Assembly: GCA_963748215.1 (NCBI GenBank)
Contig: CAVVHS010000001.1
Location: 12,539 to 76,538 of the forward strand
Reading direction: 5' to 3'
DNA length: 64,000 bases
Origin: an uncultured Gammaproteobacteria bacterium
GTDB lineage: Bacteria > Pseudomonadota > Gammaproteobacteria > UBA9214
Part shown: positions 1 to 64,000 of the stretch, in pieces
Position numbering within the stretch: the first letter of the stretch is position 1
How the letters are laid out: every line of letters starts with the position of its first letter
The notes under the pieces: model-generated
The model's database searches: none
Seen by the model: the letters and a program-made list of their open reading frames with translations, nothing else
Told to the model about the DNA's origin: nothing
Made by a program: the position numbers and the translations under genes

Positions 1-11
1 CAGGACGCGTT

Positions 12-512
12 ATGTATTGCCCGTTTTGCGGTAAGCAGGAGACCAAGGTGATCGACTCGCGGCTGGCGGGCGAGGGCGCCCAGGTGCGGCGCCGGCGCGA
101 ATGTCTGGCCTGTGGCGAACGTTTCACCACCTTCGAGTTCGCCGAGCTGGTGATGCCGCGCATTATCAAGGGCAACGGCGCGCGCGAGCCCTTCGATGAA
201 AAGAAGATGGTCGGCGGCATGATGCGTGCGCTGGAAAAGCGCCCGGTCGATTCCGACAGCGTGGCCGCCGCGATCAGCCGCCTGCAGCACCGCATGCGCG
301 CCAGCGGCGAGCGCGAGATCCCGTCGCGCATGCTGGGCGAGTGGGTGATGAACGAGCTGCGCCAGCTCGACCAGGTGGCCTATGTGCGCTTCGCCTCGGT
401 GTATCGCAGCTTCGAGGATGTAAATGCCTTTCGCGAGGAGATCGAGCGCCTGGAAAGCGAGCCGACCGCGGAAGAGCGCAAGGACCAGATTTCACTGCTG
501 CCGGAAGACTGA
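12..512 (+). CDS. nrdR: Transcriptional repressor NrdR
   Basis: N-terminal CPFC...RRRRECLAC zinc ribbon, ATP-cone, [15 protein letters not shown]; precedes ribD. Confidence 0.97.
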
Positions 513-566
513 GGCGGTGGCCAGACGTCACCGTTCATCATTATAGCCACCTGCCCGACCTGAAAG

Positions 567-1670
567 ATGCCTGCTGCAACCGATCACCTGCACATGGCGC
601 ATGCCCTGCGGCTCGCACGGCGTGGCCTGTATGGCACCGACCCGAATCCGCGCGTCGGTTGCGTGCTGGTGCAGGACGGGCGCGTGGTGGGCGAGGGCTG
701 GCACGAGCGGGCCGGCGGGCCGCATGCCGAAATCCACGCCCTGGCGCAGGCCGGCGACGCCGCGCGCGGCGCCACTGCCTACGTCACGCTGGAGCCCTGC
801 TGCCATCACGGCCGTACGCCACCGTGCAGCGAGGCGCTGATCGAGGCCGGCGTGGCGCGCGTGGTCGCGGCCATGCAGGACCCGAATCCGCGGGTGGCGG
901 GCATGGGCCTGGCGGCGCTGGCGCAGGCCGGTATCGAGGTGCAGGCCGGGGTCATGACCGCCGAGGCGGAACAACTCAACTGCGGCTTCGTCAAGCGCAT
1001 GCACACGGGCCTGCCGTGGGTGCGGGTCAAGCTGGCCATGAGCCTGGACGGACGCACCGCCATGGCCAGCGGCGAGAGCCGCTGGATCACCGGCGAGGGC
1101 GCGCGCGCCGACGTGCAGCGCCTGCGCGCGCGCAGCTCGGCGATCCTGACCGGAATCGGCACGGTGCTGGCGGACGATCCGGCGCTGAATGTCAGGCTGG
1201 CAGACGTGCAGGGCGAGCCGCGCCAGCCGCTGCGCATCGTGCTCGACAGCCGCCTGCAAACACCGCCCTCCGCCCGGTTGCTGGGATTGCCCGGGAATAC
1301 GTATGTGCTGACCACGGAGAGCGATGCACGCCGTATTGCTACCCTGACCAGCGACACGGTCACGGTTGCCGTGTTGCCCATGCGTAGTGACAAGCGGCTC
1401 AACCTGAATGCGGTCATGAGCTTCCTGGGAGAGCAGGACTGCAACGAGGTGCATGTCGAGGCCGGCCCGACCGTGTCCGGTGCGCTGCTGCAGGAGGGCC
1501 TGGTCGACGAGTTGGTGATCTACCTGGCGCCGCACCTGATGGGTGACGCCGCGCGCGGCCTGTGCACGCTGCCGGGACTGGAGCGTATGGACCAGCGTAT
1601 CGGGCTGTCGATCAGCGATATCCGCGCCGTCGGTGATGACTGGCGGATTACGGCAACGGTGGCGCGATAG
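567..1670 (+). CDS. ribD: Riboflavin biosynthesis deaminase/reductase RibD
   Basis: PNPRVGCV, HAE, TLEPCCHHGRTPPC, KLAMSLDGRTA motifs. Confidence 0.97.
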   Translation: MPAATDHLHMAHALRLARRGLYGTDPNPRVGCVLVQDGRVVGEGWHERAGGPHAEIHALAQAGDAARGATAYVTLEPCCHHGRTPPCSEALIEAGVARVVAAMQDPNPRVAGMGLAALAQAGIEVQAGVMTAEAEQLNCGFVKRMHTGLPWVRVKLAMSLDGRTAMASGESRWITGEGARADVQRLRARSSAILTGIGTVLADDPALNVRLADVQGEPRQPLRIVLDSRLQTPPSARLLGLPGNTYVLTTESDARRIATLTSDTVTVAVLPMRSDKRLNLNAVMSFLGEQDCNEVHVEAGPTVSGALLQEGLVDELVIYLAPHLMGDAARGLCTLPGLERMDQRIGLSISDIRAVGDDWRITATVAR

Positions 1671-1676
1671 CTCAAA

Positions 1677-1726
1677 TGTAGGGTGCGTTTCACGCACCGG
1701 CAACGGTGCGCACAGCGCACCCTACA
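1677..1726. repeat. GTAG-type REP doublet (inverted pair)
   Basis: TGTAGGGTGCG-tttca-CGCACC...GGTGCG-cacag-CGCACCCTACA between ribD and ribE. Confidence 0.8.
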
Positions 1727-1754
1727 AATCTGTGCAAGGATTTAAATTCAGATC

Positions 1755-2426
1755 ATGTTTACAGGCATCATACAGGCGGTAGGAAAAGTGGCGGCGCTGG
1801 AGCAGCGCGGCGGTGACCTGCGCATCGCGATCGACACCGGCAAGCTGCCGCTGGCCGACGTCGGGCTCGGCGACAGCATCGCGGTCAGCGGCGTGTGCCT
1901 GACCGTGGTGCAGAAGGGCGCGCAGATGTTTCATGCCGACGTCTCCGGCGAGACCCTCGGGCTCACCACGCTCGGGCAGCTGGCGGTCAACGATGCCGTC
2001 AACCTGGAAAAGGCCCTGACGCTGGCGACGCGCCTGGGCGGGCACCTGGTCAGCGGCCATGTCGACGGCATCGGCAGTGTCACGGCACGGCGGGAGGACA
2101 GCCGTTCGGTACGCTTCAGCATTCAGGCGCCGGACGCGCTGGCGCGCTATATCGCCGTGAAGGGTTCGATCTGTATCGATGGCGTGAGCCTGACGGTGAA
2201 TGCGGTCGATGGCGCCAGCTTCGAGCTGAATATCGTCCCGCATACCCTGGCCGAGACGACGCTGCGCGATTTCCACACCGGCCGCCGGGTCAATCTCGAG
2301 GTCGACCTGATCGCCCGCTACCTGGAGCGCCTGTTGCAGGGCGATACCGCGGCCAGGCCGGGTCCGGGCGAGGGGCTGACCCGCGCCCTGCTCGAGGCGC
2401 ACGGTTTCGCCGGCAAGCACGACTAG
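1755..2426 (+). CDS. ribE: Riboflavin synthase (alpha type)
   Basis: MFTGII N-terminus, GGHLVSGHVDG, KGSICIDGVSLTVN. Confidence 0.96.
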   Translation: MFTGIIQAVGKVAALEQRGGDLRIAIDTGKLPLADVGLGDSIAVSGVCLTVVQKGAQMFHADVSGETLGLTTLGQLAVNDAVNLEKALTLATRLGGHLVSGHVDGIGSVTARREDSRSVRFSIQAPDALARYIAVKGSICIDGVSLTVNAVDGASFELNIVPHTLAETTLRDFHTGRRVNLEVDLIARYLERLLQGDTAARPGPGEGLTRALLEAHGFAGKHD

Positions 2427-2516
2427 TCCCGTCTGCGCACGAAGCGTGCTGCACGCACGTGTTTCATGGATAATGGCGTTATGTCACTAAACACCGAAAA
2501 ACAGCAAGCTGCAAAC

Positions 2517-3620
<1,104 letters not shown>

Positions 3621-3651
3621 GCGGATTCGGTATATCAACAGGGACAATGAC

Positions 3652-4128
<477 letters not shown>

Positions 4129-4142
4129 GGCCGTTGCAGCCC

Positions 4143-4589
4143 GTGACCGTATCGCCCCATGCCCGTGCCCGCGCGCGCCGCTACGCCATGCAGGCGCTCT
4201 ATCAATGGGACCTGTCAGGCACCGCCCTGCACGACATCCGCAACCAGTTCCTGGAGTCCGAGGATTTCTCGAAAACCGACAGGGACTATTTCATAGAGCT
4301 GTTCAATAATGTCACCAAGAACATTGAAAGTATTGACAATAATATAACGAAATTTATCGACCGTCCGCTGCCGCGGCTGGACCCGGTCGAGCGCGCCATC
4401 CTGCGCATCGCCCTCTACGAGCTGGCCCACCGACTGGAGATCCCCTACCGGGTGGTGATCAACGAGGCCGTGCAGCTGACCAAAAAGTTCGGCGCCGAGC
4501 AGGGCCACGCCTTCGTCAACGGTGTGCTGGACAAGGCTTCGCATGCGCTCAGGACCGTCGAATACGACCGGCACGCGCACCGGGTCTAG
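4143..4589 (+). CDS. nusB: Transcription antitermination factor NusB
   Basis: RARARRYAMQALYQW, VINEAVQLTKKFG, FVNGVLD; probable GTG start. Confidence 0.95.
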   Translation: MTVSPHARARARRYAMQALYQWDLSGTALHDIRNQFLESEDFSKTDRDYFIELFNNVTKNIESIDNNITKFIDRPLPRLDPVERAILRIALYELAHRLEIPYRVVINEAVQLTKKFGAEQGHAFVNGVLDKASHALRTVEYDRHAHRV

Positions 4590-4717
4590 CCCGCAGTTCT
4601 GGCCGGGCGACGGAACGTGACCCCGGTGATTCAAGAGGTGGAAGAGAGATGGAAGACCTGCACCCATCAGTGTCTCATCGGGCGATGCCTGTCACGGTGA
4701 GGGACGAGGACTAGCGC

Positions 4718-5689
4718 ATGGCCGGCGACGAGTTCGATATCATCAATCAGCATTTCACGCGTCAGCCGGTGGCGCGCGAGGACGTGCTGCTGGGGGTGGG
4801 CGATGATGCCGCGCTGCTGCTGGTGCCCGCCGGGGCCGAGCTGGTCGTGTGCATGGACACGCTGGTCGCCGGTGTCCATTTCAGCGCTGACACGCCGCCG
4901 GCCGCCATCGGCCACAAGGCGCTGGCCGTGAACCTGAGCGACCTCGCCGCGATGGGTGCCGAGCCGGCCTGGGCGACGCTGGCGCTGACGCTGCCGGAAT
5001 ACCATCCCGTCTGGCTCGCCGATTTCGCACGTGGCTTCTTCGCGCTTGCGGATCACTACCACGTGCAGCTGGTCGGCGGTGATACCACGCATGGCCCGCT
5101 GACAGTGACCGTGCAGACCCACGGCTTCATCCGCAACGGCAAGGCGCTGCGCCGGACCGGCGCGCAACCCGGCGACCGGATCTACGTCACCGGGACACTG
5201 GGCGATGCCGGTCTGGCCCTGCAACTGCGCGGCGCCGCGAACGAGGGCCTGCGCAAGCGCCTCGATTATCCGCAGCCGCGCATCGAGGCCGGCCTGGCGC
5301 TGCGCAAGCATGCCAGTGCCGTGATCGATATATCCGACGGCCTGCTGGCAGACCTGGGGCACCTGCTGGAGCGCGATGACCTGGGGGCGCGCATCGACAT
5401 CGATACCTTGCCGCATTCACAGGCCTTTCTCGAGGCCATCGAACAACCGGGCCCGGGCGCGCGCCCGTCCTATTACGAGCTGCCGCTCAGTGCCGGCGAC
5501 GATTACGAGCTGTGTTTTACCGTGCCCCCGCCGCAGTGCGCGGAGGTGGAGCAGCGACTGGGCGGGCTGGCCTGCGGCTGCACGGCCATCGGCGTCATCG
5601 AGCAGGAGCCCGGCATCCGCTGCCACTACCGGGACGGCAGCGACTACCAGCCGGTCAGTCGCGGTTATCTGCACTTTCTCGATGACTGA
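4718..5689 (+). CDS. thiL: Thiamine-monophosphate kinase
   Basis: GVGDDAA, NLSDLAAMGA, GGDTT, DISDGL, GDDYELCFT. Confidence 0.96.
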   Translation: MAGDEFDIINQHFTRQPVAREDVLLGVGDDAALLLVPAGAELVVCMDTLVAGVHFSADTPPAAIGHKALAVNLSDLAAMGAEPAWATLALTLPEYHPVWLADFARGFFALADHYHVQLVGGDTTHGPLTVTVQTHGFIRNGKALRRTGAQPGDRIYVTGTLGDAGLALQLRGAANEGLRKRLDYPQPRIEAGLALRKHASAVIDISDGLLADLGHLLERDDLGARIDIDTLPHSQAFLEAIEQPGPGARPSYYELPLSAGDDYELCFTVPPPQCAEVEQRLGGLACGCTAIGVIEQEPGIRCHYRDGSDYQPVSRGYLHFLDD

Positions 5690-6176
5690 GCCGATTTCGC
5701 CGCGCCTGCTGTTGCACCCGGTGGACCTGCTGGCGCTGGGTTTCGGCAGCGGCCTGGTGCCGAAGGCGCCGGGTACCGCCGGCACGCTGGTGGCGATACC
5801 GGTGTACCTGCTGGTGCAGACACTGGCCTGGCCGGCCTACCTGGCGCTTACGGCAACGCTGTTCCTGGCCGGCATCGCGATCTGCGCACATACCGCCACA
5901 CGCCTGGGTGTGCACGACCACCCCGGCATCGTCTGGGACGAGATCGTCGGCTACCTGGTGACCATGACGCTGGCCCCGGCCGGCTGGCTGTGGATCGCCA
6001 TCGGCTTCGTGCTGTTCCGTTTCTTCGATGTACTCAAGCCCTGGCCGATCCGCTGGTTCGACCGGTACGTGCATGGTGGCTTCGGCATCATGCTGGACGA
6101 CCTGATCGCCGGCCTGTTCGCGGCGGGCGTGCTGCAGTTGCTGGCGGTGTATCTACCGTCTGTGATGAATGAATGA
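5682..6176 (+). CDS. pgpA: Phosphatidylglycerophosphatase A
   Basis: GFGSGLVPKAPGTAGT, DHPGIVWDE, FRFFDVLKPWPI, GIMLDD; overlaps end of thiL. Confidence 0.95.
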   Translation: MTEPISPRLLLHPVDLLALGFGSGLVPKAPGTAGTLVAIPVYLLVQTLAWPAYLALTATLFLAGIAICAHTATRLGVHDHPGIVWDEIVGYLVTMTLAPAGWLWIAIGFVLFRFFDVLKPWPIRWFDRYVHGGFGIMLDDLIAGLFAAGVLQLLAVYLPSVMNE

Positions 6177-6218
6177 ATGATACTCGCGCGCAGATGCAGA
6201 TCTCGCAAAGTAACTATT

Positions 6219-6248
6219 GCCACGGAGAGCGCAGAGAGCACAGGGAAA
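6219..6248. repeat. Degenerate half copy of the CCACGGAA/CACACGGAA repeat family
   Basis: GCCACGGAGAGCGCAGAGAGCACAGGGAAA resembles the arms at 18819 and 27812. Confidence 0.45.
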
Positions 6249-6277
6249 CAGGTATTCCCTGGAGTGCAGATACCACG

Positions 6278-6432
6278 TGCGAGAGCGGGCCGCGTCCGCG
6301 ATTATTTTCTCGATAAAGAACGCGCGATGCACACGGAGAAGGTGAGACCGTTTTTACGGGCATAGCCCGGGTCGAGAGGCTGGCCTGGGCCATGTGCAGG
6401 TGCCGCGAGAGGGCAGGAAGCCTGTAGCGGCC
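6278..6432 (+). repeat. ~155-bp composite dispersed element (REP-like head plus GGA-hairpin tail), copy 1
   Basis: Colinear with 62208-62361, including identical TTTTTACGGGCATAGCCCGGGTCGAGA. Confidence 0.88.
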
Positions 6433-6597
6433 TTGCGAAGCGCTCCTGCGTCAACGAGATGCGTCCGCAATGGGCCGCGTCCGCAATTTTTTCCAATGTT
6501 GTTTTGCAGAGTCCGGAATGGTGCTATTTTTAACCCAGAACCATATCTTATATCACAGGCATACGCTGCGTGTGCCTGATTTCAGGAGGGCATAGCC

Positions 6598-7083
6598 ATG
6601 TCAGATCAGGAAACGTCCATACAAAACAACCAGCAAGAAAAAGCCGGGCTGACCCGCAGGGAGCTGCTGCTGGGGCTGGGCGCGGCAGCCACGGTGGCGT
6701 ATGCAGGAAACGCTGCAGCTGCCATGCCGGGGCATGACCACAGCAAGCACAGTGCGCAGCAGCCCGAGTTGCTGGCGGCTGCCAACGACTGTCTCGACAA
6801 GGGGCAGCGCTGCATCGCCCACTGCCTGGTCTCGTTCCAGGAGGGCGATACATCGCTGGCCGACTGTGCCGCGAAGGTGCACGAAATGCAGGCCATTTGC
6901 GGCGCCTTTTCCTACCTGCTGGCGGCGAACTCAGGCTACCTGAAGGCCTATGCCGGGGTCTGCGAACAGGTGTGCCTGGACTGCGAAAAGGAATGCAGGA
7001 AGCACGAGAAACATATCGAGTGCACGGCATGTGCAGACGCCTGCGCCGAGCTGGTGGACCAGATCAAGCTCCGGCTGACCTAG
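6598..7083 (+). CDS. Tat-exported four-helix-bundle copper storage protein (Csp1 family)
   Basis: TRRELL twin-arginine signal, His-rich mature N-terminus, repeated CxxxC/CxxC motifs. Confidence 0.88.
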   Translation: MSDQETSIQNNQQEKAGLTRRELLLGLGAAATVAYAGNAAAAMPGHDHSKHSAQQPELLAAANDCLDKGQRCIAHCLVSFQEGDTSLADCAAKVHEMQAICGAFSYLLAANSGYLKAYAGVCEQVCLDCEKECRKHEKHIECTACADACAELVDQIKLRLT

Positions 7084-7095
7084 ACTTCGATTGGT

Positions 7096-7124
7096 ACAAC
7101 TGGGGGACATGCCCCCCCAGTTGT
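7096..7124. repeat. Hairpin between csp1-like gene and ppk2
   Basis: ACAACTGGGGG...CCCCCAGTTGT inverted repeat. Confidence 0.6.
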
Positions 7125-7154
7125 CTAGTCAGAACAAACAAAGGGTGTTAAGCG

Positions 7155-8036
7155 ATGAGCGTCGCCCCGCAAGTCCATATTGACAGTCCCTGGCTGGTAC
7201 CATTCGATGCCAGCTTCGCGGTGTCGCGCGCGCTCACCGGGACGGCGGATGCACCGGACAAGAAGGCCTGCAAGAAACGGCTGGACCGACTGATCGACGA
7301 AATGGGAGAGTTGCAGCGGCGCCTGTATGCCGCGGACCGTCACTCCGTACTGCTGGTATTCCAGGCCATGGATGCCGCCGGCAAGGACAGTACCATTCGC
7401 GCTGCGCTCAGCGGTGTCGACCCGGCAGGTTTCCAGGTGTTCTCGTTCAAGCAACCCTCGGCGGAAGAACTGGATCACGATTTTCTCTGGCGTTCGGCGC
7501 AGCGCCTGCCGCAGCGCGGACGCATCGGCGTATTCAATCGCAGCTATTACGAGGAAGTGCTGGTAGTGCGGGTGCATCCCGAGTACCTGCAGGGCCAGAA
7601 ACTGCCGGGCACGATCGATCATGACCGGCTCTGGGACGAGCGCTACGAGTCGATCCGTGATCACGAGAAGCACCTGGCCAGGAACGGTACCGTGATCATC
7701 AAGTTCTGGCTCAACGTTTCGCGTGACGAGCAGCGCAGGCGTTTTCTGTCGCGGCTGGACGAGCCTGAAAAAAACTGGAAGTTTTCCAGTGGCGATGTCG
7801 CCGAGCGCAAGCACTGGGACCGCTATATGCAGGCCTACGAGTCGGCGCTCAACGCCACCTCGCGGCCCTGGGCGCCGTGGTACGCAATCCCGGCCGATAA
7901 CAAGCCGTTCCTGCGCCTGTGTGTCGCCGAGATCATCGTGGAGACCATGAAGCAACTGGATTTGCGTTACCCGGTGGTCACTGACGAGCAGAAGCAGGAC
8001 TTCGCCGGCATGCGCGAGTTGCTGGAGCGGGGTTGA
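7155..8036 (+). CDS. ppk2: Polyphosphate kinase 2 family protein (probably class III)
   Basis: FQAMDAAGKDSTI Walker A, HDFLWR, FNRSYYEEVL, KNWKFS, WYAIPADNK. Confidence 0.93.
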   Translation: MSVAPQVHIDSPWLVPFDASFAVSRALTGTADAPDKKACKKRLDRLIDEMGELQRRLYAADRHSVLLVFQAMDAAGKDSTIRAALSGVDPAGFQVFSFKQPSAEELDHDFLWRSAQRLPQRGRIGVFNRSYYEEVLVVRVHPEYLQGQKLPGTIDHDRLWDERYESIRDHEKHLARNGTVIIKFWLNVSRDEQRRRFLSRLDEPEKNWKFSSGDVAERKHWDRYMQAYESALNATSRPWAPWYAIPADNKPFLRLCVAEIIVETMKQLDLRYPVVTDEQKQDFAGMRELLERG

Positions 8037-8740
8037 GGCGTGCCGGTCAATGACTCGGCTTGTATGCCACAGTTACGGCTTGGTCCGAGGCGGTGACAGG
8101 GCTCAAACCGTTGCTTTCCGGCGGGCCAGCTGACCGGTAATCCACGCTGGAATGGATATCAACCTCCGGTGGCAGCGTCGCGTTCACGGACGCTCTCCTG
8201 TACGGCCATGTGTCCAGCCCCCGGCAAACGACACGATTGTGCTCGCACATGATACGGGTCAATGTTGCCTGATTCGTATCATGATTTGATGATTCCCACA
8301 TGAGTATTTGTGTTTATTGGTTGAAAAAACCGATCGATACAGTCCTGTCAGTGTGCGCGCAGAGTCCTGCTCTGCCTGTTGTGATCGTCATTTACGCCTG
8401 ACTTGCGTGTCATCGCGTTAAGGGCTGAATGGCAACCCAGCCACCCTGCGGATCGATGCCCCGGACCCGCAATTTCCGCGCACGACAGCACTAGTTGATT
8501 ACAGCGGCGCATCCGTCCGACCCGGTATGCGTCAGTCGGACATTCTCCTTAAGCCGGTCGGGCATTGCGTGTAATATAGCCACGGTATCCCCGGATCGCA
8601 TGTCATGCGGATGCCGGGGCAGGGTGCGAACTGATGTGCCGGATGGACCGTCGCGTCGATCCCGGCTGCATGGGTGCCTCCGACCTTCCCTGACCTGCCT
8701 GCGATGAGCCGTGATACGATCACGACTGACCTGGACTGAA

Positions 8741-11700
8741 ATGGACGACACGGTACACAACGACGCACAGGCACCCCCCGTCTGGAACCAGCAGCACGGA
8801 ACTGCCGATCTGTTCATCGATGCGGGGGTCAGACACCTCAGGCTGCGTGCCTGTGGCGGTGACGGTTCGGTGTTGTTCGATGACGTGCTCCCCGGCAACA
8901 GGGATCTGCGTGAACTCTTTGCTGCCTACCGGATCGGCGAGCGCTTCGGTGACGGCGCGAATGCGCGTGTCTATATTACCGGCAAGCTGGCCGGGACGGT
9001 GCACGATACCCTGGGCTATGGCAAGGTTATACTCCCGGCGGCCCTGTTCTGGATGGCGGCGCGGGATCTTCTCGCGCTACCCGAAAACAGTGGCGTCACC
9101 ACGCTGGCGATGCTTGACCTGTCGGCCTCGGGGTACCTGCTCGTCGGTATTGATCGCAGCGGGGCGCTCAAGGATGACCTGCTACTGCTCAACCCCCGCT
9201 GCGGTGCCGGATCCGGTATCAACCTCGATCGTGTTTTGCAGAAACTGGCGTTGCGCCGTGAAGAGGTCGACCCGCTGCTCTCTGCCTACCTGGGCGAGGC
9301 CGGACGGGAACGGCGCGAGGGTGTGAGTGTACGAGCCGACCGCTGCGGGGTGTTTGCCTCTTCGGCCACCATTTCAGACAAGAATCAGGGTATCCCCCTG
9401 GATATCGCCCTGGCCACGACCCTGAAATCGGAAGTGCTGAAAGCCTGCAGGAAATTACCCGGGGGTTACGAGAAGGTCTGTCTGACCGGACGCATCTTTC
9501 GCTGGCAGTACGCCAGGGATTGCGCCGAAGACTGGCTGCGCGCCAACAGCGTGCAGGCGATCGCTTTCGATACAGAGAATACGCAGGTACTGGAATCGCT
9601 GCGCACCATGGTGCAGCGCATCGGCGCCGACAGTCTTGCCCAGCCCGACCGGCGCCTGATCGCCCACGGCGAGCCGGAGGAGTATCCATCCTTTACAGAG
9701 CTGAAATCGCGCTACGAGGCAAATGGTCGTTATCTGCGCATGGCGGATGAGCCGCTCCCGCCGTACACACCACAGCGGCTGTCAGAGCATCCGGTCATCC
9801 TCGGTCTGGACGTGGGTTCCACCATGGCCAAGGCCGTGCTGGCCGACGCCGTGAGTGGCGAGAGCCTGTTCATGACGGCCTACAGCAATGCCGGCGACAC
9901 CATCGAGACCGTGAAGCAGCTCTTCAGGGATCTGCGTGCCAGCGGCGTGGAACAGCTCCAGATACGCAGCATCGGCATCACCGGTTCAGCGCGCTACCAG
10001 GTACAGCAGGCACTGGCACGCATCTATCCGGTGCTGGGCGAGCGGATCTCGGTGCTGGTGGAGAACTACGCCCATGCACGGGGTTCCATCGAGCATGCCC
10101 GGCGTCACGTCCGCCGGCTCAAGGAACAGGGCTGCACCGACATCAATGAACAGTTCTGTATCCTGATCGACATCGGCGGTGAGGACACCAAGATCTCGAC
10201 CATCGCCCTGGAACAGGCCGAGCTGTTCGATAATGCCATGAACCTGAAATGTTCCGCGGGCACCGGCAGTCTGATGGACACGCTCAGCTCCATGTTCGAA
10301 AGTGGCAGTATCGCCGAGGCCTGTGAGCAGGCGTATCTGGCCCCCCGTTCCTTTGCCATCAATGCCACCTGCGCCGTGTTCCTGATGGAGAATGCCAGCA
10401 AGCTCCAGGCCCAGGGAGTGCCCAGGGACCAGATACTGGCCTCGGCGAACTGGGCCATCGTGGAGAACATGGCGCGGTCCCTGTGGACCCAGCTGGAGTT
10501 GCCCGGCAACGCGGTGGTCCTGCTGCATGGACAGACCATGCTCTCGGAACCGCTGCCGCTGGCCGTAACCCACCGTCTGCAAACCTACCTGGGCCAGCCG
10601 GCGTATGCCCTGGTACCACCCAATCCGGGGCATCGCGCCTGTATCGGTCTGATTCGCACCCTGCAGCAGGCCTCGCTGCCGGGGTTTGCCTATGTTCGCC
10701 TGGATGATTTCATCGACACCCGGTTTCAGAAGCATGTCATCGTCTGCAAGGGGGCCGCCTGCGGCGATCCTGCGGCACGCTGCAACCGCTGCTCGCTCAA
10801 ATGTCATGGGACAGATGGTGAGAAGATCTCCTTTACCCTGGGAGGATGCACCGCGATCAATGAACTGCTGGGCAGAAAGGAAAAACACCAGACGCCGATC
10901 AAACCGCCGCGTGACGCCTACAAGGAGATCTGGGATTTCATCGACAGCCAGCATCCCAGGAGCGAGGATCCGCGCCGGCTGGTCATCCCGCGCAGTTTCG
11001 TTGTCTCGGAGTGGGCCTTTTTTCTGGCGCGGATTTTCGTGCAGCTGGGGATTCCGGTCCATGTCGACACGGTGCGCGAAAAGGATCTGACCGATGCCCA
11101 ACCCAACCTGAATATCGACACCTGCGCGCCGCAGATCGGTGCCGTGGGCCAGTATCAGCGCCTGGCTTGCGAGGCGCACGGCATGATCCTCGTCCCGCAG
11201 ATCGAGACCCTGCCGACCGGCGGGAAGAGTCGCGGTCTTGCCTGCACCACCAACCAGGGTGGCGTAGCGGTTGCCATGAATCTCGCGGGAATGGCCTGCC
11301 GCGCAGCGCGGTTCCACATCTTCCATCTCAATCTCGACCAGCTCGACGCCGGCTATATCAGTGCCCAGTTGCATGGCCGTCTCGACGTGCTGTTCCGTTT
11401 CTACGGCATCACACCCACGGCTGACGCGTTGTACACGGTCGTGGAACAGGCCCTCGAGGACCATCAGCAGCTGCGCCGGGACGCCGCCGACCTCGCCGCC
11501 GCTCTGGCCGAGGAGGCCCTTGCAGAAGGCCGCCAGGTGGCGCTGGTGGTCGGGCGTGAGTACATTCTCAATCCCGGCATCTATGACAGCCATATCCGGC
11601 GCCTGCTGCGCGACAAGCATATGACTGTCATACCGTCTTATGTGCTGGACATGGATCTGGACGAGGATTTCAGCCACATTTACTGGCGCAATCCCCATTT

Positions 11701-13558
11701 CATCGTGAGTCTACTGAACGCGGTGTCACATCGCAGCCTGCACCGGCGTTTGCACCATGAACGTCTGCGCGAGGTCTTTCGCCGCATCGAGACAGATGCC
11801 GGAGACAAGCTGTTACCGGTGGTTCAGGTCTCGACCTTCAGCTGTGGCCCGGACAGTGTCACCGCGCACTATATCTCCGAGATCATGAAACAGCGGCCAT
11901 TTCTGCTGATCCAGTCCGACGCCGTCATAAAGGAACTGGCGCATCTCGAAAACCGTGTAAATACCTATGTGAAGCAGCTCGAGCAGGGTTTGCACGGCAA
12001 GTTACATGTCGCAGGGCAGGAAGGCACCTTCGAGATGCGCAAGATCGACAGCCTGGCGAGTCATGAACCAATCAACCGCGAGACTGATGTGCTGTATTTC
12101 CCGACCCTGTCCGACAACCGCACGCTGTGCGCCGTGCTGCGCGGTGCAGGCTATACCTGCATCGATAACTATGACGATGCGACCTATGATCTGCAGGAGC
12201 TGGTCAAGGCCGGCCGCAAGGTGGCCGGTGATTCAGCCTGCACGCCGCTGGCTAGCATCTATGCCGACCTGCTTAGGTCACAGGAAGACTTTGTCCGGCG
12301 CAAGCAGGCCGGTGATCCCCTGCTTGCCGGAAAAAAGCGGCTGCTGTTCTATGACAGTCAGGGCACAGGACCGTGCCGTCAGGGCCAGTACCCGCATGTC
12401 CATAAACTGCTGCTTTACCGGTCCGCAACCGGCAGGAAGGCCGCTGACATAGACCATCCGTCCTGCAATGCGCTGCCCGGCGGAGGCATCTTCCAGTTCC
12501 TGATTGCCAAGGAGACCGATGGCTACAATGCCGGGTTCGAGGAGTGGGTGCTGCTGAGAGCCTACCAGGGCGCGATCCTGCAGGGGGTGCTGCATGGGCT
12601 GCTGTTCAAGGGCGCCGCTGTGTGCCGGGATTACGAGGAATACCAGCGTTTCCTCGCCGACTACCGGGCGCTCAAGCGCGAGATCAACGGACTGCTGGAG
12701 TCCTACCATGGCCCCGGCTCAGCGGGGCGCCGACTGCTCGGGACCATCGGTCTGGACAATCCCTTCAGCATTCCGTTTAAGTACCTGCTCTATCGTTTGC
12801 ATGGTCGGGAGTTCGCCAGGCCACTCAGGCGTTTTGCCGATACCTGGATCACGCCGCGACCACCGCCCGAAAAACCGCTGAGAATCTTTATCTCCGGTGA
12901 GGTCTACATGCGGGTATCCCAGGCCGAGGATATCCTGCGGATGCTGCTTGCCACGCTCGGATTCGGGCGTTTCACTCTCGGGCTGACGCCGTTGATGAGT
13001 TACCTGGAATACATGCTCGACGAAGCGGAGCTGATCAGCCTGGCTGCCATCGAGGTAGCCGAATCCGACGCCCGGCGCAAGGGTCGTTCGGACGGGCAGC
13101 ATGACCCGGACGCCATCCTGCAGCGGGAAAGACGCATGCTGCACAGTATCAGGCTGAAACGGTTCATGTTGCGACACATACTGGCGCGCCCTCTGTTCAA
13201 GGCGGCGAATCTGAAGATGCCCACGGCCAGCGCCGAGCTGATCGAGATCTCGAAGGAGCTGTTGCCCACACAACGGCCGGTCGGGGAACTGGCGCCCTAC
13301 GTAGGTGAAGCACTCCTGGAGTTGCGTGACGGCATCGATGTGGTGCTGAACGTGGGGCCAAACGGCTGCATGGTTTCCTCGATGGGCGAAGTGCTGACAC
13401 CGAGGATCATGCAGGCGAGCGGTGCGAAGTCGGGTCGAATACAGAACCTGTTCTCCGCCGATGGCGATGTCAATGAGGAACTGCTGACGCTGGTGACCCT
13501 GAAAGCGATGGGGCCGGAGCGGTACTACAACACAAAGTATGCCGTGCAGACCGCATGA
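8741..13558 (+). CDS. Large fusion of two BadF/BcrAD-type activator domains with DUF2229 and dehydratase/reductase-like domains (PlsAR/Ger-like); GTG 8711 is an alternative start
   Basis: LGLDVGSTMAK, IDIGGEDTK, MNLKCSAGTG, NATCAVF; first repeat keeps NPRCGAGSG and RCGVFA; later STFSCGPDS, GPCRQGQY, GEVYMR, GPNGCM. Confidence 0.82.
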   Translation: MDDTVHNDAQAPPVWNQQHGTADLFIDAGVRHLRLRACGGDGSVLFDDVLPGNRDLRELFAAYRIGERFGDGANARVYITGKLAGTVHDTLGYGKVILPAALFWMAARDLLALPENSGVTTLAMLDLSASGYLLVGIDRSGALKDDLLLLNPRCGAGSGINLDRVLQKLALRREEVDPLLSAYLGEAGRERREGVSVRADRCGVFASSATISDKNQGIPLDIALATTLKSEVLKACRKLPGGYEKVCLTGRIFRWQYARDCAEDWLRANSVQAIAFDTENTQVLESLRTMVQRIGADSLAQPDRRLIAHGEPEEYPSFTELKSRYEANGRYLRMADEPLPPYTPQRLSEHPVILGLDVGSTMAKAVLADAVSGESLFMTAYSNAGDTIETVKQLFRDLRASGVEQLQIRSIGITGSARYQVQQALARIYPVLGERISVLVENYAHARGSIEHARRHVRRLKEQGCTDINEQFCILIDIGGEDTKISTIALEQAELFDNAMNLKCSAGTGSLMDTLSSMFESGSIAEACEQAYLAPRSFAINATCAVFLMENASKLQAQGVPRDQILASANWAIVENMARSLWTQLELPGNAVVLLHGQTMLSEPLPLAVTHRLQTYLGQPAYALVPPNPGHRACIGLIRTLQQASLPGFAYVRLDDFIDTRFQKHVIVCKGAACGDPAARCNRCSLKCHGTDGEKISFTLGGCTAINELLGRKEKHQTPIKPPRDAYKEIWDFIDSQHPRSEDPRRLVIPRSFVVSEWAFFLARIFVQLGIPVHVDTVREKDLTDAQPNLNIDTCAPQIGAVGQYQRLACEAHGMILVPQIETLPTGGKSRGLACTTNQGGVAVAMNLAGMACRAARFHIFHLNLDQLDAGYISAQLHGRLDVLFRFYGITPTADALYTVVEQALEDHQQLRRDAADLAAALAEEALAEGRQVALVVGREYILNPGIYDSHIRRLLRDKHMTVIPSYVLDMDLDEDFSHIYWRNPHFIVSLLNAVSHRSLHRRLHHERLREVFRRIETDAGDKLLPVVQVSTFSCGPDSVTAHYISEIMKQRPFLLIQSDAVIKELAHLENRVNTYVKQLEQGLHGKLHVAGQEGTFEMRKIDSLASHEPINRETDVLYFPTLSDNRTLCAVLRGAGYTCIDNYDDATYDLQELVKAGRKVAGDSACTPLASIYADLLRSQEDFVRRKQAGDPLLAGKKRLLFYDSQGTGPCRQGQYPHVHKLLLYRSATGRKAADIDHPSCNALPGGGIFQFLIAKETDGYNAGFEEWVLLRAYQGAILQGVLHGLLFKGAAVCRDYEEYQRFLADYRALKREINGLLESYHGPGSAGRRLLGTIGLDNPFSIPFKYLLYRLHGREFARPLRRFADTWITPRPPPEKPLRIFISGEVYMRVSQAEDILRMLLATLGFGRFTLGLTPLMSYLEYMLDEAELISLAAIEVAESDARRKGRSDGQHDPDAILQRERRMLHSIRLKRFMLRHILARPLFKAANLKMPTASAELIEISKELLPTQRPVGELAPYVGEALLELRDGIDVVLNVGPNGCMVSSMGEVLTPRIMQASGAKSGRIQNLFSADGDVNEELLTLVTLKAMGPERYYNTKYAVQTA

Positions 13559-13933
13559 CGGCACGGCTGACCACGTCGGGCGATTGCCGTTGTACAAGTA
13601 CCGATCGGGATTGGGACCGTAAATCTCCAGTATCGTCCGGATACCCGTCTGTTATGCCGCAATCCCGCCTCGGTGGGGGGGATTGCCTGGGCAAGATGAA
13701 GCATTTCGAAAGCGCAAACTGACGGTTTTATCTGCTGGAAATACCGCAGCGTGACGGGCATCCATGACTATCTCCGGCCACGTTCCTGGGGGGCGAAGCA
13801 GGCGTTCCAGGCCCTGAAAACAATCGTTATCAGGAGCAGTGCCGTGTGATCTCAATGAGTTATTAAGGTCCGACCCTGAGGTCACTTGATTCCGAGAAGT
13901 TAGTCACGCCAGTAGCTGGCAGCGGCCCGGCAG

Positions 13934-15301
13934 TTATTCCGTCCCGGTGCGTTCGTCAGTTTGGATATTCCATGCAGTTATCTCGATGCCAAGTTGCGTA
14001 ACTCTGGAATTGATATCCTCAAGCACACCGTCAAGGAGAGTAGTGCGATGAGGTTCCTTGTCAACGCCGAGTTCCACAGTGCCGGTACTGAGCAGGCTTT
14101 GTATATCGTCCTGACCCAGCTTCGCAACCCGGTATCGCAGGATCTCATTTACCAGTTCATCAACCTTCATGTCGACGAGCTGTGATTGACCAGCTGTCGT
14201 TCGTGCATAGATATCCGTATCCACCACTCGCCATTGGGTGTCGTACTTCAAGGACAGCATATCCTTGGTCAGGGTAAGGAAACGGCCCGCTCCTCCAGTA
14301 CGGAACACGTCCTGTGTTTCAAGCGGTTGCGCGTCCTCGATCAGGGGTATCTTGAGCCGGATACCCGGCTCTGACTCGATGCGTACTGGCTTGCCGTATC
14401 TGGATATCAGGATTCTCTCTCCGGGTCCCACCTGGTATATCGCATTCCATACTGCGACACAGCCGAGGCCTACCAGCACTACCAAAGCCGCGGGCCACAG
14501 CCGGCGGGCGTTGAGGCCAGGCCGGCGGGCCATCGTGATGCGGTTTACGGCCGGTAGTTGCTGGTCCGACAGGGACCGGTACGACAGGGCAAGTATCGAC
14601 AACAGCACCAGCACGAAATAGGTATTCAGCACATCGGCGACGATCTCAATCCATAGGGAGCTGGTGTCTTCTTCAAAGGCGAGGTACAGGATGCCGTTCA
14701 GTAAACCGGGAATGAATATCAGCAGTGAGAGGAGTCGCAGCCCGTTGCCCCGGGACAGGCGCCAGATGCGCCCGGTAGCGATATCGTGCCCCACTGCTAC
14801 GGCTGGAAGCATGAGGGCGAAACGCACCACCGGATATGCCGCAATGACAACCACCAGGATCCACAGTATGACCGTTCCAGTGGCAAGCCAGGGACTCGGG
14901 CTGGTGATAGCCAGCAGAAAAAAGGATATCGCCGGCAATACCATGTACAGCAGGATTGCCATGAGCGAGGCCATCAGGAGACTCACGATCACAAGAGCCA
15001 GGAGATAGAGTCCATAGCGCTGCCAGGGGGTTGGCTCGGACTCGCAAGCCGTGGCACCCAGCAGCAGATGACGTTGAAAGTCCGCAGCACACCAGGCGAT
15101 CGCAGCCCATGCAGGCAGCAGGGTCAGTGATACCGCCGTCCCGTCCCACTGAAAATAGTTGCCCGCAAGCGGGAACAGGCAGGAGATGACCAGTGCGAGC
15201 AGGGGTCTCGCAAGCGCTTTCCAGGATGCCGCCTCGAGGACGAATGGCGCGAAAAGGGCATCTCCGAGAATCTTCCAGCTGGCTAGTTTACGGGTCGGCA
15301 T
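13934..15301 (-). CDS. Multi-pass membrane protein fused to a truncated HflC-like SPFH domain
   Basis: About 6 hydrophobic segments, then TM plus VGPGERILISRYGKPVRIESEPGIRLKIP...WRVVD...LGIEI (SPFH pattern). Confidence 0.7.
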   Translation of the reverse strand: MPTRKLASWKILGDALFAPFVLEAASWKALARPLLALVISCLFPLAGNYFQWDGTAVSLTLLPAWAAIAWCAADFQRHLLLGATACESEPTPWQRYGLYLLALVIVSLLMASLMAILLYMVLPAISFFLLAITSPSPWLATGTVILWILVVVIAAYPVVRFALMLPAVAVGHDIATGRIWRLSRGNGLRLLSLLIFIPGLLNGILYLAFEEDTSSLWIEIVADVLNTYFVLVLLSILALSYRSLSDQQLPAVNRITMARRPGLNARRLWPAALVVLVGLGCVAVWNAIYQVGPGERILISRYGKPVRIESEPGIRLKIPLIEDAQPLETQDVFRTGGAGRFLTLTKDMLSLKYDTQWRVVDTDIYARTTAGQSQLVDMKVDELVNEILRYRVAKLGQDDIQSLLSTGTVELGVDKEPHRTTLLDGVLEDINSRVTQLGIEITAWNIQTDERTGTE

Positions 15302-15676
15302 GATTGTTCGCTCCCCTGGTCAAGCAGACGCAATCGGGCAAGGTTTTGATGAAATCCATGGCGCGCAGGCAACAGCAATACGGACCGCAGGTATTTTCCC
15401 CATCATTGCCTGCCGGAGACTGATTGGCAGACCCGCGGCTCCGGGCCAGACCGTCTGGTCAACGCTAATCACTATCCATCGGAACAATCCGGAATTACTA
15501 CACAAATGCGCATCATATTGCCGTGGCCACCGAATAAGGGGCCGGATACATTTTCTGACCATCCTCTAGGAAGCTGGTAATAAGCAACCAATACGGTGGT
15601 GTCTGAGCCGCCTTTTTTCATTGTTGGTGTGGCTCCGTAGTTGCTGCACATCTGAGACCTTCACGAGTAAATCGGG

Positions 15677-15858
15677 AATGATCGGTTCTGGCCGATCCTG
15701 GCCCTGCACGAGACGCTTATATAAGATTTCGCTAACCAGCAGAAGTCGACTGCCCAAAGGCGACATTCCCCATATTCCTGTGTATGTCTCGAGCGTACTG
15801 AAGTCAGAAGTTCAGTAACCGGATACGGATCGACAATCTTCGACCCAAAGCAGAAGTT
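15677..15858. repeat. Cluster A of 12-6-12 imperfect palindromic sites (4 units)
   Basis: Units start at 15677, 15738, 15783, 15829, e.g. ATCGACAATCTT-CGACCC-AAAGCAGAAGTT. Confidence 0.6.
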
Positions 15859-15965
15859 TAGCGTTTGGTAAAATACCACGTACGGGTATAGTTTTTGACT
15901 AATCGGTTACAATGACAAAAGAAGACTGGTAATAATAACAATTAAGGAGTTTCGGATATTATCCC

Positions 15966-16587
15966 ATGAATAAATCACAACTGATTGGTGCACTTATTGC
16001 CACTGTCTTATCCTTAATCTCATTGTCAAGCCATGCGGCACTGATATCCAGGCTGGGCGGCCAAGCCGCCTACGACGATGTGTTGGGTATAACCTGGACA
16101 AACAATGCCGATATTGCCGGCCAAATGTCTTGGGATGATGCGAATACGTGGGCCAGCAACTTCGTTCTTGGGGGGGCAGGTTGGCGTCTTCCCGGCGCCG
16201 ATGTAAATGGTGATGAACTCGTGATTATCTGTGATGCTTTTACCGAGTCGGAATGTCGAGATAATGAATTGGATTATATATAAATATTATCTGAATTTCG
16301 GACTTACTGCCGGGTTTGACCGCACAGGTAACCAGACAGTTGGCTCCATAACACTGAACAATATCCCAGCGTTTCCGTGGTCAGCAACCGAATATGCACC
16401 TGATACAAGGCATGCCTGGTCATTCAGATTCGAGAATGGTGTTGTGACGACATTTTTTGATAAAGGTGTTCTGCTCTCTGCATGGGCTGTACATGATGGC
16501 GACATATTTCAAGTAGTGCCAATACCTGGATCTCTTTATTTGTTTGGTACTGGCCTGCTGTGGTTAATCGGGATAGCTAGACGCTAA
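15966..16587 (+). pseudogene. Secreted DUF1566/Lcl-like protein with PEP-CTERM-type sorting tail; frameshifted near 16280
   Basis: RBS AAGGAG, signal peptide, YDDVLGITW...GWRLP, WSATEY...AWSFRF...AWAVHDGD, VPIPGSLYLFGTGLLWLIGIARR; split across two frames at a (TA)4 tract. Confidence 0.82.
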
Positions 16588-16650
16588 ACTATGAAACACA
16601 GGCAGTACGTTTTAATGCATGTGTTGCGTCGATCGGTTGAGCTCATAGCC
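16581..16650 (+). mobile_element. IS30-family remnant (transposase C-terminus and right end)
   Basis: Translates TLNYETQAVRFNACVASIG*, like IS30-type C-termini (TLxYxTPAERFxxCVASTG*), followed by an IR-like end. Confidence 0.75.
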
Positions 16651-16818
16651 GATTTAGGAAATTTAAAAAGCTATTTCCTAACTATTGTTCAGGCAGCTGG
16701 GCGCGACACAATTTGCATTTCCAATCGGTATCCACTGATACGCGCCGCATAAGTAATTCTGATAAATAAATACTATTCGTATAGTCTATTACGAAATTGG
16801 AAGCGGCCAGGGGGTTAC

Positions 16819-17163
16819 ATGAGAATAATTTACATGATTATGGCAATAGTCGTGGTGAGTCAACCGGTGTGCGCGAATGAGGTAAGCAAACAACTTGAAT
16901 CAATGTCTTCTTCAGAAAGAGCTAACGCGCTGGCTGGTTTTTTGCAACAAAGTGGTCGAGATTGCAGCAATGTCTTTCGCATCTTTCTGCAGGGCCATGA
17001 TAGCGAAGATGTCGCGTACTGGAATGTTACGTGTAGTAATGGGCAGTCTTATAATATCCTGGTTAACGCAAATCCAGAGGCCAATACTGTAATCGTGGAT
17101 TGTATCAATATGAAAGCTCTTGCAGGAATAGAGTGCTTCCAGAGATTTACAACAGCCAACTAA
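16819..17163 (+). CDS. Small secreted protein with four Cys in the mature part, function unknown
   Basis: GGGGG RBS, signal peptide, AT-rich codons, YWNVTCSNGQSY motif. Confidence 0.75.
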   Translation: MRIIYMIMAIVVVSQPVCANEVSKQLESMSSSERANALAGFLQQSGRDCSNVFRIFLQGHDSEDVAYWNVTCSNGQSYNILVNANPEANTVIVDCINMKALAGIECFQRFTTAN

Positions 17164-17286
17164 CGCGAGAGATTCGATTCTGTGCCATGTACTCATCAAC
17201 GACGTAATACGATCAAATGGAAGTACCCTGTAATCGCCTGGTCGCAACTCCATGGCCACGGGGCTTTCTGTACATGGGGTATGGGG

Positions 17287-17422
17287 AACGGCAAATTATG
17301 GCCGAACTCGGAAGCTCCTGGGAAAATACCCGAGTAATTTAGTCAGGTGACCGGCAACGACCCATTACTGCCGGACAGAGCTGATTCGTTGAATGGCGGA
17401 GCTATACTGCAAAGCGGACCTC
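17287..17422. repeat. Cluster B of 12-6-12 imperfect palindromic sites (3 units)
   Basis: AACGGCAAATTA-TGGCCG-AACTCGGAAGCT; GGTGACCGGCAA-CGACCC-ATTACTGCCGGA; ATGGCGGAGCTA-TACTGC-AAAGCGGACCTC. Confidence 0.6.
17326..17350. promoter_or_regulatory. IscR type-1-like binding site
   Basis: ATACCCGAGTAATTTAGTCAGGTGA matches ATASYYGACTRWWWYAGTCRRSTAT at 22/25 by hand count. Confidence 0.5.
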
Positions 17423-17544
17423 GCCGGACGGGGGCTGATTCGGTCCTGACAGGGACGACGGCAATTGCGCGTGACATCTCAGCCCGGGTTCAATTACCAT
17501 AATCTGCTTACGAATCAATAACGTATTTTTCGAGGGGTCGCCCC

Positions 17545-18030
17545 GTGAGTTCCACGAAATTCAGTGCCGTTACCAGCATCCTGCTTGGCGTAGCAGCGAT
17601 CATCCTGCCTTACCTTTTCGGGACCCTTGCGGTGATGATGCTCGGCGGCGTGATGTTGTTCAGCGGCATCGTGGCGGTGCTCTACGCCAATGCCGCACGT
17701 AAGGAGGGAATTCGCGTCAGTGTTTTCGCCCCGTGGGTACAAGTGATCGCCGGCGTGGTTATCCTGATCTGGCCGGGACTGGCCTTATGGATGGTGGCCA
17801 TCATTCTTGGAGGTGGTCTTATCCTCGGCGGCATCGCCGGCCTGACGGACCTGCGCGACGCAGGGTTGGTCAACCCTCCCGTGTATCGCAAGATCGAACT
17901 ATGGTCGAGCATCGTACTTGGCGCACTGCTAATCGTTTTGGGAGGCGCAGGCTCCGCCATTCTGCTCGGGGTGGTCCTCGGCATCGCCTTGATCAGTACC
18001 GGCCTTCAACAGTGGCGCCTGGCTGCTTAG
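17545..18030 (+). CDS. HdeD/DUF308-like membrane protein
   Basis: Six short Gly-rich TM segments in the HdeD pattern; GAGG RBS, GTG start. Confidence 0.75.
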   Translation: MSSTKFSAVTSILLGVAAIILPYLFGTLAVMMLGGVMLFSGIVAVLYANAARKEGIRVSVFAPWVQVIAGVVILIWPGLALWMVAIILGGGLILGGIAGLTDLRDAGLVNPPVYRKIELWSSIVLGALLIVLGGAGSAILLGVVLGIALISTGLQQWRLAA

Positions 18031-18177
18031 CCCGCATTTCTCGCCGGGATAGGCGCCGCCCGATGACACACCGTTTGTTACTGAATGGGCATCACTTTCA
18101 TGATTTCAATTCTTTATGTCCGTCAACAGCCGCCCGGTGAGAAATGCGGGCTAGGTGCTTGACCAGAGGAATTCGCC

Positions 18178-18504
18178 ATGGAAAAGCAATTATTGCGGTT
18201 GCGTGTATTCGCGGCAGGCATGCTGCTGATTGTGGTTTCAGCCACACAGGCAGATGAAATCTGCTCGGATCAAATCGAATTTGAAAAAAACGGTTGGCAG
18301 CTGAGACCGGTGCAGCAGGCGATGGATATTTATCTGCGGGATCATCGCATGCGAGTGAACTGGCTGAAAGAACCCCGGCCACCCAGTGCGGTGGGCAGGG
18401 ATTATTATGAATGGCTCTGGATCGATGAATTCGGTGCAAGGATGAAAGCTGAACTGGTACAGCGTTACTGCGCCGGCGCGGCGGATTCCGGCGCCAGGGA
18501 ATAG
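18178..18504 (+). CDS. Hypothetical secreted protein
   Basis: GAGGA RBS, signal peptide ending ATQA, two Cys. Confidence 0.6.
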   Translation: MEKQLLRLRVFAAGMLLIVVSATQADEICSDQIEFEKNGWQLRPVQQAMDIYLRDHRMRVNWLKEPRPPSAVGRDYYEWLWIDEFGARMKAELVQRYCAGAADSGARE

Positions 18505-18559
18505 TGTCAGAAACAGCCTTCCGCCATCGTGTTGGCTGCAGTTACTCGCTGCCGGGATT

Positions 18560-18631
18560 GCATTGACTGCATGGCAGTTCGGTTCCGGTCTGCCGGGCCT
18601 GATCGGGATAGCAAGACGAAAGATTGCTGCA
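18560..18631 (+). pseudogene. Orphan PEP-CTERM-type tail remnant
   Basis: AWQFGSGLPGLIGIARRKIAA resembles AWLFGSGLLGLIGIARRKxAA tails; no upstream gene body. Confidence 0.65.
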
Positions 18632-18787
18632 TATGCGGCCGTCCGCTGTGGGTGCCGGCATGTCATCGGCAAACGGCTCGACGCCGGGCAGGGGTCCCTG
18701 GGTGAAGCTGATGGCCAGCGGCATGTTCTGCAGCCAAAGCGCGTTGACCAGGTCCTCGGCGATTTTCCGGTTGTCCTGTTGTGACAT
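18632..18787 (-). pseudogene. 5' fragment of a conserved gene (DUF169-like N-terminus)
   Basis: CAGGAG RBS, MSQQDNRKIAEDLVNALWLQNMPLAISF...MPAPTADGR, then runs into the PEP-CTERM remnant on the opposite strand. Confidence 0.5.
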
Positions 18788-18818
18788 GCTGCACTCCTGT
18801 TTGTTAACTATTGATGAA

Positions 18819-18895
18819 TGGCCACGGGAGCACACGGAATGACACGGAATGAATTTATGCGCGTTTCCGTGTCGTTCCGTGTGCTCCCGTGGCTA
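18819..18895. repeat. CCACGG-CACACGGAA-GACACGGAA long hairpin
   Basis: GCCACGGGAGCACACGGAATGACACGGAA ... TTCCGTGTCGTTCCGTGTGCTCCCGTGGC near-perfect inverted repeat. Confidence 0.88.
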
Positions 18896-18969
18896 TACAT
18901 TTGTTGTACGATGCAAAAACGCGGCACTGAATCCGGTTTTCTCTGTAATTGTCCGTACCGGAGTTTCGG

Positions 18970-19677
18970 TCATTGTTCCAGCAACGGCTGCAGCCAGCGC
19001 TCATACAGTACATCCGCCACCTGCTGCGCGCCACGGATGCGGGCATCGATATCGTCTGTCATCTGCGCCGCGCTCTGCACCGTGGGGCCGGGCGCATCGA
19101 GTTCGTGTCGATACCGCTGCGCCCATTCGCCGACCATGGGTGCAAGCATTTCGACATGGCACTGCAGGGCCAGTGTGTTGCCGATGACGAATGCCTGGTG
19201 ACTGCAATGCTCGCTTTCGAGTATGCACTCGGCACCCGCCGGTATGGAGAAGGTTTCGCCATGCCAGTGAAACAGGATGGCCTCGTCCGGTACACCCTGC
19301 AGCCAGCGCTGTGCCGTGGCGTTCGCGCGGCGGCGCACCGGGTGCCAGCCGATTTCCTTCACCGGGTTGCGGGTGACTGCTCCACCCAGTGCCTTGCTGA
19401 TAAGCTGGCCGCCGAGGCAGTGACCCAGCACTGGCAGATCAATCGCCTGCGCCTGGCGGATCAGGGCAAATTCCCTGTCAATCCAGGGCAGGGAGTCGTT
19501 GACGCTCATCGAGCCGCCCATGAATACCAGCCCGGAACAGTGCGCGAGCGATTCAGGTACGCTGTCACCGGCATCGATGGCGATCAGCTGCCAGGGAACA
19601 TCATGCCGTTCGAGCACCTCGGCCAGGTAACCGGGGCCTTCACAGTCGATATGGCGGAAGATGTACAGGGGTTTCAT
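18970..19677 (-). CDS. Type 1 glutamine amidotransferase (GMP-synthase-like)
   Basis: MGGSMSVND, LGHCLGGQL, HWHGETF, QCHVE. Confidence 0.92.
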   Translation of the reverse strand: MKPLYIFRHIDCEGPGYLAEVLERHDVPWQLIAIDAGDSVPESLAHCSGLVFMGGSMSVNDSLPWIDREFALIRQAQAIDLPVLGHCLGGQLISKALGGAVTRNPVKEIGWHPVRRRANATAQRWLQGVPDEAILFHWHGETFSIPAGAECILESEHCSHQAFVIGNTLALQCHVEMLAPMVGEWAQRYRHELDAPGPTVQSAAQMTDDIDARIRGAQQVADVLYERWLQPLLEQ

Positions 19678-19708
19678 AATCGGTCGATGTATTTCGCAGA
19701 TGGACGCG

Positions 19709-20365
19709 ATGAAGAATTCCACAATTATACGCATGCTCCTGCTGTCCGCGCTGCTGTTGTCGGTGCCTGAAATACGGGCGGCGCCGGACGTGCGCGTGGT
19801 CGGCCTGTTCAGCGGACGGGCCGTGGTTCAGATCGACGGCCGGCAGGCCGTGCTGCGGATCGGCGAAACCGGGCCGCAGGGTGTCCTGCTGCTGTCCGCA
19901 GACAGCGAGTCGGCGCTGCTGGAAATCGACGGAGAACAGATCGAGGCGCGTATGGATGGCCGGGTCACCGCACGCAAGCGTGAGGCAGCGGTTCAGGAAT
20001 TCAATGTCTGGCGCAACACCAGCGGCATGTATACCACGGTGGGCAGCATCAATGGCCTGCCCGTGTCGTTCCTGGTCGACACCGGTGCCACGCAGGTGGC
20101 GCTGAATTCGGCCCAGGCGCGGCGGCTGGGTATCGATTACCGCGTAACCGGCACCGAGGCTGCGGTTACCACGGCCTCGGGTGTGGAGCCTGCATGGATG
20201 GTGACGCTGGGCAGCGTCAAGGTCGGCGAGCTGGAAGTGCGCAATGTCGGTGCAGTCATCATCGAGGGGCCGCAGCCTGAAACTGCGCTGCTGGGGATGA
20301 GTTACCTGGGCCGTTTCGAGATCACCAACAGCGGGCAGCTGATGACACTCAGGAAAAAATACTGA
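19709..20365 (+). CDS. Clan AA retropepsin-like aspartic protease (TIGR02281 type)
   Basis: FLVDTGAT, LLGMSYLGRF, N-terminal signal peptide. Confidence 0.9.
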   Translation: MKNSTIIRMLLLSALLLSVPEIRAAPDVRVVGLFSGRAVVQIDGRQAVLRIGETGPQGVLLLSADSESALLEIDGEQIEARMDGRVTARKREAAVQEFNVWRNTSGMYTTVGSINGLPVSFLVDTGATQVALNSAQARRLGIDYRVTGTEAAVTTASGVEPAWMVTLGSVKVGELEVRNVGAVIIEGPQPETALLGMSYLGRFEITNSGQLMTLRKKY

Positions 20366-20383
20366 GCAACCGCGCGGCGCGGT

Positions 20384-21202
20384 TCAGAGCGGGTCCTTGA
20401 CGTGCTCGATCAGCGCGTAGGCCGAGTGGTTGTGAATGGATTCGAAATTCTCGGATTCCACTGTGTAGGCCCTGATGCGGTTGTCGGCATTCAGGCGTCC
20501 GGCCACATCGCGCACCATGTCCTCGACGAACTTGGGGTTGTTGTACGCCTTTTCCGTGACGTATTTTTCGTCGGGCCGTTTCAGCAGGCCATAGAGTTCG
20601 CACGAGGCTTCGCTCTCTACCAGGTCGATCAGGTCCTCGATCCAGACGAAGCCGCTGGTCTGCGCGTTGACAGTCACATGCGAGCGCTGGTTGTGTGCGC
20701 CGTACTCGGAAATCTTCTTGGAACACGGGCACAGGCTGGTCACCGGCACGACGACCTTGATGTTCATCTTCGGCTTGCCGTCGATGATTTCGCCGATCAG
20801 GGTGACGTCGTAATCCAGCAGGCTCTGGACCCCGGAGACCGGGGCGGCCTTGTTGATGAAGTAGCTGAAGTTCATCTCGATATGACCGGATTCGGCCTCC
20901 AGCCGCCCGGTCATTTCCCGCAGCATCTCGCGGAACGAATCCACCGTGATCTCGTACTCGTGCTGGTTGAGGATTTCCACGAACCGCGACATGTGCGTGC
21001 CCTTGAAGTTGTGCGGCAGGTTCACGTACATGTTGAAGGTGGCGATGGTGTGCTGCTCGCCGCCGCTGCGGTCGGTGACGCGCACCGGGTGGCGGATATC
21101 CTTGATGCCGACCTTGTCGATCGGGAGCTGGCGCGTATCCGTGCTGCCTTGCACATCGGCGATGGCAGGGGTGCCGCTGTGTGACATTTCAGTTGATTTC
21201 AT
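20384..21202 (-). CDS. folE2: GTP cyclohydrolase IB
   Basis: [37 protein letters not shown]. Confidence 0.96.
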
Positions 21203-21310
21203 AGCGTTGAATCCAGGTTTGTAGCGCCATCCCGAACGCGAGAGCCTAGCGGCCCGGGGTGGGGCCTGAATACCCGCCCAAAGGGGTAGTAGCGAGCGTC
21301 CTGTGCGGCT

Positions 21311-21335
21311 ATTCCTGAGTGAATTAGTAGGATAC
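21311..21335. promoter_or_regulatory. Possible IscR/Rrf2-type site upstream of folE2
   Basis: ATTCCTGAGTGAATTAGTAGGATAC imperfect palindrome resembling IscR type-1 sites. Confidence 0.35.
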
Positions 21336-21386
21336 TAGCCGAGGCCGTCGGCGTGCGCAATCCGCCGGGCGGGGTGGTCTGTCTTA

Positions 21387-22298
21387 TTATCTTTCTCTTT
21401 CAATAATATAGGCAGATATCCAGCGCAGCGGATCGGCGTGTTCACCGAAACCGGACAGGCTGCTCACGGCCTCTTCGTGCAGTTCGCGAGCGCGCTGGCG
21501 CGCCGCCTCCATGCCCATAAGCGCAGGGTAGGTGGATTTCTCGCGCTGCAGGTCCATCCCGGTGTGCTTGCCCAGCATGTGGGTTTCGCCTTCCACATCG
21601 AGGATGTCATCGCGGATCTGAAAGGCCAGCCCGATGCACTTGGCGTAGTGGTCCAGGCTGTCCAGTTGTGCCGCGCTGGCATGGCCGGCGCAATGCGCGC
21701 CCAGCAGCACGCTGGCCCTGACCAGGGCGCCGGTCTTGTGGATATGCATGTCTTCCAACTCGGCAATATTGAGCTGGCGCCCGGTGGCGGCCAGGTCGAT
21801 GGCCTGGCCGCCGGCCATGCCGCGCGAGCCGGCCGCGAGCGCCAGCCTGTCGAGCATGAGCAGGCGGGTGGCTGCGTCGAGGTCGTCCTGGCGGGCATGT
21901 GCCAGGACGTGAAAGGCGAGCGACTGCAGGGCGTCGCCGGCCAGTATGGCGGTGGCCTCGTCGAAGGCCCGGTGGCAGCTTGGCTTGTTGCGGCGCAGGT
22001 CGTCGTCGTCCATGGCGGGCAGGTCGTCATGAACCAGTGAGTAGGCATGTATGAGTTCAACGGCGCAGGCCGGCGTATCCAGGCAGGCGGGCGAGGCGCC
22101 GAGCGCGTGGCCACCGGCATAGACCAGGGTCGGGCGGATGCGCTTGCCGCCGTCGAGCACGGCGTAGCGCATGGCCTCATGCAGCCGGGCCGGGAGGGTG
22201 GCGGCGGCTGGCAGCCAGTGCAGGAGGGCTGATTCGAGACGTTCACGGCAGTCTGCCATGAACGCCGACAGGGCGGCGTCAGGCGTCTTCACTGTCAA
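21387..22298 (-). CDS. ispA: Farnesyl diphosphate synthase
   Basis: GGKRIRP, HDDLPAMDDDDLRR, KTGAL, FQIRDDILD. Confidence 0.96.
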   Translation of the reverse strand: MTVKTPDAALSAFMADCRERLESALLHWLPAAATLPARLHEAMRYAVLDGGKRIRPTLVYAGGHALGASPACLDTPACAVELIHAYSLVHDDLPAMDDDDLRRNKPSCHRAFDEATAILAGDALQSLAFHVLAHARQDDLDAATRLLMLDRLALAAGSRGMAGGQAIDLAATGRQLNIAELEDMHIHKTGALVRASVLLGAHCAGHASAAQLDSLDHYAKCIGLAFQIRDDILDVEGETHMLGKHTGMDLQREKSTYPALMGMEAARQRARELHEEAVSSLSGFGEHADPLRWISAYIIERER

Positions 22299-22521
22299 GC
22301 GGCACGATGTCTTCCCGATCGTTCTTCTGCATCAGGATTTCTACTTTCTGCTCGGCGTCCCTGAGTGCCTGCTGGCAGGCCCGCGAGAGCTGCACGCCCT
22401 TTTCGAAATGCTGCAGGGAATCCTCCAGGCTCAGCTCGCCATGCTCCATTTTTTCAACGAGCGCTTCGAGTTCCTCCAAGGCCTTTTCAAATCCTGGTGC
22501 GGTGGTGCGTTTTTTCGTCAT
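22279..22521 (-). CDS. xseB: Exodeoxyribonuclease VII small subunit
   Basis: FEKALEELEALVEKMEHGELSLEDSL; xseB-ispA synteny. Confidence 0.96.
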   Translation of the reverse strand: MTKKRTTAPGFEKALEELEALVEKMEHGELSLEDSLQHFEKGVQLSRACQQALRDAEQKVEILMQKNDREDIVPLDSEDA

Positions 22522-22605
22522 AACTTGAATCTTTCGGACATTCGGCCTACGTTACAACACCCCGCCGACAAGGGTCAATTTCGCGTACGGCTTATAGTGC
22601 ATGTC

Positions 22606-22661
22606 TTGACGAAGGGTAGTGGCCGGAGTAATGTAATGGCCACATGTAGACCAGGTCTAAA
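22606..22661 (+). promoter_or_regulatory. Sigma70-like promoter and palindromic operator of the rubrerythrin operon
   Basis: TTGACG-17-TAATGT, then TGTAGAC-CAG-GTCTAAA at 22645-22661. Confidence 0.5.
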
Positions 22662-22712
22662 TCCACCGGGGGGCGACCCCGGAATCCGCAACTTGTGACG
22701 AGAGGAAATATC

Positions 22713-23132
22713 ATGGATCTTAAAGGCAGCTCAACTGAAAAGAACCTGAAAGACGCGTTTGCCGGCGAATCGCAGGCCAACCGCCGCTACCTGTATTTCG
22801 CAGCCAAGGCCGATGTCGAGGGTTATAACGACGTTGCCGCGGTGTTTCGTTCGACCGCAGAAGGCGAGACCGGCCACGCCCACGGACATCTCGAGTACCT
22901 GGAGGCCGTGGGTGATCCGGCAACCGGTCTGCCGATCGGCCCCACCAACAACAACCTGAAGGCCGCGATCGCCGGTGAAACGCACGAGTACACCGACATG
23001 TATCCGGGTATGGCCAAGTCCGCGCGCGACGAAGGCTTTGACGAGATCGCCGACTGGTTCGAGACGCTGGCCAAGGCCGAGCGTTCCCATGCGAACCGCT
23101 TCCAGAAGGCGCTCGATTCCATGGAAGACTGA
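22713..23132 (+). CDS. Rubrerythrin (short form, no rubredoxin domain)
   Basis: [38 protein letters not shown]. Confidence 0.95.
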
Positions 23133-23156
23133 CCGGACGGCCGGTTGCTGTAACTG

Positions 23157-23183
23157 CACGGGGCCGGTATATCCGGCCCCGTG
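23157..23183. terminator. GC-rich hairpin after rubrerythrin (partial terminator or mRNA stabiliser)
   Basis: CACGGGGCCGG-TATAT-CCGGCCCCGTG. Confidence 0.55.
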
Positions 23184-23239
23184 TATAAACAGGTAGTATT
23201 GCCACTCATTCAAACCCGCCACACTGGATTGTAACGCGC

Positions 23240-24586
23240 ATGGGATCGACCACAGAGGGCACACGCGAGGGTAACCTGGAGGCGCCTACCCGGCATCCGC
23301 TGGACTGGACCAACCCGTCTTTCTACGACGAGGAAAACCTGTTCACTGAACTGGAACGGGTATTCGACATCTGCCACGGCTGTCGCCGCTGTTTCAGCCT
23401 GTGCAACGCCTTTCCCACCCTGTTCGATGCGATCGACGCCTCCGACACCATGGAGCTCGACGGCGTGCCGCGCCAGGTTTACTGGGAGGTCGTCGATCAC
23501 TGTTACCTGTGCGACATGTGCTACATGACCAAGTGTCCGTACGTGCCGCCGCACGAGTGGAACGTCGATTTCCCGCACCTGATGTTGCGCGCCAAGGCGA
23601 TCAGGTTCAAACAGGGCAAAACCCGGAAACGTGATCGCATCCTGACTTCGACCGATGCAGTCGGCAAGCTGGCCGCGATTCCGATCGTGACCCCGATCGT
23701 CAATGCCACCAACCGCAGCACGGTCGGCCGCAAGCTGCTCGACCGGGTGCTTGGCGTGCATCCGAATGCCATCGTACCGAAGTATCACTCGAAGACCCTG
23801 CGCAAGCGGGTGAAGAAAGACAGCGGTGAAGATGCCGTGCCGGCCGGCCCGACCACCGGCAAGGTGGTGCTGTTCGCCACCTGTTACGGCAATTACAACG
23901 AGCCGGACATCGGCGAAGACCTGGTCGCGGTGTTCAGGCACAACGACATCGCGGTAACGCTGGCGCAGCGGGAGCAGTGCTGCGGCATGCCCAGGCTGGA
24001 ACTGGGCGACCTCGACTCGGTAAAGGCGGCGAGCGATGCCAATATCCCCGAGCTGCTCAGGCTGGTCGACGCAGGCTGGGATATCGTCGCGCCGGTGCCG
24101 TCCTGCGTGCTGATGTTCAAGCAGGAACTGCCGCTGATGTTCCCGGACGACAAGGATGTGCAGCGCGTGCGCGCCGCGATCTACGATCCCTTCGAATACC
24201 TGATGCTTCGTCACCGTCACAACAAGCTGAAAACGGATTTCAGCACCTCGCTCGGCATGGTCGCCTATCATGTCGCCTGTCACCTGCGCGTGCAGAACAT
24301 CGGCATGAAAACGCGCGACCTGTTGCAGCTGGTACCGGGCACCACGGTGGAAGCCATCGAGCGCTGCTCGGGACACGACGGCACCTATGCCGTGAAGAAG
24401 GAGTTCCACGAGACCTCGATGAAGATCTGCCGGCCGGTGGTCAACCGCGTGGTGCGTGCCGAGGCGGCCTGGTACAGCAGCGACTGTCCCATGGCCGGAC
24501 ACCAGATCGAGAACGGAATGGACAATGCGCAGCCTCCGGTGCACCCGCTGACCCTGCTGCGCATGGCATACGGTCTGGACGGCTGA
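23240..24586 (+). CDS. Rubrerythrin-associated Fe-S oxidoreductase (GlpC/HdrD-like)
   Basis: CHGCRRCFSLC, CYLCDMCYMTKCPY, CCG domains. Confidence 0.92.
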   Translation: MGSTTEGTREGNLEAPTRHPLDWTNPSFYDEENLFTELERVFDICHGCRRCFSLCNAFPTLFDAIDASDTMELDGVPRQVYWEVVDHCYLCDMCYMTKCPYVPPHEWNVDFPHLMLRAKAIRFKQGKTRKRDRILTSTDAVGKLAAIPIVTPIVNATNRSTVGRKLLDRVLGVHPNAIVPKYHSKTLRKRVKKDSGEDAVPAGPTTGKVVLFATCYGNYNEPDIGEDLVAVFRHNDIAVTLAQREQCCGMPRLELGDLDSVKAASDANIPELLRLVDAGWDIVAPVPSCVLMFKQELPLMFPDDKDVQRVRAAIYDPFEYLMLRHRHNKLKTDFSTSLGMVAYHVACHLRVQNIGMKTRDLLQLVPGTTVEAIERCSGHDGTYAVKKEFHETSMKICRPVVNRVVRAEAAWYSSDCPMAGHQIENGMDNAQPPVHPLTLLRMAYGLDG

Positions 24587-24593
24587 CAGATTG

Positions 24594-25178
24594 ATGGACA
24601 AGCTCACGCGCCGCGATCTCTACAGCCTCGAGCAGTATGCCGAGAACCGTGCCGACATACGCGCACGGGTAATGGCGCACAAGAAAGACCGCAAGGTCCA
24701 CATCGGACCAAACGCCACCCTCTATTTCGAGGATCGCCAGACTATTCATTACCAGATCCAGGAAATGCTGCGCGTGGAACGCATCTTCGAGGCCGGCGGC
24801 ATCGAGGATGAGCTGGCCGCCTATAACCCGTTGATACCTGACGGGAGTAACTGGAAGGCCACCTTCATGATCGAAGAGGCAGATGTCGACAGGCGTCGTG
24901 CGTTGCTGGCCGGCCTGATCGGGATCGAGGACCGGGTCTGGGTCCAGGTGGATGGCCATGACCCGGTTCATGCCATAGCGGACGAGGACCTCGACCGTGA
25001 AACCGCCGACAAGACCTCCTCGGTGCACTTTCTGCGCTTCGAACTCACTGCTGCGATGGTGGCCAGCCTCAGGCAGGGCGCGTCCCTGAGCATGGGCATC
25101 GACCACTCCGCCTACCGGCACCAGCTCGAGCCGGTCGCGCCAGCGGTGCGTAATTCACTGCTTGCCGACCTTGATTGA
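24594..25178 (+). CDS. DUF3501 family protein
   Basis: FEDRQTIHYQIQEMLRVE, YNPLIP, KTSSVHFLRF; typical third gene of this cluster. Confidence 0.9.
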   Translation: MDKLTRRDLYSLEQYAENRADIRARVMAHKKDRKVHIGPNATLYFEDRQTIHYQIQEMLRVERIFEAGGIEDELAAYNPLIPDGSNWKATFMIEEADVDRRRALLAGLIGIEDRVWVQVDGHDPVHAIADEDLDRETADKTSSVHFLRFELTAAMVASLRQGASLSMGIDHSAYRHQLEPVAPAVRNSLLADLD

Positions 25179-25290
25179 ACCGCTAACTCCCCGGCGCGGC
25201 GTTTGTTTCTCCATGCCGGCCGGGGGGCGTGCGCGGCGGTCCGGCGTTTCAATTGGCGTGGACTGCTTTTTTCATTAAACTGCGCATCCC

Positions 25291-25860
25291 ATGTACCAGC
25301 CGTCGTTTGTCTCCGCGCATCGCCTGCCGGCACTGTGTGCCTGCCTGATGCTATGTTCGGCATTGCCGGTGCTTGCCGGCGCGCTGCCGCGCGAAGACGG
25401 GCCGGTCGGGTTTACACCCGATAACCTGCCGGGTGACCAGCCATGGAAAGAACTGCTAGGCGAGCTGCCGGCCTATCCTGAGCAGTCGCGTCTGCTGGAT
25501 CTCGATATCGATACCGGGGCAAATCCGTTTCGCTATTACCTGGATCCCGCATCCCTGACTGCGGGCGATGACCGGGTTGTGCGATTCACCTCGGTAATCG
25601 TGTCACCAAGCGGCGTCTGGAATGTCACCTACGAGGGACTGCACTGCGGCGACAGGAGTTACCGGCGCATTGCCTATGGCAGCGACGGGCAATGGCACGC
25701 GCTGCCCGAAACACCCTGGCAACGGATCAGCGGCAGCGGCACGCAGCGCTACCGCAAGGTGCTCTACGAAAAGTACATGTGCCCGCCAGCCGAACCCTAC
25801 CAGGATGCCGCCCGTATCCTGCGCCGGCTGCGCTCGAACCGACCGTTGATCGGAGACTGA
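25291..25860 (+). CDS. CNP1-like family exported protein
   Basis: WKE..LPAYP, DRVVRFT, NVTYEGLHC; start uncertain. Confidence 0.78.
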   Translation: MYQPSFVSAHRLPALCACLMLCSALPVLAGALPREDGPVGFTPDNLPGDQPWKELLGELPAYPEQSRLLDLDIDTGANPFRYYLDPASLTAGDDRVVRFTSVIVSPSGVWNVTYEGLHCGDRSYRRIAYGSDGQWHALPETPWQRISGSGTQRYRKVLYEKYMCPPAEPYQDAARILRRLRSNRPLIGD

Positions 25861-25893
25861 TATAAACATGCAGGCCCTGAGGAATAACAGCGC

Positions 25894-27781
25894 ATGAGCG
25901 CGATCTACGACGCCTCCGCGATCGAGGTACTGAGCGGTCTCGAACCGGTGCGCAAGCGCCCGGGCATGTACACCGACACCACCCGGCCAAATCATCTCGC
26001 CCAGGAAGTGATCGACAACAGCATCGACGAGGCCATGGCGGGCCATGCGAAGCGTGTCGACGTGACCGTGTTCAGGGATGGTTCGCTGGCCGTCAGCGAT
26101 GACGGCCGCGGCATGCCGGTCGATATACACCCCGACGAAGGGGTGCCCGGTGTCGAGGTCATCCTGACGCGGTTGCACTCCGGCGGCAAGTTTTCCTCGA
26201 AGAACTACCAGTTTTCCGGTGGCCTGCACGGGGTCGGTGTATCCGTGGTCAATGCCCTGTCGAAACACCTGGAAGTGTGGGTCAAGCGCAACGGCAAGGA
26301 ATACAACATGGCCTTCTCCGGCGGCGACAAGCTGTCGCGGCTGGAAGAAGTCGGCAAGGTCGGCAAGCAGAATACCGGCACCACGCTGCGCTTCTGGCCG
26401 GACCCGAAATATTTCGATTCGCCGAAATTCTCCCTGTCGCGCCTGAAGCACGTGCTGCGTGCCAAGGCCGTGCTGTGCCCGGGCCTGCATGTCAGCCTGT
26501 ATGACGAGGCAGGTGACGAGCGGCTCGAATGGTATTACGAGGACGGCCTGCGCGATTACCTGCGCAGTGCACTGGGTGATTCGCCCACGCTGCCGGAGGA
26601 CTCATTTACCGGCAGGATGGAAGGCAACAGCGAGGCCGCGGAATGGGCGCTGGCATGGCTGCCGCAGGGCGGCGAGACGGTCGCGGAGAGTTACGTCAAC
26701 CTGATCCCGACCATCCAGGGCGGCACCCATGTCAACGGTCTGCGCATGGGCCTGACCGAGGCGGTGCGCGAATTCTGCGAGTTCCGCAACCTGCTGCCGC
26801 GTGGCGTGAAACTGAGCCCCGAGGATGTCTGGGACAACTGCAGCTACATCCTGTCAGTCAAGCTGGAAGATCCGCAGTTCAGCGGCCAGACCAAGGAGCG
26901 CCTGTCATCGCGCGAATGCGCGGCGTTCGTCTCCGGCGTCGTGCAGCGACGCGTTCGGCCTGTGGCTGAATCATCATACCGAGGTCGGCGAGCGCATCGC
27001 CTGGCTGGCCATCGAGAACGCGCAGTCGCGGCTGCGCGCCGGCAAGAAGGTGGTGCGCAAGAAGATTACCGCCGGGCCGGCGCTGCCGGGCAAGCTGGCC
27101 GATTGCACCTCGACCGACAGCGAGCGCTCTGAGCTGTTCCTGGTGGAGGGCGATTCCGCCGGCGGTTCTGCCAAGCAGGCGCGCGATCGTACCTACCAGG
27201 CGATCATGCCGCTGCGCGGCAAGATCCTGAATACCTGGGAGGTCGATTCCGCGGATGTGCTGGCCTCGCAGGAGGTGCATGATATTTCCATCGCCATCGG
27301 CGTGGAGCCGGGCACTGGCCGGCTCGACAAGCTGCGCTACAACAAGATCTGCATCCTGGCCGATGCGGATTCCGACGGCGCGCATATCGCCACGCTGCTG
27401 TGCGCGCTGTTCCTGCGCCATTTTCGCGCACTGGTCGAGGCCGGACACGTGTATGTCGCGATGCCGCCTCTGTATCGCATCGATGCCGGCAAGGAAGTCT
27501 ATTACGCGCTGGATGATGCGGAGAAGCAGGGCGTGCTGGACCGCATTGCGGCGGAAAAGATCAAGGGCAAGGTGACGGTGCAGCGCTTCAAGGGGCTGGG
27601 CGAGATGAACCCTATCCAGCTGCGCGAGACCACCATAGCGCCGGAGTCGCGTCGGCTGGTGCAACTGACCATCGATGCCGACGACGACACGCATGGCGTG
27701 ATGGACATGCTGCTGGCGCGCAAGCGGGCATCAGACCGGCGCACCTGGCTGGAATCGCGCGGCGACCTGGCCGAGGTCTAG
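25894..27781 (+). CDS. parE: DNA topoisomerase IV subunit B (apparent frameshift near 26945)
   Basis: GLEPVRKRPGMY, EVIDNSIDE, then in another frame DAFGLWLN, LVEGDSAGGSAKQ, DADSDG, QRFKGLGEM. Confidence 0.95.
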
Positions 27782-27811
27782 CCTGTGGTCGGCCTGGGCA
27801 CATTTTTTTCG

Positions 27812-28084
27812 AATAGCCACGGAAGCACACGGAATTACACGGAATAAAATCATCAAGGAATTTCCGTGCTTTTCTGCGTGTTTTCGTGCCAATCTGGTTA
27901 ATTTGGATATAGCCACGGAAGTACCTGGAAAACATAATGCTTTTTCGTGCAGATTCGTTTCTGCACGGCTATGTAGACAGGCTGTGCAGGCGCACAGGTG
28001 TGTTTGCGCGGACTCTTAAAAAAGGCCACAGATCTGCCTGAAGTTTTATTTTTCCGTGTGCTTCCGTGTGTTTCCGTGGCTATT
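27812..28084. repeat. Nested cluster of CCACGGAA/CACACGGAA inverted repeats between parE and parC
   Basis: AATAGCCACGGAAGCACACGGAA ... TTCCGTGTGTTTCCGTGGCTATT, second TAGCCACGGAAG at ~27910. Confidence 0.85.
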
Positions 28085-28116
28085 AATTAGCATGCTAAAT
28101 AACAGGTTTTGATTCT

Positions 28117-30369
28117 ATGGAAACACTGGAACTCGACTACGAAGGCATCGAGCAGCTGCCGCTGAAGACCTTCACCGAGAAGGCGTACCTGGACTATTCC
28201 ATGTATGTCATTCTCGATCGCGCACTGCCGCATATCGGCGATGGCCTGAAACCGGTGCAGCGACGCATCGTCTACGCCATGTCCGAGCTCGGCCTGCAGG
28301 CTACCGCCAAGCACAAGAAATCCGCGCGTACCGTCGGTGACGTGCTTGGCAAGTTCCATCCGCATGGCGATTCCGCCTGCTACGAGGCGATGGTGCACCT
28401 GGCGCAGGATTTCACCTGCCGTTACCCGCTGGTCGACGGGCAGGGCAACTGGGGCTCGCCGGACGATCCCAAGTCGTTTGCCGCCATGCGCTATACCGAG
28501 GCGCGCCTGACACCCTATGCCGAGGTGCTGCTGGCCGAGCTGGGTCAGGGAACGGTCGAGTGGACGCCGAATTTCGACGGCACCCTGGATGAGCCGTCGC
28601 TGTTGCCGTCGCGATTGCCGAACGTATTGTTGAACGGCGCCACCGGCATCGCCGTGGGCATGGCGACCGACGTGCCGCCGCACAACCTGCGTGAGGTGGC
28701 CGAGGCGGCGATCCTGCTGCTCGACAAGCCGAAGAGCACGCTCGAGGACCTGTGCGAGATCGTCCAGGGACCGGATTTTCCCACCGGTGCGGAGATCATC
28801 TCGACGCGCGCCGAACTGATCGAGGCCTATCGAACCGGTTACGGCAGCGTGCGTATCCGCGCCTGCTACGAGGTCGAGAACGGCGATATCGTGATTACCG
28901 CGCTGCCATTCCAGACCTCTGGCAGCAAGGTGCTGGAGCAGATAGCCGCGCAGATGAACGCGAAGAAACTGCCCATGGTTGAAGACCTGCGTGACGAGTC
29001 CGACCACGAGAGCCCGACGCGCCTGGTGATTGTGCCGCGTTCCGGCCGCGTGGACGTCGAGACGCTCATGTCGCACCTGTTTTCCACTACCGACCTGGAA
29101 CGCACCGTGCGCATCAACCTGAACCTGATCGGGCTGGACGGGCGCCCGAGAATCAAGAACCTTCTGGAGATCCTTCGGGAATGGCTCCAGTTCCGTACCG
29201 CCACCGTACGGCGCCGCCTCGAGTTCCGTCTCGACAAGGTCAACAGCCGCCTGCACCTGCTGGACGGCCTGCTGATTGCGTTCCTCAATCTGGATGAAGT
29301 CATCCATATCATCCGCACCGAGGACAAGCCCAAGCAGGTGCTGATGGAACGCTTCAGGCTGACCGAGGAGCAGGTCAACTACATCCTCGATACGCGCCTG
29401 CGGCAACTGGCACGGCTGGAGGAGATGAAGATCAGGTCCGAGCAGGAGGAGCTGCTGGCCGAGCGTGACGAGCTGCAGGCCATCCTGGGTTCCGAGCGGC
29501 GCCTGAAAACACTGATCAAGAAGGAGTTGCGTGCGGATGCGGACAAGTTCGGTGATGCGCGGCGCTCCGCACTCGTCGAGCGCGAGGCCGCTCAGGTGCT
29601 GGACGAGACCGCGCTGATTCCGAGCGAGGCCGTGACGGTGGTGCTGTCGAAGAACGGCTGGGTGCGCGTCGCCAAGGGACACGACATCGACCCGGTGGAG
29701 ATGAGTTACAAGGCCGGTGACTCCTTTTTCATGGCTGCACGCGGGCGCAGCAACCAGCTCGCGGTGTTCATCGACTCCAACGGCCGGACCTATGCTCTGC
29801 CTGCGCATGGCCTGCCCGGCGCGCGCGGGCAGGGCGAACCGCTGAGCGGGCGGCTCAAACCGGCCGACGGCGCCCGTTTCGCCGGCGTGATGATGGGTGA
29901 GCCGGAGCAGCTGTTCCTGCTCGCCAGCGACGCCGGCTACGGTTTCGTGGCCAGGCTGGCGGACATGATCACGCGCAACAAGGCAGGCAAGTCCATCCTG
30001 TCAGTGCCGAAGGGCGCGGACGTGCTGCCGCCAGTCACGGTGCGCAGTCATGACGACGACTGGATCGTTGCGGCGACCACCGAGGGCTATCTGCTGGTCA
30101 TCCCGCTCAACGAGGTGCCGCAACTGCCGCGCGGCAAGGGCAACAAGATCATCAGCATTCCGTCCACCAAGCTGAAGAGCCGCGAGGAATACGTGGCCGC
30201 GATCGACTGCATCCAGGACGGCGAGAAGCTCACCGTGCACGCGGGCAAGAAGTACAAGACCATGAGCGCGGCAGAGGTCGACGAGTACGCCGGCGAGCGT
30301 GGCCGGCGCGGCCACAAGCTGCCGCGTGGCTACCAGAAGGTCGAGCGGCTGGAAGTGATTCGCTCCTGA
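28117..30369 (+). CDS. parC: DNA topoisomerase IV subunit A
   Basis: [31 protein letters not shown]. Confidence 0.97.
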
Positions 30370-30454
30370 TACGTGGCAGGCTGCCGCCCGGGGGCCTGCC
30401 AGACACCATACCGCCTGCCACGAGCCCGGTTGCAGACCGTGCAACCGCGGCGGG

Positions 30455-30486
30455 TGCGGCAACTTGTCGCGCGACACAATGCCACA
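30455..30486 (+). promoter_or_regulatory. RegA/PrrA-like GCGNC...GNCGC boxes upstream of tonB
   Basis: TGCGGCAACTTGTCGC then GCGACACAATGCCACA. Confidence 0.45.
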
Positions 30487-30575
30487 TTCTCGCACACGCC
30501 CGGCAACGGTATATTTTCCTAGCAATCCCAATAACTAAAACATCGTTACGGTAATTTTCCGATGGCTGGATACGC

Positions 30576-31279
30576 ATGCAGTGGCAGGTGGACAGAACGG
30601 CGTGGCTGGCTGGCCGCGTTTTTCGTCGCCGTCACCGCACATGCCGGCGTCTACCAGCGATTCACGCACGTCGACAGCACGGTTCGCCAGCACGATGTTG
30701 CACCCATGGTCACGGTATCCCTGGTGACGACCACCGCCGCGCCGGCGCCAGCCGAGCCGGCACCGCAACCCGTGGTGCCGGTTGTTCGCCCCCGAACCCG
30801 TTGTTGCTGCCCCGAAGCCGAAAGCACGGACCAGACCGGTCAAACCGAAACAGTCCAACAGCCCAGACCGGGCGCCGCCCCGACCCGTCGAACAGCAGGC
30901 CGAGCCGGCGCCGCCCCCGCAGCTGCCGCAGGCGATCGCCAGCGCCAGCCCGACTGCCGCCGGGCGGCCTTCGACCGCGGAGTCGCCGCTCGAACCACCG
31001 CGTGCCGATGCCGCCTACCTGCGCAATCCGCCGCCGGCCTATCCGAAGCGGCTGCTCAGGCGCGGCGTGGAGGGCGAGGTGCTGGTGCGTGCGCAGGTGC
31101 AGGACGACGGCCGCTGCAGCCGGGTACAGCTAAAGGAATCGAGCGGCTTCCGGCAGTTTGACGAGGCCGCGCTGTCGGCCGTCAGGGACTGGCGCTTCGT
31201 GCCGGCCCGGCAGGGCGAGCAAACGGTCGTGGCCTGGGTGGATGTGCCGATTGCCTTCCAGATCACCCGCAGCCAATGA
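30576..31279 (+). CDS. tonB: TonB energy transducer (apparently frameshifted; start uncertain)
   Basis: TM anchor with AVTAH, Pro-rich linker, C-terminal YP..RRGVEGEV..SSG..D.AAL.AV..W; spread over 2-3 frames (breaks ~30610, ~30786). Confidence 0.82.
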
Positions 31280-31905
31280 ATTCCATGGCTTCCGTTTCCA
31301 TCGTGCATCTCACGCTCTGGCTGCTGGCGACCTTTTCACTGGCGAGCTGGACCGTGATCCTGCTGAAGTCGTGGCTGTACCTGCGTGCGGGTCGCGAGAA
31401 CCGTCGCTTTACGCGCGGTTTCTGGCAGGCGGATGGTCTTGCTAATGCGCAACGCTGCGCGGAACAGGGCCGCGGCATGCTCGCGGCGGTGTCGCGGCGC
31501 GGCTTCGCCGTGCTGCAGTCACCTGCGGACGAAGGTGTCCTGCTTGCGCACACCGATCACGGCCGGATGTTGCTGGAGCGTGCCCTGCGCGACGAGGTGC
31601 AGCAGCAGCAGCGCCGCCTGGACAGCGGGCTGATGCTGCTGGCCAGCGTCGGCTCCACCGCGCCCTTTGTCGGCCTGTTTGGCACGGTATGGGGCATCAT
31701 GCTGGCGCTCGAGGGCATCAGCGCCAGTGGCTCGGCCGCGCTTGACGTGGTGGCCGGGCCGATCGGCGAGGCGCTGATCGCCACGGCGGTCGGCATCGCC
31801 ACTGCCGTGCCGGCGGTGCTGGCCTACAACCACGGCCTGCGCCAGTCACGCCGCCTGGGGATCGAGCTGGAAAATTTCGCCGCCGATTTCGTCGAGCTGG
31901 GCTAG
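31276..31905 (+). CDS. exbB: ExbB/TolQ proton channel
   Basis: STAPFVGLFGTVWGIM, GPIGEALIATAVGIATAVPA. Confidence 0.92.
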   Translation: MNSMASVSIVHLTLWLLATFSLASWTVILLKSWLYLRAGRENRRFTRGFWQADGLANAQRCAEQGRGMLAAVSRRGFAVLQSPADEGVLLAHTDHGRMLLERALRDEVQQQQRRLDSGLMLLASVGSTAPFVGLFGTVWGIMLALEGISASGSAALDVVAGPIGEALIATAVGIATAVPAVLAYNHGLRQSRRLGIELENFAADFVELG

Positions 31906-31906
31906 C

Positions 31907-32314
31907 ATGGCACTGCAAACAAGATCCGAACAGCAGGCGATGAGCGAGATCAACGTGACGCCGCTGGTGGACGTCATGCTGGTATTGCTGGTGATCTTCA
32001 TCGTCACGGCGCCGCTGATGACGCGCGCGGTGCATGTAGAGCTGCCCGAGACGGCGGCCACGACACCCGTTGAACAGTCGCAGCATGTGCACGTGAGCAT
32101 GGACGCGCAGGGTATGCCGTTCATCGAGAACCGCCCGGTCACGCTGGAGGAGCTGGAAGCCGAATTGCATGCGCAGCTGGATGCGGATCCGGGACTGACC
32201 GTGCAGGTACATGGCGATGCGCAGACAGCTTACGGCCGCATGGCGTTGATGATGTCGCTGATCCAGCGTGCCGGTGTCACGAAGGTCGACCTGGTGACGC
32301 TGCCGATGCAGTGA
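31907..32314 (+). CDS. exbD: ExbD/TolR
   Basis: EINVTPLVDVMLVLLVIFIVTAP. Confidence 0.93.
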   Translation: MALQTRSEQQAMSEINVTPLVDVMLVLLVIFIVTAPLMTRAVHVELPETAATTPVEQSQHVHVSMDAQGMPFIENRPVTLEELEAELHAQLDADPGLTVQVHGDAQTAYGRMALMMSLIQRAGVTKVDLVTLPMQ

Positions 32315-32363
32315 GTCTGCCAGGTATCTGCCAGCCCTTCGCGGTTTAGGCCTTTCATACAGT

Positions 32364-32380
32364 TGCGACAATTGGCCGCA
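32364..32380 (+). promoter_or_regulatory. RegA/PrrA-like palindrome upstream of the TonB-dependent receptor
   Basis: TGCGACA-ATT-GGCCGCA. Confidence 0.45.
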
Positions 32381-32481
32381 TCGTAATCAACCGCCGGTTT
32401 CCGGATAATTTTCTATAGCCATTCGATGGCGAATAACAATCATTCAAGCTCGTTCAATCATTAAATTGTGGGGAATCCATC

Positions 32482-34542
32482 GTGTTCATACAAAGAAAAA
32501 CAGCAGCCGTCTGCGCTCTGCTTATTCCATTCATCGCATGTCCGCTTGCCACCGTGTCCGCAGAGGAGGCCACCCGGCTCGGCACGGTCACGGTGACTGG
32601 CAAAGCCATCGGGGAGGACAACGGTTACCAGGTCGAGACCGAGGAGGTGCCTGGCATCGCGCCGGATGCCGCCAGCCTGCTGCAGAAGGTGCCGGGCGCA
32701 AACGTCAACCGTAACGGCGTACTGACCGGTATTGCCCAGTATCGCGGCATGTATGCGGACCGGGTCAACGTCAAGATCAACGGCATCACTATCCCGGGTG
32801 GTGGACCGAATGGTATGGACCCGCCATTGTCCTACATCCCCGGCACACAGCTCGACAACATCGAGGTCATACGCGGCATCGCACCGGTGAGCTCCGGTCT
32901 GGAGACCCTGGGGGGCACCCTGCGCGCGACATCGATCCGGCCTGCATTCGGCAACACCGATGACATGGAGGCGCACGGTTCGCTGCGCCTGTCGGGCGCC
33001 ACGGTAAACGACTCCGGCGCGGCCGGCGTGCTGGCCGGTGTTGCCAATCGCAGCCACCGCATGCACCTGGCAGGCAGCCGTGAGGTGGGCGACGATATCG
33101 AGTTCGATGGCGGCACCATCCGGCCGAGTGAGCATGAGCGTGACAACTATTCGCTCGGTTACGGCTTGCGGCAGTCGGGTAATGAGTTCGCGCTGGATGT
33201 TACCCACAACGATACCGGGCTGACCGGTACCCCGTCGTTGCCCATGGATATCGAGGTGATCGATACCGACATCGTCAGTGGCGATTACACCGGTTATTTT
33301 GGTGCCCATGCCGTGCACGGCCAGCTGTACTACACCGATGTATTTCACGAAATGGCGAACTACGTGCTGCGCCCGGATCCTGGTGCGGGCAACAAGCGGC
33401 GCAACACCGCGGAGGGCACCGGTACCGGTTTCCGGCTCGACGTGGGGCGTGCGCTGGGCGGTGGTGATGTGCTGGTCGGTATCGATGGCCAGCTGGCAAC
33501 ACATGATGCGGTTATAACCAACCCGGATAATGCCGCGTTTCGGGTGGTCAATTTCAACGACGTGGAGCGCAACCTGCTGGGCGTGTTCGGAGAGTGGAAT
33601 GGGGCGCTGGGTGCAGAATGGGACGGTGAATTTGGCCTGCGCGTCAACCAGGTGCGCATGGATGCCGGCCCCGTCAGCCACCATATGGCTGGTAACCCGC
33701 CACCCAATCCGATTGCCGACTTGCAGAACGCGTTCAACAGTGCCGACCGTAGCAAGACCGACACCAACGTCGACTGGGTGGCGCGCTTCAGCCGGCCCTT
33801 GTCATCCGTTATGGATGTCGAGCTCGGGCTGGCGCGCAAGACCCGTTCACCGTCTTACCAGGAGCGTTACCTGTGGGTGCCGCTGGAATCGACCGGTGGC
33901 CTGGCCGACGGCAACACCTACATCGGTGACATCAACCTCGACCCGGAGGTCTCCCACCAGGTGGAGCTGGCGCTCAACATGGCGACCCGTGACACCTATT
34001 TCGAACCGCGTATCTTCTACCGTGACGTGAGCGATTACATCCAGGGCGTGGAAGTGGTTGGGGCACCATATCTGAAGTTCGCCAACGTGGAGGCAACGCT
34101 CTACGGCGCCGATGCGGCATGGGGATACCGGATCGATGAGCGCTGGCGACTGGACGGTATCGTGAGCTATGTGCGCGGCAAACGTGATGACATCTCCGAC
34201 AACCTGTACCGGATTGCACCGCTGAATGGTTCGCTGGGGCTGACCTACACAGCCACTGCATGGGACGTGACCGCGGAAGGTGTGTTCTACGACCGTCAGG
34301 ACAAGGTATCGGCCACCAACGGTGAAACGGAGACTGGCGGCTACGCCCTGATGAACCTGTACGGCAAGTACCGGTTGTCGCGCGACCTGAAACTTTCGGG
34401 TGGCATCGGCAACGTGTTCGACCGCAAGTATGCGGCACACCTGTCCGGCATCAACCGGGCCGCAGGCAGCGATGTCGCCGTCGGCGAACGCGTCCCGGGC
34501 GAGGGGCGCAACGTCTACCTCGCCGTGCAGCTGGACTGGTAA
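32482..34542 (+). CDS. TonB-dependent receptor related to OprC-like copper receptors
   Basis: TonB box TVTVTG, plug motif GGGPNGMDPPLSY, C-terminal GRN...W. Confidence 0.85.
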   Translation: MFIQRKTAAVCALLIPFIACPLATVSAEEATRLGTVTVTGKAIGEDNGYQVETEEVPGIAPDAASLLQKVPGANVNRNGVLTGIAQYRGMYADRVNVKINGITIPGGGPNGMDPPLSYIPGTQLDNIEVIRGIAPVSSGLETLGGTLRATSIRPAFGNTDDMEAHGSLRLSGATVNDSGAAGVLAGVANRSHRMHLAGSREVGDDIEFDGGTIRPSEHERDNYSLGYGLRQSGNEFALDVTHNDTGLTGTPSLPMDIEVIDTDIVSGDYTGYFGAHAVHGQLYYTDVFHEMANYVLRPDPGAGNKRRNTAEGTGTGFRLDVGRALGGGDVLVGIDGQLATHDAVITNPDNAAFRVVNFNDVERNLLGVFGEWNGALGAEWDGEFGLRVNQVRMDAGPVSHHMAGNPPPNPIADLQNAFNSADRSKTDTNVDWVARFSRPLSSVMDVELGLARKTRSPSYQERYLWVPLESTGGLADGNTYIGDINLDPEVSHQVELALNMATRDTYFEPRIFYRDVSDYIQGVEVVGAPYLKFANVEATLYGADAAWGYRIDERWRLDGIVSYVRGKRDDISDNLYRIAPLNGSLGLTYTATAWDVTAEGVFYDRQDKVSATNGETETGGYALMNLYGKYRLSRDLKLSGGIGNVFDRKYAAHLSGINRAAGSDVAVGERVPGEGRNVYLAVQLDW

Positions 34543-34681
34543 CGACGATGCGGATTCTAACCGGGTAGTGTCGCGTCTAGCCGGGCGCAGGCGGGTATCT
34601 GCACGGCAAACTGGTACGTCCACCGGCAGGTGAATGCGGGGTGTGCTGTGCTGGCTGCCACCGGGCAGCCGGGAGTCCGGG

Positions 34682-35773
34682 CTATTTCTGCTGCTGGCGT
34701 TTCAGCTGCTCAAGGTTGGCCAGTACCTTGTTGGCGCGGTCGGTGCGTTCACGTACCTCGGTATTGTCCGGATCAAGCGCCAGCGCCTCGGACCAGGTTT
34801 GCAGTGCCTCGAATATTTTCTCGGCACGGTACTGGGTGTCACCGGTCATGATGAGGTGCTTGACCCGGTTACCGACGGCCTCGTCCAGAGTGTTCTGCAC
34901 CGCGATAACCTCGCTGTCCTGGCTGGTCGAGGGCGGGATCTTCGTGAATGCCTCGCGTGCATCCTGCAGCTTGTTGTTAATCAGCGCCTGCTGCGTAGTG
35001 GCCAGCAGCTTCTCCGTTTCATGCTTGTCATCGCGATCGGTCTCGAGCTTGATCTTGGCTTTTCTGACGTTTACCGCCTGGCGCACGGACGCCTGCCGAG
35101 ATTTCTGCATGGCCTGCAGCTCGTTCCGCAGGGAGACGGAATCGGCAGTTTCATTGAGTTGATACGCGATATTCGCGCAACTCCTGGCGACGTCCAGTTC
35201 ATTTTCCTGTAGGGCATGGCGGGCATGTTCCAGCAGCTTTTCCGAGAGGGTGATTCGCTCGTTTTCATGCTTTGCGTGTTCGCGTCGCTGTTCATAACTC
35301 GGTGTCTGCAGGTTGACATGCGCCGCATAGAGCTGTTGCCATTCCAGCAGGTACCGGGCGCGCGCAGTCAGGCTGTTGCGTTCATTGACCTCTAGCTGGT
35401 GTACGCGCTGCGCCTCGAGCTTAGTGCGCAGTTCGCGCAACTGTGTACTGTGCGGCACCCTGCGCAGTGCCTCGGAGAGCAGTTCGACGGCGCCAAGCAA
35501 TTCATTGTCGGACTGCAGTGCGCGGGACCGGGCGAGGATATCGTCTTCATAGGCGGATTCGAGGCTGGCGATTCTGTCCTGCAGTTCAAGGGTGTCGATT
35601 TCGGGATGTCCGGCTGTCAGGGTCCGGACGCGGGAAAATTCGTGTTGTTCGAGCAGTGGCTCGATATCAGCGGGCGTATCCTGCGGGATGCGGATGTTCT
35701 GTACTTGCAGGCAACCGGCCAGCAATGGCAGCAACAACAGTGACGCAATCAGGTGCCGGGAGCGATCACGCAT
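34682..35773 (-). CDS. TPR-like helical lipoprotein
   Basis: LLAGC lipobox; C-terminal EALQTWSEALALDPDN; overlaps end of the cyclase gene. Confidence 0.8.
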   Translation of the reverse strand: MRDRSRHLIASLLLLPLLAGCLQVQNIRIPQDTPADIEPLLEQHEFSRVRTLTAGHPEIDTLELQDRIASLESAYEDDILARSRALQSDNELLGAVELLSEALRRVPHSTQLRELRTKLEAQRVHQLEVNERNSLTARARYLLEWQQLYAAHVNLQTPSYEQRREHAKHENERITLSEKLLEHARHALQENELDVARSCANIAYQLNETADSVSLRNELQAMQKSRQASVRQAVNVRKAKIKLETDRDDKHETEKLLATTQQALINNKLQDAREAFTKIPPSTSQDSEVIAVQNTLDEAVGNRVKHLIMTGDTQYRAEKIFEALQTWSEALALDPDNTEVRERTDRANKVLANLEQLKRQQQK

Positions 35774-37388
35774 AGGTGGCCTCGTCAGCCTCGCTGGTGA
35801 TGATGGTTTCGAACTGCTTGTCGATGATGCCCTGGTAATCAGTTACCAGTCGTTCAACCCGGTAGGTGCTCACCGGCTGACTTATGCCACGCAGGTGTAT
35901 GGACTGGTATTCACCTGCTATTACACGATGCCTGATGTCGTCACGCTGGTACATCTCGCGCGAGATGACGATTTCATTGGCGTTGGTAATGCCGCACAGC
36001 CGTGAAGCCAGGTTCACGGTATCACCTACCACGGTATATTCCATACGATTCCTCGATCCCATGTTGCCGGCCAGCATGCTGCCGGTATTCACGCCGATCC
36101 TGAACTGGACCGGGAACAGGTTATTTTCGAGGCGCACGCGATTTTCCTGCTCGACCAGACGCTGGATCAGCAGCGCGCAGGTTATGGCATGAAAGGCATG
36201 ATCCTTGTCCGGTTCCGGCGCGCCGAATACGAGCATGACGCCGTCGCCCATGTACTTGTCCACCATGCCCTGGTTGATTTCGCAGGCGCGCGTCACCAGG
36301 GTGAAGTAGCGGTTCAGTATGCTGACCAGGTCTTCGGGCCTGATGGTTTCCGAGATCTGTGTAAAGCCCTTGATGTCCGCGAATACCACCGTGCCTTCCA
36401 CACGCTTGCCGCTGAGGCCGACATCATCGAGATTGGAAAGGATCTCGCGAGCCACGCTGGGTGACACATAGCGCGACAGGGCGCTCTTGACCTGGGATTT
36501 CTCCAGCATGCCCTCGGCCATTTCATTGAATGCCTCCATCAGCAGTCCCAGCTCGTCCTTGCGGCATTCCTTGAAACGGAAGGTGTATTCGCCCTTGCCG
36601 ATGGCGTGGCTGGCATTGACCAGTTGATCAATCGGCTGGGTGATGCGCCGCCCGAGTGCAAAGGACATCGCGACGCCCAGCGTGATGATCAGCACCGTGG
36701 CACCCACGATGGTCTGGACGGCCTCCCTGAGCGAAGCAGTCATACCGGCCTGGCTGAACGTGACCATGGCATAACCGGCCTTGACGTCCTGGAATGACAC
36801 TGGCTGGATGAACGACATCACGGTCTCGGCCCTGGTGCCGGACAAAGGTGTCCAGTTCCAGATATGCGTGCCTGCGGTGTTTCGGATAATGCGGCTGACG
36901 TCCTTGCTGGTGAGCGGATTCTTCTCCTCGAACAGCGCGCCGGCCTGTGTGATGAGCGTGCCATCGATGGTCGCGATCGCGGTACCGACCACACTGCTGC
37001 TGTTGGAGAAGCTGCTGGCGATTGAGTCCAGCGCCAGCTTGTCTTCCGCCAGCAGCGGCTCGCGCGCGGATTTTGCCATCAGTCGCGCCAGGGTGCCGCC
37101 AAGTTCGCTGATCTGTGCCTCCAGCTGGCGTGATTGCTGCTGGATGAGAATGGTCCCGAGCAGCAGCATGCAGCTCACGATGACTACGGTAATCAGGAAC
37201 GAAAACTTGTAGGACAGCGGCATGCGCTGGACACGGTCATGCAGCCCGCGCCAGTGCCTGGCCACGGCCGAAAACAGGGCGCGCAGGCGTGTCCGCTTCC
37301 TGAACACGGCGATGGCGCCGGAGCTGATCGCATCGTCGTCGCTTGACGTGCCGCTGATACCCGTTTTTTCCGGCAATGGACTGTCCAT
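35766..37388 (-). CDS. Membrane class III adenylate cyclase with HAMP domain
   Basis: Two TM segments, HAMP, FADIKGFT, DKYMGDG, YTVVGDTVNLASRL. Confidence 0.92.
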   Translation of the reverse strand: MDSPLPEKTGISGTSSDDDAISSGAIAVFRKRTRLRALFSAVARHWRGLHDRVQRMPLSYKFSFLITVVIVSCMLLLGTILIQQQSRQLEAQISELGGTLARLMAKSAREPLLAEDKLALDSIASSFSNSSSVVGTAIATIDGTLITQAGALFEEKNPLTSKDVSRIIRNTAGTHIWNWTPLSGTRAETVMSFIQPVSFQDVKAGYAMVTFSQAGMTASLREAVQTIVGATVLIITLGVAMSFALGRRITQPIDQLVNASHAIGKGEYTFRFKECRKDELGLLMEAFNEMAEGMLEKSQVKSALSRYVSPSVAREILSNLDDVGLSGKRVEGTVVFADIKGFTQISETIRPEDLVSILNRYFTLVTRACEINQGMVDKYMGDGVMLVFGAPEPDKDHAFHAITCALLIQRLVEQENRVRLENNLFPVQFRIGVNTGSMLAGNMGSRNRMEYTVVGDTVNLASRLCGITNANEIVISREMYQRDDIRHRVIAGEYQSIHLRGISQPVSTYRVERLVTDYQGIIDKQFETIITSEADEATYA

Positions 37389-37474
37389 CAGTGCACCTTC
37401 CGGCGTACGGAAATCGCGGTGCATGCGCCGTCTGTGTACAATATGATGTCATTCAAGCATTCGCCGGAATCCAT

Positions 37475-38686
37475 ATGACCCTCATCAGACCCTTTGCCGC
37501 CCTGCGTCCCGTCAGCGAACACACCGCGGATGTGGTGGCGCCGCCCTACGATGTGCTCAGCTCGGCCGAGGCGCGTGAACGTGTGCGCGGCCGGCCCTTG
37601 AGTTTCCTGCATATCTCCAAGGCCGAGATCGACCTGCCGGAAGGCACCGATCCCCATGCCGCCGAGGTCTATGCGACAGCTGCGCGTAACCTCGAGCGCA
37701 TGCTTGCCGACGGTGTTCTGGTGCGTGACACGGCACCCTGCTACTACGTCTATCGCCTGGTGATGGGCGAGCACGTGCAAACAGGGCTGGTGGCTGCGGC
37801 GTCCGTGGCCGCCTACGACAGCAACCGGATTCGCAGGCACGAATTCACCCGCCCCGACAAGGAGGACGACCGGGTGCGCCAGATCGAGGCACTCGACGCG
37901 CAGACCGGCCCCGTGCTGCTGGCCTACCGCTCCGCCGCGGAAGTCGACGGCATGCTCGAGCGGATCACGCAGGAAACGCCGGCTGCCGATCTGGTCGCCG
38001 ACGACGGGATCGGTCACGCGCTCTGGGTGGTACGCGATGCGGCACTCATCGACTCGCTTACCCGTGCCTTCGATGCCATGTCCGCCCTGTATATCGCGGA
38101 CGGCCATCACCGCTCCGCGGCGGCTTCCCGGGTATCCGCCAGCCGGAACGATGCCGACGGCAGTTTCCTGACTGTTATCTTTCCCCATAACCAGATGCAG
38201 ATCCTCGACTACAACCGGGTGGTCCGTGATCTGGCCGGGATGAGCGCGGAGCAGTTCCTCGCCCGCGTCAGTGCCGCCTTTTCCATAACCCCGGAAGCTG
38301 GTGCGGTTCATCCCCGGCGGCCCGGCGAGTTCGGGATCTACCTGGCAGGGCAGTGGTACCGGATTGCGGTGCCGGCGGATTCCACCCCCGCCGATCCCGT
38401 CGCACGGCTTGACGTCAGCCTGCTGGCTGACCGCCTGCTCGCCCCGGTGCTCGGGATTACCGATCCGCGGCGTGATACACGCATCGATTTCGTCGGCGGT
38501 ATACGTGGCCTGGGCGAGCTCGAACGGCGTGTTGACAGCGGCGAAATGGCGGCCGCCTTCGCCCTGTATCCGACCCGCATGGAAGATCTGATGGCGGTGG
38601 CCGATGCCGGCGAGGTGATGCCACCCAAGTCCACCTGGTTTGAGCCCAAGCTGGCGGACGGTCTGGTATCCCTGGTACTCGACTGA
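37475..38686 (+). CDS. DUF1015 family protein
   Basis: APPYDV, IRRHEFTRPDKE, YIADGHHRSA, MPPKSTWFEPKL. Confidence 0.92.
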   Translation: MTLIRPFAALRPVSEHTADVVAPPYDVLSSAEARERVRGRPLSFLHISKAEIDLPEGTDPHAAEVYATAARNLERMLADGVLVRDTAPCYYVYRLVMGEHVQTGLVAAASVAAYDSNRIRRHEFTRPDKEDDRVRQIEALDAQTGPVLLAYRSAAEVDGMLERITQETPAADLVADDGIGHALWVVRDAALIDSLTRAFDAMSALYIADGHHRSAAASRVSASRNDADGSFLTVIFPHNQMQILDYNRVVRDLAGMSAEQFLARVSAAFSITPEAGAVHPRRPGEFGIYLAGQWYRIAVPADSTPADPVARLDVSLLADRLLAPVLGITDPRRDTRIDFVGGIRGLGELERRVDSGEMAAAFALYPTRMEDLMAVADAGEVMPPKSTWFEPKLADGLVSLVLD

Positions 38687-38743
38687 TACGGGCGGGGAGC
38701 AGGGCGGCTGCTTGTGGTAGCGATTGGTCATGACGTTCTGCTG

Positions 38744-40819
38744 TCAGGCGACCTCGCTCTCGAATGTATAGCCCAGTTCCCTGGACGGCTCCTGGATAAA
38801 GTTCCCCTGTATATAATGTATGCCGAGCTGCCATAGCTTCGCGAGGCAGATGGAATCCTCGACGTTCACCGCGATGCAGGGTTTGCCGGACTTTTTCGCA
38901 ATCTCGATAACCGCCCTGACGGTATCCTGCGCTTCCTTGTCACTGGCGAGCTTCGCGATCAGTGAGCTGTCGATCTTAATAATGTCGGCAGGTACATGAT
39001 TCAGTATCTGCAGTTTCCCGTTGCAGCCGATGTGTTCGAGTGCCACCTTGCAATTGATGGAATGAACCGCCTCGATAAATGACATGGTGTTCTTGAGGTC
39101 GAGTTCGGCCACCTGTTCCGGGATTTCAAACACCACGCCTTCGCTGTCCAGTCCGTATTCCAGCAGCCTGTCGCTGATCCAGTCTGTCAGGTCGCTGTCT
39201 GTCAGGGTCGAGCCGGACAGCTTGATATAAAACGAGGTGGTACTGTTCTTGCGCAATTCAGCGAGCGTGGCGAAGGCATGGTCGATGATCCAGCGATCGA
39301 TTTTGCCGCTGAGACCGGTTTTGTCGGCAATTGCCAGGAATTCACCCGGCAGGATGGTGTGATCTTTTTCATCGAGTATCCTGAGCAGTACCTCGTAGCG
39401 CGGGGACGCGTCCCCCTTCAGGCTGACGATGGGCTGGTAGACGAGATAGAAACGCTCCTGCTCGATGGTGTCACTGATAATCCAGTCCAGATCGCTCTTC
39501 TGTTCCTTGCCGATGCTGTCGTCGACAATCGTGCTATGAGTATGAATCTGGTTGCCGCCCGAGGTGCGTGCGACCTCGCACGCCATGTCGGCATAGGAGA
39601 TTATTTTCTGGACATCCTGTGCGTGTTCGTTGATTGCACAAATGCCGATGCTGGCAGTCAGGGCAAATGCGCGTCCACCTGCTTCCGACAGGTGGTGCGC
39701 AATCGTATTCAACAGCTCCTCGCCGGTACGCTGGATAGCGTCCTGATCACTGGCCTGTTTCAGGATGGCAAAACTGAAGTCGCCAAAACGTGACAGCGTA
39801 TCTTCCTCGCCACACTGTTTGCTGATCAGGCTGGCCATGTCACACAACACAGCATCACTGGCGGCAACGCCGGCCTCGTCGCGCACGGACTTGAAATTGT
39901 CCAGCATTACGTAGATCAGGGCGCGTTTCCTGTTGCTGACCGGGTGGGCAATACGCTGGGCAAGCAGCGTCATGAAGTGCTGGCGGTTGGACAGACCAGT
40001 GAGCATGTCTTTATTCGACAATGAATTGATTCGTTCCTCGAATTCTGAATTCGAGCTATGGACCCGTATCAGGAGCTGCGTGCAGGGTTCCCCCGCCATG
40101 GTCGCAGGCGAGCATTCCATGGTGCAGTTGAACGTGCCTTCGTGAGGACTCAGGCACTCGATATCGAGAGTGGTGCTGTTGTCACCGTTTTCGATATCGC
40201 TCTTGAGAAATTCCTTGAACCGGTCGCGCTGCTCGCTACTGATCATGTCCAGCACCGGCATACCCTCGATCTCTTCTCTCGTTTCGATGGCAAACAGCTT
40301 CATGTAGGGGCGGTTTGCATAGACATGCATGCCATCGTGGATGTAGGCAATGGCGTCACTCGAGTTTTCGATCAGTTCATGACAGCGGGTTTCGCCGTCT
40401 TGCAGTTTCTTTTCCAGCCGTTGCAAACTGTGACGCAGCCGGATTGTCTCCATCTGCCGCTCGAATACCATGTGCAGGTGTTCGGGGCTTTCATACGATA
40501 CCAGGTCGTCAATGCCGCTTTTCTGTGCGCTGATGACATCTGCCTCGCTGGCTGCATCGGCGATCGCGATGACGGTGGGTGGCGTGGGACACCGTTCGAG
40601 GATCGAGGCAATCTCTTGCAAATCGGGCAGGCCGTCGCCACTGCCGCAGATAACAATGTCGGGAAGCTGCTGTTCGAGTGCCGCGGCCAGTTCATCGCCG
40701 CTGGCGACGTGCTCGAAGGCGAGGGTATGGCCGGCGTTCCTGAACTCGGTGACAAGCGATTCGGCATCGGAACCGCTTTCCTCGACGATGAGCAGGCGTA
40801 ATGATTCACCAGTTGTCAC
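38744..40819 (-). CDS. fimX: FimX-like REC-PAS-GGDEF-EAL protein with degenerate catalytic motifs
   Basis: REC-like N-terminus, SSDAIAYIHDGMHVYAN, RFGDFSF, YEVLLR; GTG start after GAGG. Confidence 0.8.
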   Translation of the reverse strand: MTTGESLRLLIVEESGSDAESLVTEFRNAGHTLAFEHVASGDELAAALEQQLPDIVICGSGDGLPDLQEIASILERCPTPPTVIAIADAASEADVISAQKSGIDDLVSYESPEHLHMVFERQMETIRLRHSLQRLEKKLQDGETRCHELIENSSDAIAYIHDGMHVYANRPYMKLFAIETREEIEGMPVLDMISSEQRDRFKEFLKSDIENGDNSTTLDIECLSPHEGTFNCTMECSPATMAGEPCTQLLIRVHSSNSEFEERINSLSNKDMLTGLSNRQHFMTLLAQRIAHPVSNRKRALIYVMLDNFKSVRDEAGVAASDAVLCDMASLISKQCGEEDTLSRFGDFSFAILKQASDQDAIQRTGEELLNTIAHHLSEAGGRAFALTASIGICAINEHAQDVQKIISYADMACEVARTSGGNQIHTHSTIVDDSIGKEQKSDLDWIISDTIEQERFYLVYQPIVSLKGDASPRYEVLLRILDEKDHTILPGEFLAIADKTGLSGKIDRWIIDHAFATLAELRKNSTTSFYIKLSGSTLTDSDLTDWISDRLLEYGLDSEGVVFEIPEQVAELDLKNTMSFIEAVHSINCKVALEHIGCNGKLQILNHVPADIIKIDSSLIAKLASDKEAQDTVRAVIEIAKKSGKPCIAVNVEDSICLAKLWQLGIHYIQGNFIQEPSRELGYTFESEVA

Positions 40820-41093
40820 TGCAGACCTCTTTTCCGGAACAGCCACTGGAACGACCAGCAATGAATGAGCAGATGTCATGCTCACTACTGGCCCCGACCT
40901 CACTAATGTCGGCAACGCGTCCATGGTCTTGAATTACTCCCTATATATGCCGGTCTGGACGGGGCCGGGTGTGCGGCCGGGGGTGTTTCCTGTCGCGAGG
41001 ATTCCTGATAGCATGCAAGTAACTGATAATCTGAACGTTTACATGTCCGGCTGGCGAAACCCGGCAGCCGGCCTGAATACCCGGAGACACGCT

Positions 41094-41615
41094 ATGCACC
41101 CTGTGACGGTAAGAACTGAAGCTGCGGATGATGTCCGCGCCATCGATGTTGTTCACATCAGCGCCTTTGGTGGCGAGGCGGAGGCACAGCTGGTCAGTGC
41201 GCTGCGTGCCTCGAATGCCTATAACCGGGAACTGTCGCTGGTTGCCGAGCTGGGCGGCCGCATCGTCGGACACGTGTTGCTGACGCGAGTGCCGTTGCGC
41301 AAGGGTGGTAGCGAAAAGCAGGTGCTGGCGCTGGGTCCGATGTCCGTGGTGCCGTCCCAGAGCCATCGTGGTATCGGCTCGGAACTGATCCAGGCCAGTG
41401 TCAAACTGGCACGCGAGAAGGGCTATGGCAGCATTGTCGTCCTCGGGCACCCCGAATACTACAAGCGCTTCGGTTTCGTGCCGGCGAAAGAGCGGCAAGT
41501 GACCTGTAACCTGCCGGCGCCAGAGGAGGCGTTGACGGTCTACGAGGTGGAGGTCGGCAACCTGGCCGGGGGCGGGCACGTGGAATACCCGGAGCCGTTC
41601 GTCGCGCTGTTCTGA
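41094..41615 (+). CDS. GNAT N-acetyltransferase (YhbS-like)
   Basis: SLVAE..GRIVGH, LGPMSVVP.QSHRGIGSEL, VLGHPEYYKRFGF. Confidence 0.9.
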   Translation: MHPVTVRTEAADDVRAIDVVHISAFGGEAEAQLVSALRASNAYNRELSLVAELGGRIVGHVLLTRVPLRKGGSEKQVLALGPMSVVPSQSHRGIGSELIQASVKLAREKGYGSIVVLGHPEYYKRFGFVPAKERQVTCNLPAPEEALTVYEVEVGNLAGGGHVEYPEPFVALF

Positions 41616-41635
41616 TTAATCGACGGCTGGCCGGG

Positions 41636-43288
41636 TCAGCGGCCTGCCGGCGTAAAATGGAACTGCCCGAAACAACCGGTATTCTCCAGTTGCCGTGTGA
41701 GAATAATATTCTCCCGGCGACCGTTCCGTTCCAGGATGCAGTTGCAGCCCGGGCGAAACGGCAATGACGGCAGCAACAGGGATGCCTGTTGTCCCAGTGC
41801 CTCGATCCCGGGCAGCAGGATGCCCTGCATGCGCTTGTCTGCACGCGGGTCAAGGTGGTAATCGTCGTTGCAGGCAAAGGCCCAGATTGCCTCGCCGGCC
41901 GGAGCCAGCAGTTGTACGCCCAGCTCCAGACCGCGCTCGCCGGTGAATTTCAACCAGCGGATGACTCCCAGCTGCCAGTCACTCTCGGCGGGTTCTTTCT
42001 GTTGCACGATGGCTGCCAGCTCGCCGACGCGGGCGTTCGAGGCCGTAATATTGTCCCAGAGCAGGCTATAGCCACCAGCGCTCGTGTCCGTCATGTGCCA
42101 GGATTCGATATGCGAACCCTGGGTAGTGTCTGCATGGAAGGCGCCACGTAGCAGATCGTCCGCCATGTCTGCCCGGGTCGTGAAGCTTGTCGAGCTGTCG
42201 AAGGTGGGGTCGGGCAGGTAATGGTGATCCGTGATCGAGTCATCGTCCTCGTGAACCTGACCGGTGGGCCCGGCGATGAGAGCGTGTATGGCGTTGATGC
42301 CGGTGAGCAGCCTGACCGGGGAGTTGCGGTGGTGCCGCGGGAATTTGCGTTTTGGCATCGCACCCCACGCCAGCATGAGCTGCTGCAGGGTTTCGGTATT
42401 GCCGATGCCGGTGTGGTTCACGGCCGGACCATTTTCGGCGGACAGCACGTCGCGTAACTGCTCGGTGGCAGCCGAGGTGTCCAGGATACGTGTGTGCTTG
42501 TCCGTCTCCATGTTTATCGCCAGTGCACGGTAGACGGGTGGGGAATCGGATTGCAGGTTAAGCGTGAACAGTCCGTTGGTGCGGGTATCGATGGCCGGCA
42601 CCAGGCGACAGAACCGGGCCCAGTCCAGTAACGCGCTGTAGACGTAATTGATTTCTTTCTGGCGCATGCGGTACGGGCAGGCCAGGGACAGCAGCAGAAT
42701 CTGCTTGTAAATGGTTGCGATGGTGCTTTCCTCGCTGACCGGCGCGGTCGGGTCGGTGACGGGGTGCGTGGTAATGCCGTACTCCTCCGCCAGCGCATAC
42801 AGGACGTGAATGCTTTTCCAGAGACCATCCGGGTACGGGATATAGATCTGGTAATGTATCAGCAGCAGTTCGCTGAGGTAGCGCAGGGCGCGATGAATTG
42901 CGATTGCCAGCTGGTTTTCCTGGTTGAGTTTCCTGCCGAGATCGTCCGCCAGGATGCGGTAGCCGGTCGCCATTCGATTAATGATATCGAGCGCCTGCGT
43001 GGCCGCGGAACTGTCTGCTTCCTGCAGCGGCATCGGCTTGCCGAGAAAGTTTTTCTTGAGTGCATCGGTAACGCACATGACCGAGGTCGACATCAGTTCG
43101 AGCGCCATATGGCGATTGTCTGCCGGAATGTCGAGGGTGTTGATTTGATCCAGGGCATCGTTCAGCAGCTGCCGCGTACGCCCGGTATTGAGCAGTGGCA
43201 GATCGTCAACCCAGATCCTGATCGCTTCCGGGTTGGTATTGAAACTGTTACGTGCGGGTTGCTTGCGTTCCGGGAGCTGGAGTTCCAT
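41636..43288 (-). CDS. FimW-like protein with C-terminal PilZ-like region
   Basis: WVDDLPLLN N-terminus, LACPYRMRQ, RKFPR...DTSAGG (RxxxR, DxSxxG); same strand and upstream of fimX. Confidence 0.65.
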   Translation of the reverse strand: MELQLPERKQPARNSFNTNPEAIRIWVDDLPLLNTGRTRQLLNDALDQINTLDIPADNRHMALELMSTSVMCVTDALKKNFLGKPMPLQEADSSAATQALDIINRMATGYRILADDLGRKLNQENQLAIAIHRALRYLSELLLIHYQIYIPYPDGLWKSIHVLYALAEEYGITTHPVTDPTAPVSEESTIATIYKQILLLSLACPYRMRQKEINYVYSALLDWARFCRLVPAIDTRTNGLFTLNLQSDSPPVYRALAINMETDKHTRILDTSAATEQLRDVLSAENGPAVNHTGIGNTETLQQLMLAWGAMPKRKFPRHHRNSPVRLLTGINAIHALIAGPTGQVHEDDDSITDHHYLPDPTFDSSTSFTTRADMADDLLRGAFHADTTQGSHIESWHMTDTSAGGYSLLWDNITASNARVGELAAIVQQKEPAESDWQLGVIRWLKFTGERGLELGVQLLAPAGEAIWAFACNDDYHLDPRADKRMQGILLPGIEALGQQASLLLPSLPFRPGCNCILERNGRRENIILTRQLENTGCFGQFHFTPAGR

Positions 43289-43338
43289 GACCGGTCTGTC
43301 CTGCCTGTTGTTATTGCCTGCGAAAAACCGTCTGCGCA

Positions 43339-43506
43339 CTAGGAGCCTGTCGGACTTAGGGGTTCGTAGCGAGGCGAGTGGGAAAGGGAGAGCAAATGAT
43401 CACGATTTTGAGGCGCATAGTGGTCCTACGTAACGAGAAATCGGGGACATTTGGGCCGCTTTCCCGCAGCCGCAGTAGAATCATCCTAAGTCCGAGAGAC
43501 TCCTAG
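43339..43506. mobile_element. 168-bp MITE with terminal inverted repeats and flanking CTAG
   Basis: CTAGGAGCCTGTCGGACTTAGG ... CCTAAGTCCGAGAGACTCCTAG; no transposase inside. Confidence 0.85.
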
Positions 43507-43529
43507 TATATGTAATCATGCAGTGGCTG

Positions 43530-44540
<1,011 letters not shown>

Positions 44541-44579
44541 AGCCCGCGTTTTCGACTCATTCAGGATTGAACAGTATAC

Positions 44580-45149
44580 ATGGCATCCTATAGCACCAAC
44601 GAATTCAGAAGTGGCCTGAAGATCATGCTCGATGGTGATCCCTGTGCCATCATTGAAAACGAATTTGTCAAGCCAGGCAAGGGACAGGCGTTCAATCGCG
44701 TCAAGATCCGTAACCTGAAGTCCGGCCGTGTTATCGAGCGCACCTTCAAGTCCGGCGAGACGGTCGAGGCGGCTGATGTCATGGATGTTGACCTGCAGTA
44801 TCTTTATAACGACGGCGAGTTCTGGCACTTCATGGACCCGCACAGCTTCGAGCAGCAGGCGGCCGATGCCACTGCGGTGGACAATGCCAAGCTGTGGCTG
44901 AAGGAGCAGGACATGTGCCTGGTGACGTTGTGGAATGGCTCGCCGCTGGCCGTGACGCCACCGAATTTCGTTTACCTGGCCGTGACGGACACCGATCCGG
45001 GCGTGCGCGGCGATACCTCAGGCGGCGGTGGCAAGCCGGCCACGCTGGAAACCGGTGCGGTGGTGCGCGTGCCTCTGTTCATCGAGGTGGGTGAGACGCT
45101 GAAGATCGACACCCGCACCGGTGAATATGTCGCCCGCGCCAAGGAATAG
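44580..45149 (+). CDS. efp: Elongation factor P
   Basis: [23 protein letters not shown]. Confidence 0.98.
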
Positions 45150-45176
45150 TTCCGGGCCGGCACCCTGACCACGACC

Positions 45177-46166
45177 GTGCAAACGCAACCGGACTGGCGA
45201 CCGACGGCATCGCTTGATGCCCTGAAACTCAGGGCCACGCTGCTGTCCCGCGTGCGTGCCTGGTTCGAGCGCGAAGGCGTACTGGAAGTCGATACTCCCG
45301 CGTTGTCCTGTGCCGCCACCACGTCACCGCACCTGGCCAGCTTTGCCTGCCGCTATTACGGGCCCGGCGTGCGCCAGGGTACAAGGCTGTACCTGCATAC
45401 CTCGCCGGAATTTCCCATGAAGCGCCTGCTGGCCGCCGGCAGCGAATCGATCTATCAGATCTGCAAGGTTTTCCGCGACGGCGAATACGGGCCGCATCAC
45501 AACCCCGAATTCACACTCCTGGAATGGTACCGGACCCGCTACGACCACCTCGACCTGATGAACGAGGTCGAGGGGCTGCTAACCGAGATCCTCGATGGCA
45601 TATTCCGCATCAAGGCCGTCTATCACTGGCGTTACCGCGATCTTTTCCTGGAATTTGTCCAGGTCGATCCGTTCAATACCACGCCGGAGGCCTTGCAGGC
45701 CGTGCTCGAATCCCGGCATATCGTGGCACCGGTCGGTATGCAGGAGGCAGACCTGGACAGCTGGCTGGACCTGGTCATGACCCATCTTATCGAACCGCGT
45801 CTCGGCGCCGGGCTGGTATTCGTCCGTGACTACCCGGTGACCCAGGCCGCGCTCGCGCAGCTGCGCCCGGGCAATCCGCCGGTGGCATCGCGTTTCGAGG
45901 TTTACCTGAACGGCATCGAACTGGCCAACGGTTTCCACGAACTGACGAATGTCCATGAGCAGCGCATGCGTTTCGATTACGAAAACAGGATGCGCGAGCA
46001 CTATGGCTTGCCAGCCATGCCGGTGGACGAGCGTCTGCAGGCCGCGCTGGCGGCCGGACTGCCTGACTGCGCCGGAGTCGCACTGGGTTTCGACCGGCTG
46101 CTGATGATCGTGTCGGGCGCCGAGTGTCTGGCGGACGTCATGAGCTTTGATTTCGAATCCACATGA
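45177..46166 (+). CDS. epmA: EF-P lysine-34 beta-lysine ligase
   Basis: LHTSPEFPMKRLLA, HNPEFTLLEWY, ELANGFHEL, GVALGFDRL. Confidence 0.96.
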   Translation: MQTQPDWRPTASLDALKLRATLLSRVRAWFEREGVLEVDTPALSCAATTSPHLASFACRYYGPGVRQGTRLYLHTSPEFPMKRLLAAGSESIYQICKVFRDGEYGPHHNPEFTLLEWYRTRYDHLDLMNEVEGLLTEILDGIFRIKAVYHWRYRDLFLEFVQVDPFNTTPEALQAVLESRHIVAPVGMQEADLDSWLDLVMTHLIEPRLGAGLVFVRDYPVTQAALAQLRPGNPPVASRFEVYLNGIELANGFHELTNVHEQRMRFDYENRMREHYGLPAMPVDERLQAALAAGLPDCAGVALGFDRLLMIVSGAECLADVMSFDFEST

Positions 46167-46217
46167 TCGGGCCGCGCAGGGCTTGTATCCTGTCACCATT
46201 TTTCTGAGACTTGTTGC

Positions 46218-47333
46218 ATGCCTGAACCGGATGTCAGTGCAGCCGCCGTCAGTATCACTGAAGACGCGCTGATCTGCAGCGGCCGCTGGACCGTCGGCAG
46301 CATCGCCGCGCTGCGTTTGAGCATGGACGGCATGGCAGTGCCGGCCGGTGAAACGGTGTCCGTCGATGGTGCCGCGGTCACCGCGCTCGATTCCGCCGGG
46401 GCCTGGATGCTGCTGCAGCTCGGCAAGCGTATCGAGGCCGCGGGCGGGCAGATGACGCTGCAGTCGTTTCGCCCTTCCTGGTTGCGGCTGGTGGAGTTCA
46501 TCGCGGCTGAGGCGCAGGATGCCGAGCGCGTCCTTGCACCGCGCCGGAAAACGCCCCTGACCGAGCGGGTCGCGGGTATCGGAGGTGACCTGACCGGGTT
46601 CCTGGCCTTCATCGGCGAATCCGTCCTCTCGCTGCTGGGCGCTGTGCGCCACCCGGGGCGTGTGCGCTGGCAGGAGCTGCTCGACGACATGTGGCAGACC
46701 GGCGTCAATGCCCTGCCGATCGTCGGCCTGCTGTCGTTCCTGATGGGGGTGGTGATTGCCTACCAGGGTGCGGTGCAGCTGAAGCTGTACGGTGCGAATA
46801 TCTACATCGCCGACCTGGTTGGCTACTCGATGTTGCGCGAGCTCGCACCGCTGTTGACCGCGATTCTCATCTGCGGGCGTACCGGGTCGGCCTATGCCGC
46901 GAAGATCGGCACCATGCAGGTGCGCGAGGAGGTTGCAGCACTGCAGACCATCGGTATCCCGCCAGTCGACCTGCTGGTGCTGCCCAAACTGCTGTCGCTG
47001 TTCGTCGTGTTGCCCCTGCTTACCATCTATGCCGATGTGCTGGCCGTGTTCGGTGGTATGTTCATGGCCAATGCCCAGCTCGGTATCGGTTACCACGCTT
47101 TTATTGCACGTCTCGAGGAAGCCATCACCTACTCGACCTTCATGATCGGCGTCGGCAAGGCGCCGGTGTTTGCCGCAATCATTGCCATCGTCGGCTGCTA
47201 TCAGGGCTTCAAGGTGGAAGGCAGTGCGGAGAGTGTTGGCCGTCATACCACCATCAGCGTGGTGCAGTCGATCTTTCTGGTGATTATCGTGGATGCCATG
47301 TTCTCCGTGCTGTTCAGCATGATGGGTGTGTGA
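46218..47333 (+). CDS. MlaE-family ABC permease with N-terminal STAS domain
   Basis: LDSAGA STAS motif, RELAPLLTAILICGRTGSA, SVGRHTTISVVQSI. Confidence 0.92.
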   Translation: MPEPDVSAAAVSITEDALICSGRWTVGSIAALRLSMDGMAVPAGETVSVDGAAVTALDSAGAWMLLQLGKRIEAAGGQMTLQSFRPSWLRLVEFIAAEAQDAERVLAPRRKTPLTERVAGIGGDLTGFLAFIGESVLSLLGAVRHPGRVRWQELLDDMWQTGVNALPIVGLLSFLMGVVIAYQGAVQLKLYGANIYIADLVGYSMLRELAPLLTAILICGRTGSAYAAKIGTMQVREEVAALQTIGIPPVDLLVLPKLLSLFVVLPLLTIYADVLAVFGGMFMANAQLGIGYHAFIARLEEAITYSTFMIGVGKAPVFAAIIAIVGCYQGFKVEGSAESVGRHTTISVVQSIFLVIIVDAMFSVLFSMMGV

Positions 47334-48160
47334 GCGTCATGCCGGGAAACCAGAACGCAGCCACTGACATGCCTGCGACCGGCGAGCGTGATGTGGTCAT
47401 CAGCATGCGCGGTGTGCGCACGGTGTTCGGTAGCCGTGTAATACATGACGGGGTCGATCTCGATGTGTATCGCGGCGAGGTGCTGGCACTGGTGGGCGGC
47501 AGCGGCAGCGGCAAGAGCACGCTGATGCGCGAGATGCTCATGCTGCACGTGCCCGATGCCGGTTCCGTCAAGCTGTTTGGCACGGAACTGGTCGGTATCG
47601 GTGATAACGACGCCAATGCCCTGCGGCGCCGGCTGGGGGTGCTGTTTCAGCAGGGCGCGCTGTTCAGCGGACTGACGGTATTGCAGAATGTCGGACTGCC
47701 ACTGCGCGAACACACGGCGCTGGATGACCGCATCATCGATTCACTGGCGCGGGTCAAGATCGCCCAGGCTGGCCTCAAGCCGGAGGCTGCCACGCTGTTT
47801 CCGAGCGAGCTTAGCGGTGGCATGATCAAGCGCGCCGCGCTGGCCAGGGCAATGGCGCTGGATCCGGAGATCCTGTTCCTGGACGAGCCCACCTCCGGTC
47901 TGGATCCGACCAGTGCCGGACTGTTCGACCAGCTGGTGCTGAAACTGAAGGACATGCTCGGCCTGACCGTGCTGATGGTGACGCACGATCTCGATTCGCT
48001 GTGGGATGTCTCCGACCGGGTGGCGGTGCTGGGTGATGGTAAACTGCAGGGTGTCGATTCCATGCAGGCACTGTCCACGTCGACACAGCCGCATATCCGG
48101 GAGTATTTCGAGGGGCCTCGGGCCCGCAGTGCAAGGGAGCGCAAATGGGAAAACAGCTGA
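47330..48160 (+). CDS. MlaF-family ABC ATPase
   Basis: GGSGSGKS, LSGGMIKRAALARA, FLDEPT; GTGA overlap (alternative ATG 47339). Confidence 0.93.
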   Translation: MSVMPGNQNAATDMPATGERDVVISMRGVRTVFGSRVIHDGVDLDVYRGEVLALVGGSGSGKSTLMREMLMLHVPDAGSVKLFGTELVGIGDNDANALRRRLGVLFQQGALFSGLTVLQNVGLPLREHTALDDRIIDSLARVKIAQAGLKPEAATLFPSELSGGMIKRAALARAMALDPEILFLDEPTSGLDPTSAGLFDQLVLKLKDMLGLTVLMVTHDLDSLWDVSDRVAVLGDGKLQGVDSMQALSTSTQPHIREYFEGPRARSARERKWENS

Positions 48161-49068
48161 ACAACGCACTGGTCGGCGTCTTCGTCATCGTGCTGGGCCT
48201 GGCGTGGATGGGTATAACCCTGTGGCTGGCGCTGGGCGATTACACCACCCAGTACACCACCTACCGGGTCTACCTGGATGAATCGGTGTCCGGGCTGTAT
48301 CGCGATGCGCCGGTCAAGTACCGTGGTGTGGATGTCGGCAAGGTGACCGGCATCGAACTGAATCCCGCAGTACCCGACCAGGTGGAACTGACGCTGGACG
48401 TGGTGTCGACCACACCGATCCGCGAGGATACCCAGGCCGAACTGGCTGTGCAGGGTCTCACCGGCGTTGCCTTCGTCGACCTGAAGGGCGGCAGTATCGA
48501 TGCGCCGATGCTCACTGCGCAGCAAGGCCAGGAATATCCGGTCATTCGTTCGGCGCCGTCCTTTTTCGAGCGGCTGGACATGAGCGGTACCGAGCTGATG
48601 GGCAACCTGAACGTACTGATCAGCAACCTGGCGCGCCTGCTGGACACCGAGGGCAGGCAATCGCTCAGGCAGATCATCGCCAATATCAAAACGGTCACCA
48701 CCACGCTTGCGGCTCGCAATACCGAACTGGGCCAGGCGGTCGTCGACGGTGCCAGGCTGATGAAAAGCAGTGCGGCGGCGGCGGAGCGCGTCGAGCCCTT
48801 GCTGACCCAGCTGCAGGAAACGGCGAAGTCTTTCCAGAGCATGGGGGACAAGGTGGCGGCTGCGGGAGATAGTCTCAACCGCTACGTGGATAGCAGCGGC
48901 AGCGGTGTGCAGCAGTTCAGCCGGCAGACTCTGCCGGAATTGGGAGCACTGATCAGTGAACTGCGTGACCTGGCGGACTCCCTGAAAGGGGTCAGCGAAA
49001 AACTCGAGGAAGACCCACGCGCACTTCTCTATGGCAGAGAACTTGAGGTGCCGGGACCGGGAGAATAA
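48145..49068 (+). CDS. MlaD/MCE-domain protein
   Basis: SVSGL..APVKYRGVDVGKV, QGLTGVAFVDL, helical C-terminus. Confidence 0.92.
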   Translation: MGKQLNNALVGVFVIVLGLAWMGITLWLALGDYTTQYTTYRVYLDESVSGLYRDAPVKYRGVDVGKVTGIELNPAVPDQVELTLDVVSTTPIREDTQAELAVQGLTGVAFVDLKGGSIDAPMLTAQQGQEYPVIRSAPSFFERLDMSGTELMGNLNVLISNLARLLDTEGRQSLRQIIANIKTVTTTLAARNTELGQAVVDGARLMKSSAAAAERVEPLLTQLQETAKSFQSMGDKVAAAGDSLNRYVDSSGSGVQQFSRQTLPELGALISELRDLADSLKGVSEKLEEDPRALLYGRELEVPGPGE

Positions 49069-49070
49069 CC

Positions 49071-49682
49071 ATGGCTGTAATACTTGGAAGACTGCTTCGT
49101 ATTGTCTTGATCCCGTTGCTGCTGGCGGCGTGTTCCATTCTGCCCGAACCGAAGCCGACGGCACTGGATAAATACCTGCTCGAGTACATGCCGGCCACGG
49201 TGCGGGAAACCCGTGCCGATGCGCCGGTGCTGATCGTCGCCACCCCGCAGGCGAATGGCGCCTACGATACGGCGCGCATTGCCTATATGCAGCAGCAGTA
49301 CGGGCTGCGTTATTACACGCGCAGCAGCTGGGCGGATACGCCGGCACGCATGCTGGCGCCCCTGGTTGCGGAGGCACTGAATGCCAGCGGGCAGTTTCAG
49401 GCCCTGTATACCAGTCCGGGACTGCTGACGGCCGACCTGCGCCTGGATACCGAACTGCTGCGCTTCCACCAGGACTTCACGCGCCAGCCGAGCGAAATTC
49501 ACATTACCCTGCGTGCGCAGCTGGTCGATCTTCAGCAACAGCGGGTGGTCGCGACCAGGCTGTTCGATATCCGCGAGCCTGCGACATCCGAGGATACCTA
49601 CGGCGGCGTGCTGGCCGCCAACCGCGCGGTTACACGCCTGCTGGAAGAACTGACTGCATTCTGCATCGGCCTGTCCCGCTGA
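49071..49682 (+). CDS. PqiC-like ABC auxiliary lipoprotein
   Basis: LLAAC lipobox, WADTPARML. Confidence 0.88.
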   Translation: MAVILGRLLRIVLIPLLLAACSILPEPKPTALDKYLLEYMPATVRETRADAPVLIVATPQANGAYDTARIAYMQQQYGLRYYTRSSWADTPARMLAPLVAEALNASGQFQALYTSPGLLTADLRLDTELLRFHQDFTRQPSEIHITLRAQLVDLQQQRVVATRLFDIREPATSEDTYGGVLAANRAVTRLLEELTAFCIGLSR

Positions 49683-49690
49683 CCCGTGCC

Positions 49691-50420
49691 GTGATGCTGT
49701 CCGGCATTCACGTGGTGTTGAGCAATACCAGCCACCCCGGCAATATCGGGGCCACGGCGCGGGCCATGAAAACGATGGGTCTGGCCAGCCTGCGCCTGGT
49801 CAACCCCAAGCTGTTTCCGCATGCCGATGCCACCGCGCGTGCCTCCGGCGCGGACGATGTGCTGGCCGCGGCCCGGGTGTGCGCAACGCTGGAAGAGGCG
49901 ACGCAGGATTGCCGGCTGGTGATCGGAGCCAGTGCCCGTACCCGCAGCATCCCTTGCCCGGTCATCAGTCCGGACGAATGCGCGCGCCGCGCCTGTGCGG
50001 AGAGCAGGCAGGGCGGGGTGGCCATCGTGTTCGGCTGCGAGCAGTCCGGACTGAGCAATGCCGAGATCGACCGCTGCCAGTTCCTGGTACGCATACCAAC
50101 CAATCCCGACTATGGTTCGCTGAACCTGGCTGCGGCCGTGCAGATCATCGGCTACGAAATCCTGGTGGCGCATGAAAACACGCAGGATGCCACTGGCGCC
50201 GCCCGGGCATGTGCCGGTGAGCGCCGGTGAAATGGAGCGTTTCTATGTCCACCTGGAACAGGCGCTGATCGAGCTGGAATTTCTCGACCCGGCCAATCCG
50301 CGCCAGCTGATGCGGCGCCTGCGGCGGCTCTACAACCGTGCCCGGCCGGATGAAAACGAGATCAACATCCTGCGCGGTATCCTGGCGGCGGCGCAACAGG
50401 CCGGCAAACCACGCGGTTAG
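49691..50420 (+). CDS. trmJ: tRNA 2'-O-methyltransferase TrmJ (frameshift in linker ~50175-50215)
   Basis: [36 protein letters not shown]; C-domain ([20 protein letters not shown]) in the next frame. Confidence 0.9.
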
Positions 50421-50527
50421 CGTGTATATTGCCGTCCACAGATGTGGCACAGTGTCATACACCGTTCATATGTTTTACGGGTTGCCGTGTGGTGCAGCCC
50501 GCTGGCTATCTGAATCAACAAAAGACC

Positions 50528-51340
50528 ATGTTTGACAGAATCCGTGAAGATGTCCGCTGTGTGTTCGACCGTGATCCGGCGGCACGCAACACCTTCGAAA
50601 TACTCACCACCTATCCGGGTATTCACGCGGTCCTGATGCACCGCTGGAGCCACTGGCTGTGGACGCACGGACTGAAATGGCTGGCGCGTGTATTTTCCAA
50701 TATCGCGCGCTGGTATACAGGTATCGAGATCCATCCCGGTGCCAGCATCGGCCGGCGTTTCTTCATCGATCACGGTATGGGCGTGGTGATCGGCGAAACC
50801 ACCGAGATCGGCGATGATTGCACGCTATACCACGGTGTTACGCTGGGCGGAACCAGCTGGGACAAGGGCAAGCGCCATCCAACGCTGCGCAACAACGTCG
50901 TGATCGGTGCCGGCGCCAAGGTGCTGGGTCCGATTATCATCGAGGACGGCGTGCGCATCGGTTCCAATGCCGTGGTGCTGAAGGGTGTAGCAAAGGGCAT
51001 GACGGTCGTCGGTGTGCCTGGCCGCACGGTCAAGCCGCATGCCGAAGTGGATGAAAAACGCCAGGCCATTGCCAGGAAGATGGGCTTCGATGCCTATGGT
51101 GCTACCAGTGACATGCCTGACCCGGTGGCGACCGCGGTGAACGGCATACTCGATCACATCCATGCCATGGACCAGCGGCTGGAGGATATGTGCAAGGGGC
51201 TGAAAGACCTGGGTGCCGAGATCGGTGACATCAAGCTGCCGGACCTCGGCCCGTGTGCGCTCAAGCAAGTTGATGAAGAGGAAATCGACACGGCGTTTGA
51301 CCTGCACGAGCAGCATGACAAGCCGCCAGACGGTTCTTGA
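50528..51340 (+). CDS. cysE: Serine O-acetyltransferase
   Basis: [34 protein letters not shown]. Confidence 0.96.
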
Positions 51341-51398
51341 CGTGGCGCAGGTCTTGTGACACTTTCGATCGTGATGGCGCCAGTCGGACAACCGCATC

Positions 51399-51899
51399 AT
51401 GAAACTGACCAGTAAGGGCCGCTACGCGGTAACCGCGATTCTCGATCTCGCTTTCCACGAACAGTCAGGCCCGGTCAGCCTGTCGCACATATCCCGGCGC
51501 CAGGCGATCTCGCTGTCCTACCTGGAGCAGTTGTTCACCCGTCTGCGCAAGCACGAACTTGTAAAAAGTACCCGCGGACCGGGTGGCGGCTATTCGCTGA
51601 ACCGGCCGGCACAGGCGATTGCAGTGGCTGAAGTGATCGCCGCGGTCGACGAAATGATCGATAGCACGCGCTGCAGTGGTGCGGGAAACTGCCATGACGG
51701 GCAGCAATGCCTGACGCATGATCTGTGGGATGACCTGAGCGAGCAGATCCATGCCTTCCTCTGCGAGATCAGTCTGCAGGACTTGCTCGACGAGGATGCA
51801 ATCCGGGACGTGGCCGTGCGCCAGGATCTGCTTACGCAGCTGGACCTGACGCCGCCAGCGCCGGATACGCAAGCCGACGCCCGCATTAAACAGGACTGA
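51399..51899 (+). CDS. iscR: Fe-S cluster regulator IscR
   Basis: [29 protein letters not shown]...C...CLTHDLW. Confidence 0.92.
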
Positions 51900-52088
51900 G
51901 CCGACTGGCCGGTATCGGCCTGCCGATCGACGCTGGTCTTCCGTCCGTCTCCTTGCTCCCGCGGATTCTTCCCGCTTTCTTCCGGAAATGCGATCTGGCT
52001 CACATCCAGTTCTGCCGTGCATCACGGATGTTTGGGCATGCCAGCCGATAAGATATCCGTCAGTGAGATGCATGTTGCAGGAGTTGTC

Positions 52089-52244
52089 ATGAACAAGTTG
52101 TTTGGTGTTGCTGTAGTGGTATACCTGCTGGGCGATCCGGGATTGAGCCTGATTGAAGGCCTGAATATTTCCAAGGAATACATTGTAGCCATCGCCCTGG
52201 CACTGGTTTCGGTCCCCTGGGTAACTTCACATTTCGATAACTGA
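52089..52244 (+). CDS. Small two-helix membrane protein (51 aa), function unknown
   Basis: CAGGAG RBS, two hydrophobic segments, followed by a terminator. Confidence 0.6.
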   Translation: MNKLFGVAVVVYLLGDPGLSLIEGLNISKEYIVAIALALVSVPWVTSHFDN

Positions 52245-52293
52245 CCTCGCTATCTGACGGCCCCGACACCGTCATTTGTGAAGTTTCCCGCTG

Positions 52294-52326
52294 CCGGCCC
52301 GGGTGCAAACCCGGGCCGGTTTTTTA
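52294..52326 (+). terminator. Rho-independent terminator
   Basis: CCGGCCCGGGT-GCAA-ACCCGGGCCGG followed by a T tract. Confidence 0.85.
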
Positions 52327-52400
52327 TTTGGATCTTCCCCTGAATGAGTGGGTATCACATCAATTTAGACGAGACGCCTTCCTTCTGATGGCAAGGTTGT

Positions 52401-52693
52401 TGGCCAAATGAATTCGGCCCTACTGTAGGGACGAATTCATACGGCCGCTGGTTTTTCATCGTCATAGAATCAGACCTGTAGGGTCGAATTCATTCGGCCA
52501 GCGGTGTTTCATCCGAGCAGGCGTGCTGCGGTGATATCTGTGAACGAAGGATAACGACCACGGGTAACCGTGGTGATGCAATAGACTTGATGGTGCAGGG
52601 AATGACGCTCACCTGCGCAATGCATCACAGGACAGGGAGGCCTCCTTGTCTCCCGTGGCAATAGGCTCTTGGACGAATGAATTCGGCCCTGCA
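52401..52693. repeat. Cluster of four GTAG-type REPs (GTAGGGNCGAATTCATTCGGCC)
   Basis: Copies at ~52401 (-), 52424 (+), 52477 (+), 52670 (-). Confidence 0.85.
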
Positions 52694-52845
52694 ACGGTAA
52701 TCTACCCACTCGATTGGGTAAGAGCCTGACATGCCAGCTTCGCAGGTCGCTCACGGCCGTCGTTCCGGGCAGCCTGTCCTCTCGCGATACCTGTACATCC
52801 CTGTTTGTCGTGCTCGCAATGACGGGATATAAGTATTCCAGGGAG

Positions 52846-53466
52846 TCACCGGGATGATGACGTTCTATCCGCATCAGGGCGCTTTATCCATACCAGCAGG
52901 CGGTTGTTCACCGGCATTTCGTAATCCGCCTCCAAGTACATGCCATGGGTGCGTGCCAGTGTGCCCAGGTCCTCGAAATTCCGTATGCCGCTGCCGGGGT
53001 CACGTTCCCTGAGCCAGTCATCGAAGCGCGCATTGCTCGGACTGGTGTAGGTGTTGTGATAATTGAACGGCCCGTACAGGCAGAACACGCCATTGTGCTC
53101 GAGCAGCGTGCCGATGCCCGCGAACATGCAGCACACGTCCGGCCAGTGCATGATGTGGGTAGTATTGGCACTGAATACTCCATCGAATCTCTGCTGCGGC
53201 CAGTGACCGGCCGCGACGTCGAGTTCGAGTGGTGGCGCGAGATTTGCCAGCCTGCTGTCCGCAGTCCAGGCACGGATACTCGCGTGATTGTCCGTCAGAT
53301 CGCTGGTCTGCCAGTGCAGGTGGGGCAGGTGGCCGGCAAAGTGGACGGCGTGCTGGCCCGTGCCGCTGCCGATTTCCAGAACCCGATGCGTATCCCTGTA
53401 CGCCTCGCGCAGCACTGCGAGGATAGGTGCCTTGTTCTGTTCGCAGGCGTCCGAGAACTGTTTCAT
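52846..53466 (-). CDS. DUF938 family SAM-dependent methyltransferase
   Basis: ACEQNKAPIL, LEIGSGTGQH, WQTSD, YGPF, SNARFD, MPVNN. Confidence 0.92.
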   Translation of the reverse strand: MKQFSDACEQNKAPILAVLREAYRDTHRVLEIGSGTGQHAVHFAGHLPHLHWQTSDLTDNHASIRAWTADSRLANLAPPLELDVAAGHWPQQRFDGVFSANTTHIMHWPDVCCMFAGIGTLLEHNGVFCLYGPFNYHNTYTSPSNARFDDWLRERDPGSGIRNFEDLGTLARTHGMYLEADYEMPVNNRLLVWIKRPDADRTSSSR

Positions 53467-53548
53467 GTGCGTGTTCCAAAAGAAGCTGAACCATAACGCA
53501 CGTCCGGTCCGGCCTCGCCGGAGGCCGGACCGGTTCGCACACGAGCCG

Positions 53549-53980
53549 CTAGCTGACGGTGATTTTGCGTGGCTGCGGCTTTTCCTGTTTCGGTATCCCG
53601 ATCTGCAGGACGCCGTCCTTCATCGTTGCGCTGATGCTGTCGGCGTTGACGGTGTCCGGCAGGGTGAAGCGGCGCAGGAAGCTGCCGCGTAAACGCTCGC
53701 GGCGTCGGTAGCCATCGGCCTGTGTCTCGCTCTCCGCGCGGCGCTCACCCTTGATGGTCAGCACGCCTTCCTCGAGCGAAATGTCGATGTCGCTGCGTTC
53801 AACGCCCGGCAGATCGGCGAACAGCACATAGCGGCTGTCTTCCTCGAGAATATCCACGGCCGGCATCCAGTCGCGCGCCGGTACGGTCTCGTCCTGTGCC
53901 TGGGTGCCGGTGAGGAACCGGTTGATTTCATTGTTGAACCTGTCAAAGAGATTGATCGGTTCGTAACGTACCATAGCCAT
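53549..53980 (-). CDS. Hsp20/alpha-crystallin small heat-shock protein
   Basis: PAVDI, DLPGV, ERLRGSFLRRFTLP, DGVLQI. Confidence 0.95.
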   Translation of the reverse strand: MAMVRYEPINLFDRFNNEINRFLTGTQAQDETVPARDWMPAVDILEEDSRYVLFADLPGVERSDIDISLEEGVLTIKGERRAESETQADGYRRRERLRGSFLRRFTLPDTVNADSISATMKDGVLQIGIPKQEKPQPRKITVS

Positions 53981-54025
53981 GATAATGCCTCCTGAAAAGG
54001 GTTTGTCGCGATTGACTTGCTACCT

Positions 54026-54053
54026 AGATAGGGGCGTGCGGGGGGAATTCAAG
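54026..54053 (-). promoter_or_regulatory. Sigma-32 promoter of hsp20
   Basis: Minus strand CTTGAA-13-CCCCTATCT. Confidence 0.7.
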
Positions 54054-54088
54054 GGGTGCCTCGCCGCTGGCGGCCACGGCAGGGGGAT

Positions 54089-55876
54089 TCAGAAGCCCAG
54101 CGCGCGTGCGCCCTGGTAGAAGACAAAGCTGACCGCCCAGGCCAGTGACAGCGACCAGGCCAGGCTGATGCCCGTAAACTTCCAGCTGCGCGATTCGGTC
54201 AGCTGTGTCGCAAGGGTCGACAGGCAAGGGGTATACAGCAGGATGAACAACATGAAGCTGACGGCCTGAATGGTGTCCATCTGCGTGGCCAGGTAGCCGT
54301 TCAGGGCGTTTCCTTCCAGCCCGGTCATGGCAACCATGGCACCGATCACGATCTCCTTGGCCACGAAGCCGAACAGCAGCACGACCGACATGGCGGCGCT
54401 GATACCGATCGGGTCGAGGACCGGCTTCAGCCATTCGCCGAGCATGCTGGCCCAGGTTCCGGCACCGCCGGGGGTGCTGCCTTCCGGATAGTGGGTCAGT
54501 AGCCATACCATTACCACACCGCTGACGATGAAGGTGCTGGCGCGCCGCAGGAAATGATAGATCTCGTGCCAGCCGCGCAGCAGGACCTGCTTCAGCTGCG
54601 GGGCGCGGTAGGGCGGCAGTTCGAGTACAAACGGTTCATCGCTTTTCAGGCGGCTGCCAAAAACCGCGGCAGTCAGGAATGCCGCAGCGAAACTGGCAAG
54701 GTACATGAAAAACAGCACCACGGGCGCTTGCCTCGGCGAAAACAGGGCCGTGGTGATGAACACGAAAACCTGCAGCCGCGCCGAGCACAGCGAGAACGGG
54801 ACCACCAGCATGGTCAGCCAGCGCAGGCCACGGCTGCGCATGACCCGGGTCCCCATCAGTGCCGGCACGTTGCATCCGAAGCCCATCAGGATCATGACGA
54901 AACCGCGGCCGTCCAGCCCCATGCGTGCCATCAGCGAGTCGGTAAGAAATGCCGCGCGCGCCAGGTAGCCGCTGTCCTCGACGATGGCCATCATGAAGAA
55001 GAACAGGATGATGATTGGCACGAAGGAGGCGACGGTGCCGATACCATCGTACAAGCCGTTGATAAGGAAGCCGTAGAGCCCGGCGGGCAGGATACTTGCC
55101 AGCGGCAGCAGTGCCAGATTTTTGAACGATTCCAGCACGAATGCCACGACATCCTGCAAGGGGCCGCCCAGTGTGTAGACGGCCTGGAATACCAGGAACA
55201 TCGCCGCGAAAAACAGCGGCAGGCCAAGCCAGGGGTGCAGCAGCACACGGTCGATGCGCTCGGTGATCTTGCGCACCAGCTTGCTGGGTGCCGAAACACA
55301 GCGGCTGATCAGCGCATCCGAATGCTGCACGATTTCGTCGTCGGCATGCAGGCAGTTGCGCATGTCATCCAGCGGTATTGGCCGTGCCTCGCCGAGACAG
55401 CGCGTCAACGTCTCGCGCACCTCGTTCATGCCGGTGCCATGTCGCGCGCTCAGCGGATGGACCGGGCACCGCAGGTCGTTGGCGATTCCCCCGGCATCGA
55501 TACGGATACCCAGCTGGTCGGCTTCGTCGATCATGTTGAGCAGGATGACCGGCTGGATGCCCAGCTTGCAGATTTGCAAGGCCAGTGGCAGCTGGTGGTC
55601 GAGTTGCGTGGCGTTCAACACAACGCCGATCAAGTCGACCGGGTTGTTCTCCAGGAAGTTGCGGACGATCTGCTCGTCTTCGGAAAAGCCGTGCAGGTCA
55701 TAGATGCCGGGCAGGTCGATGACCTCGATGGCCTCGCCACCCAGCACGATGCGTGCGCTCAGGAGGTCGATGGTGACGCCGGGCCAGTTGCCGACCCGTG
55801 AGGAGGATCCGGTAAGACGATTGAAGAATGTCGATTTACCCGTGTTGGGCATGCCGACAATGGCAAGCCGTTTCAC
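54089..55876 (-). CDS. feoB: Ferrous iron transporter B
   Basis: GMPNTGKST, GNWPGVT, DLPG, GFGCNVPA, LYTPC; GTG start overlaps feoA stop. Confidence 0.95.
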   Translation of the reverse strand: MKRLAIVGMPNTGKSTFFNRLTGSSSRVGNWPGVTIDLLSARIVLGGEAIEVIDLPGIYDLHGFSEDEQIVRNFLENNPVDLIGVVLNATQLDHQLPLALQICKLGIQPVILLNMIDEADQLGIRIDAGGIANDLRCPVHPLSARHGTGMNEVRETLTRCLGEARPIPLDDMRNCLHADDEIVQHSDALISRCVSAPSKLVRKITERIDRVLLHPWLGLPLFFAAMFLVFQAVYTLGGPLQDVVAFVLESFKNLALLPLASILPAGLYGFLINGLYDGIGTVASFVPIIILFFFMMAIVEDSGYLARAAFLTDSLMARMGLDGRGFVMILMGFGCNVPALMGTRVMRSRGLRWLTMLVVPFSLCSARLQVFVFITTALFSPRQAPVVLFFMYLASFAAAFLTAAVFGSRLKSDEPFVLELPPYRAPQLKQVLLRGWHEIYHFLRRASTFIVSGVVMVWLLTHYPEGSTPGGAGTWASMLGEWLKPVLDPIGISAAMSVVLLFGFVAKEIVIGAMVAMTGLEGNALNGYLATQMDTIQAVSFMLFILLYTPCLSTLATQLTESRSWKFTGISLAWSLSLAWAVSFVFYQGARALGF

Positions 55877-56115
55877 CGCTCGGCAGCGATAGTGACGCGC
55901 GCCGCGTCGCAACGACGCATGATGAGGTGGACGCTGCCGACGCGAATCTGCATCGGGCCCAGGCGCGGATTACGGATCACCTCGGCCTCGCGACCGGTAC
56001 GCAGACCCATCGACTGCAGGCGCTGACGCATGCCATCCGGCGCATGGATACCCGTAATAAAGGCCCGTTCGCCGATGCCAAGGTTCGATAAATTAATGAT
56101 GTTAATCAGTGGCAT
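55873..56115 (-). CDS. feoA: Ferrous iron transport protein A
   Basis: RQRLQSMGLRTG, GPMQIRVG. Confidence 0.9.
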   Translation of the reverse strand: MPLINIINLSNLGIGERAFITGIHAPDGMRQRLQSMGLRTGREAEVIRNPRLGPMQIRVGSVHLIMRRCDAARVTIAAER

Positions 56116-56143
56116 AGTATGGCTTGGTCGGAGTAATAAAAGT

Positions 56144-56162
56144 GAGAATTGTTCTCATTATC
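56144..56162 (-). promoter_or_regulatory. Fur box upstream of feoA
   Basis: GATAATGAGAACAATTCTC, 15/19 to GATAATGATAATCATTATC. Confidence 0.75.
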
Positions 56163-56218
56163 ACTCCGATTCCCTCATTGGTCAAGGACGATGGTGCGCC
56201 TCGACGGGGCCGGATGAT

Positions 56219-56232
56219 TTGACGTAGATCAG
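56219..56232. promoter_or_regulatory. FNR-like box between feoA and the usp gene
   Basis: TTGAC-GTAG-ATCAG vs TTGAT-N4-ATCAA. Confidence 0.5.
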
Positions 56233-56541
56233 GAAATGATAATTTTCTGAAATAATTGTAATGCCCCGCAACCCTGCAGCGGCGGGCGCGTACCGTCGAG
56301 CGGCTTGCCGCTGGCCCGCGGACCGGTGGAGGGACGTGAAGTGCCGGGGTGTGCGAGCGCTTGCGCAGGATGTTCTTCGATGAGTGCGGCAACTATCATG
56401 GTCCCGCGATGGCAGCCGGTGGCGCGGAGGAGTCCTGAGGCTCGCGCTAGGTTACTGCTTTCAAGCGCTGGTCCGGGTGTGCGTAGAATGCATGGGCCGG
56501 CCATGCCAATTACAACTGCGCTCACCGGGGGAGATGAAAAT

Positions 56542-57522
56542 ATGGAACGATTCAAGAATATTCTCTGCGTGGTAGAGCCCGGAGAAACCAGCAAGCACGC
56601 CCTGGAACGCGCCGTTACCCTGGCAGAAAACAACCAGGCCAGCCTGACCGTCGTCGACGTGATACCGCATATCGTGGCCGGTATCGGAATGCCGGATGGC
56701 GGTCCCATCTCCGTGGATCTGCAAGCGGCGCTGGCAAGTGAGCGCATGGGCGTAATGGAATCCCAGCTCGCTCCCTATCGCAAGCGAATCGACATGCGCG
56801 TCGAAGTACTGCAGGGTACGCCATTCCTGGAGATCATCCGCGAGGTATTGCGCAACGGGCATGACCTGGTGGTCAAGGTCCCCGAAGACATGGATTGGCT
56901 CGATCGCCTGTTCAGCAGTGATGATATGCACCTGTTGCGCAAGTGTCCGTGCCCGGTCTGGTTGATCAAGCACAGGGCATCGAAGCCCTACAAGCGCATA
57001 CTGGCGGCAATCGACGTGGACGATTCCTACCCCGCGCATCAAATGAAAGCTCGGCAGGCACTGAACCGGCAAATTCTCGAAATGGCCGTCTCACTGGCGC
57101 TGTCCGAGTTTGCCGAATTGCATATCGTGCATGCCTGGGAGGCGATCGGCGAGGGCGCTATGCGCGGGACATTCATGAATGCCATGGAGGCCAATATCCT
57201 GGCCTATGTTGAACAGGTGAGGCGACATCACGAGGCCTGCATGGAGGCGCTGGTGCGGGATGTAACCGTCAGCCTGAAGGAGGGGGCAATGGACTACCTC
57301 AAACCGCAAACACACCTGTTAAAGGGCGCGGCGCGCAAGGAGATTCCGGCGCTGGCCCGGCGGATCGGGGTCGATCTGGTTGTCATGGGTACCGTGGCGC
57401 GCACCGGTGTGCCCGGCCTGATCATGGGCAACACGGCGGAGACCATCCTGAACCAGCTGGATTGTTCCGTCCTCGCGATCAAGCCGCCCGGTTTCGAAAC
57501 CCCCGTCAGGCTAGATACCTGA
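56542..57522 (+). CDS. Tandem universal stress protein (UspE-like)
   Basis: FKNILCVV, LLRKCPCPVW, MGTVARTGVPGLIMGNTAETIL. Confidence 0.93.
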   Translation: MERFKNILCVVEPGETSKHALERAVTLAENNQASLTVVDVIPHIVAGIGMPDGGPISVDLQAALASERMGVMESQLAPYRKRIDMRVEVLQGTPFLEIIREVLRNGHDLVVKVPEDMDWLDRLFSSDDMHLLRKCPCPVWLIKHRASKPYKRILAAIDVDDSYPAHQMKARQALNRQILEMAVSLALSEFAELHIVHAWEAIGEGAMRGTFMNAMEANILAYVEQVRRHHEACMEALVRDVTVSLKEGAMDYLKPQTHLLKGAARKEIPALARRIGVDLVVMGTVARTGVPGLIMGNTAETILNQLDCSVLAIKPPGFETPVRLDT

Positions 57523-57678
57523 TAGCGCCAGCGGCTAGCCGGCACAGGATTGATGTGGATGATCAAACTGATGCCTGGTCATTGAGCCGGCAAATTCTGA
57601 GTATATCTACATGGGCGGGTACGTATCTGCGCCAGCCAGCTCACGTGATGTAATCATGAAGACAATGTCGGAGTAACC

Positions 57679-58140
57679 ATGACGGAGAAACTCGGGAGTG
57701 TTCTTGTAGAAGCCATCAATGACGAATACAAGGCGCGTGCGATGTACCATCTTGTAATAAGCAAGTTCGGCGAGATACGGCCATTCATGAATATTGTCGA
57801 GGCCGAAGGCCGGCATATACAGGCGTTACTGCCATTGTTTGATAAATACGGCATACCGGTCCCTGAAGATGACTGGGTGTTGCGTGTTGAAGCTCCCGCC
57901 TCCGTGCTGGAAGCCTGCCAGGCGGGTGTTCAGGCAGAAATAGATAATGCAGATATGTATGAAAGGTTGCTCGAATCAACAAAACAGTATCCGGATGTTC
58001 AATTGGTCCTCAGACAATTGCAAAAAGCATCAAGAGAAAACCATTTGCCAGCCTTTCAGCGCTGCGTAGAAAGAGGTGGATCTCCTGGTGGAGGTCGAGG
58101 ATTGGGGCAGCAGCATCGACGAGGCCACAGATTCAGATGA
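57679..58140 (+). CDS. Ferritin-like DUF2202-type protein
   Basis: AINDEYKARAMY, PFMNIVEAEGRH, AEIDNADMY, ASRENHLPAF. Confidence 0.82.
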   Translation: MTEKLGSVLVEAINDEYKARAMYHLVISKFGEIRPFMNIVEAEGRHIQALLPLFDKYGIPVPEDDWVLRVEAPASVLEACQAGVQAEIDNADMYERLLESTKQYPDVQLVLRQLQKASRENHLPAFQRCVERGGSPGGGRGLGQQHRRGHRFR

Positions 58141-58338
58141 GGATTGTTCAGGCGTACTGAAACCATAAGCAGGAATGATGAGACTGTAAATTATTCACCT
58201 GCGACCGGAACCAGATGTTTTTCGACGCGGACTGTTGTCGCTTCCGGTGAAAGACACGCGTCGGGATTATCCTCACCGCTTCTGGAAGCCAATCCGAATA
58301 TTTTGAAAAGATGCGTACGGCGTCAATCTCTGCCAGGA

Positions 58339-59079
58339 TCATTTCGAGGAGGCTAAAGCGGGTTTCTCGAATACCATGAAATGCTGTGTCGGCAGGAATT
58401 GCCGTGTTTCAACCCAGACCAGGCCGACGGCCTGCATCTCCCTGGTGGCCTGTTGCCGGGTCATCTTGTGCAAGGGACTGATGGGTATCCGCGGGTCCTC
58501 GCCCCGATACTCAATGAGAAACACACGGCCGTCCGGACGCAGGGATTGTACGATGCCACGCATCATCTCGTAGGGATAGTCAAACTCGTGGTAGGCATCG
58601 ACCAGCAATACCGCATCTATGGCGTTTTCCGGCAACATCGGGTCATCGGGTTCACCCAGTACCGGCAGGACATTTGACACCGAGCGGCGCTGCATGCGCT
58701 TGCGGATGATGTCCAGCATCTCGGGTTGTATATCCACCGCGTAGACCCGGCCGGCCGGGACGAGTGCCGCTAACCGGAAGGTAAAATAACCGCTGCCTGC
58801 ACCAATGTCGGCGACCACTGCATCAGCTGAGAGGTGCATCGCACGCACTGCCTGGTCGGGGGTCTCTTCGTTGATCCTGGATTTTCTCTCCAGCCAATCC
58901 GCACCCTGGTGCCCCATGACCTGCGCGATCTCGCGCCCGAAATAGTACTTGCCGGTACCGCCGCGCGTCGCTGTGGCGTAGGTGTAATCAACGTCTGCCG
59001 GAACCAGCGCCTCGGCAAGGCCCGTGTTCGCGATCAGCACCGGGAGCGCAAGGAGAATGACTTTTAGAAGATCCTGCAT
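58339..59079 (-). CDS. Class I SAM-dependent methyltransferase with signal-like N-terminus
   Basis: GREIAQVMGHQGADWL, ADIGAGSGYF, VDAYHEF. Confidence 0.9.
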   Translation of the reverse strand: MQDLLKVILLALPVLIANTGLAEALVPADVDYTYATATRGGTGKYYFGREIAQVMGHQGADWLERKSRINEETPDQAVRAMHLSADAVVADIGAGSGYFTFRLAALVPAGRVYAVDIQPEMLDIIRKRMQRRSVSNVLPVLGEPDDPMLPENAIDAVLLVDAYHEFDYPYEMMRGIVQSLRPDGRVFLIEYRGEDPRIPISPLHKMTRQQATREMQAVGLVWVETRQFLPTQHFMVFEKPALASSK

Positions 59080-59167
59080 CGACTAATCATCCACTCATAT
59101 ATGTCGCATGACCTTGCCATGGCCATTGGTACCGGGACTGTCCTGCCTGACCTGGAGACCGGCCGGT

Positions 59168-59596
59168 TTACGGGGCAAGCTGGTCGCGAAGTGTTTCGAC
59201 GCGTCTTGCATTGGTGTTCATGTCGCTTATACCGAGCCGGGAAGAAGACCGCACCTGAATCAGCTGCTTGTCGGGAACAAACAGCAGTTGCACATCATCC
59301 CGGAATCCCGCCATTGGCGTTTTGACAACCGCCTGTATGAAATTACCGTCATCGACAGTAATCTCCCAGTCTTCCTGCCGGGCAATCCACGTCTTTAGTT
59401 TCTGCCATCCTTGCGCATTTGCCCTGAGCGGTTTGATGGCCTGTGCGCCACGACCGGACTCGCTGTTAACGCAATTTGGCAGCCAGCCGCATTCCGGCAA
59501 GGCTTCCAGGGTTGCCGGCTTGCCGGGAGGACTGGTGCAGCCAGTCAGTAACAGGGCTGCAGCCAGGGTGAAGCGTGCGTGATATTTCAATTGCAT
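59168..59596 (-). CDS. DUF1499 family lipoprotein
   Basis: LTGC lipobox, CGWLPNCVNS, GFRDDV, RSSSRLGISDMNTNARRV. Confidence 0.85.
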   Translation of the reverse strand: MQLKYHARFTLAAALLLTGCTSPPGKPATLEALPECGWLPNCVNSESGRGAQAIKPLRANAQGWQKLKTWIARQEDWEITVDDGNFIQAVVKTPMAGFRDDVQLLFVPDKQLIQVRSSSRLGISDMNTNARRVETLRDQLAP

Positions 59597-59660
59597 TTTA
59601 ATGCGTGGATGACGGTGGTCATTTGCCACCCAGACAGCTTACCCGGCAAGCGGATGAGTA

Positions 59661-60551
59661 TCAAACGGGTGCGCCGGCACAGGCAGGCACAGTCTGCGGG
59701 TCTGCCGGAAGTTGCCGGTCTGGCAGGAAAGCTGCCAGATCAGCGCGCAAGTCGCCAAGCCGGTTCTCGAGCCTTGCGCGCTGGCTGCGGGAGAGCGTTG
59801 TGGCGAGTTCGTCCATGAGTTGCACGAATTCATCCCTGGCAACGCGCCAGAGCCGACTGGTTTCCGCCGATGTCCCTTCCCGCCGTACCCACCATTCGTC
59901 GAGGTATTCCCGCAAGTCTTTTGCGGTTGCACCTGTCTCGAGCATGGCCAGCAAGGTGTCCGTTTGTTCTGCGCGATACGCCAGCCACGACGCACTCAGG
60001 TCAGGGATGCGTTCGAGTGCATCCCGGATCTGCTTTCTCTGGCCGTCATTCAGTTTTCCGGTCCAGTGCTCGACCCGGTCAAGGAAACGTTCCCGGCGAG
60101 ACGCCTTCCTCTTTTCGGGATCCGGATCGAGGTAACGCTTAATGGCATCCTGTTGACGCTGCGTCGTGTACCCGGCGAGGTGTCTGATCTGGGTGGCATC
60201 AAGGTCAACAAGCAGGGGGACGCTGAGGTCGACTGCAAGGCGTGCATGACGCCGGGAGAGGAGCAGGGCGCCGTCGACCAGACAAGCAGCGCCCGGCGTA
60301 CCGTCCGCATCCCTGAAAATGCGCCTGGCCATGTCCAGCCAGGCGATAACAAGTGGCAGTTCCTCGTCCCGCTGTCGCTGCAGTGTGGCTTGCAGTAGCG
60401 GCTGCCAGTAATCACGCTGAGCCTCGTTGATACTGACGGTCTGCCAGGCGTAGTAGTCGAGTAGCCAGTCCGCATTGCGATAGGCAAACTCCACCCGGCT
60501 ACAGGCCGTGGCCATTACGGCCAGCATAGCAATGACGGCAAGACGCGGCAT
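59661..60551 (-). CDS. DUF6279-like lipoprotein
   Basis: ATAC lipobox, FAYRNADWLL, W.GKL...Q; start taken at MPRL. Confidence 0.75.
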   Translation of the reverse strand: MPRLAVIAMLAVMATACSRVEFAYRNADWLLDYYAWQTVSINEAQRDYWQPLLQATLQRQRDEELPLVIAWLDMARRIFRDADGTPGAACLVDGALLLSRRHARLAVDLSVPLLVDLDATQIRHLAGYTTQRQQDAIKRYLDPDPEKRKASRRERFLDRVEHWTGKLNDGQRKQIRDALERIPDLSASWLAYRAEQTDTLLAMLETGATAKDLREYLDEWWVRREGTSAETSRLWRVARDEFVQLMDELATTLSRSQRARLENRLGDLRADLAAFLPDRQLPADPQTVPACAGAPV

Positions 60552-60561
60552 GGGTCTGTGA

Positions 60562-60617
60562 AGGGTGTCGGGGCACATTTGCTACCTATATTACGAAGAA
60601 ATGTGCCCCGATACCCT
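60562..60617. repeat. Inverted repeat GGGGCACATTT/AAATGTGCCCC
   Basis: AGGGTGTCGGGGCACATTT ... AAATGTGCCCCGATACCCT. Confidence 0.75.
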
Positions 60618-60635
60618 GTCTCTCGATATTTTTGA

Positions 60636-60714
60636 AGGCGGCGGGAGGCCGCTCCCGGCCATCCCTGGCCTCCGCGGCACTCGTACATCCCTGTACATCG
60701 TCGAACTTAACGCG
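60636..60714 (-). repeat. Duplicated tmRNA 3' end interrupted by a 54-bp GGA-hairpin element
   Basis: AGGCGGCGGGA [60647-60700] TCGAAC vs ssrA AGGCGGCGGGAATCGAAC. Confidence 0.72.
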
Positions 60715-60739
60715 ATTCTCATCCTCACCCGACTCCCAT

Positions 60740-60786
60740 AAAACAAAACGGGGCGTACCTTTTCAGGCACACCCCGTTCTATTTTA
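60740..60786 (-). terminator. Terminator after ssrA
   Basis: AACGGGG...CCCCGTT stem with A/T tracts on both sides. Confidence 0.75.
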
Positions 60787-61176
60787 TGGTGGAGGCGGCG
60801 GGAATCGAACCCGCGTCCGCAAGTCCTCTGCCATCGGCTCTACATGCTTATCCCGGTCTATTGATTTAACTGGCTGCTACCCGACGGGCAGGGAAAACAA
60901 CCAGCGATTCCGTAGAGTTTTAGCGAATCAGCCCCGGACGTGCCTCATCGCGATCTTGTGAGAATCGACGCCTGAGTGTCCCGAATACCCAAAGGGCATA
61001 TAGGACCCGGACGCACAAGCACGGCTCCGGTCAGACGGCACCCTACTGGGGTTTAAGCAGCGAGTGCGTAGTTGTCGTCGTTGGCAACTAAGTTTTTGCA
61101 GATGGATTAACGAGGTCCTCTGCACCTCGGCATGCACCTCAGGTTTCGCAACCCACGTCGAAGCCAGGTCGCCCCC
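60787..61176 (-). ncRNA. ssrA: tmRNA; tag peptide ANDDNYALAA (61085-61053)
   Basis: 5' GGGGGCGACCTGGCTTCGAC; 3' GGTTCGATTCCCGCCGCCTCCACCA; tag frame gccaacgacgacaactacgcactcgctgcttaa. Confidence 0.97.
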
Positions 61177-61231
61177 TAAAGCTGATAGTAAAGCTGTCAG
61201 TAGGATAGCACAACGGCGGAAAAGTTCCGCA

Positions 61232-61259
61232 CTTGAAAATTTCCCGCCTGTCCCAATCT
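61232..61259 (+). promoter_or_regulatory. Sigma-32 promoter of htpX
   Basis: CTTGAAA-13-CCCAATCT. Confidence 0.65.
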
Positions 61260-61327
61260 TCTCATGTGCCAGGTGAAGTATGCCTATACTAGCCGCCTGA
61301 AAGCCTGTAGACCTGAGGGTGACTGAC

Positions 61328-62212
61328 ATGATGCGAATTTTCCTGTTTCTGGCGACCAATGCGGCCATCCTGGTGGTGGTCAGCGTGGTATTCAGGGTGC
61401 TTGGCCTGGATGGTGTGCTGGCGCAAAACGGGGTGGACCTGAACCTGCAGGCGCTGCTGGTTATGTCCGCCGTGATCGGCTTTACCGGTTCCTTCATTTC
61501 GCTGGCCATGTCCAAGTTCCTGGCCAAGCGTTCCATGGGCGTGCAGGTGATCGAGCAGCCCTCCAACAAGACCGAGCAGTGGCTGGTGGACACCGTCCGG
61601 CGCCAGGCCCAGCAGGCGCGCATTGGCATGCCGGAGGTGGGCATTTTCAATGCCGCCGAGCCGAATGCCTTTGCTACCGGTATGAACAAGAACAAGGCGC
61701 TGGTCGCGGTCAGTAGCGGCCTGTTGCAGAATATGAGCGCCGACGAGGTCGAGGCGGTGCTCGGGCACGAGATCACCCACGTCAGCAACGGCGACATGGT
61801 CACCATGGGCCTGATTCAGGGCGTGGTGAATACCTTCGTGATTTTCCTGTCGCGCGTTGTCGGTCATGTGGTCGACCGCGTGGTGTTCAAGACCGAGCGC
61901 GGGTACGGACCGGCCTATTTCGTTACCTCTATTGTTGCGCAGATATTTCTTTCCATACTCGCCTCGATGATCGTCATGTGGTTCTCGCGCCGCCGCGAGT
62001 TCCGCGCCGACGCCGGTGGCGCCACGCTGGCCGGTCGGCAGAAGATGATCGGTGCGTTGCAGGCCCTGCAGCGTGCGCAGCAGCCGCACGACCTGCCGGG
62101 CGAGTTTGCCGCCTTCGGCATTGCCGGCGGCGTGGGCGCGGGCATCAAGAAGCTGTTCCTGAGCCATCCGCCGCTGGAAGAACGTATTGCGGCACTCAGG
62201 GAAGGTATGTAG
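61328..62212 (+). CDS. htpX: Zinc metalloprotease HtpX
   Basis: [40 protein letters not shown]. Confidence 0.96.
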
Positions 62213-62361
62213 GAGCGGGCCTCGTCCGCGATTTGTTTAACGAGGAAAACCCGCGATGTACAAGGAGGCGGTGAGGCCATTTTTACGGGCATAGCCCGGG
62301 TCGAGAAGCTGGCCTGGGACATGTACGAGTGCCGCGAGCACAGGGAAGTGCAGGAACGGCC
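62208..62361 (+). repeat. ~155-bp composite dispersed element, copy 2; its GTAG supplies the htpX stop codon
   Basis: Colinear with 6278-6432; tail TGTACGAGTGCCGCG shared with 60647-60700 (-). Confidence 0.88.
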
Positions 62362-62374
62362 ATGAGATGTGCTC

Positions 62375-62578
62375 CTATGATTTGTTGACCCGCAGTACCG
62401 GCTCGTCCGGAAACAGTGCCCGCAGGTCGTCGTGTGACAGCGCCTCTCCCTTTTCCTCGAAACGCTGCCAGATGCGCTCCCAGCGGTCATCATCGAAATA
62501 GAAACCGGCCGGCAGGATGCAAACCGGTTCGCGCCGATGGTCGGTTATTACCCTTGGTTCTGTGAGTTTTCCGGCCAT
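62375..62578 (-). CDS. Small hypothetical protein (67 aa)
   Basis: MAGKLTEPRV...FYFDDDRWERIW... with host-like codon use; convergent with htpX. Confidence 0.6.
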   Translation of the reverse strand: MAGKLTEPRVITDHRREPVCILPAGFYFDDDRWERIWQRFEEKGEALSHDDLRALFPDEPVLRVNKS

Positions 62579-62738
62579 GTTGTGCCATTTCCGTCCCGGG
62601 CGGGGCACCCGGCGGTTTGCCTGATGTAAATCTGGCGATAAAATAGCGTGTAGAGCGTTTTTGCGGTAGCTTGATATTATCAGGTTTACAGCCGTGCCTG
62701 CGTCTTGCCAGACAACAATGATAACAACAGGCCTTGCC

Positions 62739-63401
62739 ATGCAAAGACAGAAACAGCAATTTCTGGGTATGTTTGTCCTGTTCGGGATGCTGCTGTTGGC
62801 TGGCAGCCCGATTGTCCAGGCCGAGCCCGGTCCGGACGTCCTGCTGCGGGAGGTGACGGACGAAGTGCTGGCGGAGATCCGCAAGGACCCGGAGCAGCTC
62901 AAGGATGTCGCACGGGTACGTGCGCTGACCGAGCGTTTCATACTTCCACATATCGATTTTCAGGTTACCGCGCAATGGGTGCTTGGCAAGTACTGGCGCA
63001 CGGCCAGCGGGCAGCAGCGGATGCGCTTTGTCGTGGAGTTCCGCCAGCTGCTGCTGAATACCTACGTGCGTTCGATCAGCAACTACCGCGAGAACAGGAT
63101 CAGCATCGCGCCGGCGCGTGGTTCACCTGCGTCGGGCCGCATGGAGGTCGATGCCGAGATCGAGCAGGCGGGCGGTCCGCCGGTACATCTCGGTTTTCGC
63201 CTGCACAGGCCGGAGTCGGACTGGCTGGTCTATGACATTTCCGTGGAAGGTATCAGCCTGGTTGCGACCCATCGCTCAAGTTTCGCGAAGGAAATTCACG
63301 ATAAGGGGCTGGACAGCCTGATCGATCGCCTGACGAGCATGAATGCGAACACGGCAAATGACAGGACAGGCAGCGCAGCAGCAGCCGCATCCGCACCCTG
63401 A
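62739..63401 (+). CDS. MlaC/Ttg2D phospholipid-binding protein
   Basis: ILPHIDF...VLGKYWR, W.VYDISVEGISLV..RSSF. Confidence 0.9.
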   Translation: MQRQKQQFLGMFVLFGMLLLAGSPIVQAEPGPDVLLREVTDEVLAEIRKDPEQLKDVARVRALTERFILPHIDFQVTAQWVLGKYWRTASGQQRMRFVVEFRQLLLNTYVRSISNYRENRISIAPARGSPASGRMEVDAEIEQAGGPPVHLGFRLHRPESDWLVYDISVEGISLVATHRSSFAKEIHDKGLDSLIDRLTSMNANTANDRTGSAAAAASAP

Positions 63402-63436
63402 GGCGTAGCCGCGCTGCGCACGGCGCAGTTCAATGA

Positions 63437-63910
63437 TCAGTGCTTGCGCAGGATGCGCTGTTTCTCGCGCATCCAGTCTCGATCCTTTTCCGAAGCGCGC
63501 TTGTCATGGCTTTGCTTGCCGCGCGCAAGTGCGATCTCGATTTTTGCCATGCCTTTCTTCCAGTACAGCGCCGTTGGCACGAGCGTATAACCCTTGCGCT
63601 CGACCGCGCCTATCAGCCGGTCAAGTTCGTTGCGGTGCAGCAGCAGCTTGCGGGTGCGGGTCGGATCGGGCGTGACGTGCGTCGATGCGCTTAGCAGCGG
63701 CGCAATACGGAACCCGAGCAGCCAGGCCTCGTTGTTCTTGATGATGATGTAGCTCTCGGTCAGCTGCACGCGTCCCTCGCGCAGGCTCTTCACTTCCCAG
63801 CCCTGCAATGCCAGTCCTGCCTCGAAGCGATCCTCGATGAAAAAATCGTGACGGGCCTTCTTGTTGAGCGCGATGGTGCTCGATCCGGGTTTGGATGTCT
63901 GCTTTGCCAT
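63437..63910 (-). CDS. smpB: SsrA-binding protein
   Basis: [32 protein letters not shown]. Confidence 0.98.
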
Positions 63911-64000
63911 GAATGCGGATAGTGGACGTGACCAGGACGCATCTTACCGTGCCGGGTGCGGTTGTGATAGCCGGGCATTTCTTGGACAATGCCGGTGCTG

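Follow-up and report, generated by a model that had tools for sequence, protein, structure and literature searches.

The low-GC stretch at about positions 15450..17400 of the 64,000-nucleotide window (the whole stretch of DNA analyzed here, from an uncultured gammaproteobacterium) is flanked by two clusters of short recurring sequences, which raises the question of what these sequences are and whether they take part in the gain and loss of the DNA between them. The original prediction described them as at least seven units of about 30 bases, each a 12-6-12 palindrome resembling dif, that belonged to a candidate gene-capture system. The island it pointed to is real (GC 0.41-0.49 versus about 0.60, with 0.58-0.62 on both sides), its flanks are repeat copies, and the recurrence of TGGCCG (15689, 17299) and CGACCC (15841, 17358) in the same orientation was correctly seen, these being the conserved boxes of a genuine repeat. 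What the clusters represent is a modular, directional repeat about 95 bases long, in one copy of type A and one of type B.

The predicted palindromes did not withstand scrutiny. Arms of the seven units are complementary at 4, 1, 4, 5, 5, 4, and 3 of 12 positions, compared with a window mean of 3.15, and a value of at least 5 of 12 is reached at 19% of all window positions in the 12-6-12 layout. The consensus 12-mer (two or fewer mismatches) occurs 7 times in the window versus 3.8 ± 2.0 times in shuffled sequence, 10 of 100 shuffles reaching 7, while the full 30-base pattern (three or fewer mismatches) yielded 0 occurrences. The sharing of hexamers between clusters was equally unexceptional (8, versus 5.7 ± 3.0 in shuffles and 9.2 ± 4.6 in random pairs of window segments), and a genome scan for TGGCCG-N20-75-CGACCC alone revealed no enrichment, with 177 matches versus 246 in the reversed genome. 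Among the seven units, the pair at 15677 and 15738 corresponds to the ends of a single type-A element and the pair at 17287 and 17346 to those of a single type-B element; the one at 15829 is a partial 3' copy, whereas those at 15783 and 17393 fall outside the repeat.

A dif- or loxP-type core consists of inverted arms of 9-13 bp around a spacer of 6-8 bp; in dif and pdif Xer sites the arrangement is 11-6-11, and such short conserved sites flank accessory modules. The repeat is similar in that short conserved sites flank discrete accessory modules and the recombinase gene is not inside the module, but it has no 11-6-11 inverted-arm core, is about 95 bases long, and lies in direct orientation at at least eight loci. 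The dif/loxP-like architecture is refuted: inverted arms are absent around both 6-base cores (around CGACCC, complementarity in 89 copies with spacers of 6-9 bases was the same as with shuffled partners), and a tyrosine recombinase, whose association with the sites had been anticipated, adjoins none of the arrays, none of the five PF00589 matches lying within one. A single chromosomal dif, or a site with a nearby recombinase, was likewise rejected, as there are 25 copies at 8 loci and no PF00589 in the arrays. Under either of the two leading readings discussed below, the dif-like palindrome model should be dropped.

The type-A element is present at full length at 15673..15769 on the forward strand (model R1, 68.8 bits, E = 5.9e-20). 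Its 5' arm, GGGAATGATCGG, is accompanied by the TGGCCG box at 15689-15694; a perfect 10-base palindrome, CTTATATAAG, occupies 15716-15725, and a CGAC(TG)CCC box at 15747-15755 precedes a 3' arm that terminates in CGACATTCC. A partial second copy, read from the sequence, comprises the 3' half only (15836..15859, forward strand), with CGACCC at 15841-15846 and the 3' arm; this layout of a full copy and then a 3' half recurs at L032:7752-7804 and downstream of L033:10006-10092. The type-B element (17263..17375, forward strand), for which nhmmer found five other copies in the same genome, has ends like those of type A, namely GGGGAACGGCAA, TGGCCG at 17299-17304, and CGACCC at 17358-17363 followed by the 3' arm, and a middle module that differs. 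Both types carry the two boxes in the same order, and the general layout is a 5' arm (GGGAAYGKC), a TGGCCGA box, a swappable middle module, a CGACCC box, and a 3' arm (GAC.TTC). Besides types A and B there are a short form and a fourth variant; all four have their ends in common and differ in the middle, and internal insertion and deletion variants also exist. The center of the element is more conserved than its ends, with conservation spanning six genera, and the element includes a 5' box resembling GGAAC-N5-GTTCC. One copy is interrupted by an inserted IS.

Within the island, cargo gene 1 (15966..16587, forward strand; ORFs and Pfam) encodes a secreted protein that resembles Lcl_C (DUF1566) and has a PEP-CTERM-like tail; the Lcl_C match (E = 8.2e-5) is below the curated cut-off, and the PEP-CTERM call is based on a reading of the tail VPIPGSLYLFGTGLLWLIGIARR and a custom regular expression. 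As its coding sequence runs through two frames (15966-16283 and 16231-16587), this gene is apparently frameshifted. The end of an IS30-like insertion sequence persists as a remnant at 16569..16674 (forward strand), which nhmmer matched to C8:239556-239662 (E = 1.2e-10) and C5:159920-159824. The matched C8 segment comprises the 3' end of a 389-amino-acid ORF with HTH_38 and rve domains, a pair that we take to be IS30-like, and about 34 bases beyond the gene. The 114-amino-acid product of cargo gene 2 (16819..17163, forward strand) has an N-terminus like a signal peptide and matches no Pfam family. On the right, a DUF308 membrane protein gene (17545..18030, forward strand; Pfam), present in 8 of the genus's 36 other genomes, serves as a synteny anchor; on the left, the SPFH/Band-7 gene (13934..15301, reverse strand; Pfam) is itself accessory, occurring in only 1 of the 36. 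Metagenome contigs diverge after 16640, within the IS30-like remnant, and contigs of four metagenome runs on 13000-20000 yielded no joints that skip the island, although such contigs cannot reveal rare excision products.

The genome contains 25 copies of the repeat detected by nhmmer, 19 of type A and 6 of type B. Model R1 matches were obtained in all 37 genomes of the genus (1-31 per genome, the single-match genomes including near-complete ones) and in 53 of 54 genomes of the order, representing six of six genera; blastn detected the element in none of 16 genomes from other families. All of these genomes are metagenome assemblies, in which repeats can give false joins. The distribution of the repeat is limited to a single uncultured gammaproteobacterial family, and its locations vary between relatives.

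Copies are strongly clustered: 24 of the 25 have another copy within 5 kb (random placement, tried 2000 times, gave 1.6 on average and never more than 10), and 19 of the 25 are in 3-kb windows with GC below 0.54, which constitute 8% of the genome. The 25 copies occupy 8 loci, with 24 of them in 7 multi-copy arrays that are each of a single orientation. Replication strand is ruled out as the cause of this uniform direction, four of the eight loci being on each strand. Successive copies in an array are about 0.9-3.6 kb apart and lie within low-GC accessory DNA as well as along its edges, and array ends coincide with GC steps, for example at elements A (0.573 upstream, 0.444 downstream) and B (0.443 and 0.569) of the window and at C7:349885 (0.635 to 0.479). 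By a hand tally from maps, about 8 of about 29 cargo genes are on the strand opposite to their array. No recombinase or transposase genes were found beside any array of the genome, and its three full tyrosine-recombinase genes, one of which is an integron integrase with an in-frame TGA, are all located away from the arrays.

The broader gene-capture idea survives three tests that were proposed with it, and the overall interpretation is partly supported: the actual element, as opposed to the motif first put forward, is far from chance and restricted to one family; its copies cluster at the borders of low-GC variable DNA; and breakpoints against congeners fall in part at or near the 6-base cores, as had been expected. 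The element also matches no tested IS end or Rfam family. Of 10 junctions compared with congeners, at loci that were hand-picked and are not a random sample, seven have their breakpoint inside the element; four of the 10 break directly at CGACCC or no more than 3 bases from it, and one directly after TGGCCG, the others being elsewhere. Alignments of two element-bearing loci tend to end at the last conserved base, whatever the cause of the break, because the core is common to all copies. At the window site itself, synteny with G045 breaks directly after 17363, in the type-B element, and G045 retains the 3' arm only. Other half elements are found in G044, which retains the element only up to CGAC, and in G045, where only the part up to TGGCCG remains, followed by unrelated DNA.

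These breakpoints, together with the directional arrays at island borders, lead us to favor, tentatively and at rather less than even probability, the reading that the repeat is a putative recombination or junction site for the gain and loss of islands. Gene blocks would be gained, lost, or swapped at the element, with the exchange itself taking place close to the conserved boxes; everything on the 5' side up to CGACCC would stay with the left-hand DNA and the 3' arm with the right-hand DNA. Array ends would then represent the border of core genome and island, and hybrid or half elements the scars left behind. As a recombinase gene is absent in or beside the arrays, the putative enzyme would have to act in trans. 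Several observations weigh against such a role: no array has a recombinase or transposase gene beside it; the element shows neither inverted arms around its boxes nor a stable hairpin; three of the 10 junctions are 7-123 bases outside the element; breakpoints are scattered over about 15 bases, with one at the other box, rather than being at a single position; and some blocks include housekeeping-type genes (zwf and a gnd-like gene). In addition, the arms of the window's type-A copy are mutually complementary, a pairing that frequent exchange at CGACCC would erode. For a Gly-rich protein gene located at different places in this genome (G000) and G051, homology begins 45-141 bases beyond the elements, which at 74% identity speaks neither for nor against such a role. 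The most specific form of the proposal, which we regard as unlikely, is an undescribed gene-block exchange system in an uncultured, sulfur-oxidizer-like gammaproteobacterial family. Its directional sites, about 95 bases long and different from attC, dif, and IS ends, would be recombined near CGACCC/TGGCCG by a host-encoded, trans-acting enzyme, and numerous chromosomal loci would in this way acquire and rearrange arrays of accessory genes, including those for secreted and PEP-CTERM proteins.

True recombination sites would constitute a second, integron-independent way of organizing exchangeable gene blocks, one that operates at numerous loci simultaneously in a lineage whose only records come from sediment and soil metagenomes, and the enzyme could be sought directly through the boxes. 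As passive repeats only, the elements would mark accessory-island borders in the family, explain contig breaks in its metagenome assemblies, and supply a family-specific marker sequence.

That second possibility, which we consider doubtful but credible, is that of an ERIC- or MITE-like selfish or structural intergenic repeat that propagates or survives where intergenic DNA is non-essential, accumulates in accessory islands, and acts only as a passive substrate for homologous or illegitimate recombination, with no dedicated system. The ERIC (IRU) elements of Enterobacteriaceae, roughly 100 bases long and located between genes, have a dyad symmetry that is weak and imperfect, are conserved family-wide, vary in copy number and location, and include internal insertion and deletion variants; the present element resembles them in size, dyad symmetry, family-wide conservation, variable copy number, and internal variants. 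Copy number ranging from 1 to 31 within one genus, at locations that differ between relatives, fits such a repeat, as do the internal variants and the IS insertion in one copy. So does the weak, nested, imperfect palindrome of the consensus, in which 68.6% of cells pair, versus 27-44% with a slid partner. Moreover, both neighboring ORFs were called for 50 copies; 20 of these have convergent genes on either side and only 7 divergent ones, and REP and ERIC elements likewise favor convergent over divergent gene pairs. Nevertheless, a single orientation in all seven arrays is not predicted by random insertion, and we know of no report of ERIC elements in uniform-orientation arrays bracketing islands, as seen here. 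The better conservation of the center than of the ends across six genera, and the half elements cut at boxes, also argue against a passive repeat. Further, none of 55 copies has a target-site duplication, that is, a flanking common word of at least 5 bases (mean 2.71, versus 2.73 for mismatched partners). A MITE origin in the strict sense fails on this absence and on the ends, which carry only a weak 7-base inverted repeat (GAAYGKC / GMCRTTC) and pair about as well in non-cognate as in cognate combinations (cognate -7.96 versus non-cognate -7.24 kcal/mol; 1579 of 20,000 permutations at least as low).

A cis-regulatory DNA element that controls genes of the islands, among them those for secreted and PEP-CTERM proteins, either as an operator or upstream activating region to which a family-specific regulator binds or as a transcribed leader, appears decidedly unlikely. 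Strong conservation over six genera, including the palindrome CTTATATAAG and the GGAAC-N5-GTTCC-like box, is consistent with this explanation, as is the position of many copies, which precede co-oriented genes encoding signal-peptide or PEP-CTERM proteins by 60-300 bases; where gene pairs are co-directional, the element follows the gene strand in 19 cases versus 4. Also consistent with it is the statement of Haft et al. (2006; PMC1569441) that the regions upstream of many PEP-CTERM genes lack an explanation, and the upstream site outlined there, a PrsR motif ending in TTTACA with a sigma-54 promoter (-24 GG / -12 GC), is likewise a conserved intergenic sequence of about 100 bases beside PEP-CTERM genes in Proteobacteria. 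Unlike that site, however, the element has neither TTTACA (0 of 55 copies) nor the -24/-12 pattern TGGYAY-N5-TTGC (0 of 55), and it is also found beside unrelated genes and facing convergent ones, as in the 20 of 50 copies noted above. Three of the convergent cases were confirmed by Pfam (EAL/HDOD, SPOR, and TetR), a further copy is opposed to both its neighbors (DUF4403 and Sel1), and core genes such as OTCase and G6PD precede some copies. A sigma-70-like hexamer pair is absent from inside the window copy, the candidates being downstream at 15865-15892 and 15935-15962. We dropped a structured cis-regulatory RNA from consideration, as an Rfam search (E up to 1) returned nothing in 15600-17500, RNAalifold predicted no pairs (138 rows), and covariation gave no support (paired cells 68.6% versus 67.2% shuffled; score 0.119 versus 0.105).

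It is very improbable that the elements are divergent attC sites and the arrays CALIN cassette clusters served by the genus's integron integrase. The size range of attC sites takes in about 95 bases, and their boxes have the consensus RYYYAAC (R'') and GTTRRRY (R'). The 5' ends of the element (CACGAAC, CGGGAAT, and similar) and its 3' ends (GTTCAG, GTTTAG, or GTACAG) do contain AAC and GTT triplets; these consensus boxes, however, are unmatched in both orientations. A stable hairpin is also lacking (DNA folds of 12 strands gave z-scores from -3.1 to +1.0, 10 of the 12 above -2), the center rather than the ends is conserved, and breaks occur at CGACCC or TGGCCG instead of G|TT. As in attC, the upstream block would take along the left part of the site, and the downstream block the right part. 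The passages of Cury et al. (2016; PMC4889954) that define a CALIN specify two or more attC sites that share a strand, are separated by less than 4 kb, and have no intI in the vicinity, a description that the same-strand arrays match, their spacing being mostly below 4 kb. The attC sites outlined there are likewise short (about 60-140 bases) and directly oriented between gene blocks with no adjacent integrase, but the blocks here are 1-3.6 kb long and often multi-gene, with some genes on the opposite strand. An integron integrase above the curated cut-off is encoded in 18 of the 37 genomes of the genus, this one included (443.7 bits versus 265); its presence does not track the element, which is in 37 of 37, and the genome's own integrase, with its in-frame TGA, is on a different contig from the arrays. 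The original prediction held the sites to be distinct from attC integrons, and the element is unlike the attC sites of this genome, whose integron has a canonical attC array at G000:C2, about 85-96 kb, of sites with typical R boxes, strong dyad symmetry, and the sequence ATAAC...GTTRRR.

REP/REPIN elements, which are short (20-40 nt) palindromes in inverted pairs flanking a RAYT gene, can be dismissed, since the element is about 95 nt long and not hairpin-forming and the five Y1_Tnp genes (C3:109 kb; C9:72, 316, and 334 kb; C2:112 kb) are all located away from the arrays.

The low-GC island at ~15450-17400 of the window (GC 0.41-0.49, compared with 0.58-0.62 on both sides), correctly recognized in the original prediction as a stretch of AT-rich cargo, was searched against its own genome (3.52 Mb in nine contigs, GC 0.60) by blastn and nhmmer. 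Three short pieces of the island recur elsewhere in this genome: 15660-15790, 17263-17375, and 16569-16674. Iterated nhmmer recovered 19 copies of the first (type A), and the second (type B) has six, the window's included. The third, an IS30-like remnant, aligns with the 3' terminus of a 389-aa ORF whose product combines HTH_38 and rve domains, a pair that we take to mark an IS30-like transposase; the IS30 end named in the prediction therefore holds.

In alignments, the first half of type A consists of GGGAAYGKC, about 6 bases, TGGCCGA, TCCCGGTCCTACA, a variable 6-mer, and CTTATATAAGATTTCGCTAA; the second half continues with a variable stretch, GGCGGGAG, one base, CGACCC, 5 bases, and GAC.TTC. 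Type B shares the 5' arm and the TGGCCG and CGACCC boxes with type A and also has a 3' arm, but its middle differs. Relatives also carry a short form of the element, lacking the middle, as well as a fourth variant. About 60 bases upstream of the window's type-A copy, a terminator-like hairpin with a T-run (15595-15612, + strand) is preceded by no + strand gene; such hairpins also precede several other copies.

The island had been predicted to hold at least seven dif-like units, each with two 12-base palindromic arms around a 6-base core. After reading window 15400-17700, we scored the seven listed units in that layout. Arm complementarity was 4, 1, 4, 5, 5, 4, and 3 of 12, compared with a mean of 3.15 across all 63,971 window positions, ~19% of which reach at least 5. 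The arms match the predicted consensus at 2-10 of 12 positions, with 9-10 reached by three right arms only. The consensus 12-mer, allowing up to two mismatches, occurs seven times in the window versus 3.8 ± 2.0 in shuffles (at least seven in 10 of 100), and the complete palindrome pattern is absent from it even when three mismatches are allowed. Eight hexamers are common to both clusters, relative to 5.7 ± 3.0 in shuffles and 9.2 ± 4.6 for random pairs of window segments. The predicted array of palindromic units thus does not exist. Rather, two of the units (15677 and 15738) form opposite ends of the type-A copy, another two (17287 and 17346) do so for the type-B copy, and that at 15829 is a 3' partial copy; what had been proposed as arms, AATGTCCG and CGGACATT, mark opposite ends of a single element (5' and 3', respectively), ~80 bases apart. 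The dif-like site architecture is wrong, whereas the idea that TGGCCG/CGACCC repeats bracket exchangeable cargo was partly borne out.

Across the genome, 24 of the 25 copies lie within 5 kb of another copy (random placement: mean 1.6, maximum 10, in 2000 trials), and 19 fall in low-GC DNA (3-kb windows at GC < 0.54), which constitutes 8% of the genome. All seven multi-copy arrays, comprising 24 copies, are uniform in orientation; the lone copy is at C5:98313. Replication strand was rejected as the cause, since the element loci are evenly split between the G-rich (4/8) and C-rich (4/8) strands and one contig of uniform skew carries copies in either orientation. Copies at array ends coincide with steps in GC content. 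The blocks between copies encode PEP-CTERM-like and other signal-peptide proteins, a sulfur-globule-like protein (a weak Pfam match), and Na/Pi transporter, protoglobin, SPOR, Sel1, DUF4403, and TetR proteins, and include zwf, a gnd-like gene, and an IS element. By a hand tally, ~8 of ~29 cargo genes are on the strand opposite to the elements.

We compared five element loci, hand-picked, with the closest congeners (G045, G044, and G051), whose flanks share 85-97% DNA identity. Seven of the ten resulting junctions (J1-J10) fell inside an element, in a comparison made entirely among metagenome bins, where repeats can produce false joins. At the window's type-B copy, homology with G045 begins directly after CGACCC, G045 lacking the element's 5' portion and having other genes to the left (J1), and G051 has a short element at the same place, with homology beginning at the box (J2). 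The type-A copy of locus L031 is identical to G044 as far as CGAC and unrelated beyond, without the 3' arm (J3), and the break with G045 is at the element's 3' end (J4). At locus L033, homology with G045 begins at the second CGACCC (J5), and a further break lies 7 bases before the type-A copy (J6). The type-A copy of locus L032 is identical to G044 through CGACCCAAC, after which the 3' arm and downstream DNA differ (J7), and it has a break with G045 123 bases upstream (J8); the type-B copy there is identical to G045 through TGGCCG and unrelated beyond (J9). The last break, at locus L034 relative to G051, is 60 bases before the element (J10). Four junctions (J1, J3, J5, and J7) are thus at or within 3 bases of CGACCC, where J2 also begins, and J9 directly follows TGGCCG. 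When an element is present in both genomes, the alignment extends to the last conserved base regardless of what caused the break; the half elements (J1, J3, and J9) are the part that shared conservation does not explain.

A recombination or junction site is the best fit, a reading that we favor tentatively and at less than even confidence, because array direction is uniform despite mixed cargo strands, copies are placed at GC steps, breakpoints resolve to the boxes, and half elements and chimeric types occur. Confidence is held at this level by the lack of an enzyme, a site-like dyad, and direct evidence of excision: the Xer-like recombinases and five Y1 transposase genes of this genome are all away from the arrays, and inverted arms around CGACCC were found in none of 89 copies. 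That the element is a passive repeat, ERIC- or MITE-like, is a credible alternative, only somewhat less likely; none of 55 copies has a target-site duplication, and the half elements and box-level breakpoints speak for the junction reading.

A regulatory element is less likely still, but also a live alternative. Among 65 full-length type-A copies from this genome and other loci, crude ORF calls gave both neighbors for 50, with 19 copies between co-directional genes in their sense, four antisense to such genes, 20 between convergent genes, and seven between divergent genes. The PEP-CTERM upstream motif, as worded rather than as drawn in the Figure 5 logos of Haft et al. (PMC1569441), was absent from 55 of 55 copies. 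A structured RNA is not supported: (i) a search of 15600-17500 against Rfam, with E values up to 1 admitted, was negative; (ii) RNAalifold predicted no pairs on either 15 or 138 copies; (iii) in a hand-built nested structure 68.6% of cells pair, versus 67.2% when shuffled; (iv) pairing is no stronger between cognate 5' and 3' ends than between non-cognate ones (1579 of 20,000 permutations were at least as low); and (v) single-strand fold z-scores were -3.1 to +1.0. A divergent attC is highly improbable, because the element looks unlike this genome's own attC sites and is present in 37/37 genomes of the genus, compared with 18/37 for an integron integrase above cut-off. The chromosomal integron itself (C2:85000-98338, outside the window) encodes an integrase scoring 443.7 bits (cut-off 265), with one in-frame TGA, alongside a low-GC cassette array with canonical attC repeats of ~72 bp at ~85-96 kb.

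From 33 copies we derived a sequence-only covariance model (R1), which matched 21 times in this genome, 1-31 times in each genome of the genus, and, across the order (one family; 6/6 genera), in 53 of 54 genomes. Using a single copy, blastn found no match in 16 genomes of 16 other families of the class. A pattern specifying 20 bases, which recovers 11 of the 33 aligned copies, matched 41 loci in a collection of 185,579 species, 38 of which bear titles naming Gammaproteobacteria or Pseudomonadota MAGs or SAGs. Among the remaining three, L047 and L050 also have strong R1 matches, unlike the Methanofastidiosum locus. The lineage has no cultured member in these records.

Several further features were observed. 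None of G045, G044, and G051 has an equivalent of a 6.2-kb island (C8:296000-302500) that contains three elements and two PEP-CTERM-like genes; the island's end adjoins a 48-base stretch that recurs at 100% identity on two other contigs of G045 and may be a tRNA or another repeat. Directly upstream of a type-A copy, the gene at C5:97829-98243 weakly matches a Pfam sulfur globule protein (24.4 bits; cut-off 26.7), which hints that the organism may store sulfur. In the window, an Lcl_C/PEP-CTERM-like gene (15966-16587) is split over two frames near an A/T-rich run (~16270-16300), probably a frameshift pseudogene or assembly error. A short repeat of very high copy number (18030-18154) separates a DUF308 gene from the gene that follows it and has a summed contig depth of 100-280, versus ~8-20 nearby, with many loose contig ends at 18028/18043 and 18154; partly inverted in G045, it may be of the REP/REPIN type. 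Five Y1_Tnp genes are present in this genome. A hairpin-like repeat at 18812-18900 has weak miRNA-precursor-like Rfam matches (30.5 bits; gathering score 62), loose contig ends at 18812/18817 and 18849, and, in two runs, a joint skipping 18849-18975. Finally, a 1615-aa ORF (8711-13558) fuses BcrAD_BadFG ATPase and DUF2229 (CoA-enzyme activase) domains, and a tmRNA gene (60787-61176) encodes the tag peptide ANDDNYALAA.
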